Below, piece after piece: positions 1 through 64,000 of a DNA stretch of 64,000 nt (position 1 is its first letter; each line of letters begins with the position of its first letter). This stretch comes from Clostridia bacterium (GTDB lineage: Bacteria; Bacillota; Clostridia; Oscillospirales; CAG-272). Under the pieces are notes generated by a model. It was not told the origin of the DNA, did no database searches, and saw nothing but the letters and a program-made list of their open reading frames with translations. Where the stretch lies: positions 20,440 through 84,439 of the forward strand of contig JAGAMD010000008.1 in NCBI GenBank assembly GCA_017624905.1, in the 5' to 3' direction. Both the position numbers and the translations under genes were made by a program.

Positions 1-569
1 AAGACGAGATAGAAAAATTGAGTGTAAAATTAAGTTGTGTGGAAAACACGAATGCTGATATTATTTGGGCACTTGATATAAAAGAAAATGAATTAGAAAA
101 ATCGACTAAACAAAATGCCGAGTTGAAAAACAAGCTTGAATTTGAAAAAGAAAAAATTAAAAACGAGGTTCTTGAATGGTACGAAGAAGAGTATATTAGA
201 CTCTTTGAGGAAAAATTCAATGCTAAAGGATATTTTGATAACATTGGTACCGGAAGATTCAGCAGAGCTATGACAGGTATCGAAGGAATGAGAGATCTTC
301 AAATTGTAGCAAAGTTCATTCCAAAAAGTGATAAAAATAGAAAGACTGATTATACTACAACTTTGTATAGTTGCGATTGTCGGGATTCTTTAGACAAGAC
401 CCACGTTTGTAAGCATAGAATGTATTTGGCGTATTATTTAGGCTTTATGCAGTTTTACAGTAATGAATTTGAAAAAACGAATAAGAAGCTTATAAAATCA
501 GTTGTTAATAAGGACAAAAAATTTGACAAATCTAAAGTTAATAAAACTAAAAAGAATACTGCTCAATAA
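1..569 (+). CDS. SWIM zinc-finger protein with coiled-coil-like N-terminus (5' end cut by the window edge)
   Basis: The frame stays open upstream of the listed TTG at 18, out to the window edge. The C-terminus has a CxC...CxH SWIM signature (YSCDCRDSLDKTHVCKHRMY). The N-terminal part is E/K-rich. Confidence 0.5.
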   Translation, partial: DEIEKLSVKLSCVENTNADIIWALDIKENELEKSTKQNAELKNKLEFEKEKIKNEVLEWYEEEYIRLFEEKFNAKGYFDNIGTGRFSRAMTGIEGMRDLQIVAKFIPKSDKNRKTDYTTTLYSCDCRDSLDKTHVCKHRMYLAYYLGFMQFYSNEFEKTNKKLIKSVVNKDKKFDKSKVNKTKKNTAQ

Positions 570-1104
570 ACGGTTTAAAATTCTCATAGACCTTACGTTC
601 CAGAGGGCTTGTTAAGAATTTATTTCTTGCATATAAGATATTCATGCGCTGCATCCTAAACTCGGCTGCAGCGTAGCTTATATCGCAGAGCTTTATTATA
701 TCTTCAGCAGATTTAACCTGGCATCCCCACAGAACACATGCAGGAGCAAGAAGGCGAGAAGCAAAGACGTTAGCTGCTTGCTCGATAGGATTATCTGTAC
801 TAGAGGGCTCTCGACTAACAAGCTCATAAACGCCAACATGACCGAGTATGATGTGGCCGAGCTCGTGAGCACAGGTGAAACGCAAACGGCTATTATTTGT
901 GCAATCAGCATTTAAAATGATTACCGGAACGCCGTTTTTTATAAAAGAAAAACCATCGCTATCGGAGTCTAATTTTGCAAGCTTGACCTCTATTCCAAGC
1001 TCACGGCAGAGGGCGGTTATCTTTACAGGAAGAGACGAGATTTTAAAGTCGATGAGAATTTGCCACGCTGCATCGCGTGATTTTTGATAATTTTTGTAGT
1101 TCAT
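547..1104 (-). CDS. ImmA/IrrE-family zinc metallopeptidase
   Basis: HEXXH motif in the context CAHELGHIILGH. The 185-aa size and layout are typical of ImmA/IrrE anti-repressor proteases of phages and ICEs. The gene is divergent from the integrase. Confidence 0.8.
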   Translation of the reverse strand: MNYKNYQKSRDAAWQILIDFKISSLPVKITALCRELGIEVKLAKLDSDSDGFSFIKNGVPVIILNADCTNNSRLRFTCAHELGHIILGHVGVYELVSREPSSTDNPIEQAANVFASRLLAPACVLWGCQVKSAEDIIKLCDISYAAAEFRMQRMNILYARNKFLTSPLERKVYENFKPFIEQYSF

Positions 1105-1184
1105 AGTTTTACCTCACATAGTTTTTATTTTATTATGAGGCAAAAAGTCGAATTTTAGTAGGTGTAAGAATTTAGGAGGGGAAA

Positions 1185-2261
1185 ATGCCAAATTTTGAGC
1201 AGAATCCGAACAATAAAAAATGGTCGGTGCGCTTTCGTGCTATTATAGATGGAGTCGAAAAACAAAAAAGACTATCTGGCTTTAAGACCAAAAAAGAAGC
1301 TAATCTGGCATATTTAGAGTTTCAAAGCGAAAATAATAAGAAAATAAAAAAAGAGGCATCTAGCAAAGAGCCTCGAGAAATGCTATTTAAAACTTTGGCA
1401 GAGGGATATTTACAGAATCTAAAAACAAGGGTGAAGGAAAGCTCGTATCTTACACAGCAAAGCAAATTGAATAAGCATCTTATACCTTGTTTTGGTGAAA
1501 AGAAAATAAAAGAGATTACTCCTTTGGCTGTTCTTGAATGGCAACAGGGAATAGAGCAATATGCATATAGGCACAAAAAATCTTTAAGAACCTTGTTGTC
1601 CTCTATATACAGGTTTGGAGAACGCTATTATGATATACAAAACATAATGGTAAAGGTTGAACCTTTGCGAAACACCGAACCTCCAAAAGAAATGGATTAT
1701 TGGACCTTGGAGGAGTTCAAGCTTTTTATTGATGCTTGCGAAGAGGAAGATATAAAGCTGCTTTTTAAGTTCCTGTACATAACAGGGTGCAGAAAGGGTG
1801 AGTGTCAAGCTGTAACTTGGAGAGATATCGATTTTAAAAATGCAACTGTTAGAATAAATAAAAATATCACTAGAAAAACGGAAGAGGGACTCTATAAAGT
1901 GGTAAGTCCTAAAAATTTAACGAGTAATAGAACAATAGACTTACCAGAGGGCTTTTGCAAAGAGCTAGAACGCCATAGAGCAGCTAATCTTGATGAGTTC
2001 GTTTTTGGTGGTATCCGACCTATTCCTGATAAGACAATAGAGAGGGGACTAAAAAAGTACGCTGAAAAGGCAGGAATAAAGACGATAAGAGTGCATGACC
2101 TTCGTCACTCTTGCGCATCACTTTTGATATCACAGGGGATATCTATCGTTGCTGTGTCAAAACGTCTAGGTCATAAGGATGTGGAGCAAACACTTAATAC
2201 TTATGCGCACTTAATGCCTAAAGAAGCTGATAAAATAGTTGAAATTCTTGAAAATATATGA
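1185..2261 (+). CDS. int: Tyrosine-type site-specific integrase
   Basis: C-terminal catalytic signature HDLRHSCASLL...LGHKDVEQTLNTYAHL (R-H-R-Y family), with an SAM-like N-terminal domain. GGAGGGG SD 6 nt upstream of the ATG. Adjacent to a tRNA gene. Confidence 0.9.
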   Translation: MPNFEQNPNNKKWSVRFRAIIDGVEKQKRLSGFKTKKEANLAYLEFQSENNKKIKKEASSKEPREMLFKTLAEGYLQNLKTRVKESSYLTQQSKLNKHLIPCFGEKKIKEITPLAVLEWQQGIEQYAYRHKKSLRTLLSSIYRFGERYYDIQNIMVKVEPLRNTEPPKEMDYWTLEEFKLFIDACEEEDIKLLFKFLYITGCRKGECQAVTWRDIDFKNATVRINKNITRKTEEGLYKVVSPKNLTSNRTIDLPEGFCKELERHRAANLDEFVFGGIRPIPDKTIERGLKKYAEKAGIKTIRVHDLRHSCASLLISQGISIVAVSKRLGHKDVEQTLNTYAHLMPKEADKIVEILENI

Positions 2262-2282
2262 TTTTGTGACTGATTCGTGACT
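2260..2282 (+). repeat. Tandem direct repeat GATTTTGTGACT / GATTCGTGACT between the integrase stop and the tRNA
   Basis: Read directly from the sequence. The two copies are adjacent (2260-2271 and 2272-2282). They could be recombinase arm-type or att-proximal sites; the function is inferred only. Confidence 0.35.
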
Positions 2283-2320
2283 AAAAATACAAAAACGCAA
2301 AATATAGTACTTAAAATGAT

Positions 2321-2350
2321 AAAAACACCACAATATTTTGTGGTGTTTTT
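2321..2350. terminator. Bidirectional hairpin terminator between int and tRNA-Ser
   Basis: AAAACACCAC-8 nt loop-GTGGTGTTTT, flanked by A and T runs. It starts 4 nt beyond the tRNA 3' end. Confidence 0.6.
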
Positions 2351-2353
2351 CTT

Positions 2354-2444
2354 TGGCGGAGAATCAGAGATTCGAACTCTGGAACCCTGTTACAGGTTAC
2401 ACGATTTCCAATCGTGCGCCCTCGACCAACTAGGCGAATTCTCC
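2354..2444 (-). tRNA. tRNA-Ser (anticodon GGA), CCA encoded
   Basis: Hand-folded cloverleaf: acceptor GGAGAAT/ATTCTCC, anticodon stem CACGA/TCGTG with loop TTGGAAA, long variable arm (class II), T-arm CAGAG-TTCGAAT-CTCTG, discriminator G plus CCA. Confidence 0.9.
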
Positions 2445-2587
2445 ATATTGCTAGACAAGTATAACATATCTTGTTTAAAAAATCAAGTATTTTTTTATTT
2501 TTATTGCTTTTTAATTTGTTGACATATTTAGTAGTATATGTTAGAATAATCAAGAAGGAAAAATAAAGACTATTAATAGAGGTAAAA

Positions 2588-2968
2588 ATGAAAAGAATTT
2601 TAATAATTTTTAGCATGCTTTGTGTTATATTTTCACTTTTTGCATGTGCCGGTGAAAATACCGAAAGCACCAATACAACCCTAAGCACCGAGGTGACAGA
2701 TATGATAACTGATACAAAGTATATACTAAATGGAAAAGTAACCAAAATTAATGATAATTCCATTGAAATACAAATTGAAAATATATCTGATGCAAGTGGA
2801 TTATTCGCAGTTAATATTTCCGAGATCACAAAAATTTATGATAGCTTTGGTAATATAATTAATAAAGATCAAATAAATGTAAACAACAATGTAGAGGTTA
2901 GCTATAACGGACAGGTAACCAAAAGCTTACCACCACAGGTAAACGCATTAGCAATTCAAGTAAAATGA
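2588..2968 (+). CDS. Small lipoprotein, DUF3221-like
   Basis: Signal peptide with lipobox (LFAC). The C-terminal pattern ...YNGQVTKSLPPQVNALAIQV resembles the DUF3221/YobA family ending. Its own terminator follows. Confidence 0.5.
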   Translation: MKRILIIFSMLCVIFSLFACAGENTESTNTTLSTEVTDMITDTKYILNGKVTKINDNSIEIQIENISDASGLFAVNISEITKIYDSFGNIINKDQINVNNNVEVSYNGQVTKSLPPQVNALAIQVK

Positions 2969-2975
2969 TAATATT

Positions 2976-3001
2976 AAAGGTGGCAAATGCCACCTTTTTT
3001 A
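2976..3001 (+). terminator. Rho-independent terminator
   Basis: GGTGGC-AAAT-GCCACC followed by T6. Confidence 0.75.
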
Positions 3002-3048
3002 TTGCAAAAGATATATGTGTGTGTTAAAATATTTACGAGGTGATAAAA

Positions 3049-5040
3049 ATGCTTGAGATTAATAAAGAACTGCTTGTTGATACTCGTTGCCCTAACGATA
3101 AAATAATAAACGGTGCTAATATAAGCGTTTGTTATACAAGAAACACAGACGATATAACCATTGGTAAAAAGCCAAGCTGTACACCATATCTAGACCGATA
3201 TGATGATTTTGTATATCAAAACGGAGCCTTTAAAGGCAAAGAAACTAATAGCGTATTGGCATACCAAAAGTATGAAGACGGCTTGATTTTTGAACTGTTA
3301 ACCGATGAAAGCGATATATCAGAATATGGCATAAATCTACCTCTGAACTTTATGGGCAAGCTAAATGGTGAAGGCTTTGAAAATCAGTTTTTATTTAATT
3401 CACCATATACCTATGAAAATAGCGAGATAAAGTATTTTTATTTAACTAAGCCAAACGGAAACAACTTAGTAATTGCTATTACAAGCAAAGCCGATGGTTG
3501 GAAAATGGACTACTCATACCATTCTTGGGGACACTTTTTTGTTAATCTAAAATTGCTTGCCAACTTTGATAAAGCATACAAGCAAAAAGAAAATAATAAC
3601 TATTTAAAATTTGCAATTTTACCTGTTACAACCTTTGATGATTGTTTGGAAAAATTATCTAAGCTATATGATAAACCATTCCTTGATTATGATATAAATG
3701 GCGGTGCACTCAATGACAAAATAACCTTGAAAGCATATGGCGAAATAGATGCTTTGTTGGAGGAGAACAATGGTAAAATAACAAAACTGCCATATAGCGA
3801 TAAATACATAATAAGTAACGAGGGAGAAACTATCTTAACACCATTAGTAAATGGCAAAAAAGGGGCACCTGTGTCTATTTATGGCTATAAAACACTTTTA
3901 GATTTGTATAAAAAATCTATGGACACCATAGATATTCCACTTATTGAGGATAGAACAAATGCAAATCTTTGTGAGCATCAAAGCTGGGCAAGTGCTATGC
4001 TTAGGTTTTTAATTAAGTATAAGTCAATGCTAAGCGACAACGAGGTACAAGCATATGAAAAAAAGCTTCTTTATCTTCTTGATATAGTGACCGAGGAGAA
4101 TGAAAGCAAGGCTTTGCCAAATCGCACCATATTGTCAACACCTCACAACGGCTTTCCACCATATAATGTTTACAAATCTTGTCGTGTGCAAGAACTTGCA
4201 AGTGGCATAACAATTTTACTTGACGCCTACAAATACTTCAAGGAAGAAAAGTATTTAAAATATGCAAAAGGTGCCACTATGTGTCTGATTTCATACTATC
4301 AAAAGGAAGATGGACGAATAGAAGTGGATTGGGGAAATGATGCAAAAGAGGACTACACCACAGTATGTGCACCTATAATACCAATTATTGATATGTCGAA
4401 TTTTTTGAGGGACACCGATCCTAAGCTCTCAAATCTTTTTAAGACTTCAGCTACAAAAATAGCCGACTATCTTTGCAACAGAGGACTAAAATTCCCAACC
4501 GAGGGAGAAAAAAACTCTCTTGTTGAGGAGGAAATGGAAGATGGCTCGATTTCTTGCACAGCTTTGTCCCTGTTATACTATTGTAAAAACATTTCTCGTA
4601 TTGAAAAATATATACAAAAATCAAAGGAAATACTCGATTTGCACGAGAATTGGGTTATTAAAACACCGATAGCCCCTATGCATGGCTCTACGCTTCGTTG
4701 GTGGGAAACCGGCTGGGAGGGCGATGCTGACGGACCTGCTATCTGCGCCGGACACGCTTGGAGCATATGGCGAGGCGAGGCTGACTATTTGTATTACGAG
4801 CTAACAGGCAATGACAAATATCTCTTGAAATCTCGAAACACCTTTATAACAAATCTTTCAAAGATTAATCTAAAAGGGGAGAGCTATGCAATATATAACC
4901 CTGATATGATAAACGGCGGCGGATTCCATTGCGAATGCTCAAAAATCAACTATAGAATCGCCACAAAATACCCAAGCTTTAAAGACTCGGGTTTGTCAAG
5001 ATATGTTTGGATACGTATTAATGATACATTTTTAAAATAG
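3049..5040 (+). CDS. Uncharacterised 663-aa cytoplasmic protein, probably an (alpha/alpha)6-barrel glycoside-hydrolase-like enzyme
   Basis: Long uninterrupted ORF. GAGGTG SD before the ATG at 3049. No signal peptide. The C-terminal half is rich in W/aromatic helix-repeat motifs (STLRWWETGWEGD, AGHAWSIWRGEA). The family was not recognised. Confidence 0.45.
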   Translation: MLEINKELLVDTRCPNDKIINGANISVCYTRNTDDITIGKKPSCTPYLDRYDDFVYQNGAFKGKETNSVLAYQKYEDGLIFELLTDESDISEYGINLPLNFMGKLNGEGFENQFLFNSPYTYENSEIKYFYLTKPNGNNLVIAITSKADGWKMDYSYHSWGHFFVNLKLLANFDKAYKQKENNNYLKFAILPVTTFDDCLEKLSKLYDKPFLDYDINGGALNDKITLKAYGEIDALLEENNGKITKLPYSDKYIISNEGETILTPLVNGKKGAPVSIYGYKTLLDLYKKSMDTIDIPLIEDRTNANLCEHQSWASAMLRFLIKYKSMLSDNEVQAYEKKLLYLLDIVTEENESKALPNRTILSTPHNGFPPYNVYKSCRVQELASGITILLDAYKYFKEEKYLKYAKGATMCLISYYQKEDGRIEVDWGNDAKEDYTTVCAPIIPIIDMSNFLRDTDPKLSNLFKTSATKIADYLCNRGLKFPTEGEKNSLVEEEMEDGSISCTALSLLYYCKNISRIEKYIQKSKEILDLHENWVIKTPIAPMHGSTLRWWETGWEGDADGPAICAGHAWSIWRGEADYLYYELTGNDKYLLKSRNTFITNLSKINLKGESYAIYNPDMINGGGFHCECSKINYRIATKYPSFKDSGLSRYVWIRINDTFLK

Positions 5041-5050
5041 GAGTAATATT

Positions 5051-5881
5051 ATGGATTTTAGTAAAAGTATTTTTTAAAACAGAAAAGAATTAAATAGACC
5101 GTTTTTAGCTGCACATCGTGGCGTTTGTGGGGCAAACATTCCTTGCAACTCTATGGCAGCATATAAAATTGCTCTTGACCAAGGTGCTGATGTAGTAGAA
5201 ATAGATGTTTCCATTACAAAAGACCACAAGCACTATGTTTTTCATCCATGGATGGAGCCGGTTTTCTTGAGAGACAAATATATCTGTGATATGACAGCCA
5301 AGGAGCTTGAAACAAAAAGACTTGTAAATCAAGATGGCGTTAGAACAAGCTACAAGGTGCCATCTCTTAGCGAGGCTTTTGCACTATTAAAGGATAAAGC
5401 ATATATAAACGTTGATAAATTTTGGACAGATATTGAGGGAATAACAGCCGAGATACGTAAGGCAGGCGTTGAAAAACAGGTTATTGTCAAGACGCATACG
5501 GATGAAGAGAGTCTTGCAAAGGTTGAAAAATACGCATCTGACCTTATGTTTGTGCCACTTGTAAGAAGCAAGGACGACATAACTGAAAATCTTTTGAAAA
5601 GAAACATAAATCTCATAGGTGTAGAGATTTTGTTCCGCAACGATGACGAGGAATGTATAAGTGATGAATACATAGAGAGTATGCACGATAAGGGACTATT
5701 AATTTGGGCTAACTCAATTATCTATAATGAAGACGATATTGTCAATGGCTACCACAGTGATGATGCTTCACTAACTGACTCACCGGACAAGGGATGGGGC
5801 TGGTTGATAGACAAAAACGTCGACTTTATTCAAACAGACTGGCTACTTATGTTAAAGAACTATATTGATACAAGAAAATAA
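5051..5881 (+). pseudogene. Glycerophosphodiester phosphodiesterase (GDPD) family gene interrupted by an in-frame TAA at codon 9
   Basis: AGGAG SD 7 nt before the ATG at 5051. Reading is MDFSKSIF-TAA(5075-5077)-NRKELNRPFLAAHRGVCGANIPCNSMAAYKIALDQGADVVEIDV. The conserved HRG motif lies between the stop and the first downstream ATG (5153). Confidence 0.6.
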
Positions 5882-5882
5882 T

Positions 5883-5925
5883 AAAAAAACGTCGAGGAGT
5901 GTATGAAAAACACTCCTCGACTTTT
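5883..5925. terminator. Bidirectional terminator between convergent operons
   Basis: 11-bp stem GTCGAGGAGTG/CACTCCTCGAC flanked by an A-run and a T-run. Confidence 0.8.
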
Positions 5926-5926
5926 G

Positions 5927-6559
5927 CTATTCACTTAATAACTTGTCTAAATATTTCTTTAGCTTTTCGCTATCCCCATCAAAGACATAGCCCTTTATTC
6001 CGTAAGCTTCAGCACCCTCTATATTGTCGCATCTGTCATCAACAAAAACAGCTTCATAAGGGTTTATATTATGTTTTTTACATAGATGGTCAAAAATTTC
6101 ATAGCTTGGCTTTACAATACCGATAGGTGCGGACATTACAAGACCATCAAGCTTTCTTAAAATCTCAATTTCTCCGCTATGCTCAGCAAAGTATTTTGAA
6201 ATGTTGGAAAGCAAGAAAAGACGCACCCCGTATTTGGATTTCAAGTAGGAAAGAAGGTCGCTCATACCATCAATCTCCGGTATGTTGTATATCCAATTGT
6301 AGTATATTTTATCAGCTACATCCCAAAGCCTTTGTGGTAGTCTTTCCTTGATTAAAGACATTGTCTCCTCGTCTGAAATGGTGCCTTTGTCAAGCTTATC
6401 CCAATATATACGATCAAAAACGACCTTCTCAAGCAGAGCCTTATCTTCTTCGTTTTCTACATAAACACCAACCATATAGCTGGGCTCAAAGTGAACAAGC
6501 ACTTGACCAAAATCAAAAATTACATTTTTAATCATAGCTTCCTCATTGTTTTTCTTCAA
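5927..6559 (-). CDS. HAD-superfamily hydrolase (subfamily IA-like)
   Basis: Motif I in the context VIFDFGQVLV, a motif IV-type VFVDD, and ~210 aa. Confidence 0.7.
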   Translation of the reverse strand: MKKNNEEAMIKNVIFDFGQVLVHFEPSYMVGVYVENEEDKALLEKVVFDRIYWDKLDKGTISDEETMSLIKERLPQRLWDVADKIYYNWIYNIPEIDGMSDLLSYLKSKYGVRLFLLSNISKYFAEHSGEIEILRKLDGLVMSAPIGIVKPSYEIFDHLCKKHNINPYEAVFVDDRCDNIEGAEAYGIKGYVFDGDSEKLKKYLDKLLSE

Positions 6560-7610
6560 TTAAATACATAAACATTTCAGCCGCATGCCAAGAGTGTGGG
6601 GCAGAGCACTTGTGCTTTGCATATTCCTCTGACAGAGGGGCTATCAAATCGTAATTTGCTTCGGATGCACAAATTTCCCAACTCATAGGATATTGTATCT
6701 TTGTGAGCTCTTTAGGTATTTCATCACCATTAAAGTGATATACAGCCCAAGTAAGATAAGGATACAATTCGTTGTATTCGTTTTCAAATGGTGTAGCTGT
6801 TTCAATATCTCTTTTATCCATCCAAAACATTCTTGCATAGGAATCAAATTCAGGTGGGATTTTTATAAAATCAGCTCGAATTCCAAGCCTGTCAAATGCC
6901 AATCTTAACCACAGAGTCGAGTAAATTTCGTGTGTTCCATAGTCTGTTAAGCCTCTTAGCAGTCCGTCTTTAGCTATTCTTTCAGCCTCGTTGTATATCT
7001 CGGATATAAGAGGATAATTCTTATCAACAAAGAAGGAAAGTACAAACGCGAGCTGTCCTAAATTATCAGGCTCACAATTGCCCTTATTGTTTCTGTCGTA
7101 AATATCCTTAACACTAAGAGCCCAAGGTCTTAACAGATGTAGATTTTTTGTTTTTTCAAGAACCAACGCCATCATAGCACCATCACGATACCAAGGCTTT
7201 TTATATGTATAAATGTTTGGCACAGGCATATTGCCAAGAAAGCTAACCAAAATTTCACCGTGTAAAATTCTTAATTGCTCAGGATATTCGGTGTCCTCAA
7301 AATCAGGCAAATTAATATATTCACTTGTTGTTAATGTGGCAACAAGCTTTCTTCCATCAAACAATGTTTCGGAATTTGTAATATCATAAATATACACACC
7401 CCAGCTGTCTTCACTTATAAGATAGGTTATTCCGTCATTTGTCCATACAACAACCATATATCTATCATAAAGGAATTTTTCACGCTTCACATCAAATCTA
7501 AAAGCAACCTCATTTGTATCAAATTTAATTAATGTTCCGCCCTCTTTGTATATAAATTTTTCTCGGTTGCCCATTCCAAATATATAAAACTTTTTTTCCG
7601 GTTTTATCAT
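6543..7610 (-). CDS. Uncharacterised protein with glucoamylase-like (alpha/alpha)6 signatures
   Basis: Motifs PWYRDGAMMA, EPDNLGQLAF and HSWHAAEMFMYL are reminiscent of GH15-type barrels. It overlaps the downstream HAD gene by 17 nt, which suggests an operon. Confidence 0.4.
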   Translation of the reverse strand: MIKPEKKFYIFGMGNREKFIYKEGGTLIKFDTNEVAFRFDVKREKFLYDRYMVVVWTNDGITYLISEDSWGVYIYDITNSETLFDGRKLVATLTTSEYINLPDFEDTEYPEQLRILHGEILVSFLGNMPVPNIYTYKKPWYRDGAMMALVLEKTKNLHLLRPWALSVKDIYDRNNKGNCEPDNLGQLAFVLSFFVDKNYPLISEIYNEAERIAKDGLLRGLTDYGTHEIYSTLWLRLAFDRLGIRADFIKIPPEFDSYARMFWMDKRDIETATPFENEYNELYPYLTWAVYHFNGDEIPKELTKIQYPMSWEICASEANYDLIAPLSEEYAKHKCSAPHSWHAAEMFMYLIEEKQ

Positions 7611-7621
7611 AGCAGAGCTCC

Positions 7622-8950
7622 TTATTTTTCAATATAAATAATTGTGTTTCTTTCAACGAAAAGTCTCACTTTTCCGTTTTCAATTCTAGCTTTAGTATAT
7701 TCAGCCATAGTACTGTTTTTGTCGGTGATTAAAATTTTAGCACCATCAAGCTCGCTTGTGCCAAAATCGATATCAATGTATTTTTCCCACTTGTTGTCGT
7801 CCTCGGCATAATATGTAATTACTGTGGCAAACTTGTCGCCGTTTTTAGCTCCAACAACATAAACATCGTCATCATCGCTTGAAGAGAAAACTTGATTCTT
7901 TAAGTCATAAAGATTCGCAAAGGTGTAAAATGCATAGTAGCCCTTTAATGGACGATATACATACATATCGAATAAACCATTAAATGCGGTAGGTCTTGCA
8001 TCGTAATACATAAGCATGTCAATTGCAGGGTTAGACTGACAAAGAAGCATACAGGCAGAAGCAAACGCAGCACCTTTCATGCCAATAACTTGCTCAATTG
8101 AATAAACAAATTCGTCAACCCAGCCGCGCACATAGTTCCATTCATTTAAGATAGCTTCTGCGTTGCCGTAGCCGTTCTTTTCCATAATGCCACGCACTCT
8201 TGTACATTTTTCAGACATATCGCGTGGCTCGGTCCAATACCAGTGGTATGAAACAAAGTCAAGTGGTACATTGTTTTTGTGCATATAAGCAAGAAAGCGG
8301 TCAAGCCACTCATCATTACCACACGAAGCGGGGCCACCAATCTTGAGATGCGGAAAACGAGATTTTAAGTGTAGCGCAGCAGTTTTGAAAAACTCAAAAA
8401 ACTCAGCCTCAGTGCCACTCCAACATCTTTTATTAGTGGAGCTGTCGTCGTCAAGGTCTGCCTCATTCCAAATTTCCCAATAATCCATTTTATAGTTAAA
8501 TCCGTTAGCCCATCCCTCGGTGTAGTGCATAATAATGTGTTCACAAATCTCAGCCCACTTTTTAAAGTCCTTTGGCATAATTGTGTTGTATTTTTTCACC
8601 TCATGCTCAATTCTTGTGCCAAGGCGATAAAATGTTTCTGTTCCTACATCAAAAGTTTTCTTTATATATTCATCCGTACAAGCGAAATCATAACTATTAG
8701 GATCGTTTACATCAGCATCAAAATCTGTAAAAATGAAGTTTACATCAACTGTATGGTTTCCACCATATTGAGCAGCAAACGATGCATCATGGTTTCTTGC
8801 GTAAGGAATTCTTAATGCTTTGTAGTCGTGTTCATTGCCACGCTTTTGGTCTTTGCCAGCTGTGCAAGGACCATTGTTTACAGCGTGCATAACCTTCATT
8901 TTGCCGACTATGGTGTTTAAATCAAATTTTACATTACATTCATTTTTCAT
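7622..8950 (-). CDS. Clan GH-A TIM-barrel glycoside hydrolase, GH39-like
   Basis: Acid/base-type motif YWEIWNEADL and a later ILNEWNY (candidate nucleophile strand). No signal peptide. Confidence 0.55.
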   Translation of the reverse strand: MKNECNVKFDLNTIVGKMKVMHAVNNGPCTAGKDQKRGNEHDYKALRIPYARNHDASFAAQYGGNHTVDVNFIFTDFDADVNDPNSYDFACTDEYIKKTFDVGTETFYRLGTRIEHEVKKYNTIMPKDFKKWAEICEHIIMHYTEGWANGFNYKMDYWEIWNEADLDDDSSTNKRCWSGTEAEFFEFFKTAALHLKSRFPHLKIGGPASCGNDEWLDRFLAYMHKNNVPLDFVSYHWYWTEPRDMSEKCTRVRGIMEKNGYGNAEAILNEWNYVRGWVDEFVYSIEQVIGMKGAAFASACMLLCQSNPAIDMLMYYDARPTAFNGLFDMYVYRPLKGYYAFYTFANLYDLKNQVFSSSDDDDVYVVGAKNGDKFATVITYYAEDDNKWEKYIDIDFGTSELDGAKILITDKNSTMAEYTKARIENGKVRLFVERNTIIYIEK

Positions 8951-9100
8951 AATACAAACCTCAAAAAATATTGATTAACTTCATTATATAATATTAAGAA
9001 AAGATTGTCAACTATATATTGAGGCAAAAAACGGGCGCGTAACACAAAATGTATTTTTTATATATAAATATATTCACATATGAGCATACGATAATGTGAG

Positions 9101-9130
9101 CAAAAAGAAAAAACGCACAAAAAGTGCGTT
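9101..9130 (-). terminator. Rho-independent terminator of the ABC-F gene
   Basis: ACGCAC/GTGCGT hairpin followed by a T-run on the minus strand. Confidence 0.65.
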
Positions 9131-11034
9131 CATCTTAATTTAGTTTCTATTTCGTCAATTTCGGTAAGAATCTCAAATTGCTCGTTTTCAAGATTTTCAA
9201 TTTCTTCGTTTAGCTGACAAAGACGAACATAGTCGCTAACAACTGCATCGCTTTCAAGCTCAGTCCTTTTCTTTGAAATCTCATCTTCAAGCGATGTCAT
9301 CTTTTCATTCAGCTTTAATAGACGCTTTTCCATTTTTGATTTTTCCTTACCGGCTAAGAATGATTCTTTACCTTTTTTAGGTGCTTCAGCCTTGGCAGTG
9401 GTAGTCTCAATATCAACCGTTGGCAAAGAACCCTCATTTTTCTTTGCCATATATTCATCATAGGTATAATCATAAAATGTTGCTCTGTCGCCTTCAAAAA
9501 CAAGTAGCTTATCAGCTAGCTTTTTAACAAAGTATCTGTCGTGAGATACAAACAAAATAGAGCCATCAAATTCCGAAAGCATATTTTCAAGCGTTTCCTT
9601 GCCAATCATATCCATATGGTTAGTTGGCTCGTCAAGAATAAGTAGGTTTGGTTTTCTTTGTAAAATCTTACATAAAGCAAGTCGCACTTTTTCGCCACCG
9701 GACAGCATATCAACAGTCTTGAAAGCATCATCCTTTGTAAACATAAATGCTCCAAGAGCACGTCTTGCGTCAGTTTCGCTAAGAGAAGGGAAGGTATCCC
9801 AAAAATCATCAAGCACAGTTTTGTAGCTGTTATATTGAGCCATTTGTTGATCAAAATAGCCGATGTCAACCTGCCAACCGAAGGCAAATTCACCGCTTAT
9901 TTTGGGGATAGCACCAATAATAGTCTTTAAAAATGTACTTTTACCAAGACCGTTGCCACCTATAATGCCGATGCGTTCTTTTTTATATTGCTTAAAATCA
10001 ACCTTGCAAAGAGCTTTGTCATATCCTATTTCAAGATTTTTTACAGTTAATACATCCTTTCCGGTTTCACGGTTAGGAGTGAAGGATGCGTGAAAGGATT
10101 TTGTGTCAAATTTCTTAGGCTCTGCAATTTTTACCATATGCTCAATTTGCTTCAATTTTGAGTCAGTCATAGCTACCTTTGTTGGTGTGCCTCTAAACTT
10201 TTCAATCAAGGTGCGGAGTCTTGCTATTTCTGCCTGTTGCATATTATATGCTTTGAGATTTTGCTCATAATTAGCTTCCTTAGTTGCAACAAATTTAGAG
10301 TAGTTACCTGTATATCTTGTAGTTTCGCCATATTCAATCTCGTAAACAACCTCGGCAACACGATCTATAAACATTCTATCGTGAGAAACAATGCATACCG
10401 CCTTTTTGTAGCTCTTTAAATACTCCTCAAGCCATTCAACAGAGCTTATATCTAAGTGGTTAGTTGGCTCGTCAAGGAGCAAAATGTCAGGCTTTGATAA
10501 AAGTAGCTTGATAAAGCCAAGCTTAGTAAGCTGTCCGCCGGAAAACTCGCTGAGCTTTTTGCTTTTATCATTAAAAGAAAAGCCGAAGCCCGTAAGTAGC
10601 ATATTATATTCTTTTTCGTAGTAATAGCCACCATCACGCTCAAATCTTTCGTGAAGCCTTGTATATTCCTCAAGACAGTCTAAGCTATCACCCTTTTCAA
10701 TTTGCTTAAGTAAATAATCAAGCCTAGCCTTCATATCTAAGATAGGAGTGAAGAGCTTTTTTATTTCCTCGTCAACAGTAATATCTAAATTACTGAATGG
10801 ATTTTGCTTTAAGTAACCAATTTCAAGCTTATTGCTTTTAGCAATAAAGGATTCCTCGCCTTCAATTTTTGTGAGCTCAACCTCACCGGAAATCAGCTTA
10901 AGTAGAGTAGTTTTGCCGGAGCCGTTGCGACCAACTATTGCAATTTTTTCATTATCACGTATTTCAAAATTGATTCTCTTTAAAATTAAATCAGCACCAA
11001 ATTCAACGGAGCCATTTTTAATTTGATATAGCAT
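9130..11034 (-). CDS. ABC-F family ATPase (translation-associated, two NBDs, no TMD)
   Basis: Two Walker A motifs (GRNGSGKT, GGNGLGKS) and two LSGG signatures, with an ~80-aa interdomain linker and a C-terminal coiled coil. Start moved to MLYQIK (GGGAGAG SD). Confidence 0.85.
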   Translation of the reverse strand: MLYQIKNGSVEFGADLILKRINFEIRDNEKIAIVGRNGSGKTTLLKLISGEVELTKIEGEESFIAKSNKLEIGYLKQNPFSNLDITVDEEIKKLFTPILDMKARLDYLLKQIEKGDSLDCLEEYTRLHERFERDGGYYYEKEYNMLLTGFGFSFNDKSKKLSEFSGGQLTKLGFIKLLLSKPDILLLDEPTNHLDISSVEWLEEYLKSYKKAVCIVSHDRMFIDRVAEVVYEIEYGETTRYTGNYSKFVATKEANYEQNLKAYNMQQAEIARLRTLIEKFRGTPTKVAMTDSKLKQIEHMVKIAEPKKFDTKSFHASFTPNRETGKDVLTVKNLEIGYDKALCKVDFKQYKKERIGIIGGNGLGKSTFLKTIIGAIPKISGEFAFGWQVDIGYFDQQMAQYNSYKTVLDDFWDTFPSLSETDARRALGAFMFTKDDAFKTVDMLSGGEKVRLALCKILQRKPNLLILDEPTNHMDMIGKETLENMLSEFDGSILFVSHDRYFVKKLADKLLVFEGDRATFYDYTYDEYMAKKNEGSLPTVDIETTTAKAEAPKKGKESFLAGKEKSKMEKRLLKLNEKMTSLEDEISKKRTELESDAVVSDYVRLCQLNEEIENLENEQFEILTEIDEIETKLR

Positions 11035-11168
11035 ACTACTCTCCCTTCGCAAAGCATTTTAATTATTCTAACACATAATAATAAAAAATGCCAATAATTT
11101 TTTAATTCTATTGCAATTTAATATAAAAATTGATAAAATAAAATACATAAAAACGCAAGGAGGTAAAA

Positions 11169-11927
11169 ATGGAAGCTCAAAATGTCAAGAAAAGATACTA
11201 TATAATTGATATAATAAGAGCAGTAGCAATTATAAACATGATTGCATACCATTTTCTCTTTGATTTATATAATTTTGGCATAATTGATTGGTTTTTTGAA
11301 CCGCCAATGGATGCTTGGCAACAATGTATCTGTATAACCTTTATTTTTGTATCAGGCTTTTCGTTTCAATTGGGAAAAAAGCAGTGGAAGAGAGGACTAA
11401 TAATTCTAGGGTGTGCCGCGACTCTTTCTTTAGTAACCCATATAATTGATTTAGTTGCACCGGGCACAAGAATTTCATTTGGAATTTTATGCTTTATGGC
11501 AAGTGCAATGCTGATTACTATTCCAATCCACTTGCTTGTAAAAAAACTAAAATACGCACACTGGATAGGCTTTTTTGCATCGTTGTTGATTTTTATACTC
11601 ATACGAGGAATAGATTTAGGAACAATAATATTTGGTTATGTAAAAATGCCTGAATTTTTATATGCAAACTATTTTACAACATATTTAGGCTTTGCTCATA
11701 ATGGCTTCTATTCAGCTGACTATTTTCCGATTTTGCCTTGGATTTTCTTATATCTAACAGGCTATTTTGCATTTTCTATCTTAAAACAATTAGACTTGCT
11801 AAAGTATTTATCAGCACTTAGAATAAAGCCACTTGAGTTTATCGGCAGACATACATTGCCAATTTATATGGCACATCAGGTGGTGCTTTTTCCAATAGCA
11901 TTTATCATAGCACAAATTCTGTCTTGA
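11169..11927 (+). CDS. DUF1624 (heparan-alpha-glucosaminide N-acetyltransferase-like) membrane protein
   Basis: Polytopic membrane protein with N-terminal motif IDIIRAVAIINMIAYHFLFD, typical of the DUF1624 acyltransferase-like family. Confidence 0.65.
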   Translation: MEAQNVKKRYYIIDIIRAVAIINMIAYHFLFDLYNFGIIDWFFEPPMDAWQQCICITFIFVSGFSFQLGKKQWKRGLIILGCAATLSLVTHIIDLVAPGTRISFGILCFMASAMLITIPIHLLVKKLKYAHWIGFFASLLIFILIRGIDLGTIIFGYVKMPEFLYANYFTTYLGFAHNGFYSADYFPILPWIFLYLTGYFAFSILKQLDLLKYLSALRIKPLEFIGRHTLPIYMAHQVVLFPIAFIIAQILS

Positions 11928-11986
11928 AAAAACTAAAAATTAATGTTATAATAAATTTACTTATCAGCAGAGAAAAGGGGGATAAA

Positions 11987-12811
11987 ATGAGAAAAAAAGG
12001 TTCATTAATTGCTAAAATAGTCCTATCAGTGTCTATTTTTGCATCAATTTGCTTTTATCTAATCAATATTTTTGTGGCTCATACATCCCCGTTCAAATAT
12101 CTTTGGATAATAGCCATATTTGATGTTGTTTGTGCAATTATCATAATAAAGCTAATTATGGACGACTATAAGGAAAAGCTTGAAAATGCTGAAAACAAAT
12201 ATTCTAAGGATATTGTAGGCGCGTTTGATGGCGAGGATAGAATCAAAAGACAGTTACTTTTAGCAATCTACTATTTTAGCCAAAATAAAAATCAAAAATC
12301 AAATGAAATATTGAAAAAGCTCGAGTCAAAGTGCACAAAAGGCAGTGATTATAAAGCAGTTTTACTTTTTCAAGCACTTAATTATACAAACGCCGGACAA
12401 GAGATGCAAGCGATTTTCACTTATGAAAAGGCTGTAAAAAGCGGATATGCAACATCCAATATGTACAACAATTTAGGTCATTTATACGCTAAGTCACAGG
12501 ATAGCATACAAGCACATAACAATTATGATTTAGCTATTTATATCGATGCTACAAATTTTGTTGCTTATCATAATAAAGCACAGCTCTTCTTTAAGGATGG
12601 CAACAGTAAAATGGCAATAGAGCTGCTTAAAAAATCTCTTGAAATCAACCCTGCCTATCGTCCAAGTACAACACTTTTAGCGGTAATATACGCATTGGAG
12701 GGAGATAGCAAAAACGCACTTGAATTCAAGGGTAAGGCAATTGAAAACGGTGAAAATCCTTCAAGCATCGACAGATTGATTTTTTATTATAAAAACCAAA
12801 AGCAAAGCTGA
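11987..12811 (+). CDS. Membrane-anchored TPR-repeat protein
   Basis: Start at MRKKGS (GGGGG SD). Two N-terminal TM helices are followed by TPR-like repeats (...YNNLGHLYAKSQDSIQAHNNYDLAIYID...). Confidence 0.65.
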   Translation: MRKKGSLIAKIVLSVSIFASICFYLINIFVAHTSPFKYLWIIAIFDVVCAIIIIKLIMDDYKEKLENAENKYSKDIVGAFDGEDRIKRQLLLAIYYFSQNKNQKSNEILKKLESKCTKGSDYKAVLLFQALNYTNAGQEMQAIFTYEKAVKSGYATSNMYNNLGHLYAKSQDSIQAHNNYDLAIYIDATNFVAYHNKAQLFFKDGNSKMAIELLKKSLEINPAYRPSTTLLAVIYALEGDSKNALEFKGKAIENGENPSSIDRLIFYYKNQKQS

Positions 12812-12815
12812 ATAT

Positions 12816-12845
12816 AAGGGTGCGTTTTACGCACCTGTTTTTTTG
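12816..12845 (+). terminator. Rho-independent terminator
   Basis: AGGGTGCG-TTTTA-CGCACCT followed by a T-run. Confidence 0.75.
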
Positions 12846-12995
12846 CAATGATAAATTCACAAAAAATTAACATATCGATGATTTTGTTTAAATTTACCAA
12901 ATAATTTATCTTAAAATACTTTAATTCACCTTAAAAATTTTTATTTTAAAATAATCGTTAGGGCTTTTTTGTGCAATTTTCACAAAAATCTAACA

Positions 12996-13011
12996 TTTTT
13001 TTTTTTTTTTT
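12996..13011 (+). repeat. T16 homopolymer tract
   Basis: Counted directly: 16 consecutive T, ending 7 nt upstream of a TTGACA -35 box. Confidence 0.95.
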
Positions 13012-13018
13012 GTTAAAC

Positions 13019-13047
13019 TTGACAGTTTTCCACATATATGTTAATAT
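13019..13047 (+). promoter_or_regulatory. Near-consensus sigma-A promoter of the 960-aa surface protein gene
   Basis: TTGACA (13019-13024), 17-nt spacer, TAATAT (13042-13047). GGAGG SD at 13080-13084 and ATG at 13089. Confidence 0.55.
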
Positions 13048-13088
13048 AAATTATAATAATGCGTACAACGCAATATTTTGGAGGAAAT

Positions 13089-15968
13089 ATGAAAAAGAAA
13101 CTATTTTTAATTACTTTAATGGTGCTATTATGCACAATGCTTATGACTGCTTTTGCAATAACAGTATCTGCTACCGATGGCATTACTGTAAGATACTGTT
13201 GGTTTAGCGAAAGCACTTGTGCAACCATTACACCAAATGAAGATGGCACATATACCTTGAGAGATACAAAGCTTTCAAACGATGGCACAGTCACTCTTGC
13301 TGATGGAACAACAGTTGCAAAAACATTCTATGGTTGGTTTGATAAAGAGGGAAATCTTTATGCACCAGGTGCAACAGTAACTTTCACAAAAGACACAGAT
13401 CTTTTCGAGGCATATGGTACAGAAGTAACTACGGCTGAGGATTTAGAATCTGTTATATCCACTTGGAAGGATTCCTCATATATCAAATTAGGTGCTAATA
13501 TTACTACATCAAATGATATTAACGGCAGCTGGGATACTACGATCATTGACCTAAGTGGTTATAGATTAGAGATAACAACTGATAAGGCAGTTGATGTTTC
13601 ACGTGGCTCTTTTATGTTAGTTGGTGAGGGTGAGTTCGTTCACAATCCAGAGACTATAAGCACTAAAGCTGATGCGACTCTTTGTAGTTATTCATACAAT
13701 GGATATGGTGCGGGAGATCATCCACAGTTCTTTGTTGTCGGTAAAGATGTCAATTTAACAACCCCTTATTATTTAGTTCGCGTTGATCAAGCTTTAAACA
13801 ATTCTCCAAGAATGCATATTTCTGGAACAGTAAAAGCTAAGGGCATTATAAGAGCAGGTGTAACAACAAATGCAACAATTAAAATATATCCAAGTGCAGA
13901 TATAACATTTACTGGCACAGATGTGTTTAACTTCACAGATGAATCGGGAACTCAATTGTATGCAACTATTACATTCGATGGTAAAATTAAGACAGAAGAT
14001 CCAAACGCAAGCTTGTTTAAAGATTTTCTAATGACAAACAGATTTGAAATAAATACAATAACAAGCGGAGAATATTCAGTTTCAGAGACAGATGCAGAAC
14101 GACTTGCTATGTTCTTGCCAGAAACATTAATGTTATATACTCAAACAGATGAAGACGGAACTGTTTGGTATAAAATAAAGGAAGCGGATTGTGTACACGA
14201 GTGGGTGTTTAATGAAGAAGACTCTATTTCTGCGACCTTGACATCAACAGGTATTGATGTTTATGATTGTTCTAAATGTGGAACATCAAAGCAATCAGTA
14301 GCAATTTATAAGCCAACAGAAACTGAGGTTACTATCACAGCTCTTCAAAATGGAGAAAAAATAAATTACACAGTTTTAGCGGGTGAAGTGTATGAGTTTG
14401 ACCTTGATGGTGTCGGAACAACCGCTTTGTGCTATATTGCATCTTTAAAAGACACAGCGGACTTTCTTGCAAGTGAAATAGTTGGAATTGAAATTCCAGC
14501 GGGAGTAAGCTTCTTCGAAGGCATAGCAAACGATAATATTGAAAAAATTACAATTCAAGATGGTACAGATGTAGAAATATCTGTTTTAGATAACATGTCT
14601 GCTTTGAAAGAAATTGAAGTAAAAGCATCTACAGTTCTATTTGCAGGAATTAAATCTAAGACACTTGAAAAGATTATATCTGAAACAGTAGGTGCAGATG
14701 TTACATTTGGTGGTAATGCTTTCAGCTCTCTTGCCAATGTAAGTACACTAAAAATGTCAACTGGAAGCACATATACTTTTGATACAAACTGTTTCCAAAA
14801 ATCGGGCCTTACAGAGGTTGTTTTCCCTGATGATTCAGTTATTAACTTTAAAGGAGATGCTGCATTCTACGGATGTCCAAACCTTACCTATGCTTATTTT
14901 GGAAAAAATTGCATTTCAGACAAAAAGATTTGCAAAAAACCATTTGACTGTGCATACGCACTTGAAACAGTAGTGCTTATGGATATAACCTATATTGACC
15001 AATATGTATTCTGCTGTAACGGTAATGCAAATAGCACAGCAGATCACAGAGAAGGCAAGGGTGGTTATTCAGAGCCACTAAGAGTGTACCACCATGGCGA
15101 TACTATTAGTTTAAACGTAAATGCATTTGTCAACAGATCAGTTTTAGGTGTTGAGTTCTATACACTTTCAAGCCTAGCTTCAATGTCAAACTGCAAATAC
15201 ACAATTTACCAAGGCTTGCCACATAGATACACCATTGAAACAGTTGAGGAATCAACATGCGCAACACAAGGAACGGCTGCATACGTAACTAACTGTCCAT
15301 GTGGTACTGATTATAGAACAAGCACATATACTGTAATTGATTCAGCAACCTCTACCACAACCGAGAATGAAGCATTGGGAACAGAGCTTATTTCGTTACC
15401 ATTATCAACTGAACATGTTATGGGTACTGACATTGCAGATGTAATTTATGCAAACTATTTTGAAAACGGTACAATTTACTACTATTGCTCAGTATGTAAT
15501 ACTGCAAAGATAGCAGAGCAAGAGCCAAGTGCTGCACCAATCTTTTCAGCAGCCGGATATTCTTGCTTTGAGGAAAACTCAGCTGGTGGCATTTCATATA
15601 CCATTAGAGTAAATCACGATGCACTGGAGTTCTTTGAGACCAACAAGGGTATTGAACTAGTATATGGATTAGTTGTAGGAGCTCATAATGATGGTAGCCC
15701 AGTTGTTGACAAGGATACAGTAGCTGATGGTGTACTGATGGCAGATATGACTAAAACCGAATACACAAAGCTACAATCCAAGCTTATTGGAATTGATTCT
15801 GAAAACGAAACAACTGCACTTAATATGTGTGCATATGTGATTTTAGATAACAAGGTTAGCTATCTCTCTGATACACAAACCTATGATTCTGCACAACCTA
15901 TTACCTTGCAAGGTATTAAGGAGCTTGCAGATTCACAATTGGAAGCAACAGTTCCATCTAAGGAATAA
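13089..15968 (+). CDS. Secreted surface protein with degenerate BspA-type LRRs, Cys4 modules and a family-specific C-terminal domain
   Basis: Signal peptide MKKKLFLITLMVLLCTMLMTAFAITVSA. LRR_5-like repeats (GVSFFEGIANDNIEKITI...). Cys modules (EESTCATQG...NCPCG). The C-terminal ~145 aa are homologous to the C-termini of the 54711 and 49637 gene products. Confidence 0.7.
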   Translation: MKKKLFLITLMVLLCTMLMTAFAITVSATDGITVRYCWFSESTCATITPNEDGTYTLRDTKLSNDGTVTLADGTTVAKTFYGWFDKEGNLYAPGATVTFTKDTDLFEAYGTEVTTAEDLESVISTWKDSSYIKLGANITTSNDINGSWDTTIIDLSGYRLEITTDKAVDVSRGSFMLVGEGEFVHNPETISTKADATLCSYSYNGYGAGDHPQFFVVGKDVNLTTPYYLVRVDQALNNSPRMHISGTVKAKGIIRAGVTTNATIKIYPSADITFTGTDVFNFTDESGTQLYATITFDGKIKTEDPNASLFKDFLMTNRFEINTITSGEYSVSETDAERLAMFLPETLMLYTQTDEDGTVWYKIKEADCVHEWVFNEEDSISATLTSTGIDVYDCSKCGTSKQSVAIYKPTETEVTITALQNGEKINYTVLAGEVYEFDLDGVGTTALCYIASLKDTADFLASEIVGIEIPAGVSFFEGIANDNIEKITIQDGTDVEISVLDNMSALKEIEVKASTVLFAGIKSKTLEKIISETVGADVTFGGNAFSSLANVSTLKMSTGSTYTFDTNCFQKSGLTEVVFPDDSVINFKGDAAFYGCPNLTYAYFGKNCISDKKICKKPFDCAYALETVVLMDITYIDQYVFCCNGNANSTADHREGKGGYSEPLRVYHHGDTISLNVNAFVNRSVLGVEFYTLSSLASMSNCKYTIYQGLPHRYTIETVEESTCATQGTAAYVTNCPCGTDYRTSTYTVIDSATSTTTENEALGTELISLPLSTEHVMGTDIADVIYANYFENGTIYYYCSVCNTAKIAEQEPSAAPIFSAAGYSCFEENSAGGISYTIRVNHDALEFFETNKGIELVYGLVVGAHNDGSPVVDKDTVADGVLMADMTKTEYTKLQSKLIGIDSENETTALNMCAYVILDNKVSYLSDTQTYDSAQPITLQGIKELADSQLEATVPSKE

Positions 15969-15971
15969 TAG

Positions 15972-16005
15972 CAAAAAAGAGCCGTAAATTTCACGGCTCT
16001 TTTTA
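15972..16005 (+). terminator. Rho-independent terminator
   Basis: AGAGCCGT/ACGGCTCT hairpin followed by T4. Confidence 0.75.
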
Positions 16006-16011
16006 CTTGAA

Positions 16012-16044
16012 AAACAAGAAAACAGCCACAGATGTGGCTGTTTT
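16012..16044 (-). terminator. Rho-independent terminator of the HAD gene
   Basis: CAGCCACA/TGTGGCTG hairpin with a T-rich tail on the minus strand. Confidence 0.6.
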
Positions 16045-16707
16045 TCAGTCTAAAAAGCTTGTGTTATAGTTGTCTTTTTCATAAAGGAAATAATCGCAAA
16101 GGGGTACAATTTCTTCTGTTGGTACAACAGTGTTTTTATCCTCAATACCAATAACCTTAAATCCACTTTTGTGAGCGGTATTAATTGCATAGTATGCATC
16201 CTCAAAAACGTATGTTTCATCTTTTGATGTTCCTAAATTTTTAAGAGCTACCTCGTAAATTAAAGGGCTGTTTTTGTCCTTTCCAACTATTGTTGTAGTT
16301 AATACCTCGGTAAAGTAATCAATAATACCAAGTCTTGTTAATACTAAAATAGCTTCTTTTTGCTCAGTAGCAGTGGCAATACACATTTTTACTCCGTTTT
16401 GCTTGAATTTTTCAAGCATTTCAAGTGCTCCCGGCTTTAATTCCACCACTGTTTTATATCTTTCTGCAATAATATCGTGCATTGCACTTGAAACCTCTTC
16501 GTAGGTTTTGTTTAGCCCGTATTTTTTATTGCAATATTCGGTAAAACCGATTATTCCCACGTGCAAAACACAGTTTTCCTCAGTATCCTCAAAATCAATC
16601 CCCATACGTTCAAGATAATCTATTCCAACCGTATTCCAGTATTGCATGGAGTTGAGTAGAGTGCCGTCCATATCAAAAATAGCACCTTTAATCTTCATTT
16701 TTATCAC
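16045..16707 (-). CDS. HAD-superfamily hydrolase (beta-phosphoglucomutase-like subfamily)
   Basis: Motif I FDMDGTLLNS. ~220 aa with a cap-domain layout. Confidence 0.75.
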   Translation of the reverse strand: MIKMKIKGAIFDMDGTLLNSMQYWNTVGIDYLERMGIDFEDTEENCVLHVGIIGFTEYCNKKYGLNKTYEEVSSAMHDIIAERYKTVVELKPGALEMLEKFKQNGVKMCIATATEQKEAILVLTRLGIIDYFTEVLTTTIVGKDKNSPLIYEVALKNLGTSKDETYVFEDAYYAINTAHKSGFKVIGIEDKNTVVPTEEIVPLCDYFLYEKDNYNTSFLD

Positions 16708-16814
16708 CTCATAGGGGTATTTTACAGTATAAAAAATAAAAAGTCAAGAAAATACTTGAACAATTTCTTATAATATGATAAAATAAAGTGAATTTTTCCG
16801 AAAGGATATTAAAA

Positions 16815-18632
16815 ATGGCTGACAAACAGAAAAATATTAGAAACTTTTCTATAATAGCTCATATCGACCACGGTAAAAGTACACTTGCTGATAGAATACT
16901 TGAGTATTCTAACGCTGTTGCCAAAAGGGAAATGGAGGAGCAGCTCCTCGATAATATGGACCTTGAAAGGGAGCGTGGCATTACAATTAAAGCTCGTGCT
17001 GTAAGAATTGATTACAAGCACAAGGATGGACAGGACTATGTCCTTAACTTAATAGACACTCCCGGCCACGTTGACTTTAACTATGAGGTTTCACGCTCAC
17101 TAAACGCTTGTGAGGGTGCACTTTTGGTTGTAGACTCAACACAAGGCATTGAGGCACAGACACTTGCAAACGCTTATCTTGCTGTTGATTGCGACCTTGA
17201 AATCGTGCCTGTAATTAATAAGATTGACCTTCCATCTGCTGATGTTGACAGAGTAAGAAATGAAATTGAAGATATAATAGGTATCGTTGCTGAGGATTGT
17301 CCTGCAGTATCTGCTAAGGTAGGACTAAATATCGACCAAGTGCTTGATGCAATTATTGAAAAAATTCCTGCACCAAAGGGAGATCCAAGCGCACCACTAA
17401 AATGCTTGATTTTTGATTCACATTATAACTCATACCTCGGCGTTGTGGTTTATGTGCGTGTTATGGATGGCACTCTTAAGGCAGGAGATACAATTAGACT
17501 AATGAGCACAAATGCAAGGTATGACGTTGTAGAGGTAGGACACTTAAACGCATTTGGACTTCAAAAGGCAGACTCTATTTCTGCCGGAGAGGTTGGCTAT
17601 ATTACAGCTAGTATTAAAACCGTTTCAGAGACACGAGTTGGAGATACTGTTACTCTTGATGACAACCCAACAGACGAGCCACTTGAGGGCTTTAAAGAGG
17701 CTTTACCAATGGTGTTCTCAGGTATATATCCGGCAGATGGAGCTAGATATAACGACCTGCGTGATGCGCTTGAAAAGCTACAACTAAACGATGCTGCCTT
17801 GTCCTTTGAGCCAGAAACCTCAATAGCTCTTGGCTTTGGCTTTAGATGTGGCTTCCTTGGACTTTTGCATATGGAAATTATTCAAGAAAGGCTTGAAAGA
17901 GAATTCAATCTTGACCTAATTACAACAGCCCCAAGCGTTATTTATAAGATTACAAAAACAAATGGTGAAACTATAATGGTAGATAACCCATCAAATTATC
18001 CACCGGCTGATACAATCAAAACAGCATATGAGCCTGTTGTAAAATCCAGCATTATTACCCCAACTGAGTTTGTAGGTGGAATTATGGATTTGTGTCAGGA
18101 TAGACGAGGTACATTTAAGGATATGAAATATCTTGATGCTTCTCGTGTCGAGCTTCACTACATTATGCCGCTTAATGAAATAGTTTATGACTTTTTTGAT
18201 GCACTAAAGAGTCGAAGCAAGGGATATGCATCACTTGATTATGAGCTTGCCGGCTATGAGGCAAGCAATCTTGTTAAGCTTGACTTCTTGCTAAACGGTG
18301 AGATAGTCGATGCTTTGACATTTATCGTTCATACTGAAAAGGCATACACAAGGGCGAGAAAAATAGCAGAGAAGCTAAAGGACAATATTTCTCGTCAGCT
18401 ATTTGAAATTCCAATTCAAGCAGCGATTGGCTCTAAGGTTATTGCTCGTGAAACCGTAAAAGCACTGCGTAAGGACGTACTTGCAAAGTGCTACGGTGGT
18501 GACATTACAAGAAAGAAAAAGCTTCTTGAAAAGCAAAAGGAAGGTAAAAAGAAGATGCGTCGCTTAGGCTCGGTTGAGGTAACTCCTGAGGCGTTTATGG
18601 CGGTACTCAAGCTAGATGATAGCGAAAAATAA
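16815..18632 (+). CDS. lepA: Translation elongation factor 4 (LepA)
   Basis: G-domain motifs [15 protein letters not shown] and DTPGHVDF. ~605 aa with the LepA-specific C-terminus. Start moved to [11 protein letters not shown]. Confidence 0.95.
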
Positions 18633-18638
18633 TAAAAC

Positions 18639-18667
18639 GGGAGGCTCTCGACCGAGCCTCCTTTTTA
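18639..18667 (+). terminator. Hairpin terminator/attenuator between lepA and hemW
   Basis: GGAGGCTC/GAGCCTCC hairpin followed by T5. Confidence 0.65.
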
Positions 18668-18686
18668 AAACAAGAAAGGAGCTATA

Positions 18687-19841
18687 ATGCAAAGACTAGG
18701 ATTATATATTCACATCCCATTCTGCAAAAGAAAATGTAACTATTGCGATTTTTATTCCTGCACCAAGCTAGATAATATTAAGAGCTATATTGATGCACTG
18801 CTCAAGCAAATAGTCATTGATGCTCCTCTATATAGGGATTATGAATTTGATACAATCTTTATTGGTGGTGGCACTCCATCATTACTTGAACCAAATGATT
18901 TTGAAAGACTAACTGATGCAATAAAAAATAATCTAAATCTCACACAGGGGCTTGAATTTTCGCTCGAAGCCAATCCGGGTACACTTACAAGAGAAAAGCT
19001 TCTTGCGTATGAAAAAGGTGGTGTAAATCGTCTCTCAATGGGACTTCAAAGCACGTTTGATAATGAGCTTAAGACCTTGGGCAGAATACATACCTATGAT
19101 GAGTTTGTAAAAAACTTCAATCTCGCTCGTGAATGTGGATTTGATAATATCAGCATTGATGTTATGTATTCATTGCCGAATCAAAAAACAAACGACCTAC
19201 TTACAACTCTTGAAAGGGTATCAAGTCTTAATCCTGAGCATATTTCCTCATACTGCTTGAAAATTGAAGAAAAAACACCTTTTGGAAAAATCAAGGACAA
19301 GCTTATGCTACCAAACGAGGATGAGGAATACGAAATGTATATTTCGATGTGTGACTATCTTAATAAAAAAGGCTATCTGCAATACGAAATTAGCAACTTT
19401 GCAAGGGCAGGATATGAGTCAAAGCATAATCTAAAGTATTGGCAAAGTGAGGAATATATAGGTATAGGACCATCTGCACATTCATTTTTTGGTGGTGAAA
19501 GATATTACTATCAAGATAATTTAACTGACTATATTTCAACTATTTTAAAAGGCAATTCACCTGAAAAAATATTTGAAAAAGAGCTTGAAATTGAACACTC
19601 TGTGGCTCATATTTCAAAAGAGGACGAATATGTTATGCTGAAAATGCGTCTTAGCTCAGGAATAAATACAGAGGAATTCAAGACTCGTTTTGGTAAAGAG
19701 TTTTTAAACTCATATCCGGCGGTAGAGAAGTATATTAAAAGCGGACATATTGTGCTTTTAAATAATTCCTACAAATTCACACCGCAAGGATTTTTTGTTA
19801 GCAATTATATATTGACTGATATTCTAAGATTTGAAAATTGA
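18687..19841 (+). CDS. hemW: Radical-SAM heme chaperone HemW (oxygen-independent coproporphyrinogen oxidase-like)
   Basis: CxxxCxxC motif HIPFCKRKCNYCDF. ~380 aa. Conserved lepA-hemW synteny. Confidence 0.88.
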   Translation: MQRLGLYIHIPFCKRKCNYCDFYSCTKLDNIKSYIDALLKQIVIDAPLYRDYEFDTIFIGGGTPSLLEPNDFERLTDAIKNNLNLTQGLEFSLEANPGTLTREKLLAYEKGGVNRLSMGLQSTFDNELKTLGRIHTYDEFVKNFNLARECGFDNISIDVMYSLPNQKTNDLLTTLERVSSLNPEHISSYCLKIEEKTPFGKIKDKLMLPNEDEEYEMYISMCDYLNKKGYLQYEISNFARAGYESKHNLKYWQSEEYIGIGPSAHSFFGGERYYYQDNLTDYISTILKGNSPEKIFEKELEIEHSVAHISKEDEYVMLKMRLSSGINTEEFKTRFGKEFLNSYPAVEKYIKSGHIVLLNNSYKFTPQGFFVSNYILTDILRFEN

Positions 19842-19975
19842 CATTATTAGTGTAATTTCGACAATCTGCGGAAGCAATCACAATATTTTCACATAAAAAT
19901 ATTAACTTTTTCTTGACTAATCAATAAAATTATGTTAAAATAAAACGCACTCTAAAATAAGAAAGGGGGACAAAT

Positions 19976-20656
19976 ATGGATATTAAGGACTTTAAAGATA
20001 TTGTCGCACAGAATATTTATTATTTGCGTACAGAGAATCATATGACTCAATATGAGCTAGGACAAAAGCTTAATTATTCAGATAAAGCCATTTCCAAATG
20101 GGAAAGAGGCGACGGACTCCCGGATGCTTATGTTTTGAGCAAAATGAGTGAGCTATTTGGTGTAACAGTTGATTATATGCTAACCCCACACTCTGAACAG
20201 AGTAAAAAGGTTGAAACCAAACCAATTAAAAAAGCTAAAAAGATTATTAGTAACATTGTAGTGGCAGGTATCTTTACTCTTGCACTACTAGTATTTGTTT
20301 TACTTGCCATTGCATCAGAATATGGTGGAGAAAAAATTTTTTATTGGCAAGTGTTTGTATATGCAATTCCAATTGCTACGATTTCAAAAATTGTTTTTTC
20401 ATCTATTTGGGACAAAGCAAGAGGAGTTTTCTTATATGCCTCGATGCTACTTTGGTCATTACTTGCAACTATATATTTTGCAATAGGAAACTACGACCTT
20501 TGGATACTTTTCGTTTTAGGTCTTCCTCTTCAGGTTATTGTTTTTCTAGCATTTAGGATAAAAATCACAGTTACATTTAGTAAAAAGGATAGGAAAAATA
20601 AAAAAGCTCCGAGCGAACCAGCTCAGCAAGTTGATACCAAAGAAGAGCAAAAATAG
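19976..20656 (+). CDS. XRE-family HTH regulator fused to a 4-TM membrane domain
   Basis: N-terminal HTH_3 pattern (MTQYELGQKLNYSDKAISKWERGDGLPD) followed by four hydrophobic helices and a K/E-rich tail. Confidence 0.75.
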   Translation: MDIKDFKDIVAQNIYYLRTENHMTQYELGQKLNYSDKAISKWERGDGLPDAYVLSKMSELFGVTVDYMLTPHSEQSKKVETKPIKKAKKIISNIVVAGIFTLALLVFVLLAIASEYGGEKIFYWQVFVYAIPIATISKIVFSSIWDKARGVFLYASMLLWSLLATIYFAIGNYDLWILFVLGLPLQVIVFLAFRIKITVTFSKKDRKNKKAPSEPAQQVDTKEEQK

Positions 20657-20685
20657 ACACTCTTCACACAAAAATAGCAAAAAAA

Positions 20686-20720
20686 CACCCACTCTACGAC
20701 CGGTAGAGTGGGATTTTTTG
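20686..20720 (+). terminator. Rho-independent terminator
   Basis: CCCACTCTAC/GTAGAGTGGG hairpin followed by T6. Confidence 0.8.
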
Positions 20721-20847
20721 TCTCTACTTCAATATTTTTTAATATAGAGACAAAACTAGTTTTAGTAGGTGGACTTTTGAATATACTTTTGTTAGAATTG
20801 CTGTGTCAAAAGCAGATTGACAAGTTTGAAAATTGAAAGGTGCAAAA

Positions 20848-21735
20848 ATGCAGAATTATGTAATTACTACCTGCTCAACAGCAGATGTAAACCCTGAATA
20901 TCTAAAATCAAGAGATGTAGAGTATTTACCATTCTCCTTTTACCTTGATGGGAAGGAATATAAGGACGATATGGGCGTTACTATGTCACATAGACAGTTT
21001 TATGATGCAATGAAAAACGGAGCATCAACCTCAACCTCACAGCCTAATGTTGATGAGATAAAGGATTTTTTTAAGCCATATCTTGAAGATGGCAAGGATG
21101 TAATTCACTTAATGCTATCATCCGGCTTGTCGGGAGCGATGACATCTGCAAAAATCGCAGCAGAGGAGCTAAAAGAGGAATATCCAAATAATAAGGTTTA
21201 TGTTGTTGACTCTCTTGGTGCGTCCTCCGGTATGGCAGTTTTAGTTGATAATATGGCTAAGCTAAGAGATGAAGGCATGGGTATTGAAGAGCTGTATGAG
21301 TGGACTGAAGAAAACAAGCTGAATGTACACCATTGGTTCTTTACAACAGATTTAACTTATTTTGTCAAGGGTGGCAGAATATCTAAGGTTGCCGGTTGGT
21401 TTGGTACAATTTTAAAGATTTGTCCGCTTTTAAATGTTGATATAAATGGTAAGCTAATCCCTCGTGAAAAGATAAGAGGAAAATCAAATGTTATCAAGCA
21501 AATAGTTAAGAAGATGGAAGAAAACGCTTTAGATTCTCTTGACTATAATGGTACTTGCTTAATTTCACATTCTGATGCATATGAGGATGCTAAAGCAGTA
21601 AAAGACATAATTGAAGAAAAATTCCCTAATTTAAAGGGAAAAATAGAAATTAACAGTATAGGCACAACCATAGGCTCACATGCCGGTCCGGGTACAGTTG
21701 CACTATTCTTTATGGGAAAAAAGAGAGAAGATTAA
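20848..21735 (+). CDS. DegV-family fatty-acid-binding protein
   Basis: DegV layout (ITTCSTADV... LSSGLSGAMTSA ... GPGTVALFF). Start moved to MQNYVI (AGGTG SD). Confidence 0.85.
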   Translation: MQNYVITTCSTADVNPEYLKSRDVEYLPFSFYLDGKEYKDDMGVTMSHRQFYDAMKNGASTSTSQPNVDEIKDFFKPYLEDGKDVIHLMLSSGLSGAMTSAKIAAEELKEEYPNNKVYVVDSLGASSGMAVLVDNMAKLRDEGMGIEELYEWTEENKLNVHHWFFTTDLTYFVKGGRISKVAGWFGTILKICPLLNVDINGKLIPREKIRGKSNVIKQIVKKMEENALDSLDYNGTCLISHSDAYEDAKAVKDIIEEKFPNLKGKIEINSIGTTIGSHAGPGTVALFFMGKKRED

Positions 21736-23381
21736 TGGATAAAGAATTGACTCACAACGAACATATAACAATCGATGGCAACGATTATAAAAATCTTATC
21801 ATCAATGCCGCTAAGTGTCTTGAAGACAACAAAGAGGAAATAAATGAGCTAAATGTTTTTCCGGTTCCTGATGGAGATACAGGCTCAAATATGTCAATGA
21901 CTGTTGCAAATGCTGCTAAAGAGCTTTTAAACACAGAAAATATGCCACTCGATAAAACAGCCGAGGCAACAGCCAAAGCTATGCTACACGGAGCAAGGGG
22001 AAATTCCGGCGTTATTGTTAGCTTGCTCTTCCGTGGTATTGCCAAGGGACTGAAAAGCTCATTTGAATGTGATGGTGAGGTTTGGGCACAAGCACTAGAA
22101 CAGGGCGTAGAGGCAGCATATAAGGCGGTTGACAACCCAGCCGAGGGAACAATACTAACTGTTGCAAGAAAAAGCGCAGAAAGCGCTAAAAATGCCGCAC
22201 AAGAGAATAATAATTTTGAATATGTACTAAGTGCGGCAATAGAAGCAGCCGAAAAGGCACTTGAGGAAACAGTTAATCAAAATCCGGTGCTTTCTAAAGC
22301 GGGTGTAGTTGACGCCGGTGGAATGGGTTGGCTATTGGTTATTAAGGCTATGTATCAAGCCTTAACTGATGAAAGACGCATAAAGTACGAGCCAAAGAGC
22401 GCAGTCAACACCACTTCAAAATCACCGTTTGATGCTTTTGAAACAGAGGACATCACGTTTGCCTTCTGCACTGAGTTTATCATAACAAAAAATGATCCAA
22501 ACAGAGATACAACTAAGCTAAAGAAGTTTCTTTCTAATATGGGCGATAGCCTTGTTATGATAGACGATGGCGAAATTGTTAAGGTCCACGTTCATACAAA
22601 TGATCCACATAGAGTTTTAGGCGAGGCACAAAAGTATGGCATATACGAAACTGTCAAGGTTGAAAATATGCGTACTCAACATACAAATAAGCTAGTTGAA
22701 GCAGCAAATGAACCCGAAAAAGATTATGGCTTTATTAGTGTTTGCTCCGGTGATGGCTTTGTTGAAATATTTAGGGAGCTTGGTGTTGATGAGGTTGTGT
22801 CCGGTGGGCAGACAATGAACCCGGCGACAGAGGACCTATGTGATGCAGTATCAAAAATAAATGCAAAAACAATTTACATTTTGCCAAACAACAAAAATAT
22901 CATAATGACGGCCTCACAGGTTGCCGATATTACAGGGAAAAATGTAATAGTTATACCAACTAAAACAGTTCCACAGGGCGTTAGTGCTATGCTAGGCTTT
23001 GATGGCGAGGCAGATGAAGGCACAAACACAGAAAATATGCAAGAGTGTATGAAAAATGTCTCAACAATGCAAATTACCTATGCGGCAAGAAACTCAAGCT
23101 ATGATGGAATGGACATAAAAGAGGGCGATTATTTAGCTCTTTGTGAAGATAAGCTACTTTTTTCAACTAATAATATGAATGAAATTTTTGAAGCCTTTGC
23201 TAATAAAATAGCTGAGGAAAAAAAGAGCTTTATTTCAATTTATTATGGTGAGAATTTAACTGAAGAAGAAGCCGAGGAGCAAATCGTACCTCTTAGAGAA
23301 GAGCTCGAAAAGAGTGGAGCTGAAATTAATCTATATAAGGGCAATCAGCCTGTATATTATTACATTATTTCAGCAGAATAA
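21735..23381 (+). CDS. DAK2-domain fusion protein (YloV family)
   Basis: DAK2 motif PVPDGDTGSNM, ~550 aa. Its ATG overlaps the degV stop (TAATG), so the two are translationally coupled. Confidence 0.85.
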   Translation: MDKELTHNEHITIDGNDYKNLIINAAKCLEDNKEEINELNVFPVPDGDTGSNMSMTVANAAKELLNTENMPLDKTAEATAKAMLHGARGNSGVIVSLLFRGIAKGLKSSFECDGEVWAQALEQGVEAAYKAVDNPAEGTILTVARKSAESAKNAAQENNNFEYVLSAAIEAAEKALEETVNQNPVLSKAGVVDAGGMGWLLVIKAMYQALTDERRIKYEPKSAVNTTSKSPFDAFETEDITFAFCTEFIITKNDPNRDTTKLKKFLSNMGDSLVMIDDGEIVKVHVHTNDPHRVLGEAQKYGIYETVKVENMRTQHTNKLVEAANEPEKDYGFISVCSGDGFVEIFRELGVDEVVSGGQTMNPATEDLCDAVSKINAKTIYILPNNKNIIMTASQVADITGKNVIVIPTKTVPQGVSAMLGFDGEADEGTNTENMQECMKNVSTMQITYAARNSSYDGMDIKEGDYLALCEDKLLFSTNNMNEIFEAFANKIAEEKKSFISIYYGENLTEEEAEEQIVPLREELEKSGAEINLYKGNQPVYYYIISAE

Positions 23382-23414
23382 ATTGACTATATCTTTCTCC
23401 TTTCTTTAAATAAA

Positions 23415-23456
23415 CAAAGACTGACCTAGCTTTTTGCAAGGTCAGTCTTTGGTTTT
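23415..23456. terminator. Bidirectional terminator
   Basis: 12-bp stem AAAGACTGACCT/AGGTCAGTCTTT between convergent genes. Confidence 0.75.
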
Positions 23457-24270
23457 ATTCTACGTAAAATATTTTGTATTCAGGGTTATCTGATAAAACT
23501 TTTGTGTTGTAAAGGTCTAAGAAAACAAGCTCTTTTTCATCTACCTTATACTCAAATATAGCATATGAGTAGCTAGTATTTATTTTCTTATCAATAGTTG
23601 CTCTGTATGAAAGAACAACATTATTGTTGCTTGTAAATATCTTATCAGCTACAAAATTATATTTCTTTAATAAATCATAGTATTCGGTTGATGATAAGAA
23701 TTCATCATCAATATAATGAGCTTCATTGGTAGGAGTATAAATTCTAAAATATCCACCTAAATTATTGACTGAAAGTGTTAAAAACTCTTTATCGCTTGAG
23801 TCTGTCCCGCTATCACCGGTTATTACATCATAGTATTCACAAACTTTTGAAGCAGGGTCGGCAGTAATTGTATAGCAATAAAAATAATAAATTCTGTTGC
23901 CCTCAACATATGAAATTGGTTGAGTTTTCAAATTGCTTTTTTCAAAAACCAGCTTAAGCTCGCCACTTGAAATATCATAAGAATAAATCAACTCTGAAAA
24001 ATCAAATAAACCGTTCTTTTTTGCAAGAGATATATATAGCTTTCCATCACGGAGAAGCATAGCATTGTTCGCTTCGCCCTTATCCTTAGATAGTATGTGA
24101 AGATGGTTATAAAACAGGTCACCATCATAAGACCATACATATTTTTCTTTGTTTGCTTCAAGTTGTGAAAAATCATTGTTCACGTCCTTGAATTTTGTAT
24201 TAAAATTACAGGAAGAAAAGCAAATTACAACAAATAATAATGCGAAAAAAACAGAAAAAATTCTTTTCAT
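23455..24270 (-). CDS. Uncharacterised lipoprotein
   Basis: Signal peptide plus lipobox (CFSSC). The protein is beta-rich and Y/N-rich. No family recognised. Confidence 0.5.
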   Translation of the reverse strand: MKRIFSVFFALLFVVICFSSCNFNTKFKDVNNDFSQLEANKEKYVWSYDGDLFYNHLHILSKDKGEANNAMLLRDGKLYISLAKKNGLFDFSELIYSYDISSGELKLVFEKSNLKTQPISYVEGNRIYYFYCYTITADPASKVCEYYDVITGDSGTDSSDKEFLTLSVNNLGGYFRIYTPTNEAHYIDDEFLSSTEYYDLLKKYNFVADKIFTSNNNVVLSYRATIDKKINTSYSYAIFEYKVDEKELVFLDLYNTKVLSDNPEYKIFYVE

Positions 24271-24279
24271 AAAACTCCA

Positions 24280-25692
24280 TTAAAGGGTTTCAAGCTTAAT
24301 TAAATTGGTACTGCCGGAGCCACCGTTTGTTATACCACCGGTAATAACAATTTTGTCACCCTTTTTCAGCTTAAATGTGCTTTTTGCAGCCTTGTTTGCC
24401 ATATAGAAAAGCACGTCAGTTGAGTTTACAAGCTCACACATAACAGGTGTAACACCCCAAGAAAGAGATAGCTTACGCCACGTTTCCTCGTTAGTTGTCA
24501 TACCTAGAATATCAACAGGAGCACGGAAACGAGATACCATTCGAGCCGTAATACCGGAAATTGAGCATACAACAATAGCCTTTGCGTGTATATCTATCGC
24601 CATACAAGCGGTTGAGTGTGAAATTGCGTCAACAGGATTTTGAATAATAAAGCCGGATTTGTTAAATAGAGAATCGTAATCAATACAGCTCTCAGTTTTT
24701 TCAACTATCTTTGACATAGTTTGAACAGTTAAAACAGGATATTTTCCCATAGCAGTTTCACCGGATAGCATAACTGCACTTGTACCGTCATAAACAGCAT
24801 TTGCAACGTCGGAAATCTCTGCACGAGTAGGACGAGGATTGTGTATCATTGATTCAAGCATTTCAGTAGCAGTAATAACACGTTTGCCGAGCATTCTGCA
24901 CTTAGTAATTAGATGCTTTTGAGTTGATGGCACCTCTTCAAAAGGAATTTCAACACCAAGGTCGCCACGAGCAACCATAATACCATCACATTCCTTACAA
25001 ATCTCCTCAATGTTTTCAACACCACTACGATTTTCTATTTTAGCGATAATGTCAATGCTTTCGCCGCCATTTTCCTTTAAGAACTTTTTAACATCAATCA
25101 AATCTTGACGTGTAGATACAAATGAACAAGCTATAAAATCAACACCGTTTTCAATACCGAATAATAAATCGCTTTTGTCTTGCTCGGAAAGAAATTCTTG
25201 GTGCAAAACCTTGTTAGGGAAGCTCATACTCTTAAAGTTCGATAGCTCACCACCTGCAAGAACCTTGCAAACAGCATCTGTTTTGGTAAGCTCACAAACC
25301 TCAAAAATAACAAGACCGTTATTTACTAAAATTCTATCACCAACTAAAAGGTCATCAATCATACCTTTGTATGAAACGCTAACTCTTTCTTCGTTGCCCA
25401 CAATATCCTCAATGGTAAACCTAAATGTGTCGCCATCGCTTAGTGTTATTCTATCATTTTCAAATGACTTGATTCTATATTCAGGTCCCTTTGTGTCAAG
25501 CATAATTGCAATAGGCAAATCAAGCTTTTCACGAACCTTTTTAATAAGATTGATTTTTTCTAAATGGTCTTTATGTGTACCGTGTGAAAAGTTTAGTCTT
25601 GCTACATTCATACCGGATAGACATAGTTGGCTCATTACCTCTTCTGTTTCACAGGCAGGGCCGATAGTACATACAATCTTTGTTTTTCTCAT
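24280..25692 (-). CDS. pyk: Pyruvate kinase
   Basis: MRKTKIVCTIGPA..., MVARGDLGVEIP, 470 aa. Confidence 0.95.
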   Translation of the reverse strand: MRKTKIVCTIGPACETEEVMSQLCLSGMNVARLNFSHGTHKDHLEKINLIKKVREKLDLPIAIMLDTKGPEYRIKSFENDRITLSDGDTFRFTIEDIVGNEERVSVSYKGMIDDLLVGDRILVNNGLVIFEVCELTKTDAVCKVLAGGELSNFKSMSFPNKVLHQEFLSEQDKSDLLFGIENGVDFIACSFVSTRQDLIDVKKFLKENGGESIDIIAKIENRSGVENIEEICKECDGIMVARGDLGVEIPFEEVPSTQKHLITKCRMLGKRVITATEMLESMIHNPRPTRAEISDVANAVYDGTSAVMLSGETAMGKYPVLTVQTMSKIVEKTESCIDYDSLFNKSGFIIQNPVDAISHSTACMAIDIHAKAIVVCSISGITARMVSRFRAPVDILGMTTNEETWRKLSLSWGVTPVMCELVNSTDVLFYMANKAAKSTFKLKKGDKIVITGGITNGGSGSTNLIKLETL

Positions 25693-25707
25693 TTTTTTGC
25701 TCCTGTT

Positions 25708-27459
25708 TCATTGTTCGTTAGATTCAAATTGACTGTTATATAAGGCTGCATAAAATCCATTCTTTAGTAAAAGCTCATCGTGGTTGCCCGTTTCAATTAT
25801 ATTTCCATCCTTCATAACAAGGATTATATCCGCCTCTTTAATGGTAGAAAGACGATGTGCAACAATAAATGATGTGCGTCCACTCATAAGAGTAGAGAAT
25901 GCCTTTTGAATTTTGATTTCTGTTCTTGTATCTATTGATGAGGTAGCCTCATCAAGGATAAGCATAGGGGGGAGAGAAAGCATAATTCTCGCTATACATA
26001 AAAGCTGTCGTTGCCCTTGTGAAAGAGAAGAGCCTTCGTCAGAAATTACGGTATCATATCCCTCGGGTAAACGCTTAATAAAGCTATGTGCGTGTGATGC
26101 CTTAGCTGCCTCGATTATCTCTTCAATAGTCGCATTCGGCTTGCCTAATGCAATATTTTCACGCACTGTGCCATTTTGTAGCCAAGTGTCCTGTAAAACC
26201 ATACCATAGCTTGATCTAAGAGATTGTCTTGTTACCTCTCTTATATCGTGATTATCCACAAGTATTTTGCCCGAATTTACATCATAAAATCTCATAAGTA
26301 GATTTATAAGTGTGGTTTTTCCACAGCCAGTTGGACCAACAATAGCAACGTGCATACCACTATCAACCTTTAAATTAAGGTCGGTAATTAGCTTTTTCTC
26401 GCTAGTGTAAGAGAAGGAAACATTTGATAGCTCTATTTCGCCATTTTCAACGGTTAGCTTTTCGTTTTCCTTGTCGCTAACCTCTTCCTTTTCATTTGTA
26501 AAATCAAATACACGCTTCGCACAAGCAAGTGCATTTTGTAGCTCCGTTACCACCCCGGATATTTCATTAAACGGCTTAGCATATTGTGTTGCATAGCTTA
26601 AAAAACACGATAAAACGCCAATAGTTAAAGCACCCGAACCGCCTGATTTTATAACAAGTAAAGCACCAACAAGTGCCACACCTGCATAAACGATTGCGTT
26701 TACAAAGCGAGTGCAAGGATTTACCAAGGATGAAAAGAAAATTGCTTTTCTTGACACCTTTTCAAGCTCGTTATTTGCCTCATCAAATCGCTCAAGCTCC
26801 TCATCCTCGTGGCTAAACGCTTTTACGGTTTTTAAGTTCCCAACAACCTCGTTAATAATTGATGTGTTTTTAGCCTTAACCTCGGATTGCTTTTTAAATA
26901 GAGAATATGTGCTTTTTGAAATAAAACTAGCGACAAATAGCGAAAGTGGAGTTAATAGCACTACCACAAGTGCAATTTTCCAACTTAGATAGAACATAAT
27001 GCCAAGAGTTGCAGCAATTGTAACAATTCCTGTAAAGAACTGAGTAAAGCCCATTAAAAGACCCTCAGCAAACTGATCAACATCAGAAATTATCTTATTT
27101 ACAACCTCACCGCTTTGATGACTATCAATATATGATAGTGGTAATTTTTGTATCTTATCAAATGCTCGATTTCTAATGTCCTTAGTTACATTATAGGTGA
27201 TGCGATTGTTGATTAGATTCATTAACCATTGAAGTATGCCTACAACAACTGCAATAATACCTATTTCCGTAAGTATAGCTAAAAGTCCATCAAAATCAAC
27301 CAGTCCCTCATCAATAATTAGGTCAATTCCATCACCGATTAATATAGGAATGTATAGTGATAAAAGAACACTACCTGCTGCAAATAAAAGCGAAACTATG
27401 ATTAAAAACCAATATTTTTTAAGATAAGAAAGAACAGTTTTAATAGTTGACATATTCAT
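25708..27459 (-). CDS. ABC exporter half-transporter (TMD-NBD), consensus-site subunit
   Basis: Six TM helices plus an NBD. Walker A GPTGCGKT, Walker B ILDEATSSID (canonical Glu), but an atypical signature LSQGQ. Confidence 0.9.
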   Translation of the reverse strand: MNMSTIKTVLSYLKKYWFLIIVSLLFAAGSVLLSLYIPILIGDGIDLIIDEGLVDFDGLLAILTEIGIIAVVVGILQWLMNLINNRITYNVTKDIRNRAFDKIQKLPLSYIDSHQSGEVVNKIISDVDQFAEGLLMGFTQFFTGIVTIAATLGIMFYLSWKIALVVVLLTPLSLFVASFISKSTYSLFKKQSEVKAKNTSIINEVVGNLKTVKAFSHEDEELERFDEANNELEKVSRKAIFFSSLVNPCTRFVNAIVYAGVALVGALLVIKSGGSGALTIGVLSCFLSYATQYAKPFNEISGVVTELQNALACAKRVFDFTNEKEEVSDKENEKLTVENGEIELSNVSFSYTSEKKLITDLNLKVDSGMHVAIVGPTGCGKTTLINLLMRFYDVNSGKILVDNHDIREVTRQSLRSSYGMVLQDTWLQNGTVRENIALGKPNATIEEIIEAAKASHAHSFIKRLPEGYDTVISDEGSSLSQGQRQLLCIARIMLSLPPMLILDEATSSIDTRTEIKIQKAFSTLMSGRTSFIVAHRLSTIKEADIILVMKDGNIIETGNHDELLLKNGFYAALYNSQFESNEQ

Positions 27460-29186
27460 TATACACCCTCCTTTTTAAATTGAGAGTTGTATATTTCACT
27501 ATAAACAAGACAACCGGAAAGTAACTCGTCGTGTTTACCAATGCCAACAATTTTGCCATCATCAAGCACAATAATCTTGTCAGCGTGAGAAATTGATGCT
27601 GTCCTTTGTGAAACTATAAATACAGTAGGCTTATAGTCAAGTGAATTTAATGATTTTCGTAGCCTTGCATCTGTTTGATAGTCAAGGGCAGAGGAGGAGT
27701 CGTCAAGAATTAGTATTTCAGGCTTTGAAACAAGTGCACGAGCAATAGTAAGCCTTTGTCTTTGTCCACCTGAGAGGTTTTTGCCACCCTCTTCAATCTG
27801 AAAGTCAAGCCCTTCCTTTTTAGCATCCAAAACATCCTTAGCCTGAGCTGTTTCAATAGCCTTTAATATGTCTTCATCACTAGCGGTTTTGTCGCCCCAT
27901 TTCATATTTTCACGGATTGTGCCCTTAAATAACACAGCCTTTTGTGGGACAACGCCTATTTTTTCACGCAAGGTCTCAAATTCATAGCTGTTTACATTTT
28001 GACCATTGACCAAAACCTCGCCAGACTCAGCATCGTAAAAGCGGCCAATTAGATTTACAAGAGAGGTTTTGCCCGAGCCTGTGCCACCGATGATGCCAAC
28101 AGTCTGTCCAGCCTTGACTGAAAAGTCAATATTTTCAAGTGAACATTCACTAGCTCCCTTGTACTTTAGTGATACATTTTTAAACTCAACGGAGTATCCG
28201 TTATTACTTGATTTTTTATCGCCCATAACCTCTTGTGAGGAGCTGATTTCAAACACGTCCTCAATTCTTTTTGCACAGGCAAGTGCTTTTGTAATAGTGA
28301 TTATAAGGTTAGCTAGCTTTATTAATTCTATAAGTATTTGCGACATATAATTATATAGAGCAATTACTTGTCCTTGTGTTAGCTCCCCAATTTGAACTCT
28401 TATAGCACCCTTGTAAATTAAAAAGCAAATAGAAATATTTACTATTGCAAAGGTTAAAGGATTGAGTAAGGCAGATATTCTGCCGACCAGCATTTGAGCC
28501 TTGTTTAACGCTGTTGTTTTTTTATGGAACTTGTCCTTTTCCTTTCCCTCAAGTGAAAAAGCACGAATAACACGTACGCCTGTTAAATTTTCACGTGTGG
28601 AAAGAAGAGTGGTGTCAAGTCTAGATTGTACCTTTTTGTATAGTGGAATTGTAATTAGCATAATGCCAAATACAACTAATGATAAAGCTAAAATAGTAAT
28701 GACAAAAATACCTGATGCCTTAAAGCTGGGGTCAACTATAATTGCCATAATAAGTGCACCAAAGACAATAACAGGTGAACGCATAAATAGGCGTAAGGTA
28801 AGGTTGATACCTGTTTGTACTTGGTTTGTGTCATTTGTCATTCTGTTGATAAGTGAGGATGTGCCCAAGGTATCAATTTCAGTATAGGAAAGAGAAGAAA
28901 TATGCTTAAACAATGAATGTCTTAATTTAGCAGAAAAGCCACAAGCAGCCTTTGCGGAAAAATACTGTGCAACGAGCGTACAGCTAAGACCAATAGCACC
29001 AAGGGCTACCATAAGTAAGCACATATAAACTACATAATTTTTGTCGCCGTTACCAATGCCCTTGTCAATGATACTTGCAACAACAAGAGGAACAAAAAGC
29101 TCAAAAAGAGCCTCAAGCATCTTGAATAGTGGCGCAAAAACGCATTCCTTTTTATAGCCATCTAAATAAACAAGCAGCTTTTTCAT
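27459..29186 (-). CDS. ABC exporter half-transporter (TMD-NBD), degenerate-site subunit
   Basis: Walker A GGTGSGKT, signature LSGGQ, Walker B ILILDDSSSALD (Asp replaces the catalytic Glu). There is a 1-nt overlap with the downstream partner. Confidence 0.9.
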   Translation of the reverse strand: MKKLLVYLDGYKKECVFAPLFKMLEALFELFVPLVVASIIDKGIGNGDKNYVVYMCLLMVALGAIGLSCTLVAQYFSAKAACGFSAKLRHSLFKHISSLSYTEIDTLGTSSLINRMTNDTNQVQTGINLTLRLFMRSPVIVFGALIMAIIVDPSFKASGIFVITILALSLVVFGIMLITIPLYKKVQSRLDTTLLSTRENLTGVRVIRAFSLEGKEKDKFHKKTTALNKAQMLVGRISALLNPLTFAIVNISICFLIYKGAIRVQIGELTQGQVIALYNYMSQILIELIKLANLIITITKALACAKRIEDVFEISSSQEVMGDKKSSNNGYSVEFKNVSLKYKGASECSLENIDFSVKAGQTVGIIGGTGSGKTSLVNLIGRFYDAESGEVLVNGQNVNSYEFETLREKIGVVPQKAVLFKGTIRENMKWGDKTASDEDILKAIETAQAKDVLDAKKEGLDFQIEEGGKNLSGGQRQRLTIARALVSKPEILILDDSSSALDYQTDARLRKSLNSLDYKPTVFIVSQRTASISHADKIIVLDDGKIVGIGKHDELLSGCLVYSEIYNSQFKKEGV

Positions 29187-29254
29187 ATTTTTCTCCTTTC
29201 CATATTATTTCAGCCTATATTATAGCACACAAAATTTTATATTACAATAATAAA

Positions 29255-29285
29255 ATAAAAAGAGTGCCGAAGCACTCTTTTTTAG
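29255..29285 (-). terminator. Rho-independent terminator of the 1307-aa LRR gene
   Basis: AGAGTGC/GCACTCT hairpin with T-runs on both sides. Confidence 0.75.
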
Positions 29286-29322
29286 TGATATGTCATTCTA
29301 AATAATGTGAAGAATTACATTG

Positions 29323-32300
29323 TTACCAAACAACAACCTCACCATCAACATAATGCCAATAATTGCCCTCGGTAGTAGGTTCTTCCTCACTGTACCAGTA
29401 AATTGGGCGAGATGAAGGATTCCATCTTGAATTCCAATCACTCGGCTTGCTTATAGCCTCGCAATAGATAGTGATGGCATTACAATATTTAAAAGCATAT
29501 TCACCTATGTCAGTAACGCTAACTGGAATTACAATACTTGTTAACTTACTACATGAGTAAAATGAATAATCGCCTATTGTCTTAATAGAGCTTGGTATTT
29601 CCATATTAACAAGTGAAGAATAATAAAAGGCATAATCTCCTATGCTTTCACACACAGAATCATTTTCAAAACAGACGCTTGTTATTTTAGGAGTAAATGA
29701 GGTATTACTGTAGGATGGGCAGAATAGGTACGCAGGAATCATTGTAACATTTTTACCAATGGTTACAGTTATACCGTTTCCGTTTTGTCCAGCTTTATTG
29801 AAAATATAATTTGTTTCAGTTAAATCGTCAAGCGAAATAACATTATATTTTATCTCGGTTAGCGATGTGCAGTTATTAAATGCAGAATTGCCGATTGATG
29901 TAATATTCTCAGAAATAGTTATGCTTTCAAGAGAAGTGCAGAATGTAAAAGCAGAAGAACAAATCATACTTGTGTTATCATTTATAATACAAGATGTTAT
30001 GGATTTGTCCTTGGCTTTTATTAGTGCAAGATATGGATTGTTGTTGGTACCCAAATAGTACGCATTATCATATTCATTGTATACCATATTTTCACAATTA
30101 AAAGCGGAAATGCCAAGGGTAACAATAGAATTTGGCAAAGTAATGCTTGTGAGTCCACATTGTGCGAAAGCCATATCGCCAATGTCTGTTACACTATTTG
30201 GAATTGATATGCTTGTAAGATTTGTACAGTTATAAAACGCATATTTTCCAATGCTTGTTAGTGAAGAATTATCTTCAAATTGAACATCAATGATTTTCGG
30301 TGTTGTGTCAGTTGTATTTGTATTGAATAGATTAGCAGGTATTCTTTCAACAGTATTTCCAACTATGACAGTTACGCCTGCGGCGTTTACTCCAAAGCTA
30401 GTAAAGGCCCAATTTGATAAATCCTCCATTGATATTGCGTTATAATATAGTTCTGTAACAGATGTACAATTGTCAAATGCGTTATTTCTAATTCTTTCTA
30501 TTTTACTTGGTATGTTTATACTTTTAATATTGGAGCAACCATAAAAAGCGTAACTAGATATATTTGTAACACTCTCTGGAAGTATTAGTTCTGTTATACA
30601 TGTGGCGTTTCTAAAAACATTTGTTTTAAGACTTGTAATTCCATTTGGTATTTTGAGGGTAGTAACAAGCACTTCGTTCAAATAAAGATTTTCACCATAT
30701 GAAAGAGGGTTTGAATTAGTGCCAAAAGATATATTGCACCAAGCTGTTAAATCTGTAATATATACTGCTTTTATGCTTGTACAATCTTTAAAAGCGTCAC
30801 CGTTAATACTTGTAATACTGCTTGGTATAGACACACTTGTTAGATTGAAGCAACCAGAAAAAGCCCCTGTGTTTATAGTTGTTACTCCATCAGGAATAAC
30901 TAATTCGGTGATAAGATTATCGTTTAAGTATAGGTTATGTGCATATTCTAAAGGATTTGATTCATTTTTGATAGCACACCAAGAGGCAAGGTCAGTTATA
31001 TGAACAGCACTTAAGCCTGAGCAACCGTCAAAAGCATAGTCGCTAATTGTGTTAATAGTACTTGGAAGAGATATACTTGTAATGCTTGAGCACTCAGCAA
31101 ACGCACCTCTTCCGATGCTTGTTATACCATTTGATAAGGATACACTTTTTAAATTAGTACAGCTCTTAAATGCATAATCGCTAATTTCTTTAATACTGCT
31201 TGGAATAGAAACGTTTGTAATGCTTGTACAACCTTGGAAAGCACATGCATTGATTGAAGATATATCATCACTAAATGTAAGGCTGGTTATTATATTATTG
31301 TTTAAATACAAATCTGCACCATAATAAAGAGGTGTTGCCCAAGAACCAAAAGATATGTTACACCAAGCCTTCAGATCTTCAATATACACTGATTTAATGT
31401 TCGTGCATGAGCCAAAAGCGTAATTTTCTATACGTGTTATAGCTGAATGAATAGAAATGCTTTCAAGATTTGCACAATTGTAAAATGTATATTCATTTAT
31501 GCTTGTTAAAGAACTTGGAATGCTAACATTTTTAAGATTTGAACAATTATAAAAAGCGTATTCACCTATATTGGTAATGCTATTTGGTATGTTAATACTT
31601 TCAAGCAGAGAGCAGTTGTAAAATGCGTATTTACCAATGCTTTGACAAGCAGAACCGTTTTCAAAAGTAACATTTATTAGCTTTGCTTCATGAGGGCTGG
31701 ACGCATTTGTAAATGGAGAGAATAAATAATCTGGGATTTTTGTTACATTCGCACCAATATTTACTGTTAAGCCGTCAGTGTCTTGTCCTGCAAGAACGAA
31801 AATTTTATTGCTATTACTTAAATTGTTTAAAGCAGGAATATTATAATTTATAACTGAAAGCATATAGCAATTGCTAAAGGCCTCTTTTCCTAATTCGGTT
31901 ATTGTTTCTGGCAATGTAAGGGTTGTAAGGTGAGTACATTTGTAAAAAGCACCTGCACCTATACTTGTTATACTCGATGGAAAATCAACATTTTCTAGTC
32001 CGTGACAGTTAGCAAAAGCATAGCTTTCGATGCTTGTAAGACTTGTTGGAAGTTCTATTTTAGATAGATTTTTACAAGATGCAAACGCAGCATTTCCAAT
32101 GCTTTCACAAACAGAGCCCTCCTCGAAAACAACTTCTGTTATATTGCAATAGTATGTGGTAGAGGTTTCGTTGTAGTGGGAGAGTGGAGAAAATAAATTA
32201 CTGGGGATTCTGGTAACGTTTTTTCCTATAGTTAGTTTGATTTCCGCTGTTTTATTTGAATTATAGAAAACATAGTTTGATGAATTTAGATTTTTCATAT

Positions 32301-33246
32301 TTGAGGCATTAAATTGTATGCTCTTAAGAGCACTACAACCAGAAAAAGCATAGTCCCCTATTGATACAACACTTTCTGGTATTGTAATACTTTCAAGGCT
32401 TGTACAGTTAGAAAATGAAGAACCACCAATGTGAAGCATTCCATTAAGCATAATAATGCTCTTAATATTTTTGCAATCATTAAAGGCACGAGAGTTGATT
32501 TTGGTGACGGGTAAACCTTTATATATATTTGGAATAACAATATCTATATCGTTGCAGTTACCTCTGCCTGTCACCTCATAATATGTACCGTCGCTACCTA
32601 GAGAGTATGAGAGTCCTTCGCTTGTTGCAACAGCGTCTCCACAAACTGTGCAAAAATAATTATTATATTTGTGCCCAAGAGCATCAACAGTTTCTTGCTC
32701 AACTATAATCTCGCCACAGACAGAGCACTTTGCACCCTCAGTAAGCCCAGCTTTAGTGCAAGTTGGTTCAACTGCGGGGATTATTTCATTGGTATGCCCA
32801 AGAGCATCAACAGTTTTTTGATCAACCAAAATTTCACCACAAATAGAGCATTTTTTACCCTCTGTTAGGCCTACTTTTGTGCAAGTAGGCTCGGTTGCAG
32901 TTATTATTATCTCAGTATGACCAAAAGCATCAACTACAGCTTGCTCAACCAAAATCTCGCCACATTCGGAGCACTTTTTGCCTTTGGTAAGACCTGCTTC
33001 TGTACAAGTGGGTTCAACAGCAGGTATAATTTCTTCTGTGTGCTCGTGCACAGGGATATCAGTGTTAGTGCTAGTATTGCTACCGGTAGCGGTATTCGTC
33101 TCATCATTTGTATCAGTATTTGTGCTTGTTTCGGTTTCGGTTATTGTACTAGTACCTGTATCTGTGTTTTTGTTACAACCGGTAACCATTGAGCAAATAA
33201 TTAGTGTTAAAACGATAAGAACAATGGAAATTAGTTTAGTTTTCAT
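29323..33246 (-). CDS. Giant (1307 aa) BspA-type leucine-rich-repeat surface lipoprotein with three N-terminal H/Cys4/H modules
   Basis: Lipobox MVTGC and a T/N/D-rich linker. Three 41-aa repeats (HTEEIIPAVEPTCTEAGLTKGKKCSECGEILVEQAVVDAFG). Dozens of LRR_5-type units (IP.S(V/I)T.IG.YAF..C..L.S). GGAGG SD. Confidence 0.85.
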   Translation of the reverse strand: MKTKLISIVLIVLTLIICSMVTGCNKNTDTGTSTITETETSTNTDTNDETNTATGSNTSTNTDIPVHEHTEEIIPAVEPTCTEAGLTKGKKCSECGEILVEQAVVDAFGHTEIIITATEPTCTKVGLTEGKKCSICGEILVDQKTVDALGHTNEIIPAVEPTCTKAGLTEGAKCSVCGEIIVEQETVDALGHKYNNYFCTVCGDAVATSEGLSYSLGSDGTYYEVTGRGNCNDIDIVIPNIYKGLPVTKINSRAFNDCKNIKSIIMLNGMLHIGGSSFSNCTSLESITIPESVVSIGDYAFSGCSALKSIQFNASNMKNLNSSNYVFYNSNKTAEIKLTIGKNVTRIPSNLFSPLSHYNETSTTYYCNITEVVFEEGSVCESIGNAAFASCKNLSKIELPTSLTSIESYAFANCHGLENVDFPSSITSIGAGAFYKCTHLTTLTLPETITELGKEAFSNCYMLSVINYNIPALNNLSNSNKIFVLAGQDTDGLTVNIGANVTKIPDYLFSPFTNASSPHEAKLINVTFENGSACQSIGKYAFYNCSLLESINIPNSITNIGEYAFYNCSNLKNVSIPSSLTSINEYTFYNCANLESISIHSAITRIENYAFGSCTNIKSVYIEDLKAWCNISFGSWATPLYYGADLYLNNNIITSLTFSDDISSINACAFQGCTSITNVSIPSSIKEISDYAFKSCTNLKSVSLSNGITSIGRGAFAECSSITSISLPSTINTISDYAFDGCSGLSAVHITDLASWCAIKNESNPLEYAHNLYLNDNLITELVIPDGVTTINTGAFSGCFNLTSVSIPSSITSINGDAFKDCTSIKAVYITDLTAWCNISFGTNSNPLSYGENLYLNEVLVTTLKIPNGITSLKTNVFRNATCITELILPESVTNISSYAFYGCSNIKSINIPSKIERIRNNAFDNCTSVTELYYNAISMEDLSNWAFTSFGVNAAGVTVIVGNTVERIPANLFNTNTTDTTPKIIDVQFEDNSSLTSIGKYAFYNCTNLTSISIPNSVTDIGDMAFAQCGLTSITLPNSIVTLGISAFNCENMVYNEYDNAYYLGTNNNPYLALIKAKDKSITSCIINDNTSMICSSAFTFCTSLESITISENITSIGNSAFNNCTSLTEIKYNVISLDDLTETNYIFNKAGQNGNGITVTIGKNVTMIPAYLFCPSYSNTSFTPKITSVCFENDSVCESIGDYAFYYSSLVNMEIPSSIKTIGDYSFYSCSKLTSIVIPVSVTDIGEYAFKYCNAITIYCEAISKPSDWNSRWNPSSRPIYWYSEEEPTTEGNYWHYVDGEVVVW
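32674..33042 (-). repeat. 3 x 123-bp in-frame tandem repeat inside the LRR gene
   Basis: Codons 69-191 form three consecutive 41-aa units. The periodicity is also visible in the spurious opposite-strand ORFs starting at 32671, 32794 and 32917. Confidence 0.9.
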
Positions 33247-33509
33247 AGTTCCTCCTTAATAAATTTTTATATAAATTAATAAATACTTATGTAAAAGCGA
33301 GTGTAATGGGATACATTTATATTGATCTCAAAACACTCGCTTACTTATTGCTATTTTGTTCAAAAATCAAGAATGGAGGTATAATTCTTGTTTGTGCTTT
33401 GAATATAAATAGCATCGCACACTACAAGTGCGTGACAATAGTCGTAAAATAACAAAAGGGTTGCTTTCGTTTAAAACGATTATATCACAATAGTATACAA
33501 AAAAGTGTA

Positions 33510-33593
33510 TTTGGGGACAATAAGTCGTTTTTAGGGATAAAAAGTTTGACACTCGATCCAAACATCCCTGAAATAATTACTTTTATCCCAAAA
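33510..33593. promoter_or_regulatory. Cluster of three TTTnGGGAyAAwAAGT-like boxes (two direct, one inverted); candidate LytTR operator
   Basis: TTTGGGGACAATAAGT (33510-33525) and TTTAGGGATAAAAAGT (33530-33545), 20 nt start to start. An inverted copy TTTTGGGATAAAAGTAA lies on the minus strand (33593-33577). The boxes flank TTGACA (33546-33551)-17-TGAAAT. Confidence 0.4.
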
Positions 33594-33595
33594 AG

Positions 33596-33624
33596 TTGAA
33601 TTATATGCTAAGTAGTGCTATAAT
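33596..33624 (+). promoter_or_regulatory. Sigma-A promoter of the LytTR two-component operon
   Basis: TTGAAT (33596-33601), 17 nt, TATAAT (33619-33624). GGGGGTG SD and ATG at 33649. Confidence 0.5.
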
Positions 33625-33648
33625 AAAAGCATTACAGGGGGTGATGAT

Positions 33649-34365
33649 ATGATTAATATTGCTATATGTGATGACAATCAAGAATTTGCACAGTTTTTTT
33701 ATCGAAAGATAAAGAGTTTATGCAATTCAGATTGTTCTGTATTACCCGCTTTCAATTCAGGTCTTGGTGTTATTGAATATTTAAAGCTCCACGCAATAGA
33801 TATTCTTTTTTTAGATATAGATATGCCAAGCATTAACGGCTTTGATTTAGCTAAAGTATTGTGCGAAAAATATTCCGATATAATTATTATTTTCGTTTCT
33901 TCATATGAAGATTTTGTCTATAGCTCTTTTGAATATTGTCCATTTAGATTTTTAAGAAAAACACACTTAAATGATGAGTTAGAAATTGCCTTAAGCAAGG
34001 CAATAGAAAAGATCGTTTTAAATGATAATAATATTTTGTTTGATACAACTGATGGACAAGTATCACTAAAGCCAAAGGATATTCTTTTCTTTGAAGGACA
34101 AAAGAATTATTACTACATATATACTGTCAATGGCAAATCATACAAATGTCGTGGAACTATGGAATCAGTGAATAATCTAATGGAAAAATACTATTTCTTT
34201 AGAATACACTCGGCTTATATAGTTAATTTTGAACACATAGAAAGCATTAATAACAAGGGCTTTCTTATTATGAAAAACAATCAATCGCTTAGCATTAGCA
34301 AAAAAAGGAAGAATGAATTTAAAAATGCGTATATGCAATTTATTAGAAAGAGGGTAACTAAATGA
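33649..34365 (+). CDS. LytR/AlgR-family response regulator (receiver + LytTR DNA-binding domain)
   Basis: Receiver domain (IAICDDN..., ILFLDIDMPSINGFDL) and a C-terminal LytTR domain (FFRIHSAYIVNFEHIESI). Confidence 0.9.
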   Translation: MINIAICDDNQEFAQFFYRKIKSLCNSDCSVLPAFNSGLGVIEYLKLHAIDILFLDIDMPSINGFDLAKVLCEKYSDIIIIFVSSYEDFVYSSFEYCPFRFLRKTHLNDELEIALSKAIEKIVLNDNNILFDTTDGQVSLKPKDILFFEGQKNYYYIYTVNGKSYKCRGTMESVNNLMEKYYFFRIHSAYIVNFEHIESINNKGFLIMKNNQSLSISKKRKNEFKNAYMQFIRKRVTK

Positions 34366-35663
34366 TTTTTATAGAATATCTAGTTTCTTTATTTGATACC
34401 TTCTTGTGTGTATATTTCATATCAAAATTTAATCATGCAAGCTTGTCTCCTAAAAAGAACAAATTTATTTTGCCGACTATTTTAGTTGTTTTTGCGTTTT
34501 CTGTAATTAATGACTTGTTTTTAAAGGGTTTTAATGTTTTAGGGACGATTATATTTTTGACGCTCTATATCATATATTCATTGCTAATTGCAAACAAAAA
34601 ATATGTGAGAGCTATTGTTTCCGCTTGCACCTTTGAAATTGTATATATTCTATTAAGTAGCATACTATATCTAATCATTAGCTCTTTAATTAAGGATTAC
34701 GACCAATTATCACAGGGAGCAGATGGGCTTTATAGATACATATATGTATTGATGCACAAAATCGCTTTGTTTGTTGTTTTAAAATTAATACTTATGGCTT
34801 TCAAATTAGACAATACAGTTGAAAGAAAACAGGGAATTATAGCTTTTATTTTCTCTTTTGTAACTATATTAGGACTTGGCTCTACTATGTATATTGCATC
34901 AAAAAGCTCAATTAAAAACATACAGATACAGGCTATATTGATTGCTTTGTCCTTTGCCTTTTGTAATGTTGCTCTTTATTTTTTGATATATCAAATGCAA
35001 AAATATCAGCAAAACAAATACGAATTAAAGCTTTTGCAGGATAAGATTAATTTTGAAGAAGCTAGGCACAATGATATAAACAACATTTGGTCTAACATTA
35101 ACAAAATCCAACACGATATAAAACAGCATTTAACAATTATTTCTGGATATATAGAAGATAACAAAATTACAGACTGTCAAAAATATATACAAGAATTGCT
35201 CCCAAATGTAGATGGCATAGGTAAACTAATCACATCAAAAAATACAGTTTTGGATTACTTGATCAACTCTAAGTTAACAGCATTACAGGATACCGAAATA
35301 GTTATTTCAGGCTCTATTGGCGATTTGTCCGATATAAAGGAGTCGGATTTGGTTTGCTTGATTGGAAATATTCTTGACAATGCTGTTGAAGCAATTCAAA
35401 ATTTAGAAACCAAGGATAATAAAAGAATAGAGCTTCTTTTTATGAAACAAAATTCTAATCGTATAATAATTTGCAAAAACACTATTAAAAAATCTGTTCT
35501 ACAGAATAACAAAGAGCTAAAAACAACAAAAAAATCAAAATCATCTCATGGTTATGGCACAAAGATAATTGCCAAAATCGTGTCTGATTATAATGGAATG
35601 ATTGACTATTTTGAGGAGTTCAATATGTTCGGTGTTCAAGTGGTCTTGCCCCAAAAACAATAA
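34362..35663 (+). CDS. AgrC-like GHKL sensor histidine kinase
   Basis: Polytopic N-terminus (~6 TM). H-box NKIQHDIKQHL, N-box LIGNILDNAVEA, G-box HGYGTKIIAKIV. ATGA overlap with the regulator gene. Confidence 0.85.
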   Translation: MIFIEYLVSLFDTFLCVYFISKFNHASLSPKKNKFILPTILVVFAFSVINDLFLKGFNVLGTIIFLTLYIIYSLLIANKKYVRAIVSACTFEIVYILLSSILYLIISSLIKDYDQLSQGADGLYRYIYVLMHKIALFVVLKLILMAFKLDNTVERKQGIIAFIFSFVTILGLGSTMYIASKSSIKNIQIQAILIALSFAFCNVALYFLIYQMQKYQQNKYELKLLQDKINFEEARHNDINNIWSNINKIQHDIKQHLTIISGYIEDNKITDCQKYIQELLPNVDGIGKLITSKNTVLDYLINSKLTALQDTEIVISGSIGDLSDIKESDLVCLIGNILDNAVEAIQNLETKDNKRIELLFMKQNSNRIIICKNTIKKSVLQNNKELKTTKKSKSSHGYGTKIIAKIVSDYNGMIDYFEEFNMFGVQVVLPQKQ

Positions 35664-35809
35664 AAAAGTGTCGCCCCAAGCAAGGAAGCGACACCTGTAA
35701 AAATGCACCTTCTCGCTTGTTGCTACACAATTACTCCCAAAAAAGTACGCAAAAAGGAAACACTTCTACCAATGGAGTGCTTTTTTGGGAATTATTAAAT
35801 TGTGTAGCA
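35662..35809 (-). ncRNA. Candidate ~150-nt small RNA (long hairpin plus intrinsic terminator); no known family assigned
   Basis: Own promoter (next feature). 13-bp stem 35798-35810/35720-35732 and 10-bp stem 35780-35789/35736-35745. Terminator stem 35668-35694, with two G.U pairs that form only on the minus strand, then U6 (35667-35662). No ATG-initiated ORF on this strand. Confidence 0.35.
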
Positions 35810-35814
35810 AACTT

Positions 35815-35843
35815 ATTTTAACACATATTTATTTAAAAGTCAA
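35815..35843 (-). promoter_or_regulatory. Near-consensus sigma-A promoter (extended -10) of the candidate sRNA
   Basis: Minus strand: TTGACT (35843-35838), 17 nt, TGtTAAAAT (-10 at 35820-35815). It lies directly downstream of the rnj terminator. Confidence 0.45.
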
Positions 35844-35851
35844 TATTAACC

Positions 35852-35884
35852 AAAAAAAGAGCAGACATCAAATGATATCTGCTC
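35852..35884 (-). terminator. Rho-independent terminator of rnj
   Basis: GAGCAGATAT/ATGTCTGCTC stem (one G.U pair, minus strand only) followed by U7. Confidence 0.75.
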
Positions 35885-35920
35885 AATTTATTATAAATAC
35901 ATAAGTATAGGTAAACTAAA

Positions 35921-35990
35921 GCCTCCTTTGTGCAAAGGCACCCTTTAGGGCGTACCTTGTGTTGAGGTGTCTGCTTTGGCAGACGGAGGG
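35921..35990 (-). other. Structured element in the rnj 3' UTR (nested hairpins closed by CCUCC/GGAGG)
   Basis: Minus strand: CCCUCC-[GUCUGC-CAAA-GCAGAC]-[ACCU-7 nt-AGGU]-[GCCC-UAAA-GGGU]-[CCUUUG..CAAAGG]-AGG. It lies between the rnj stop (36028) and its terminator. Confidence 0.3.
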
Positions 35991-36027
35991 ATTGTATATT
36001 TATGATAGGAAAAACAAATTATTCTTT

Positions 36028-37893
36028 TTATAGATCCATCAAAATAGGTAAGATAACAGGCTTACGCTTAGTCTTTGTAAAAATGAATTTAGAAATTGCA
36101 TTTTTAACGACGTTTTTAAGCTCTCCCCAGTCCTTAATGCCCCCATCAAGTGCGTGTACAATTGCCTTAGTGGCGATTTCCTTCGTCTCGTTCATTAATT
36201 CCTCGTTTTCGCGAACATAAACAAATCCACGGGAAATAATTTCCGGTCCTGCCATTAAAATGCCTTCATTTAAGCTTACAGTTGCAACAGCAATAATAAG
36301 ACCACTTTCGGATAGGTTTTTCCTGTCTCTTAATACGATATTTCCGACATCACCAATTCCACTTCCGTCAATTAGCACCTTGCCGGCGGGAACCGTACCA
36401 TTAAATCTAGCACCCTCGGAGTCAATTTCAATTACCTTGCCAATATCGGACACAAAAATATTTTGTGGATCCATGCCCATACTTTCGGCAAGCTCCTTGT
36501 GCTGAATTAGATGTCTATATTCACCGTGAACAGGCATAAAGTATTTTGGCTTAACAAGAGCATGCATTAGCTTTAATTCCTCACGACATGCGTGTCCCGA
36601 AACGTGAACCTCAACGCTTGAATCGTGGTAAACATTAACTCCACGGCGATACATCTCATTTACAATCTTTCCAACAAGAGGCTCATTACCAGGGATTGCA
36701 CTAGAGGAAAGCACAACTAAATCCTTGTCAGTTAGCTGTACCTTGTCATGGTCGGAGAAAGCCATTCGGTAAAGAGCTGACATAGGCTCACCTTGGCTAC
36801 CGGTTGTAACTATTGTTAGCTTGTGTGGTGGATATTTTTTTATTTCATCAATGTCGATAAGTACACCCTGTGGCACATTCATATAGCCGAGCTTGACCGC
36901 CGCATTAACTACGTTAATCATACTACGACCGGTTACTGCCACCTTGCGACCGTGATTAACACTTGCATCTATAATTTGTTGCACCCTGTGTACGTTTGAG
37001 GCAAAGGTTGCTATTATAATTCGCTTGTCCTTCGCACCTAAAAATATTCTTTCAAGCGACACCCCAACATTTTTTTCTGATGGCGTATGTCCTTGTCTTT
37101 CTACGTTTGTAGATTCACAAAGAAGCATCAATACACCCTCACGGCCAAGCTGACCAAGGCGAACAATATCCATCATTTCACCATCAATAGGAGTAGTGTC
37201 CAGCTTAAAGTCTCCTGTGTGTACAATTACACCTTGTGGAGTAGTAATAGCAAGAGCACAAGCATCGGCAATTGAATGGTTTACACGAATAAATTCTACT
37301 TTAAAATTACCCGCGGAAATCTTATCACCAACATTTACATTGTGAAGCTTAGCGTTTTGTAGTAGCTTATGCTCATTTAACTTGTTTTCTAAAATTCCAA
37401 GGGTTAAGCGAGTGCCATAAACAGGCACATTCATATTTTTTAGAAAATATGGTAAAGAACCAATATGGTCCTCGTGTCCGTGAGTCAAAAAGATACCACG
37501 AACCTTTTCAATGTTATTTTGAATGTGTGTAAAATCAGGTATTACAAGGTCAACACCTAACATATCGTCGTTAGGGAAGCCAATTCCACAGTCAACGATA
37601 ATAATATCATTCTCACACTCAAACGCAGTGATGTTTTTTCCTATTTCGTTAAGTCCACCAAGTGAATAAACCTTTACAGCCGGCAATACCCTTTTAGGTG
37701 TTTGCTTTTTAGTACGCTTTTTAGTTGTGCTTTTAGTTGTTTGCATAGCTTTTGAGCTTTTAGAAGCTCCTTTGACCTGCTGAACAGGCATTTTCGACCC
37801 AGTATCCTGCTTTTTTGAAGTGCGTACATTACTTCTTTTTACTTTTTTTGGCTCACCCTTGCTTGGAGTGGCAACATTCTTTTTTTCTTTCAT
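36028..37893 (-). CDS. rnj: Ribonuclease J with a ~75-aa lysine-rich N-terminal extension
   Basis: Metallo-beta-lactamase/beta-CASP motifs (LGGLNEIGKN, HGHEDHIG) plus an RNase J C-terminal domain. AAGGAGA SD before the first ATG. Confidence 0.9.
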   Translation of the reverse strand: MKEKKNVATPSKGEPKKVKRSNVRTSKKQDTGSKMPVQQVKGASKSSKAMQTTKSTTKKRTKKQTPKRVLPAVKVYSLGGLNEIGKNITAFECENDIIIVDCGIGFPNDDMLGVDLVIPDFTHIQNNIEKVRGIFLTHGHEDHIGSLPYFLKNMNVPVYGTRLTLGILENKLNEHKLLQNAKLHNVNVGDKISAGNFKVEFIRVNHSIADACALAITTPQGVIVHTGDFKLDTTPIDGEMMDIVRLGQLGREGVLMLLCESTNVERQGHTPSEKNVGVSLERIFLGAKDKRIIIATFASNVHRVQQIIDASVNHGRKVAVTGRSMINVVNAAVKLGYMNVPQGVLIDIDEIKKYPPHKLTIVTTGSQGEPMSALYRMAFSDHDKVQLTDKDLVVLSSSAIPGNEPLVGKIVNEMYRRGVNVYHDSSVEVHVSGHACREELKLMHALVKPKYFMPVHGEYRHLIQHKELAESMGMDPQNIFVSDIGKVIEIDSEGARFNGTVPAGKVLIDGSGIGDVGNIVLRDRKNLSESGLIIAVATVSLNEGILMAGPEIISRGFVYVRENEELMNETKEIATKAIVHALDGGIKDWGELKNVVKNAISKFIFTKTKRKPVILPILMDL

Positions 37894-38013
37894 AAATCTC
37901 CTTTGTTAATTGCACGAAAAAGCACCGTCACATAAGTGGCGGAAATTAAATTTTTGTAAGATATGTATTTCGGCCCCATATCTTTTTCTAAATAACGAAT
38001 ATATGATACTCGT

Positions 38014-38042
38014 ATTATATCACATTCTTATTAAATAGTCAA
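38014..38042 (-). promoter_or_regulatory. Sigma-A promoter (extended -10) of rnj, giving a ~120-nt structured leader
   Basis: Minus strand: TTGACT (38042-38037), 17 nt, TGaTATAAT (-10 at 38019-38014). The leader contains hairpins AGATATG...CATATCT and CCGCCAC...GTGACGG followed by a U-rich stretch. Confidence 0.5.
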
Positions 38043-38052
38043 GAAAAACAAT

Positions 38053-38328
38053 TTATACAAAAAATGCAAGAAAAAGCCCTGTGCCAAAGCCAATCAAGCC
38101 ACTTGAGATAGAGAAGAGAGCTATCTTTAAGGCGTCCTTCTTCTTTTTACCTTTAACTCTTTTACATACCTCAGCACTGAACATAATTCTTTCAGCCTCA
38201 CGCAGAATTTCTCCTTCATCAAATGATGTGAGGTCGTCCTTCATTATGAAATATGCCTCGTCGAAATATTTACTATTTGTGCTCTTTAAAAGCATCATTT
38301 TTCTTTCAAGTCCCTTTATCATTTTCAT
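38053..38328 (-). CDS. Small tail-anchored membrane protein, unknown function
   Basis: 91 aa with a soluble helical N-terminus and one C-terminal TM helix (IALFSISSGLIGFGTGLFLAFFV). Follows spmB in the same orientation. Confidence 0.4.
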   Translation of the reverse strand: MKMIKGLERKMMLLKSTNSKYFDEAYFIMKDDLTSFDEGEILREAERIMFSAEVCKRVKGKKKKDALKIALFSISSGLIGFGTGLFLAFFV

Positions 38329-38355
38329 CTCCTGTTTTTTCTAAGATTATGCCCA

Positions 38356-38898
38356 TTAATTAAAAAGCATATTCAAAAACACTCGAGAAACGATAGACGA
38401 TAAGAGAACACAAAAGAATGAAATGAAAAGTGCAATAGGTAATGCGTGTCGTGTCTTGCGTATTTTTGTTGTTGAAAAATACATACAAATTACATAAATT
38501 ACCGTGTCAGAGGATGCCATAATCACCGATGCACAAATGCCAATTAACGAGTCAGGGCCATATTTTTCCAAAATTCCCTCAAAGGTGGCAATTGAAGCAC
38601 TGCCGGAAAAAGGTCTTAATAGAACTAAAGGAAAAAGCTCACTTGGGATTTTTAAAAAGCCTAAAATAGGAGATAGATATTTACTGATTATCGGCTCAAT
38701 TCCTGATGATAAAAACATAGAAACGGAAACTATAAGCGCACACATTGTAGGCAAAATAGCAAAAGAGCTTTTTATACCGTTTTTTGCTCCTCTTAAAAAG
38801 CTTTCAAAGTATGATTTTTTGCCGAAAAATATTATAATTGCTACCAAAAAAACGACACAGGGTAGCACGAAAAGTGAAATTTTTTTAACTATCTCCAC
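38356..38898 (-). CDS. spmB: Spore maturation protein B
   Basis: Nucleoside-recognition/Gate-domain membrane protein of ~180 aa. It overlaps spmA by 14 nt, the classic spmA-spmB pair. Confidence 0.75.
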   Translation of the reverse strand: MEIVKKISLFVLPCVVFLVAIIIFFGKKSYFESFLRGAKNGIKSSFAILPTMCALIVSVSMFLSSGIEPIISKYLSPILGFLKIPSELFPLVLLRPFSGSASIATFEGILEKYGPDSLIGICASVIMASSDTVIYVICMYFSTTKIRKTRHALPIALFISFFCVLLSSIVSRVFLNMLFN

Positions 38899-39478
38899 TT
38901 ATTTTACCTACAATTCTTGATAGAAGTATGCCAAGACACATACAAACACCTGAAACAATCCACACAGGCACGATTATTTCATATGTAATACTCGCTTTCA
39001 TAGCTGTACGAACAGCTATAACCGTTGTAGGCACAAGGCAGAAGCAAGACGAACCGATAATAGACAAGGTTATCATATCATTTGTGGCTTTATCGCTGTT
39101 TCGTCCCTCGTTTAGCTTTTCAATAGCATTTAGTGCCAAGGGCGTTGTGGCGTTTGACAGCCCTAGCAGATTGGCACTGATACAAGCTGTAATTTCTTTA
39201 TCTCCCTTTTTTTCCTTAAAAGCACGAGGAAAGACAAATTTAAGCACCGGCTTTAGTATTTTTGCAAGGAAGGAAATGAGTCCGCAATCCTTGAAAACCT
39301 CCATTATTCCATTCCAAAAAACCATAATTCCAAGCAAGGAAAGAGTGGTGGTAACACTTTTTTGAGCACCGCTTAATATTCCCTCGTTTATCCCCTCCAA
39401 ATTGCCTGAAAATATTGCAAAAGCCACTGAGATAATACATAAAGCACCAAAACATTTTCCTATCATAATATCTCCCAA
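38885..39478 (-). CDS. spmA: Spore maturation protein A
   Basis: Gate-domain membrane protein of ~197 aa (LSLLGIMVFWNGIMEV..., ANLLGLSNATPLA-like motif) upstream of spmB. Confidence 0.75.
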   Translation of the reverse strand: MGDIMIGKCFGALCIISVAFAIFSGNLEGINEGILSGAQKSVTTTLSLLGIMVFWNGIMEVFKDCGLISFLAKILKPVLKFVFPRAFKEKKGDKEITACISANLLGLSNATTPLALNAIEKLNEGRNSDKATNDMITLSIIGSSCFCLVPTTVIAVRTAMKASITYEIIVPVWIVSGVCMCLGILLSRIVGKISGDS

Positions 39479-39522
39479 AAAATCAAATAATTAGATAAAT
39501 TGTAAAAAAATGTAAATTTTCA

Positions 39523-39551
39523 TTGACGAACATAGTCAAATATGATAAAAT
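39523..39551 (+). promoter_or_regulatory. Sigma-A promoter (extended -10) of abrB
   Basis: TTGACG (39523-39528), 17 nt, TGaTAAAAT (-10 at 39546-39551). Confidence 0.5.
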
Positions 39552-39593
39552 ATAATCAGCTACAGCTAACCAAAATAAAGTGAGGTAATAATT

Positions 39594-39839
39594 ATGAAAT
39601 CAACTGGTATTGTAAGAAAGATGGACGAGCTTGGACGAATTGTTTTGCCAATTGAGTTAAGAAACAAGCTTGAAATTGGACCAAAGGATCCAATTGAAAT
39701 TTTCACAGACGGTGATAAAATTGTGCTAAAAAAATATCAACCTTGTTGTATTTTATGCTCAAGCACAAGTGATAATGTTTTAATCAATGAAAAAAGAGTA
39801 TGCAAAAAATGCATTGAGAAGCTAAACGCACTAAAGTAA
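39594..39839 (+). CDS. abrB: AbrB-family transition-state regulator with a C-terminal Cys-rich tail
   Basis: N-terminal SpoVT/AbrB swapped-hairpin domain MKSTGIVRKMDELGRIVLPIELRNKL. C-terminal CCxxC...CxxC. Confidence 0.85.
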   Translation: MKSTGIVRKMDELGRIVLPIELRNKLEIGPKDPIEIFTDGDKIVLKKYQPCCILCSSTSDNVLINEKRVCKKCIEKLNALK

Positions 39840-39852
39840 TCAAGGAGACACT

Positions 39853-42138
39853 ATGGAAAAACTATTAAGATATGATGCGCCAGCTACCATTTTTGAGGAA
39901 GCATTACCAATAGGTAATGGCTCTCTTGGTGCAATGATATATGCGGATTCCAAAGTTGAAAAAATTCCAATTAATCATGACACTCTTTGGTCAGGAAAGC
40001 CTGGGCATTATTCTGTTGAGGGTGCTAAAGAGTCATTTGAAAAGGCTAAGCTGCTTGTTGAAGAGGGAAGGTATCACGATGCACAAGTAGAGCTTGAAAA
40101 TAATTTCACAGGAATGTGGTTAAATTCTTACCTTGTTCTAGGTGAATTATATATTGAGTCCTTAACAGATGGGGAGGTTAAAAATTACGAAAGAACACTT
40201 GATCTTGAAACCTCAACCGTTACTGTGAAATATGAACAAAATGGTGTGAAATTTGAAAGAGAATATTTTATCTCATATCCGGACAACTGTATGATGATAA
40301 AGCTAAAATCGTCAGAAAACGCAAGCTATAAGCTTTATGGTGGACACATCGGTAAAAGCCACGTAACAGCAGGTGATGAGGTTTTATATTTCTCATTTGA
40401 AAGCCCAACAACAATAGGACCGGAATATGCAGCAAAGCAACGCCCTGTTACATACGATGGCGAGAGCGTAAAGGCTAGTGCTATTGCAAAAATTAAATCA
40501 GATGGTGAGATAGACACTGAGGGAGATGCAATTTCTGTTACAGGTTCAAAGGATGTAACTATCTATTTTCTAGCAGAAACCAGCTTTGTAGACCCATTAA
40601 CCCCACCAAACAAGCCAACCTTTAAGCCTAGCATTGAAAGAATGGAGACACTTAGCCAAAAATCATACGAGACTATTAAAGAGGAGCATCAAAAGGATGC
40701 ATCAAGCCTATTTAATAGAGTTCAAACTAATTTTGGCGGAGAGGTCAGTATAAAGACCACGGATAGACGTCTAATGGACGGAGATAAGGACCTTGGAATG
40801 TGTGAGCTCCTTTTCAATTTCGGCAGATATTTGATTATTTCTGCATCAAGAAAGGGTAGTCGTGCAACTAATCTACAAGGTATTTGGAATGATAAATTCT
40901 ATGCACCTTGGTCATCAAACTATACTGTAAATATCAATTTAGAGATGAACTATTGGCCTGTGCTTATGTGTAATTTGGCAGAGTGCCACGAGCCACTTAT
41001 TGAGCTTGTCAAATTTGTAAGTCAAAAGGGTAAGCAAACAGCAAAGGAGTTTTATGGAGCACCTGGCTTTGTTTCTCACCACAATATAGATTTGTGGGCA
41101 AACACCACACCTGTCGGTAATAAGGTTGAGGATTCCTCAAGGTACGCATTTTGGAATATGTCATCAGGTTGGCTCTGCCGTCATCTATACGAGCATTATG
41201 AATATACAGGCGACCGTGATTTTCTTGAAAAGATTGCATATCCAATAATGAAGGAAAGTGCGAAATTCTATTTGTATATGCTCACAGAGAAGGACGGAAA
41301 ATATATAATGACTCCGTCAACATCTCCGGAAAACGGTGTGATTATTGATGGCAAAAAGACATTCACCTTACCATATGCAACAATGACACAGTCAATAATT
41401 GAGGATCTGTTTAAAAACATTTCAAAATCAGCTGAGATACTTGGAATTGATGATGATTTTGTAAAGGAAATTAATCAAAAGAAGGATAAGGTTGGCATTT
41501 ACAAAATCGGCTCACAAGGACAGCTCCTTGAGTACGATAAGGAATACGAGGAGGAGGATGTTCATCATAGACATGTTTCACATCTCTATGCACTTTATCC
41601 GGCAGATCTAATTACAACCGATAGAACCGAAAAGTTGGCTAATGCTTGTCGTCAAACACTTGAAATAAGAGGAGACGAGAGCACAGGCTGGAGTATGGGA
41701 TGGAAGGTTAATCTTTGGGCAAGACTCAAGGATGGCGATCGTGCTATGAAGCTGGTTAAAACACAGCTCACCTGTGTTGCACCAAACAACGAAATCAATT
41801 ATAGCGGTGGTGGCGGAACATATCCAAATATGTTTGACGCACACCCCCCATTCCAAATTGATGGTAACTACGGCGTATGTGCAGGTATTTGCCAAATGTT
41901 CTTACAATGTGAAGATGGAAAAATAAAAATATTGCCGGCGTTACCAAGTGAAATGCAAAATGGCTACATCAAGGGACTTTTGGCAAAGGGCAATATTACA
42001 GTTGACATCGAATGGGAAAATGGCAAATTAAAGGAGCTTAAATTAGTAACACCAATTAAACAAACTGCTATAATAAATATAGGTGGCAAGGATCAAGAGG
42101 TATTGCTTGAGCCAAACCAAGAAATATTTATAAAGTAA
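39853..42138 (+). CDS. Glycoside hydrolase family 95 (alpha-L-fucosidase type)
   Basis: N-terminal signature LRYDAPATIFEEALPIGNGSLGAMIY...HDTLWSG. ~760 aa. No signal peptide. Confidence 0.8.
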   Translation: MEKLLRYDAPATIFEEALPIGNGSLGAMIYADSKVEKIPINHDTLWSGKPGHYSVEGAKESFEKAKLLVEEGRYHDAQVELENNFTGMWLNSYLVLGELYIESLTDGEVKNYERTLDLETSTVTVKYEQNGVKFEREYFISYPDNCMMIKLKSSENASYKLYGGHIGKSHVTAGDEVLYFSFESPTTIGPEYAAKQRPVTYDGESVKASAIAKIKSDGEIDTEGDAISVTGSKDVTIYFLAETSFVDPLTPPNKPTFKPSIERMETLSQKSYETIKEEHQKDASSLFNRVQTNFGGEVSIKTTDRRLMDGDKDLGMCELLFNFGRYLIISASRKGSRATNLQGIWNDKFYAPWSSNYTVNINLEMNYWPVLMCNLAECHEPLIELVKFVSQKGKQTAKEFYGAPGFVSHHNIDLWANTTPVGNKVEDSSRYAFWNMSSGWLCRHLYEHYEYTGDRDFLEKIAYPIMKESAKFYLYMLTEKDGKYIMTPSTSPENGVIIDGKKTFTLPYATMTQSIIEDLFKNISKSAEILGIDDDFVKEINQKKDKVGIYKIGSQGQLLEYDKEYEEEDVHHRHVSHLYALYPADLITTDRTEKLANACRQTLEIRGDESTGWSMGWKVNLWARLKDGDRAMKLVKTQLTCVAPNNEINYSGGGGTYPNMFDAHPPFQIDGNYGVCAGICQMFLQCEDGKIKILPALPSEMQNGYIKGLLAKGNITVDIEWENGKLKELKLVTPIKQTAIINIGGKDQEVLLEPNQEIFIK

Positions 42139-42167
42139 GCTTTAAGCCTGTTTAATTGGAGGTACAT

Positions 42168-43013
42168 ATGAAAAATTTGGGATATTATAACGGCAATATA
42201 GGACTAATTGATGAAATTAGTGCACCTATTACGGACAGGGCGTTTTACTTCGGAGACGGGGTTTATGATGCGGTCATGTGCCGAAATAATATCCCATATC
42301 TTTTATCTCATCATATAAACAGAATATATAAAAACGCATCTCTTTTAAGTATAGCTCCGCCAAATACAAAGGAAGAGCTTTCTCTGCTCATAAAAGAACT
42401 GGTAAAGAGAGTAGATGGCGAGGAAAAATTTGTATATTTTCACATTTCTCGTGGTAGCGGAATTAGAAATCACGAGTTTACTAATACAAAGGGAAATCTT
42501 TGTATAATGATAAAGCCTCAAAAAATAGAAAATGTATATGAAAAAATGGATGTATGCACTACAAAGGACATTCGCTTTCAAATGTGTAATATAAAAACAC
42601 TAAACCTAATTCCAAGTGTTTTGTGTGCTCAACATGCCAAAAATAACAAATGTGAAGAAAGCGTTTTTGTCCGTGATGGTTATGTTACAGAATGCTCTCA
42701 TAGTAACATTTCAATTTTGAAAAACGGTAAGCTGATAACCGCTCCTGCCGATTGCCATATTTTGCCGGGTGTTACTCGAGCAAATTTAATATCAGTCGCT
42801 CAAAAGAACAATATTGAGGTGATAGAGAAAAGGTATACACTTGCTGAACTAATAGATGCCGACGAAATAATAGTAACAAGCTCCTCTAAAATGGCAAAGG
42901 GCGTAAAAACAGTTGATGGAAAAGTAGTCGGTGGCAAGGACGAAAACACCTTAAAGCTACTTCAAGATGAAATCTATTTTGACTATATAAATACAACAAA
43001 TATACATTTATAA
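42168..43013 (+). CDS. dat: D-amino-acid (D-alanine) aminotransferase, fold-type IV
   Basis: Fold-IV motifs (FYFGDGVYD, IKTLNLIPSVL with the catalytic Lys, YVTECSHSNISILKNGKLITAP, ILPGVTR). GGAGG SD before MKNLGY. Confidence 0.8.
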   Translation: MKNLGYYNGNIGLIDEISAPITDRAFYFGDGVYDAVMCRNNIPYLLSHHINRIYKNASLLSIAPPNTKEELSLLIKELVKRVDGEEKFVYFHISRGSGIRNHEFTNTKGNLCIMIKPQKIENVYEKMDVCTTKDIRFQMCNIKTLNLIPSVLCAQHAKNNKCEESVFVRDGYVTECSHSNISILKNGKLITAPADCHILPGVTRANLISVAQKNNIEVIEKRYTLAELIDADEIIVTSSSKMAKGVKTVDGKVVGGKDENTLKLLQDEIYFDYINTTNIHL

Positions 43014-43041
43014 AGAAAAAAGACCCGAATGGGTCTTTTTT
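43014..43041. terminator. Bidirectional terminator
   Basis: GACCC-GAAT-GGGTC flanked by A7 and T7. Confidence 0.75.
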
Positions 43042-43868
43042 TAATAGTAAAATGCGTGGTTTCCAATCTGTGCATAAAGCTCTCTGTTTTTTGCCACCCA
43101 GCTGTTTGGTGCTACTCTAGGATTGATAAAGTAAAAAATATAGTTGTTTACGGAGTAACCCTCGAGACAGATTTTAGCCGCAATTATACTCTCACTGTTT
43201 GCATTCTTATATATAGTACCATTAGCAGTTGGACTAAATTGTACACCATTTTTCTTATCGAAAATAACGCCGTAAATAGTGTTAGGGAAGTATGAGGAGC
43301 GGACTCTGTTTAATATAACATTTCCAACTGCTATTTTACCCTTCAATATTTCACCGCCACTTTCGGCATTAATTATTTTTGATAACCAATAAACCTCGTC
43401 ATCTCTATAAAATTGGTCGCCGGATAATATTCCGCCACTTCCACGAGTAACGTAGAATGATGAGGTAGCATTGCTCCAACTAATTTTAGCATCAAAAGCC
43501 TTTGAAAGAAGGATAACCGGCGCATACATAATACCATTTTTCATAAAAATAGGCGATGGAGTGTACAAATAACGACCATTTGCCACTATGTAGCTTGAGC
43601 CATCCTTGACCGTCATATATAGCTTGCTTGACGATATTGTCAAGGTTCTGTTTGAATAGCTGTACGTAACCTTAGCACTTGAATCAATTGCGTTAGCAAA
43701 GCGACGCACTGCAACAAAGGTAGTGCCATCCTGTACACGCACATTTCCTGTGAATTCTTGACTGTTTATGTAAACTCCAACACTTGAGCCACCTGTGGCG
43801 TTTGCCGTTATGGAAAATGTTGAAATAAGCAAAACAAATACAAAAATAAAAGATAAAGTTTTCTTCAA
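43041..43868 (-). CDS. SleB/CwlJ-family (Hydrolase_2) cell-wall hydrolase with a copper-amine-oxidase-N-like stalk domain
   Basis: C-terminal motif INAESGGEILKGKIAVGNVILNRVRSSYFPNTIYGVIF...QFSP. N-terminal Cu_amine_oxidN1-like domain. Probable TTG start at 43868 gives the canonical signal peptide KKTLSFIFVFVLLISTFSITANA. Confidence 0.75.
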   Translation of the reverse strand: MKKTLSFIFVFVLLISTFSITANATGGSSVGVYINSQEFTGNVRVQDGTTFVAVRRFANAIDSSAKVTYSYSNRTLTISSSKLYMTVKDGSSYIVANGRYLYTPSPIFMKNGIMYAPVILLSKAFDAKISWSNATSSFYVTRGSGGILSGDQFYRDDEVYWLSKIINAESGGEILKGKIAVGNVILNRVRSSYFPNTIYGVIFDKKNGVQFSPTANGTIYKNANSESIIAAKICLEGYSVNNYIFYFINPRVAPNSWVAKNRELYAQIGNHAFYY

Positions 43869-43982
43869 ATAACCATCCTTTCCTAGTAGATTATTGCTCG
43901 AACAATTACAATAATATTCTATCATTGGAAAGGAATTAATTCAAGGAACAATATTTGGTAATAGCTATACCTAAATTAAATT

Positions 43983-45674
43983 CTAATTTTTAATAATTCG
44001 TTTAAAAAGAGCAAATTCATCCTTTGAAATTGCACCAAAAGCACTAGAAAACACGATGTAAAAAACACAACAAATTGCTATTTTAATTACTGTTGCACTC
44101 TTTTGATATGTTAATGCCCAATCAAAAGCCTCAAAATTAAATATAAATTTAGAAATTATTGTTGATAAAACGATGCTTGCTGTGGGGATTATAACCCACT
44201 TAAAGACTTTTGCCTTAACCTCGGTTTTAGAAAGAAGCTTTATTATGCTCAGCGATGTATTTAGAAGCTCGGTTATAAAAATAACAACAATATAGCCATT
44301 AATTCCCATTTTAGGTAACAAAATAAGAATTAAAGCAACACTGAGAAGTGAGTCAATTATATTTACTCGCATTGAATAAACCTGTTCGCCCAAGCCCTTA
44401 AGCATTGCATCAACAGCACCATCAAGATACATAAGAGGAATCAATGGAGAAAGCATACGTATAAATTTTCCTGCCTCCAAGCTTCCAAAAAAGTAAGAGC
44501 CTATTTCATTTGAAAAGCAAATGAAAACACCCGAGACTCCGAGAGAGAAAAGCAAGGAAAAAGCAAAAACCCGACCAACAATATAGCGAATTCTAGCAAA
44601 GTCTTTGGCTTCATATGAAGAGGAGATTTCAGGAACAAGCAGGGAAGAAAAAGCACCTAAAACGGATGATGGAAAAAATATAAGTGGAAAAACCATACCA
44701 CACAAAACACCATATGAGCTAAGAGCCACACTCGCCCCCAGACCACTTTTCTTTAGCCCCCAAGGTATTGCCAAATGTTCAATAGTCGATAAAGCTGAAC
44801 GCACGTAGGCACTTATTGCAACAGGAAAAGCAATAGAGAATATTGTTTCCCCTTGCTCATCTTTTAAGTTGTTTTTAAAAAATTCTTTAATTTTCGTCCA
44901 TAAAGACTTGCTTTTTCGCTCGTTTTTAGACACGTGTGAGAGGTTTTTTGACAAAACAGTACATAATATCTCTTTGTCGCTTTGCTTCTTTTTGTGTAAT
45001 AGTCTATCGAAAAAATAAAGAGTAATGTTTATAAGCATACTTGATAATTCTGCAACCAGTCCACCAAGTGCTATGCTAATACAGGCATATTCTATTCCGG
45101 CAGGAGCTATAAGAACTAAAAGTGCACTAATTGTAGCTATTTTTATTCCTTGCTCACAGAATTGTACAGCTACATTTTTATATACTCGTCTCACTGCACA
45201 AAAATAACCATTTATCATACTGGAAATTGCTATTGGTACAAGCGTAAATGACATAACTCTAAGCGATAAAATCACACGTGAATCATCTAGTAAATAATCA
45301 CCGATTGCACGTGAGAGCAAAAACAAAAGAATAGTTGCCAAAAAAGAAAAAAACAAGCAATATGAAAGTGCATTTAACATTATTTTCCGCACACGTATGT
45401 GGCTGTTTTTATCAAGGCAGTTAGTTTTTTCTTTGTATGGCAAAGCACTTGAAACAAGTCTTACAACCGCTAAGTTTATACCTGATGTCGCAAGAGTAAT
45501 AGCGAAGGAATAAATGCCTGAAACAAGCGTGATTAGTCCCATTGCCTCGCTACCTATTTTACCGGACACAAAAACGTTAAAGCTAACGGAAATAGAGTGG
45601 ATTACTATACTTGCAACCGATACTATAAGCGCATTGAAAAAATATTTTTGTATTCTGTTTATTTCAATCACCAC
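43983..45674 (-). CDS. MOP-superfamily flippase, SpoVB/MurJ-like
   Basis: ~14 TM helices and polysaccharide-biosynthesis-protein topology, with a basic insertion in the central loop. The listed start is GTG, so the exact start is uncertain. Confidence 0.65.
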   Translation of the reverse strand: MVIEINRIQKYFFNALIVSVASIVIHSISVSFNVFVSGKIGSEAMGLITLVSGIYSFAITLATSGINLAVVRLVSSALPYKEKTNCLDKNSHIRVRKIMLNALSYCLFFSFLATILLFLLSRAIGDYLLDDSRVILSLRVMSFTLVPIAISSMINGYFCAVRRVYKNVAVQFCEQGIKIATISALLVLIAPAGIEYACISIALGGLVAELSSMLINITLYFFDRLLHKKKQSDKEILCTVLSKNLSHVSKNERKSKSLWTKIKEFFKNNLKDEQGETIFSIAFPVAISAYVRSALSTIEHLAIPWGLKKSGLGASVALSSYGVLCGMVFPLIFFPSSVLGAFSSLLVPEISSSYEAKDFARIRYIVGRVFAFSLLFSLGVSGVFICFSNEIGSYFFGSLEAGKFIRMLSPLIPLMYLDGAVDAMLKGLGEQVYSMRVNIIDSLLSVALILILLPKMGINGYIVVIFITELLNTSLSIIKLLSKTEVKAKVFKWVIIPTASIVLSTIISKFIFNFEAFDWALTYQKSATVIKIAICCVFYIVFSSAFGAISKDEFALFKRIIKN

Positions 45675-45747
45675 ACATTCAGTAATATATATGTGGAAAC
45701 ATCTCTAAAAATACAAAAGCCTGACCAAAAAGGACAGGCTCTTACTA

Positions 45748-48700
45748 TTATTTTATTAATAAGGTGATAATTTCAAATGGTTTAATATCAAATGTAACAG
45801 AATTGTTTTTAACAGTTAGCTTCTTTTGAGCCTTCTCGTTAAGGTCGGCAAGATATACCTCACTTACATTGAAGCCAAGCTTAACCGTTACCTTGCTTCT
45901 TGAATTCTTTGATTCATATAGACGAACAACTGTGTCATTTGAGTACTCAGCCTCTTTAATTGCTTCGACAACTACATTGTCGCAAGATACATTAACAAGA
46001 GAATACTCGCTATCAAGAGTACCATTGCCATCGCACTTTCTTGCTACCATTGGCATATTAAGATCATACGCATATTTAACAGTATCACAAGAATTGAGGG
46101 CGTTTTTGTGTGGATAAATCGAGTATGTAAATTCGTGTATTCCTTGGTCATTAACATGTTCAGGATTATTGTCTGGATTTAATGCACACTTGAGAAGTGT
46201 AAGACGCATATCAGAACTGTGAATATCGTGTCCGTACTTGCAGTTGTTTAATAAGCTAACACCGTAGTTGCCTTCAGATAGGTCAGCATATTTATGACCA
46301 CAAACCTCAAACTTGGCTTGATCCCAGCTTGTGTTGTAGTGAGTAGGACGCTCAATAGAGCCAAATTGCACCTCATATGTAGCCTTGTCAGCATTAATAT
46401 CAACAGGGAAGCTAACCTTTAATACTTGGTTCTTTTCATGCCAATCAATCTTTGTTTCAAAGTCTATTCTTGGCATATTTTCATAGAACCAAACGGTTTG
46501 AGAAATTTCGCTATTCATATGCTTTTTCTTATATGAAATACCTGATTTTGCACCATTTACGACTGTTTTTATATCATATGCATCGCCAACCTCATATTCC
46601 TTGTCATTAGCAGAGCGTTGTAGCTCCCAAGCAGGATATGAATCAGGATAGTCAACAAAAGCAATAAAGCGGTTAGCAAGAGCACTACGCTTAATTACCT
46701 CACGATGATTTTTCTTGTCATAAATTGATGTAATGTTACAGTTTTTATCAAATTTAACAGTAAAATATTTTGTAAATACTGTGTTACCCTTAATCTCAAT
46801 CGTATTCTTTGTATCAAGCTCGGAAATAACCTTATAGCCCTTTGGTGGGATATTATTTACGGATACGCAAGTACCATCAATGTCTACAACACTGTTTCCT
46901 ACAAATGAGTTAGGATTAAATACAACATATCCACTCTTTGAAACATTAGAAGCTATATAGTCATATGCCATCTCGCGGTATTTATTTGCAAGCTCCTTGA
47001 GCTTTGCATAATCCTTGTCGCTTCTTTCATAAACCTCAGGAATAGATGAACCGGGGATAATATCGTGGAATTGATTTACAAGCAAGATTTCCCACATTTC
47101 GTGTAGCTCCTTCTTAGGGAACTTGGCACCTCTAATCTTGTCAAGCATCACACAAAGAGCTTCAGTATCAAGCAACAAGAATTCACACTCACGGTTGTTC
47201 TTCTTGTTTTTAGCAATTGAGGTGTATGTACCTCTGTGGAATTCAAGATATAGCTCACCCTGCCAGCTTGGTACAATCTCGGGATTTTTCTTCATACTCT
47301 TTTCGAGATTGGCAAGAAACTCACCCGCAAAGCCCATTTTTGCTTGAGCAATTTGAGGCACACCGGCACTTGCACGTCTTAGGTTTTCTAGCATATGTGC
47401 AGTTGGTCCGCCGCCACCATCACCCCAACCAAAGGTAAGAAGAGCTTCGTTGTGAATATTCTTTTGCTGATATCTGTTCCAAGCACCATCAACATATGAA
47501 AAATCAGCGTGAGGAATATATGTAGATATTCTTTCGGGAACACGTCCCTTTCTTTCCTTCTGTGCAGTAATAAAGTAGGTGTTAATTTCTGTTCCGTCTA
47601 GTCCCTTCCATTTAAATGTGTCATAAGGAACAGTGTTTGTATCATTCCAACCAATTTTAGAAGTAACAAACCAGTCAACATCACTCTTTCTCAAAATTTG
47701 AGGTAGAGCAGCACTATAACCGAATACATCAGGTAACCATAAAACATGGCTTTCAACGCCGAACTCATCACGGAAGAAGTTTTTACCATATTGGACTTGA
47801 CGAACTAGGCTTTCACCACTAGATAGGTTACAGTCAGCCTCAACCCACATAGCACCCTCAACTTCCCATCTGCCGGCTTTAATCATAGCCTTAATCTCGT
47901 CATAAAGCTCAGGACATTCCTCTTTAACCATTTTATAAAGAACAGCCTGTGAAGACATAAACTTGTATTCCGGATAGCGTTTCATAAGCTCAATAACAGT
48001 AGCAAATGAGCGTTGTGCCTTTTCTTTGGTTTGGTCAATGGTCCAAAGCCAAGCAATGTCAATGTGTGTATGACCTATACAAATGGTTTTTATATCTTGG
48101 TCCTTACAGAATTTACTATAAAATTCCTTTTGTAAAAATGCATCAGCCACCTTAACTGACTCATAAAACTCAGGAGAAGGCATCTTAATTAGATTAACAA
48201 AGGATGTTGATTTTTCAAGTATTGACAGAATGTTTTGATATGTATATGTGTTTTCATCAAGAAAATCGATTATATCAAAAGGAACAGCAAGGTCGTAGTA
48301 ATATTTTTTTACATCCTCGTTTTCATATACCATATTTACATCAAGGCGTAAATCCTTGCGCTCGTGCTCCATACCGGAGTATGCATATATCATAATCTCG
48401 TAGGAGTCCTTACCGCTAAGCATAACATATGTATGATTCGCATCCATGCCTTGACGGATATGACCATCAACATATACTATTAATTGCGGATTGACAGCAT
48501 CCCAACAGTTACCGATGCCGGTATCAATAGATAGCTTAACCTCCTTGCCACTCATCTCCTTTGGCACATTTACAGTGAAGGCAAACCAAGTGTGAGAGTC
48601 TCGTTCCTTGCCCCAACCCATATCCTTGGTAAAAGGCTTAAAATCACTTGTGTCCGGCAATACGGAGCCAACCTTGTATTCAGGACAAGGCTTATAAACG

Positions 48701-48795
48701 ATATTTTCAACAGGATATGATGCAATTTGCGTATATTTTCCAATTTCTCGCATCATAACCCTTAAGTTTCTTACGGTTTCATTAATTGGTTTCAT
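45748..48795 (-). CDS. Glycoside hydrolase family 38 alpha-mannosidase
   Basis: GH38 N-terminal metal-site motif CIGHTHIDIAWLW. ~1015 aa. Start moved to MKPINETV (AGGAG SD). Confidence 0.85.
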   Translation of the reverse strand: MKPINETVRNLRVMMREIGKYTQIASYPVENIVYKPCPEYKVGSVLPDTSDFKPFTKDMGWGKERDSHTWFAFTVNVPKEMSGKEVKLSIDTGIGNCWDAVNPQLIVYVDGHIRQGMDANHTYVMLSGKDSYEIMIYAYSGMEHERKDLRLDVNMVYENEDVKKYYYDLAVPFDIIDFLDENTYTYQNILSILEKSTSFVNLIKMPSPEFYESVKVADAFLQKEFYSKFCKDQDIKTICIGHTHIDIAWLWTIDQTKEKAQRSFATVIELMKRYPEYKFMSSQAVLYKMVKEECPELYDEIKAMIKAGRWEVEGAMWVEADCNLSSGESLVRQVQYGKNFFRDEFGVESHVLWLPDVFGYSAALPQILRKSDVDWFVTSKIGWNDTNTVPYDTFKWKGLDGTEINTYFITAQKERKGRVPERISTYIPHADFSYVDGAWNRYQQKNIHNEALLTFGWGDGGGGPTAHMLENLRRASAGVPQIAQAKMGFAGEFLANLEKSMKKNPEIVPSWQGELYLEFHRGTYTSIAKNKKNNRECEFLLLDTEALCVMLDKIRGAKFPKKELHEMWEILLVNQFHDIIPGSSIPEVYERSDKDYAKLKELANKYREMAYDYIASNVSKSGYVVFNPNSFVGNSVVDIDGTCVSVNNIPPKGYKVISELDTKNTIEIKGNTVFTKYFTVKFDKNCNITSIYDKKNHREVIKRSALANRFIAFVDYPDSYPAWELQRSANDKEYEVGDAYDIKTVVNGAKSGISYKKKHMNSEISQTVWFYENMPRIDFETKIDWHEKNQVLKVSFPVDINADKATYEVQFGSIERPTHYNTSWDQAKFEVCGHKYADLSEGNYGVSLLNNCKYGHDIHSSDMRLTLLKCALNPDNNPEHVNDQGIHEFTYSIYPHKNALNSCDTVKYAYDLNMPMVARKCDGNGTLDSEYSLVNVSCDNVVVEAIKEAEYSNDTVVRLYESKNSRSKVTVKLGFNVSEVYLADLNEKAQKKLTVKNNSVTFDIKPFEIITLLIK

Positions 48796-48921
48796 ATAAT
48801 TCTCCTGTATAAAAATTACTAACTTGATTTTATCATAACATAAAAGAAAAAACAAGAAATATTTGATTTTTTGAGATAATTATGTTATCATATTCATATA
48901 AATTATGTTTTAGGAGCAAAA

Positions 48922-49614
48922 ATGGAAGAGCTTTCACGTACAATAGCCCTTTTAGGGGAAGAAAATGTAGAAAAGTTGAAGAATAAAAAGGTTATTGTTT
49001 TCGGCATAGGTGGAGTAGGTGGTCATACAGTAGATGCTCTAGCTAGAACCGGAGTTGGCGAAATTGACATTGTTGATAGCGATGTGGTTTCACTTTCCAA
49101 TATTAATCGTCAAATCATAGCCTTACATTCGACCGTTGGTCAAAAAAAGGTCGATGCAATGAAAGCACGTATAAATGATATTAATGAAAGCATTGTTGTT
49201 AATACCTATGATTGCTTTGTAACTCCTGATAACATAAACAAATTTGATTTAGCAAAATATGACTATGTTATAGATGCAATAGATACAGTATCATCTAAGG
49301 TCGCTCTTGCAGCTATATGTGATGAAAAAAATATACCTATTATATCTTCAATGGGGGCAGGAAATAAGCTGAATCCTTGTGCATTTAAGGTTGCAGATAT
49401 TTATAAAACATCGGTTTGCCCACTTGCTAAAGCGGTTAGAACACAACTTAAAAAATTAGGTGTTAAAAAGCTCAAGGTTGTTTATTCGGAAGAGCCACCT
49501 GTAATTGAAGGCATAAATGAAAACGGTAAAAGAGTACCTGCATCCTGTGCATTTATTCCATCTGTTTTAGGACTTATAATTGCCGGTGAGGTAATAAAGG
49601 ATTTAATAAAATAA
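48922..49614 (+). CDS. tcdA: tRNA threonylcarbamoyladenosine dehydratase (ThiF-family, TcdA/CsdL)
   Basis: Rossmann motif VFGIGGVGG, SNINRQ, ~230 aa. Confidence 0.8.
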   Translation: MEELSRTIALLGEENVEKLKNKKVIVFGIGGVGGHTVDALARTGVGEIDIVDSDVVSLSNINRQIIALHSTVGQKKVDAMKARINDINESIVVNTYDCFVTPDNINKFDLAKYDYVIDAIDTVSSKVALAAICDEKNIPIISSMGAGNKLNPCAFKVADIYKTSVCPLAKAVRTQLKKLGVKKLKVVYSEEPPVIEGINENGKRVPASCAFIPSVLGLIIAGEVIKDLIK

Positions 49615-49638
49615 AAAAGGCTGAATTCCAGCCTTTTT
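49613..49638. terminator. Bidirectional terminator
   Basis: AAGGCTG-AATTC-CAGCCTT with flanking A and T runs. Confidence 0.75.
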
Positions 49639-50422
49639 AATTTGCAACATTTTTTAATCGATTAGCGGTAACCGATACAAGCTCAGTGTAGTCGGTTACA
49701 ATTTTATTTCCTTGAACGTAGTAGATGTCATTGCCGATTTTAATATATGCACAAATGATAATTTCCTCGTCATAAAAGTCTGTACCGATTCCGGGAATAG
49801 AGAAATCGTTTATACCGGAAAAGTTGGAAAGCTCAGCTTTGATAACATAAGATGCACTGTATCCGTTTTGCTTAATTGGTTCGGTTTTTACCATACGCTT
49901 GATATATCCTATTATTCCATACTCAATATCAACATCTTTGTCCAAGGTATCATTTAAATAATTTAAATAATAAACAATTTCACTATTGTTAAATGCGTAA
50001 CTAGAAGTTATAGTAGCAGTTTTTTCATATTCGGTGATTGAATATCCATATGATTCGATAAACGGCTTAACGTCTAAAACAGCTACTCCATTACAGCCTT
50101 CGTTTGTGCAAAAGGCAGTTCTAATTCCACCCTGCAAGAAATCATCGTTTCTTAAATTATATGAAAGAGAACCACTGAAATTATGGTCTACCGCTTCTAA
50201 TGCAAGCTCACCACAGGTATCACAGTATTCTGCTGTTGTGCAATCTCCATCATCCTCATAGGTATGCTCGGAGACAATATCAGTATCAGTGCTTGTGCTT
50301 GAGTTGGTGTTGGTATTTGTAGTGCCGGTGCTTGTATAAGTATTTGAATTGCTTTTGCCACATCCTATGAGCATAGCAATAATAAATACAAATGACAAAA
50401 TTAGCGAAATAGCTCTTTTCAT
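49637..50422 (-). CDS. Lipoprotein with one Cys module and the family-specific C-terminal domain (short paralogue of the LRR surface proteins)
   Basis: Lipobox LIGC and a T/N/S-rich linker. Module EHTYEDDGDCTTAEYCDTCGELALEAVDHNF. The C-terminal region aligns with the C-termini of the 13089 and 54711 products (PF..YGYS ... YG ... CAY..... Y). Confidence 0.55.
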   Translation of the reverse strand: MKRAISLILSFVFIIAMLIGCGKSNSNTYTSTGTTNTNTNSSTSTDTDIVSEHTYEDDGDCTTAEYCDTCGELALEAVDHNFSGSLSYNLRNDDFLQGGIRTAFCTNEGCNGVAVLDVKPFIESYGYSITEYEKTATITSSYAFNNSEIVYYLNYLNDTLDKDVDIEYGIIGYIKRMVKTEPIKQNGYSASYVIKAELSNFSGINDFSIPGIGTDFYDEEIIICAYIKIGNDIYYVQGNKIVTDYTELVSVTANRLKNVAN

Positions 50423-50547
50423 AATGCCTCCTTATCAAAATAATATAAATTATTTTATCATTTACCCGTGCATTTGTCAACATTTTTATTGAATATGAAA
50501 AGCAAATATGTTATAATATATGAGTAAATTTGCTTAAAGAGGTAATT

Positions 50548-51612
50548 ATGGAAAAGAGAATTGAAATACTTCGTGAAAAATTTGATAGCTTGGGTGTTGA
50601 TGCTATTTATTTGACCTCACGCACATCACATAGATATTTCACAGCCTTCGACAATGAGGACGGCTCACTTTTGATAACTAAAAAAAGTGCCTATGCCTTT
50701 GAGGACTTTAGGTACATTGAAGTAGCAACAAAGAATTTAAATGGTACATATAATGTTGTAGAGCCTCGTGGAAAGCGTTCGGCTTGGCTTGGTGAAATTC
50801 TAGCAAATGAAGGCGTTAACAGTCTCGGCTTTGAGGATCTTTCAATGAGTGTAAACGCCTACGAAAGACTAAAGGCTGATGTGAATTTAGAGTTGGTAAA
50901 AATCGGCACAACAATTAATAAAATGCGTGAAATCAAAACTGATGATGAGGTTGCTAAAATGGAAAAGGCACAAATCATCACCGATATGGCTTTTGAGCAT
51001 ATTTTGGGTATACTTTCTACTGATATTACAGAAAATGATGTAGCAGCTGAGCTTGAGTATTTTATGCGTAAAAACGGAGCAGAGGACAAGAGCTTTGAAA
51101 CTATTTCAATAAGTGCCGAAAAAACATCACTTCCACATGGCGTTCCCTCAAATACTAAGCTTAAAAAGGGCTTCTTTACAATGGACTTCGGTGCTGTTGT
51201 AGATGGCTATCACTCGGATATGACAAGAACTGTTTGCATTGGCAAGGCTGACGATGAAATGAAAAAGCTTTACAATACAGTTTTAGATGCACAGCTAAGG
51301 GCACTTGAGTATCTTTCGAACGGCGGAAGAAACACTAAAGAGGCGGACAAGGTGGCAAGAGATATAATTTACAAGGATTATAAGGGGTATTTTGGACACT
51401 CCCTCGGTCATAGCGTAGGTCTTGAGGTTCACGAAATGCCCGCATTGTCTCCAAATTATGATGCAGTTTTAGTTCCCGGTAATGTTGTTACTGTTGAACC
51501 CGGTATTTATATTCCGTCTAAATATGGTACACGAATAGAAGATATGGTGCTAATTTGCGAAAACGGAATCAAAAATTTCACAAAATCACCTAAAAAACTC
51601 ATAGAAATTTAA
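50548..51612 (+). CDS. pepP: Xaa-Pro aminopeptidase (M24B)
   Basis: M24 metal ligand motifs (DFGAVVDGYHSDMTRT, HSLGHSVGLEVHE, EPGIY...RIED). Confidence 0.85.
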   Translation: MEKRIEILREKFDSLGVDAIYLTSRTSHRYFTAFDNEDGSLLITKKSAYAFEDFRYIEVATKNLNGTYNVVEPRGKRSAWLGEILANEGVNSLGFEDLSMSVNAYERLKADVNLELVKIGTTINKMREIKTDDEVAKMEKAQIITDMAFEHILGILSTDITENDVAAELEYFMRKNGAEDKSFETISISAEKTSLPHGVPSNTKLKKGFFTMDFGAVVDGYHSDMTRTVCIGKADDEMKKLYNTVLDAQLRALEYLSNGGRNTKEADKVARDIIYKDYKGYFGHSLGHSVGLEVHEMPALSPNYDAVLVPGNVVTVEPGIYIPSKYGTRIEDMVLICENGIKNFTKSPKKLIEI

Positions 51613-51641
51613 CAAAAATTCAAAAATATTCCGTTTACCTA

Positions 51642-51670
51642 TTGAAAACATAAATAATTTATAGTAAAAT
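51642..51670 (+). promoter_or_regulatory. Sigma-A promoter of efp
   Basis: TTGAAA (51642-51647), 17 nt, TAAAAT (51665-51670). Predicts a ~70-nt leader. Confidence 0.5.
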
Positions 51671-51745
51671 AGTTCTATATGGTATGGTAGTAGTTGTGGC
51701 GGATTACTCCCAAAAAATACTAAACGCCAAGAAAAGGAAAGACAA

Positions 51746-52312
51746 ATGATTACAGCAGGAGATTTTAGAAACGGTGTTACCTTCGAGATGGAGGGTAAAG
51801 TATATCAAGTTATCGAATTCCAACACGTAAAACCGGGTAAGGGTGCAGCTTTCGTTAGAACAAAGTATAGAGATGTTGTTTCAGGCGCTACTCGTGAGGC
51901 TTCATTCAACCCAACAGCAAAGTTTGAAACTGTACAAGTTGAGCGTAGAGAGCTTCAATACCTCTACAACGATGGTGAGCTTTATTACTTTATGGATATG
52001 GAATCATATGAGCAAATTCCGGTTGACTCACACAAGCTAGGAGACAACTTTAAGTTCGTTAAGGAAAACGAAATGTGTAAGCTTTCTTCAATTAAGGGAG
52101 AGGTTTTCGCAGTAGAACCACCAACATTCGTTGACCTATACATTACAGAGACAGAGCCGGGCGTACGTGGCGATACAGCTACAAACGTTACAAAGGCTGC
52201 TACACTTGAAACAGGAGCAGTTGTAAGAGTTCCAATCTTTATCAATGAGGGCGACCTTATTCGTATTGATACAAGAGTTGGCGAGTATCTTGAAAGAGTT
52301 AACAACAAATAA
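51746..52312 (+). CDS. efp: Translation elongation factor P
   Basis: [43 protein letters not shown]..., 188 aa. Confidence 0.95.
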
Positions 52313-52335
52313 TTAATTCTAAAGGAGAAATAAAA

Positions 52336-52773
52336 ATGCAAGAGATGGATATTCTTGAAAAATGCGCATATATTAAGGGCCTTGCAGAGGGCCTTAATAT
52401 TGATAATACAAAGCCAGAGGGCAAGGTTCTAAATGCAATTATCGACCTTCTTTCTGACATCACAGCTACAATTGCTGATATGGACGACGAGGTTGCTACA
52501 CTTGGCGATTACATTGAGGAAATCGACCACGACCTTGGCGAGGTAGAGGAGTATCTCTACGACGAAGAGTGCGATTGCTGTGACGACGATTGTGATTGTT
52601 GCGATGATGATTGCGACTGTGACTGTTGCGACGAGGACTGTGATTGCGAGGATTGTGAATATATGGAAGCTATGTGCCCATCCTGTGGTGAGCAAATCTG
52701 CTTCGATAACGAAATCGATCCTGAAGATCTAATTTGTCCTGCTTGTGGCAAGGCTTTCTCAGAAGAGAAATAA
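52336..52773 (+). CDS. Cys/Asp-repeat protein with a C-terminal zinc ribbon (CD1247-N-terminal-domain-like)
   Basis: AAGGAG SD 24 nt after the efp stop, with no terminator between. Central ECDCCDDDCDCCDDDCDCDCCDEDCDCEDCE. C-terminal CPSCG...CPACG. Confidence 0.6.
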   Translation: MQEMDILEKCAYIKGLAEGLNIDNTKPEGKVLNAIIDLLSDITATIADMDDEVATLGDYIEEIDHDLGEVEEYLYDEECDCCDDDCDCCDDDCDCDCCDEDCDCEDCEYMEAMCPSCGEQICFDNEIDPEDLICPACGKAFSEEK

Positions 52774-52781
52774 AAACAATT

Positions 52782-52811
52782 AAAGAACTCCTTTTAGGAG
52801 TTCTTTTTTTC
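52782..52811 (+). terminator. Rho-independent terminator of the efp operon
   Basis: AAGAACTCC-TTTTA-GGAGTTCTT followed by a T-run. Confidence 0.8.
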
Positions 52812-52819
52812 TAAACCTC

Positions 52820-52848
52820 TTGAAACTTATACAACATTATGGTAAAAT
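52820..52848 (+). promoter_or_regulatory. Sigma-A promoter (extended -10) of the isomerase-oxidoreductase-LRR operon
   Basis: TTGAAA (52820-52825), 17 nt, TGgTAAAAT (-10 at 52843-52848). Confidence 0.5.
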
Positions 52849-52884
52849 TATACTGTACAATTATGAAATTACGAGGTAATATAT

Positions 52885-53703
52885 ATGAAGCTTGGTACAA
52901 TGGTACATCTTGACGAAAATGTAGTTGAGAAAATTAAAGATGTAAAGAAATATGGTCTAGACTCATTCCAGCTATGTGCTTGGAATTTCAGCTTTATGAC
53001 TGACGAATATGTTGAGAAAATTTTAGCTACTACAAAGGAAACAGGGCTTGAAATCAGCGCCGTTTGGTGCGGTTGGGAAGGCGAGGCTTGTTGGGACTTT
53101 ATAAGAGGAAATTTAACTCTTGGTATTGTTCCTGTGTATTTCAGAGAAAAGAGAATAAAGAATCTTAAAACAGGCTCTGATTTTACAAAAAAGCTTGGCG
53201 TTACTGATATGGTAACTCATATGGGATTCCTACCGGAAAACCCAAACACAGACGAATTCCGTTCTGTTGTTGAGGCAATTAAAGAAATTGCTCTATATTG
53301 TAAGGCAAACGGACAATATCTCTTGTTTGAAACAGGACAAGAAACACCAATCACACTAAAGAGAACAATTATGGCAGTTAATACAGGCAACCTTGGTATC
53401 AACTTAGACCCGGCAAACCTTCTCCTATATGGAAAGGCAAATCCTTGCGATGCGGTTGATATTTTTGGTGACTATGTAAGAGGTGTTCACGCAAAGGATG
53501 GAGAATATCCAATAAACCCTGACTATCTAGGTGAGGAAAAAAGAATTGGTGATGGTCGTGTTAATTTCCCTGTTTTAATTAAGAAGCTTATGGAACACGG
53601 CTATAATGGTTCAATTACCATTGAGCGTGAAATAGATGGCGAAAAGCAAATTGAAGATATTTTATATGCTAAAAAATTCTTGGAGGACATTATAAATGGC
53701 TAA
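52885..53703 (+). CDS. Sugar phosphate isomerase/epimerase (xylose-isomerase-like TIM barrel)
   Basis: AP_endonuc_2-type pattern (LLFETGQETP, INLDPANLLLYG, ITIERE). Confidence 0.75.
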   Translation: MKLGTMVHLDENVVEKIKDVKKYGLDSFQLCAWNFSFMTDEYVEKILATTKETGLEISAVWCGWEGEACWDFIRGNLTLGIVPVYFREKRIKNLKTGSDFTKKLGVTDMVTHMGFLPENPNTDEFRSVVEAIKEIALYCKANGQYLLFETGQETPITLKRTIMAVNTGNLGINLDPANLLLYGKANPCDAVDIFGDYVRGVHAKDGEYPINPDYLGEEKRIGDGRVNFPVLIKKLMEHGYNGSITIEREIDGEKQIEDILYAKKFLEDIING

Positions 53704-54697
53704 ACTTAGAGTAGGACTTATCGGTATTGGAGGAATGGGCGGATGCCACTTCTTCAACTATGATCAGGTACAAAATGCAGAGATTGTTGCGGTATGTGAC
53801 GTTAGAGAAGACGTAGCAAGAGAAAAAATAGGCGACCGTAAAATTAACATTTATACTGATTACAATAAGATGATCAAAAAAGAAGAGCTTGATATGATCG
53901 ATATCTGTACACCAAGCTTTCTTCACGCAGATATGGCAATTAAGCTTCTAAAGAAGGGCTATCACGTTCTTTGCGAAAAGCCAATGACACTTAACGCAAA
54001 GGATGCCAAGGCTGTTGTAAACGCAGCAAAGAACTCAGATAAGAATTTTATGGTTGCTCACGTTGTACGCTTTATGGCACCATATATGTATTTAAGAAAT
54101 GTTATTGAATCCTGTGAGCTTGGTCGTCTTATTAGACTTGAAATGAAGCGTATTTCAGCTATCCCACAATGGAGCTGGGAAGACTGGATGAGAGATGAAA
54201 AGCTCAGTGGCGGTGTTGTTACCGACCTTTCAATCCACGATTTTGACTTTGTACAAAGCATTCTTGGTATGCCGGATGAGTTAAAAGCATATCGTTACCA
54301 AATGACAAACAATAATGATACAGTTGTTACAAGCATGGTATATGATGGCGATATTCTTGTTACCTGTGAGGGTACTTGGTACAATACAGGTATTCCTTTT
54401 GATGCTAGCTTTACAGCAGTATTCCAAAATGGATATGTTGAGCTTAACAAGGGTAAGCTTGTTAAAAATGGTAAAGAGGTTTCACTAAAGCAAGAGGCAA
54501 CAAAGGAAAAGGATCTAGGCATCAATGTTGGAAACGATAATGGATACCTTGCAGAAATTCAATACTTTGTAGATTGCATTCAAAAGGGCAAAAAGCCTAT
54601 CTTAGTTACTCCCGAAAGCTCGGCAAACAGCGTGGCACTTGCTGACCTAATTAAGAAAAAGGCAACCGTACTAAAACAAAAAAGAAATGTAAAATAA
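53696..54697 (+). CDS. Gfo/Idh/MocA-family NAD(P)-dependent oxidoreductase
   Basis: N-terminal Rossmann LRVGLIGIGGMG and the EKP motif (LCEKPM). 8-nt overlap with the upstream gene. Confidence 0.85.
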   Translation: MAKLRVGLIGIGGMGGCHFFNYDQVQNAEIVAVCDVREDVAREKIGDRKINIYTDYNKMIKKEELDMIDICTPSFLHADMAIKLLKKGYHVLCEKPMTLNAKDAKAVVNAAKNSDKNFMVAHVVRFMAPYMYLRNVIESCELGRLIRLEMKRISAIPQWSWEDWMRDEKLSGGVVTDLSIHDFDFVQSILGMPDELKAYRYQMTNNNDTVVTSMVYDGDILVTCEGTWYNTGIPFDASFTAVFQNGYVELNKGKLVKNGKEVSLKQEATKEKDLGINVGNDNGYLAEIQYFVDCIQKGKKPILVTPESSANSVALADLIKKKATVLKQKRNVK

Positions 54698-54710
54698 GGG
54701 AGAATAAATA

Positions 54711-56705
54711 ATGAAAAAATTGATTTTAGCACTCGCTATTACAGTTCTTTTCGTATGTACCTTTTCATTAACAATTAGCGCAGCATCATGCGAACATAGC
54801 TTTGATAGCGAGGAAATAGTAAAGGAACCTACTTGTCAGTCAATAGGCTACACAACCAAGACCTGTACACTTTGCTCAAAAGATGTAATTACAAATAAAA
54901 CAGAAAAAATAGAGCATTCATACATAGATGTATCAAAAGCACTTGATGACACAACAGGTGAGCTTGTAAAGACACAAAAATGTAAATGGTGCGAGACAGA
55001 AAATACAGATAGAATTTCACTTGTAAACAAATGCTATATAGAAGGCTATGAAGATGAAATTTACGATGCGACAATGGAATATTTTTCAATTTCATCCACA
55101 GGTGTTTGTACACCGGCAGACGGAGTGACCTGGAATAAAAATATACTTTATTTCCCTGCATATGTTGAACAAAACGGAACAATAGTTAGGGTTACAACTA
55201 TTCAAGGCTTCAAGAAGATCGGCGGAACACAAAGCATTTCAGAAATTTATGTGCCCGATACGGTAACCTCGTTGCCATATGTTGGTGGCGGTGCTTTTGG
55301 TGATTTGAACTCTCTTAAGGCTATAGTAGTAGGTAAAGGTGTTACAGAAATTCCGCAGGAATGCTTCTCAATTGGTGGTGGATGTTCACTTGAAAAATTT
55401 ATATTTAAGGGCACAATTACTTCTGTTGGACAATACTCATTCCAACAAGTTGGTGTTGCAAGTGGCTTTGATTGGACAGATAGCTCTGTATATGAATTTA
55501 ATACAGCACTAACAAATATAGAAAAATTTGCTTTTATTAAATCAAAAATAATAAGAGCGGTTAATATAGCTCCTAATGCGACATATATCGGTCAACAAGC
55601 ATTTAATGATGCAGACAGTTTACAATATGTATATATATCAGGTGGAACAAAAGAAAATCCTGTTTCCTTGCCAATGGATATATTTAGCACAAACGTTCAA
55701 ACACATATGACAATGGTGATTGACGGTTATGTAGTTTCAGGTGCCAGAGCAGTTATTCAAGCTGGAAAATTAGATATTTATGTAGATTCTGTGGATGTTA
55801 TAAAGACATGGGTTGCATCCGCTGTTGCGGTAGATTCTAATTACAATAATAGATTTTCACTTTGCACGTTTATGATTTGCGCTGAGCAAAAAGCATATCA
55901 GGTTACTAACCGTTCACAAAACTACGATGAAATTGTTGTAACTGAGATTGATGGCTTTAAGCATGCTGACTATACAGACACGATAGTAACCAGCGCACCA
56001 ACCTGTACAGTTGCAGGAAGTAAAAGCATTGTAAATAGATGCTGTGGCATTACCTCTATCGAGGAAATAGAGCCAACAGGACACAACTACGACGGTGGAG
56101 TAATCACACTTGCTTCATCCTGTATGCAATATGGTACACTAACATACACTTGCTTAGAGTGTGATGAAACCCACAATGTAGTAGTTGGATTTGATATTTC
56201 TGTGCACTCATATGATGAAAACGAATATATTGATGTTATCTTTGAAAACTATCTTGACAAGGGCGCAAAGGTATACAGCTGTTTAGATTGTGAGCTGGAG
56301 GTTTTGGAGAACGAGCCGTCATTCCCGGCTATATACACAAGTCGAGGATACTCAGCAGAGGAAGGCGTGACAGGCAATGGCATCGTATTCTCAGTTGAGG
56401 TTGACATGGAAGCAGTCGAAAAATATATTAGCCTTGGTAATAAAATGAATTATGGAATATTTGCATCCGTATCAAGTAAACCGATTGTCGATGCAAACAA
56501 TATCGAAAACGGTTTGATGGGAGATATGACTAATACAAAGTATAATATATTACAAATTAAGGTAACGAATATTTCAGCTGATAAATTAGATACAGCAATT
56601 TATTGCTCGGCGTATGTAATAGCAAACGGCAAGGTTTATTATGTAAACGACAAATCAACAACAGAGGAAGCAATAGCTGTTACCTACAATTCTTTAAAGG
56701 ATTAA
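54711..56705 (+). CDS. Secreted LRR/Cys-module surface protein (664 aa), paralogue of the 13089 product
   Basis: Signal peptide ...SLTISA. Modules CEHSF..EPTCQSIGYTTKTCTLCS...EHSY and HADY..APTCTVAG...CCG...GHNY. LRR_5-like core. Shared C-terminal domain. Starts 13 nt after the oxidoreductase stop (GGGAGA SD). Confidence 0.7.
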   Translation: MKKLILALAITVLFVCTFSLTISAASCEHSFDSEEIVKEPTCQSIGYTTKTCTLCSKDVITNKTEKIEHSYIDVSKALDDTTGELVKTQKCKWCETENTDRISLVNKCYIEGYEDEIYDATMEYFSISSTGVCTPADGVTWNKNILYFPAYVEQNGTIVRVTTIQGFKKIGGTQSISEIYVPDTVTSLPYVGGGAFGDLNSLKAIVVGKGVTEIPQECFSIGGGCSLEKFIFKGTITSVGQYSFQQVGVASGFDWTDSSVYEFNTALTNIEKFAFIKSKIIRAVNIAPNATYIGQQAFNDADSLQYVYISGGTKENPVSLPMDIFSTNVQTHMTMVIDGYVVSGARAVIQAGKLDIYVDSVDVIKTWVASAVAVDSNYNNRFSLCTFMICAEQKAYQVTNRSQNYDEIVVTEIDGFKHADYTDTIVTSAPTCTVAGSKSIVNRCCGITSIEEIEPTGHNYDGGVITLASSCMQYGTLTYTCLECDETHNVVVGFDISVHSYDENEYIDVIFENYLDKGAKVYSCLDCELEVLENEPSFPAIYTSRGYSAEEGVTGNGIVFSVEVDMEAVEKYISLGNKMNYGIFASVSSKPIVDANNIENGLMGDMTNTKYNILQIKVTNISADKLDTAIYCSAYVIANGKVYYVNDKSTTEEAIAVTYNSLKD

Positions 56706-56706
56706 T

Positions 56707-56737
56707 AAAAAAACCGCACCCTGTGTGCGGTTTTTTT
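56707..56737. terminator. Bidirectional terminator
   Basis: CCGCAC/GTGCGG hairpin flanked by A7 and T7. Confidence 0.8.
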
Positions 56738-56748
56738 ATTATATCATA

Positions 56749-57117
56749 TCATCTTTTTGGTTTGCTAGAGGAGAAGAGAGACATAATTAAGCTAAAGCAA
56801 ATAGCGGCGGTAATACCACCGGCAGTTGCTTCAATCCCACCGGTTAAAGCACCAAGCAATCCTTTTTCATCAACGGCTTTTTTTACTCCATTAGCAATAG
56901 CATAACCAAAGCCTGTGAGTGGAGTAGTCGCACCGGCTCCTGCTAACCTAACAAGTGGTTCATAAAGACCTATTGCTGTTAGTACAACGCCAAGTGAGAC
57001 ATATAAAACTAAAATTCTAGCAGGTGAAAGCTTTGTTTTGTCTATTAGCACCTGTGCAACAACACAAAAAGCACCACCTATTATAAACGCCCATAAATAA
57101 TCAAGAAAAATGTCCAT
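56749..57117 (-). CDS. spoVAE: Stage V sporulation protein AE (SpoVAEB-type)
   Basis: ~120-aa membrane protein (AGAGATTPLTGFGYAIANG). Third gene of a spoVAC-AD-AE array. Confidence 0.8.
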   Translation of the reverse strand: MDIFLDYLWAFIIGGAFCVVAQVLIDKTKLSPARILVLYVSLGVVLTAIGLYEPLVRLAGAGATTPLTGFGYAIANGVKKAVDEKGLLGALTGGIEATAGGITAAICFSLIMSLFSSSKPKR

Positions 57118-57128
57118 ATAAGCACTCC

Positions 57129-58127
57129 TTAATTACAAGATTTTAGTCTAACAAGGTGAGCAATAGCAGGGATTGAGCCACCTTGAAACAAGCTCATAGG
57201 AGACATAAGAGCACCGGTGCCTAAAAACAGAACATCATTAATAACACCTTTTTCAAGATTAGGTATAATATCAGATGCCATAACAACAGCACTACATCCA
57301 CAGCCTGAGCCACCTGCGTGTACATCTTGCCCCATTCTATCAAAAATCATAAGCCCACAGTCTATATGATTTTTTCTAATATCAATGCCATCCTTAAGTA
57401 GTAAATCCTTAAGAATTTCACTCCCCTCAAATCCTAAATCTCCGGTTATAATTAAATCAAAATCCTCAGGGGCGTGTCTAGTTTCGAGAAAATATCTCTT
57501 TATAGTGTTTATGGCTGCAGGAGCCATAGCGGCACCCATATTGGTAATATCCTTTATACCTTTGTCAACAACCTTACCAATAAGAGCCTCGCTTATTTCA
57601 ACCTTTCCCTCATTTCCTATAATAAACGCACCGGCACCTGTAGTTGTCCACTGAGCGGTTGGCGTTCTTTGACCACCATATTCAAGAGGAAATCTAAACT
57701 GTCTTTCGGCTGAGCAGTAGTGTGAAGAGGTTACAACAGCACAAGAATTAATTATTCCACCACCATATAGGCAGGAGCCAATCAAAAGTCCCTCCGAGCA
57801 GGTAGAACAAGCACCATATAAGCCTAAATAGCCGACATCAAAATTTGACAGCCCATAGTTAGAGCCGATACATTGATTAAGCAAATCTCCGGCTAATAAA
57901 GCGTCAAGCTCGGTATCTATAAAACCGCTTTTTTTCAAAGCTCCTGACAAAGCTCTTTTCTGCATTTCGCTTTCAGCCTTTTCCCACGAGTCCTTGCCGA
58001 ATTTGTCATCAGAGCAATATTCATCAAACAGGTTACCCAAAGGTCCGTCATATTCTTTTTTACCAACTACGCTGTAGGTTGATACTATTTTTGGTTTTCT
58101 TGTCAGTTCAATAACGCTTTTTTTCAT
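57129..58127 (-). CDS. spoVAD: Stage V sporulation protein AD
   Basis: Thiolase-like SpoVAD (GDLLNQC, GACST...). Start moved to MKKSVIEL (GGGGG SD), 1 nt after the spoVAC stop. Confidence 0.88.
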   Translation of the reverse strand: MKKSVIELTRKPKIVSTYSVVGKKEYDGPLGNLFDEYCSDDKFGKDSWEKAESEMQKRALSGALKKSGFIDTELDALLAGDLLNQCIGSNYGLSNFDVGYLGLYGACSTCSEGLLIGSCLYGGGIINSCAVVTSSHYCSAERQFRFPLEYGGQRTPTAQWTTTGAGAFIIGNEGKVEISEALIGKVVDKGIKDITNMGAAMAPAAINTIKRYFLETRHAPEDFDLIITGDLGFEGSEILKDLLLKDGIDIRKNHIDCGLMIFDRMGQDVHAGGSGCGCSAVVMASDIIPNLEKGVINDVLFLGTGALMSPMSLFQGGSIPAIAHLVRLKSCN

Positions 58128-58128
58128 T

Positions 58129-58569
58129 TTACCCCCAAACAGTGGCAATGTAGTAAATTACACCATAGATTGCACCGGTAAGCGTTCCATAGAGAATAAC
58201 AGGACCGGCTATAGTAAATATCTTGGCACCTACGCCGATTATTAATCCTTCACTCTTTGTATCAATAGCCTGTGAGCAAACAGCGTTTGCAAATCCGGTG
58301 ATAGGCACTAAGGTTCCGGCTCCTGCGTGCTTGGCGATTTTATCAAAAATACCAAATGCAGTAAGTAAGCAAGCTATAAAAATCAAGGTTACAGAGACAA
58401 GTGTTCTAGCATCCGGCTCTTCTATGCCCAAAAATGTGTATAAATGGAAAAATCCTTGACCAAGTGTGCAAATTAAACCACCAATTAAAAAAGCAAAAAT
58501 GCAATTTTTTACAATAGGAGACTTTTTTGCTCGTTTTTCAACATATTCGTTGTATTCCTTTTCGTTCAT
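58129..58569 (-). CDS. spoVAC: Stage V sporulation protein AC
   Basis: ~146-aa 4-TM protein with AGAGTLVPITGFANAV. Confidence 0.88.
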   Translation of the reverse strand: MNEKEYNEYVEKRAKKSPIVKNCIFAFLIGGLICTLGQGFFHLYTFLGIEEPDARTLVSVTLIFIACLLTAFGIFDKIAKHAGAGTLVPITGFANAVCSQAIDTKSEGLIIGVGAKIFTIAGPVILYGTLTGAIYGVIYYIATVWG

Positions 58570-58594
58570 AGTTCCTCCAAGCTTTTTATATGTT

Positions 58595-58623
58595 TAATTT
58601 GTGACAAAATAATTAAATTATAC
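58595..58623 (-). promoter_or_regulatory. Forespore (sigma-G/F-type) promoter candidate for the spoVA operon
   Basis: Minus strand: GTATA (58623-58619), 17 nt, CAAATTA (58601-58595). This matches GHATR-N17/18-CAHWHTA. spoVA is sigma-G dependent in Bacillus subtilis. Confidence 0.35.
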
Positions 58624-58630
58624 AAAGATG

Positions 58631-58659
58631 TTGACAAAAAAAATTATTTGTTGTAAAAT
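58631..58659 (+). promoter_or_regulatory. Sigma-A promoter of the MscS gene
   Basis: TTGACA (58631-58636), 17 nt, TAAAAT (58654-58659). A perfect 16-bp palindrome GCTTTATTAATAAAGC lies in the leader. Confidence 0.45.
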
Positions 58660-58712
58660 ATTTAGTATAAGAAAATGCTTTATTAATAAAGCAAAAGAAA
58701 AAGGAGAAAAAA

Positions 58713-59543
58713 ATGCTTTTATTTGCAGGAATCAGCTGGGATGATGTTAGTGCTTTCCTTAAGGATTATAATGTGCCAAACATCGCATTTAGGATTTTAC
58801 TTGCATTAGCAATTTTAATTATTGGTTGCTTTATTGTTAAGAAAATCGTTAAAAATATTGAAAATGGTAAGCTTTTCAAAAGAGTAAACAAAACAGTTAG
58901 ACTCTTTTTAAGACACCTACTGGCAGTTGTGCTTTATGCAGTGATTGCAGTAGCAATTATTTCTGTTCTGGGCTTTGATATGTCAGCACTTTCAGCAGTT
59001 ATTGCTTCCTGTGGCTTGACCATTGGTCTTGCTTTGCAGGGTGGACTTGCTAATATCGCTGGTGGTATTATGCTTGTTATCTTTAAGCCATTTGAAATCG
59101 GGGATTATGTTGAAAGCTCCGGTGTTAGCGGCACAGTAGTTGATATCGGCTTGTTCTATTCAACACTTACAACACCTGATAATAAAAAGGTTGTTGTTCC
59201 TAACGGCACTATTTCAAACAATGTAATTATAAACTACTCAACACACGAAACCAGAAGAATTGATTTTGATTTCCAAATTGCATACTCAGCAGATATTAAT
59301 ACAGCAAAGAAGGTTCTTTATGCTTGTGCTAAGGCGGATGAAAAGATTCTTCAAGACCCTCAACCGGCAGTTATGATAGCTTCACATAACGATAGTAGCG
59401 TAACTATTAGACTAAGAGTTTGGGTTAAAAACGAGGATTATTGGGATGTTTACTTCCCGATGTATGAGCAGGTTAAGAATAGCTTTGAAGAATACGGAGT
59501 TGAAATTCCTTATCCACACCTCAACATTTCAATCGAAAAATAA
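58713..59543 (+). CDS. mscS: Small-conductance mechanosensitive channel (MscS family)
   Basis: Three TM helices plus a beta-domain (FKPFEIGDYVESSGVSGTVVDIGLFYSTLTTPDNKKVVVPNG). Confidence 0.85.
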   Translation: MLLFAGISWDDVSAFLKDYNVPNIAFRILLALAILIIGCFIVKKIVKNIENGKLFKRVNKTVRLFLRHLLAVVLYAVIAVAIISVLGFDMSALSAVIASCGLTIGLALQGGLANIAGGIMLVIFKPFEIGDYVESSGVSGTVVDIGLFYSTLTTPDNKKVVVPNGTISNNVIINYSTHETRRIDFDFQIAYSADINTAKKVLYACAKADEKILQDPQPAVMIASHNDSSVTIRLRVWVKNEDYWDVYFPMYEQVKNSFEEYGVEIPYPHLNISIEK

Positions 59544-59545
59544 AA

Positions 59546-59578
59546 ATAAAAGCTGTTGCAATCGCAACAGCTTTTTTC
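59546..59578. terminator. Bidirectional terminator
   Basis: AGCTGTTGC/GCAACAGCT hairpin followed by T6. Confidence 0.8.
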
Positions 59579-59596
59579 TTTGACCATGTGTCTAAA

Positions 59597-62008
59597 TTAC
59601 ACTCTTGTAAGAACTATTTCATCATCGTCGCTTTTAACCAAAACAGAGCTTCCCTCGTTGATTTCATTATCTAAAATCTTTTTTGATAGTGGGTTTTCAA
59701 TAAGCGACATTATAGTGCGTCTGAGCGGACGTGCACCATATATTTTGTCGTAGCTTTTATTTGCTAACAATTCAATAGCTGAAGGCTCAAATTCAAGCTT
59801 AATACCAATACCCTTTGCAAGCCCCTTAACCTCACTTAGCATATTTTTACATATTATTTTGATGTTCTCAATATCTAGTTGATTAAAAATTACTATTTCA
59901 TCAAGACGATTTAAAAACTCAGGATTAAATTCGGTTTTTAAAGCATTGTTTATTTTTAACTTAATGTTTTCATATTCAAGCTCTTTTGATTTATTTTCAC
60001 TGAAACCGAGATTTTTGGGTTCGGTAATGTTTTTTGCACCGATATTTGAGGTGAGTATCATAATAGTATTTTTGAAATTAACTACTCGTCCTTGAGAATC
60101 GGTTAAAATTCCATCCTCTAAAATTTGCAAAAGAATATTGTATATATCCGGATGCGCCTTTTCTATTTCGTCAAAAAGTACAACAGAGTAGGGATTTAAC
60201 CTAACTAACGAGGTTAATCGTCCCCCCTCATCAAAGCCTACATAACCGGGAGGAGAACCAATAAGCTTAGAAACGGAATGCTTTTCCATATATTCTGACA
60301 TATCAAGTCTAATAAAGCTCTTTGAAGAACCAAAAACATGCTTTGCGATGCTCTTGGCAAGTTCGGTTTTGCCAACACCCGTTGGACCTAAAAACAGGAA
60401 AGAACCCAGAGGTCTCATAGGATTTTTTAGTCCAACTCTGCCACGTCTAATACAATCACAAACTGCGGAAATTGCTTCTTCTTGACCTATTACATCACTT
60501 GATAGCTTTTCTTCGAGGCCCAAAAGCTCCTTGCTTTCCGTTTTATTAGCCTTTGATACGGGGACTCCGGTCCAAAGGGTAACAATATCGGCAATATCAT
60601 TTTCACAAATTCTAATATCTGCATGAGACAGTAGCTTATCACGTTTTTCTTTTTCCTTGCTGTATAGCCTTTTATAGCTAATTTCATCATCACGGATTTT
60701 TGATGCCAGCTCAAAGTTTTGAGATAAAATAGCATTTTCCTTTTTCTCTGATAAATCCTTAATTTTAGCCTCATACTCTCGGAGCTTAGGGCTTTTATAT
60801 AAATGCTTCATTTTTGCACGAGAGCAAGCCTCATCAATCAAATCAATAGCTTTATCGGGGAAAAATCTATCATTGATATATCGTTTGGATAAATAAACGG
60901 CTTGATTTATTGCATCATTTGATATTTTTACATTGTGAAATTCCTCATATCGACCTTTCAACCCTTGTAAAATCTTTATAGTGTCCTCAACACTTGGCTC
61001 TTCAATCATAATAGGTTGGAAACGTCTTTCAAGAGCAGAGTCCTTTTCAATATGCTTTCTGTATTCTGTAATGGTTGTAGCACCTATTAGCTGAATTTCT
61101 CCTCGTGCAAGAGCGGGTTTGATAATGTTTGCTGCATCAACCGCTCCCTCCGCAGCACCCGCACCTATTATTGTGTGTAGCTCGTCAATAAAAAGAATAA
61201 TTGAGGGATTACTTTTAACCTCATTTATTACCGACCTTAATCGCTCCTCAAATTCGCCACGATATTTAGCTCCTGCAATCATTGAGGAAAGGTCAAGCGT
61301 TAATATCGTTTTTCCATAAAGAGTTCGCGGAACCTCACCACGATTGATTTTTGTCGCAAGACCTTCAACAATCGCAGTTTTTCCAACACCCGGCTCACCT
61401 ATCAAGCAAGGATTGTTTTTTGTTCTGCGAGAAAGTATTTGAATTAGACGTGAGATTTCCTTTTCACGAGCAAATAGAGGATCAAACCTCCCTTCCTTGT
61501 CGAGTTGATTTAAGTTTTTGCCATAATTTGCGAGAACACCTGTTAATCCTCGTCCCTTATCTTGCTTTTCGTCGATGTTAAAAGTGTCAAGAAATGAGCC
61601 TATTTCACCTCTTATAATTTGCAAATTTATTTCCAAGGAAATAAGCAGCTTAGCAGCATATGAATCACCTTGCTCACAAATAGAGTATAGTAAATGCTCA
61701 CTACCTATAAATTTTCCACCAAATCTTTTGGCAACAATTGAAGCACCCTCTATAACCCTTTTGCATTTTGGTGTTAGATCATCAACCAGAGTCTTTTCAT
61801 ATTCTTGCATAGAGCTTTTGCCAAGCTTACTTAATACGTCTTGATAATATACCTTTTTTTCGTTGAGAATCTTACATCCAACGCAATCGGTTGATAAAAT
61901 ACCAAGTAGTAAGTGTTCTGTACCTATGTAGGAATGTCCAAGCTCATTTGCTATCTTTTTTGATTCTCCCAAAACTAATTGGGCCTTTTTTGTAAAGCGA
62001 TTAATCAT
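59597..62008 (-). CDS. clpC: ATP-dependent Clp protease ATP-binding subunit ClpC (class I AAA+)
   Basis: Clp_N repeats and two AAA+ modules (GEPGVGKT and GPTGVGKT). ~800 aa. Confidence 0.85.
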
Positions 62009-62062
62009 TTAAAAACCTCATCAAATATTTTTACATATTATTGACACAAAAAAGGAAAAAAA

Positions 62063-62593
62063 TCAAAATAGTCGAGAATTTATTCTTTCATATTCATCTG
62101 CGAGTAGATTAAAGGTATTTGCATCAATTGCTTGGCTTTGGTCATTTAGCGATTTCATTTGTAACATTTTAATTGCATTTTGAGTAGGTTGGTCGTAAAT
62201 CCCGGTAAATTCAATCATCTCAAAGCCATCATGCTCAGCTAAAATTTCGTTTAACATATGCTGAACTATATAAACTATATTGTCTCGACTGTTAGGCAAA
62301 ATCTCATATTTTTCATACATAGGGAAAATATGAACGGCTCTTGCTATACGAGTAGCATCTCGTCTTGCTTCATCGATTGAATGGAGCAAATCCCAAGTTT
62401 CTTTATCGACTACACCGGTAGGATTGAGACCATATTTTTTTTGAAAATCCTCTACTAATCGTCTGGTATCATCGCCATAAACACCATCAGGCTTAACTCT
62501 TGCAACACCATTTTCAAAATAATCCAAATCACGCAATATTCTTTGCACCTGTAATGTTGGATTTTCACTGTTGTTTATATCATAATAGCTCAT
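62063..62593 (-). CDS. Small protein with one PG_binding_1 domain
   Basis: VQRILRDL...DGVYGDDTRRLVEDFQKKYGLNPTGVVDKETWDLL. It lies immediately downstream of the SleC-like gene. Confidence 0.6.
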   Translation of the reverse strand: MSYYDINNSENPTLQVQRILRDLDYFENGVARVKPDGVYGDDTRRLVEDFQKKYGLNPTGVVDKETWDLLHSIDEARRDATRIARAVHIFPMYEKYEILPNSRDNIVYIVQHMLNEILAEHDGFEMIEFTGIYDQPTQNAIKMLQMKSLNDQSQAIDANTFNLLADEYERINSRLF

Positions 62594-62596
62594 ACT

Positions 62597-63991
62597 TCAC
62601 CTCAACTCGGAGCCCGGGAATTGACCGCCACTAGCTCTTTGACCATCATATAAATCTCTGTAGGTCGATGTAATTTGCTCCCAAACAGAAGCTGAAACGA
62701 TTGGTGTTGGATCAAGCCCAAAAATTGTTTTATATGCTACCACCGCAGCTTGTGTGGCAACGCCAAAGATACCATCCACCTCAACTTTGGGTATTTGAGT
62801 GTAAGTATTAGAAATGTAGTTTAAGTATTCTTGTAATGCACGTACATCATCGCCGCTTACACCAAGACGCAAAACTCTGCCACCATATGGCAAGGTTGTG
62901 CTATTAAAATATCCCTCAGGTAGAGATTCTAAAATGCCTACGTATTCTCTGTATAATCTGTCCCAGTCATCAATATTTACAATGCCATCAACACTTAATC
63001 CATACGCACGTTGAAAAGCCTCAAGAGAGCTTCTTGTGCCTTCGCCAAAAATACCATCAATGCTAGGTGGAGATATTTCGTTATTATATTCTGCAATTAA
63101 AGCAAGTAAGTATTGCAACTCAAAAACCTCGCTACCTGTATCTCCTATAGAGAGAGTAGTGTTAAATATGCCGGATACCTCTTCACGACTTAATCCCTCA
63201 GAGGCCAAATCATTAAGACGCTTTACAGCGCTATATGTTCTTTGAATTGCATACCAAGTGTCTTTGCCAACAAGTCCATCCTCGGTTAAATCAAAGGCTC
63301 TTTGAAAGGCCCTAACGGCATCCTCGGTGCTTTTGTCGAAAATGCCACTGACTGTATTTATTTTAGGAATAGCAGAAAAATTTTTAGATATTCTGTTTAA
63401 TCTGATTTGTATTTGCTGTACGGAATTGCCAATATCGCCAAATCCAAGAGTGCGACCATCCCATGTCGATATTCTGTCGCCTATTGGTGCGTTTGTAACA
63501 ATATTAATATCATCACCATAGAATCTTTGTAATATTTCATAAGGTGTTAATCCTTGCTCAGCAAGAGCAACGGTATCCCATTGCTGTAGACCTTGGCAAG
63601 TAATCTCACGTCCATCACAGTATGCTGTGAAATAAGGCTCAACGCTATTTCCTAAAACAATATAATCATTAAAGATTTCATCAACGATTTGAGATATATT
63701 TTCAAATATTTCTCTGCCGTTTATAAATGATTGGTCAATTCCTATCGAGTTTGTGATATCAAAATCATATCCACGTGAACGATAATAATCGGTGAAAATT
63801 CTGTTTAAAGCAAAAGAAATCTGTGCGTAAATATTAGCTCTTATTGCGTTTTCCGGCCAGGTAGGAAATATTTCACTTGATGCAACATTTTTTATGTAGT
63901 CAATAAATGGGATTGTAACATTAGGTGCATCTGAGTCTGGCGGGCCCAGATGAACAGTTATATAGCTGGGTATAACAGGTAAAACAGGCAT
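62597..63991 (-). CDS. SleC-like spore cortex-lytic enzyme core with three PG_binding_1 repeats and no N-terminal pro-region
   Basis: The N-terminus ITVHLGPPDSDAPNVTIPFIDYIKNVASSEIFPTWPENAIRANIYAQISFALNRIFTDYYRSRGYDFDITNS resembles the clostridial SleC catalytic region as I recall it. Three ...DGIFG....A...FQ...GL..DG.V repeats. GGAG SD. Confidence 0.6.
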   Translation of the reverse strand: MPVLPVIPSYITVHLGPPDSDAPNVTIPFIDYIKNVASSEIFPTWPENAIRANIYAQISFALNRIFTDYYRSRGYDFDITNSIGIDQSFINGREIFENISQIVDEIFNDYIVLGNSVEPYFTAYCDGREITCQGLQQWDTVALAEQGLTPYEILQRFYGDDINIVTNAPIGDRISTWDGRTLGFGDIGNSVQQIQIRLNRISKNFSAIPKINTVSGIFDKSTEDAVRAFQRAFDLTEDGLVGKDTWYAIQRTYSAVKRLNDLASEGLSREEVSGIFNTTLSIGDTGSEVFELQYLLALIAEYNNEISPPSIDGIFGEGTRSSLEAFQRAYGLSVDGIVNIDDWDRLYREYVGILESLPEGYFNSTTLPYGGRVLRLGVSGDDVRALQEYLNYISNTYTQIPKVEVDGIFGVATQAAVVAYKTIFGLDPTPIVSASVWEQITSTYRDLYDGQRASGGQFPGSELR

Positions 63992-64000
63992 ATTATCTCC

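Follow-up and report, generated by a model that had tools for sequence, protein, structure and literature searches.

The locus studied here lies within a 64-kb stretch of clostridial DNA, which was analysed at full length and is referred to below as the window. Its minus strand carries rnj, a compact unit directly behind it and, 2.4 kb further downstream on the same strand, a gene for a BspA-type LRR lipoprotein of 1307 aa (29323-33246; Pfam LRR_5). The plus strand between the unit and the lipoprotein gene is occupied by an RR-HK cassette (33471-35663), in which Pfam identifies a LytTR response regulator (33649-34365) and a GHKL histidine kinase (34362-35663), together with a box region and a divergent promoter. 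The upstream boundary of the unit is the intrinsic terminator of rnj. A terminator scan found this at 35884-35859, a stem-loop followed by T7, in agreement with a first-pass annotation that had drawn it at 35884-35852, and it is kept 3' of rnj in the related loci L025, L026 and L030. The promoter proposed in the same annotation is also present on the minus strand (35843-35815), with a TTGACT -35 element (35843-35838), a 17-nt spacer and an extended -10 element, TGtTAAAAT (35823-35815), giving 10 of 12 matches. Sites of this kind are not rarer than chance in so AT-rich a region (22 observed versus 21.7 expected). Since that frequency gives no support, we credit the promoter because it is conserved in relatives: L025 and L026 have it nearly unchanged, and in L019 it reads TTGACA-17-TGgTAAAAT at the same distance from the first stem as in the window. 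Transcription is predicted to start at G35808, the first G of GCUACAC. The predicted minus-strand RNA contains no AUG, as had been claimed, and in the window no gene stands behind the promoter and terminator on this strand. Two leader-peptide frames were considered and rejected, as neither has a conserved start or ribosome-binding site: a frame opening UUG-GUA-GAA reaches 13 codons only in the window, and in both L025 and L026 a GUG frame overlaps the ATG.

The 5' part of the RNA is predicted to form a long hairpin, recovered both by an inverted-repeat search and by folding. Its outer stem, P1, pairs UUGCUACACAAUU (35810-35798) with AAUUGUGUAGCAA (35732-35720) over 13 perfect base pairs. The inner stem, P2, pairs AUUCCCAAAAAAG (35792-35780) with CUUUUUUGGGAGU (35745-35733) in the fold; the inner arms of the palindrome (35729-35748 and 35777-35796) include the perfect 10-mer CCCAAAAAAG/CTTTTTTGGG. 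Both perfect stems, of 13 and 10 bp, are thus as first described, and the span of the palindrome is corrected from 94 to 91 nt. The apical region (35779-35746) holds a short P3 (CACU/AGUG) and, on its 3' side, the CU-rich stretch UUUCCUUUUUGC (35760-35749), which is unpaired as had been proposed; the hairpin of L019 likewise has a CU-rich 3' loop. Folding of the minus strand gives -52.8 kcal/mol (z = -5.5), a value that none of 200 shuffled sequences equalled. The hairpin is single-copy in the window.

Four distinct sequences of the unit are known, all from metagenome assemblies: those of the window, L025, L026 and L019, the last being a more diverged copy on contig JBGVGK010000420.1 of assembly GCA_045121615.1, which ends after P1. 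RNAalifold run on a MAFFT alignment missed P1 and P2, as indels in P2 were misaligned, and did expose an alternative helix described below; MAFFT also split P1 of L019, and the pairs of P2 and of L019 were therefore compared from individual folds. Compensatory change in the two stems, suggested earlier as a check on the structure, is seen in both when the four sequences are compared pair by pair. In P1, both partners have changed at three positions, namely U-A to C-G in L025 and L026, and UU/AA to AC/GU in L019. P2 has unrelated sequences in all four species, and each 5' arm pairs with its own 3' arm. Every hairpin contains two to four G.U pairs that would be A.C mismatches on the opposite strand, and the leader strand is the more stable one in three of the four species. 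This asymmetry points to a function at the RNA level, on the leader strand.

Downstream of the hairpin lies a linker, CAAGCGAGAAGGUGCAUUUUUAC (35719-35697), followed by a second intrinsic terminator (35696-35662). The terminator has its 5' arm at 35696-35684, a loop at 35683-35678, a 3' arm at 35677-35666 and U6 at 35667-35662; its 12 pairs and U-tract end at the stop codon of the kinase gene (35661-35663). The strand bias noted by the first-pass annotation holds, with -17.3 kcal/mol for the minus strand and -12.8 for the plus strand, and is due to two G.U pairs that form only in the minus-strand RNA. The terminator sequence is identical in L026 and differs by one substitution in L025. Two further helices compete for the linker in the models. 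One, which we call H-alt, pairs the apical region (35769-35749) with linker positions 35716-35697 over 19 bp (about -23.5 kcal/mol, z -4.8 to -5.2, none of 500 shuffles as good), and all three substitutions found there among relatives preserve pairing. The other is an antiterminator formed by CAAGCGAG (35719-35712) and CUUGCUUG (35684-35677), the latter lying within the 5' arm and loop of the terminator; with an inner stem it reaches -18.9 kcal/mol (z -3.3, 1 of 500 shuffles). In the window and in L026, the energies of hairpin plus antiterminator and hairpin plus terminator differ by no more than 0.5 kcal/mol, and in prefix folding the antiterminator appears first. The combination of H-alt and terminator lies 9-12 kcal/mol above the closed hairpin in energy, so the H-alt state would require a factor or a kinetic path to reach it. 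Linker, antiterminator and terminator hardly vary between the copies, and covariation therefore lends these three no support. As modelled, the overlapping H-alt and antiterminator helices, with an intrinsic terminator behind them, have the anatomy of a transcription attenuator.

The setting of the unit in relatives gives this anatomy a context. In L025 and L026-L028, which represent two related species with 88% identical RNase J, the unit again follows the rnj terminator; its terminator U-tract is followed within 4 nt by the GGAGG-ATG of a BspA-type LRR lipoprotein gene, so that UUUGGAGGAAAAUAUG and then the lipoprotein ORF come directly after the unit. Here it occupies the position of a 5' leader, between a promoter and a same-strand start codon, whereas in the window the cassette intervenes. 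The first-pass annotation had described an independent minus-strand gene; a conserved, structured, non-coding unit with its own promoter and terminator is indeed present, but it is not stand-alone by origin, being a 5' leader in L025 and L026-L028. At aligned positions the leader is 90-93% identical, compared with 82-83% for the adjacent rnj coding sequence, and the differences between relatives are concentrated in P2. The LRR protein of the window shares with the leader-borne proteins of L025 and L026 an N-terminal lipoprotein signal, a T/D/S-rich linker and an EEIIPAVxPTCTE module, and the LRR parts are 39-40% identical. From its sequence, gene 29323-33246 is thus a homologue of the leader-borne ORFs and the apparent cognate gene of the leader. 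A search with the L026 LRR protein itself gave matches dominated by repeats. The copy in L019 adjoins another RR-HK cassette, in an arrangement unlike that of the window. The closest rnj relatives have neither leader nor LRR gene, which marks the locus as a variable island, and three RNase J searches led to loci that lack the element or to a truncated contig. In L033 a homologous promoter and Shine-Dalgarno region precede an LRR gene without hairpin or terminator, and the leader is therefore not essential to the LRR gene family. A candidate protein, P0336, has an N-terminal extension resembling a translated terminator and was rejected, as only the homologous promoter and Shine-Dalgarno region are found there, with no hairpin or terminator.

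The homology shared with the uninterrupted leaders in L025 and L026 stops at 35658/35659, inside the kinase gene. The last kinase codon and the TAA (35658-35663) overlap the leader tail, which ends in UUUUUUAUU, and are built from leader sequence. The C-terminal tail of the kinase is shorter than in homologues (433 versus 436-442 aa), and the gene lacks the bidirectional terminator that stands 3' of it in relatives. TTTATT flanks the insert on both sides. The RR-HK cassette occurs in unrelated contexts, and homology to other cassettes extends left to about 33471; the part of the insert at 33264-33470 has no homologue in any locus compared, so the insertion history is incomplete. All contigs of the window species are 100% identical at the locus.

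The reading that we hold to be probable joins two statements: that the unit (35659-35843, minus strand) originated as the 5' leader of a gene for a BspA-type LRR lipoprotein and is now orphaned, and that the two were parted by an RR-HK (LytTR) cassette, about 2.4 kb long, which inserted between the leader U-tract and the Shine-Dalgarno sequence of the LRR gene. In the native setting, the strong sigma-70-type promoter would start the RNA at or beside the base of the P1-P2-P3 hairpin. A chain of mutually exclusive helices (the hairpin, the apical half with the linker, the linker with the 5' arm and loop of the terminator, and the terminator itself) would then decide between read-through and a stop of RNA polymerase 4 nt ahead of the ribosome-binding site. 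With the hairpin closed, which may be the default state, the linker would be free to form the antiterminator before the 3' arm of the terminator exists, and read-through would be favoured. Anything that held the hairpin's 5' half unpaired, perhaps a trans-acting factor, would allow the apical half to capture the linker, and the terminator would form. The gene neighbourhood yielded no candidate for such a factor. In the window, the leader should still be transcribed and yield one of two products, a terminated RNA some 145 nt long or a read-through transcript that runs antisense to the kinase gene. The copy in the window is complete and intact, a state that would also fit the gain of a separate function.

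The first-pass annotation found no recognised RNA family, and our searches agree. No Rfam 15 family reaches its gathering score over the element, the best being miRNA and sRNA models at 19-24 bits (gathering scores 70-211), and the PyrR model scores 20 bits against 54; across the whole window a single tRNA passes the threshold. A match to a known repeat or IS end, which would have counted against an RNA gene, was likewise not found: blastn against plasmids and phages and two pattern scans of IMG/VR gave no match, nor did two exact-pattern scans of JGI metagenome contigs with a hairpin arm and the conserved linker, which failed to recover the source species as well. A resemblance to integron attC sites was dropped as the core sites are missing, and an inverted repeat with a TTTGGGA motif at 42168-42306 was set aside because it lies inside an aminotransferase ORF. 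The leader appears, on these comparisons, to be a new and narrowly distributed family.

The position beside the kinase gene had also led to the proposal that the unit belongs to the LytTR system, as an RNAIII-like effector RNA or as a DNA operator. The effector reading is largely refuted by distribution, and we consider it very unlikely. No similar unit follows the kinase in 12 GTDB loci or in three closer kinase relatives (94, 81 and 75% identity), the unit being absent from L001-L012, L017, L021 and L022; at least 13 related cassettes have none after or beside them, and two species, represented by L025 and L026, carry the unit without the system. The unit does adjoin the kinase gene in the window, but it converges on it, unlike RNAIII, and its sigma-70 consensus promoter has no GGGAYA boxes upstream. 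In L019 the copy beside the cassette lies about 75 nt downstream of a divergent LytTR-box promoter, a geometry like that of agr P2/P3 which keeps a link to the LytTR cassette open; even there the unit retains its own promoter, and the Rfam RNAIII model scores at best 11.3 bits in any copy (gathering score 47). That the palindrome acts as DNA, whether as an operator, for example of the LytTR regulator, or as a mobile or recombination element (MITE, REP, IS end or invertible switch), is similarly improbable. Its inverted repeats are long and nearly perfect and lie at the edge of a variable island, both arms carry TTTTTTGGGA, and a 16-nt box pattern has 6 matches in the window where 1.1 are expected. 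Phylogenetic footprinting, however, defines the LytTR boxes as GGGAYA direct repeats, two per strand and about 20-21 nt apart, whereas the arms carry inverted GGGAAT and GGGAGT about 37 nt apart, motifs that are missing from the arms in relatives. The element has no dispersed copies in the window, in 280 kb of related loci or in the databases searched, it stands in one orientation in all contigs of the four species, and the promoter lies outside the outer repeats, which are 65 bp apart. The G.U asymmetry again points to RNA.

Two further readings concern the role of the unit in this genome. Here the hairpins might do no more than insulate the kinase and rnj transcripts, which converge, or terminate them, a passive role that would fit the loss of the bidirectional terminator from the kinase gene, the stability of the palindrome on the plus strand (-34.3 kcal/mol versus -33.2 on the minus strand) and a U-rich plus-strand tail after 35810, ACUUAUUUU. 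Against this, no U-tract accompanies the hairpin at 35666-35696 when the plus strand is read, intrinsic terminators do not typically have hairpins as long as 91 nt, and the conserved promoter is left unexplained. Such a role seems to us quite unlikely as the whole account, being compatible with the leader reading and no replacement for it. The other possibility is a trans-acting sRNA of about 145 nt whose CU-rich loop would pair with Shine-Dalgarno regions, perhaps including the one on the LRR lipoprotein mRNA. In its favour, an intact promoter and strong terminator enclose an RNA with no AUG and no same-strand gene behind it, the window copy is undecayed relative to functional leaders, the loop pairs with the ribosome-binding site of the window LRR gene at -9.8 kcal/mol, and Listeria SreA is an example of a terminated riboswitch leader with activity in trans (bioRxiv 10.1101/2024.05.28.596223; review PMC6096418). 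Yet the best partner of the loop is its own linker, at -23.5 kcal/mol, pairing with GGAGG is generic, the intactness may reflect only a recent insertion, given the identical contigs, and we know of no independent stand-alone copy. We regard an sRNA of this kind as unlikely.

If the unit is an orphaned leader, it represents a candidate unclassified cis-regulatory RNA family in front of BspA-type LRR surface lipoproteins. These proteins are abundant in gut Clostridia, and we know of no description of their regulation. The locus would also document regulatory rewiring at single-nucleotide resolution, with a mobile sensor-kinase cassette and its divergent promoter placed between an attenuator and its gene, and it cautions that in sRNA prediction a promoter and terminator without an ORF can be an orphaned leader. 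A further and unlikely extension is that the detached leader still works as a switch. On formation of the antiterminator, a long transcript from the strong leader promoter would pass through the kinase and regulator genes in antisense and on into the LRR gene, raising the surface protein and lowering the two-component system in the manner of an excludon, with the divergent LytTR-box promoter of the cassette as a second, independent input; the sensor domain would then represent a new riboswitch or protein-binding class specific to BspA-type lipoproteins of gut Clostridia.

Among known systems, the leader is most readily compared with the attenuator leaders of Firmicutes (pyr/PyrR, trp-type and transcriptional riboswitches), with which it shares a promoter, a structured 5' domain, exclusive helices and a terminator just upstream of the ribosome-binding site. 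Its nested logic resembles the anti-antiterminator, antiterminator and terminator of the pyr leader. It differs from these leaders in having no similarity to Rfam sequences or covariance models and neither a leader peptide nor a known ligand or protein, in an extra layer by which the closed hairpin sequesters the anti-antiterminator strand, and, in the window, in the loss of its gene in cis. Like Listeria SreA and SreB, it is a promoter-proximal structured RNA that ends at an intrinsic terminator and would accumulate as a short transcript; SreA and SreB remain on their operons and bind SAM, whereas the window leader is physically detached and a trans target is only hypothetical. With Staphylococcus aureus RNAIII and agr P2-P3 it has in common a structured RNA beside a LytTR-type system, which in L019 lies downstream of a divergent promoter with LytTR boxes, but the two are not homologous: the unit has its own constitutive-type promoter, unit and system occur separately, and the arrangement in the window is convergent rather than divergent. 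In Listeria excludons, a long antisense transcript represses one operon and is at the same time the mRNA of its neighbour (PMC3377988). The window offers the same geometry only as a possibility, with weak terminator-like hairpins at 33432-33416 and 33342-33295 on the path; if the attenuator does read through, the transcript would be antisense to kinase and regulator before entering the LRR gene on the same strand, and the locus would provide a natural test case for the antisense coupling of a two-component system to its likely target.

The window derives from an uncultured, Oscillospiraceae-like gut Clostridia, and in it a 364-bp gap separates two convergent genes, a plus-strand GHKL histidine kinase (34362-35663), preceded by a LytTR response regulator (33649-34365, plus strand), and the minus-strand RNase J gene rnj (36028-37893). 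The best GTDB relatives of the kinase are MAGs, at 56-69% identity. Broadly as the first-pass annotation described, the minus strand carries in order the rnj terminator (35884-35859, then T7), a promoter TTGACT-17-TGtTAAAAT (35843-35815), a hairpin of 91 nt whose outer arms (P1) pair perfectly over 13 bp and whose second stem (P2) is also 13 bp long, and a second terminator of 12 pairs followed by U6 (35696-35666) that abuts the kinase stop codon; the predicted minus-strand RNA contains no AUG. The unit folds at -52.8 kcal/mol on this strand (z = -5.5), and the second terminator reaches -17.3 kcal/mol as against -12.8 on the plus strand, which has no U-tract. Promoter-like hexamers occur at chance frequency in the AT-rich DNA of this region, so the case for this promoter rests on its conservation rather than on the match by itself. 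The segment from the rnj stop codon to the rnj terminator (35885-36027, minus strand) comprises ~140 nt of small GC-rich hairpins and closes, at about 35890-35914, with a relic of the final ~24 nt of rnj; the relic is 96% identical to the true rnj 3' end in three relatives (L025, L026 and L030). This stretch looks like a small insertion into the rnj end; a related version is present in L032, but not in L025, L026, L029, L030 or L031.

Over aligned positions, the three full leaders (window, L025 and L026) show 90-93% identity, compared with 82-83% for the rnj coding sequence next to them. P2 accounts for nearly all of the differences between leaders. A covariance model built from these three identified a fourth, diverged and partial copy at the end of locus L019 (33.7 bits, E about 4e-5), with its own promoter, TTGACA-17-TGgTAAAAT. 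In P1, a U-A pair becomes C-G in L025 and L026, and the L019 arms (UUGCUACACAAAC/GUUUGUGUAGCAA) are altered on both sides at two more positions. P2 reads AUUCCCAAAAAAG, UAUCCACG..GAAAG, UAUUUUCGUGAAAAA and UUCUCAUCAAUGG in the four species, each version pairing with its own partner, so the stem covariation that had been proposed as a check is present in this set. Each hairpin contains 2-4 G.U pairs, which on the opposite strand would become A.C mismatches; in three of the four species stability favours the leader strand. All copies leave a CU-rich stretch unpaired 3' of the apex. Taken together, the four sequences make a good case for selection acting on a minus-strand RNA hairpin.

The relatives also reveal what the leader precedes. 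In L025 (GCA_052836005.1) and L026-L028 (one species, three ENA samples), a window-type promoter, hairpin, linker and terminator follow the rnj terminator, and the leader terminator is succeeded by UUUGGAGGAAAAUAUG and an ORF that begins with a lipoprotein signal peptide and encodes a BspA-type LRR protein. A stand-alone RNA gene, as first suggested, is therefore not what the identical unit represents in these genomes. The 1307-aa protein of the window (29323-33246, minus strand) has in common with the leader-linked proteins the N-terminal signal peptide, a T/D/S-rich linker and an EEIIPAVxPTCTE module, and their LRR parts are 39-40% identical. In four close RNase J relatives (L023, L029, L030 and L032) an ABC-transporter pair lies directly after rnj. 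Given the layout of L025 and L026-L028 and the homologous LRR gene in the window, we infer the ancestral order rnj, leader, LRR gene, ABC transporter, from which the window departs by a response regulator-kinase cassette between leader and LRR gene. In a more distant MAG (L033, 880-1010), the promoter (TTGACA-17-TGaTAAAAT) and Shine-Dalgarno region of an LRR lipoprotein gene are similar, but the leader is only ~80 nt long and has neither hairpin nor terminator, so the attenuator is lineage-specific. In gene calls the LRR ORF runs on upstream across the leader terminator and linker, where the frame happens to be open (L028 3492-4802, 436 vs 409 aa; L025 7051-9381, a 776-aa GTG ORF vs 749 aa), an annotation artefact by which the leader is concealed. 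The leader promoter (35815-35850) and the ABC-transporter promoter (29200-29240; L030 5925-5975) are alike (ATATTG...TGTGnTAWAAT), and in genomes without the island the latter follows the rnj terminator, at the leader promoter's place in the window.

The cassette has a different distribution. In each of twelve GTDB loci with the regulator-kinase pair, and in contigs with kinases 94, 81 and 75% identical, similarity to the window ends at the kinase stop codon and the DNA beyond is unrelated, usually starting with a compact bidirectional terminator; contigs from the same species as the window match it at 100% and are hence uninformative. Neighbouring genes change from locus to locus (a sigma factor with AbiEii; clpX of clpX-clpP-tig; others; L001-L012, L017, L019, L021, L022), so the pair acts like a mobile cassette. 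The leader does not belong to this cassette, contrary to its supposed role as a companion of the two-component system. At the junction, homology to uninterrupted leaders reaches 35659 (CUUUUUUAUU|G in the window vs CUUUUUUAUUUGGAGG), so that the last kinase codon and TAA are built from leader sequence. The window kinase is short (433 aa, ending LPQKQ) compared with its homologues (436-442 aa, ending LPE plus 2-7 more residues), and the cassette's usual terminator is absent. TTTATT ends the leader and also precedes the LRR ribosome-binding site (33258-33263, plus-strand numbering). Leftward, similarity to other cassettes extends to about 33471; 33264-33470 has no match among the loci compared. 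The latter segment holds a hairpin with a 10-bp stem (33295-33342, AAGCGAGTGT...ACACTCGCTT) immediately before the LRR ribosome-binding site, and a 48-aa plus-strand ORF (33306-33452) whose internal NGG faintly recalls a double-glycine leader.

Upstream of the regulator are four GGGAYA boxes ~20 nt apart (33514-33519 and 33534-33539, plus; 33564-33569 and 33584-33589, minus), which are kept in most cassette homologues and are probably LytTR binding sites. They are flanked by the regulator promoter (TTGAAT-17-TATAAT, 33596-33624) and by a divergent minus-strand promoter (TGaTATAAT, -10 at 33484-33479) that points at the LRR gene; this layout (33479-33624) is repeated in most related cassettes examined. 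With a box-bearing promoter facing it, the LRR gene has probably moved from leader control to LytTR control, or gained the latter. The divergent partners of other cassettes are assorted, mostly membrane proteins and lipoproteins, and in L019 the same kind of cassette lies upstream of the leader, so that its divergent promoter reads through it; it is thus plausible that this two-component system is functionally connected with genes for envelope proteins. After the kinase, L019 (2400-2870) and L020 (1477-1747) have a ~450-nt non-coding stretch that combines recurring AT-rich palindromes (aaaacaattaaatattgtttt) with a GC-richer part of structured appearance; Rfam found no family at threshold there.

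The leader can adopt competing folds. An RNAalifold run thrown off by misaligned P2 brought out a 19-bp complementarity between the apical 3' half (GUAGAAGUGU-UU-CCUUUUUGC, 35769-35749, minus) and the linker (GCGAGAAGG-U-GCAUUUUUAC, 35716-35697, minus). This duplex has about -23.5 kcal/mol in all three species (z -4.8 to -5.2; 0 of 500 shuffles as good). All three substitutions keep the pairing, a weak argument since they are transitions to or from G.U pairs. The 5' part of the linker, CAAGCGAG, also pairs with CUUGCUUG, which covers the terminator from the end of its 5' arm through the loop to the first G of the 3' arm; this antiterminator, with an inner stem from the remaining 5' arm, has -18.9 kcal/mol (z -3.3). 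As the terminator/antiterminator region is invariant, its pairings are judged solely from folding energies and shuffled controls. In the window and L026, the hairpin combined with the antiterminator and the hairpin combined with the terminator differ by at most 0.5 kcal/mol; in L025 the combination with the terminator is favoured by 2.4 kcal/mol. A state in which the apical half pairs with the linker and the terminator forms is less stable by 9-12 kcal/mol. When successive prefixes are folded, the hairpin appears first and the antiterminator next, at a length where the terminator 3' arm is not yet present. Five consecutive segments thus pair as 1:2, 2:3, 3:4 and 4:5. In the mechanism we propose, the naked RNA would tend to read through, and a factor blocking pairing of segment 1 (the hairpin 5' half, with the conserved P1 strand) would favour 2:3 and 4:5 and hence termination. 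We considered a leader peptide, and no conserved one is present among the leaders. As the unit is intact, the leader in the window should be transcribed; the transcript may end near 35662 as a ~145-nt RNA, or may continue antisense to the kinase and regulator genes. A promoter/terminator scan gave no terminator-like site on the minus strand past the unit until 33432; the LRR gene follows beyond, also on the minus strand.

The palindrome had also been read as a DNA operator, since its arms in the window contain inverted GGGAAT and GGGAGT, but these motifs are missing from the arms in L025, L026 and L019, so this reading is not supported. Nor is a repeat, IS end or inverton supported, given its single copy in the 64-kb window, its constant orientation and negative searches of plasmids, phages, IMG/VR and JGI metagenomes. 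Short hairpin modules (for example ctctactcatccg...ccaccttccctgctagggaaggc and ccctcagtc...gacagctccc) that look like a REP-like dispersed repeat family lie upstream of the ABC-transporter genes in relatives (L023 6900-7250, L029 6960-7080, L032 5990-6140, L025 9381-10158, L026 8340-8480), and recur several times after the LRR gene in L025; they are absent at the corresponding window spot (about 29150-29320).

Of the first-pass reading, the structured minus-strand unit is confirmed, and its interpretation as an sRNA gene of the LytTR system is not supported. We consider it likely that the unit is an orphaned 5' attenuator leader, and hold the attenuator mechanism less firmly than this identity and origin. 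An Rfam scan of the window and the relatives' copies gave no score near threshold, in keeping with the earlier view of an unfamiliar fold, and the leader, detached here from its own LRR gene, is a candidate new RNA family of narrow distribution. Less probably, it may act in trans as an RNA: although the far better partner of the CU loop is the leader's own linker, the loop can pair with the LRR ribosome-binding site (-9.8 kcal/mol), and leaders acting in trans are already known.
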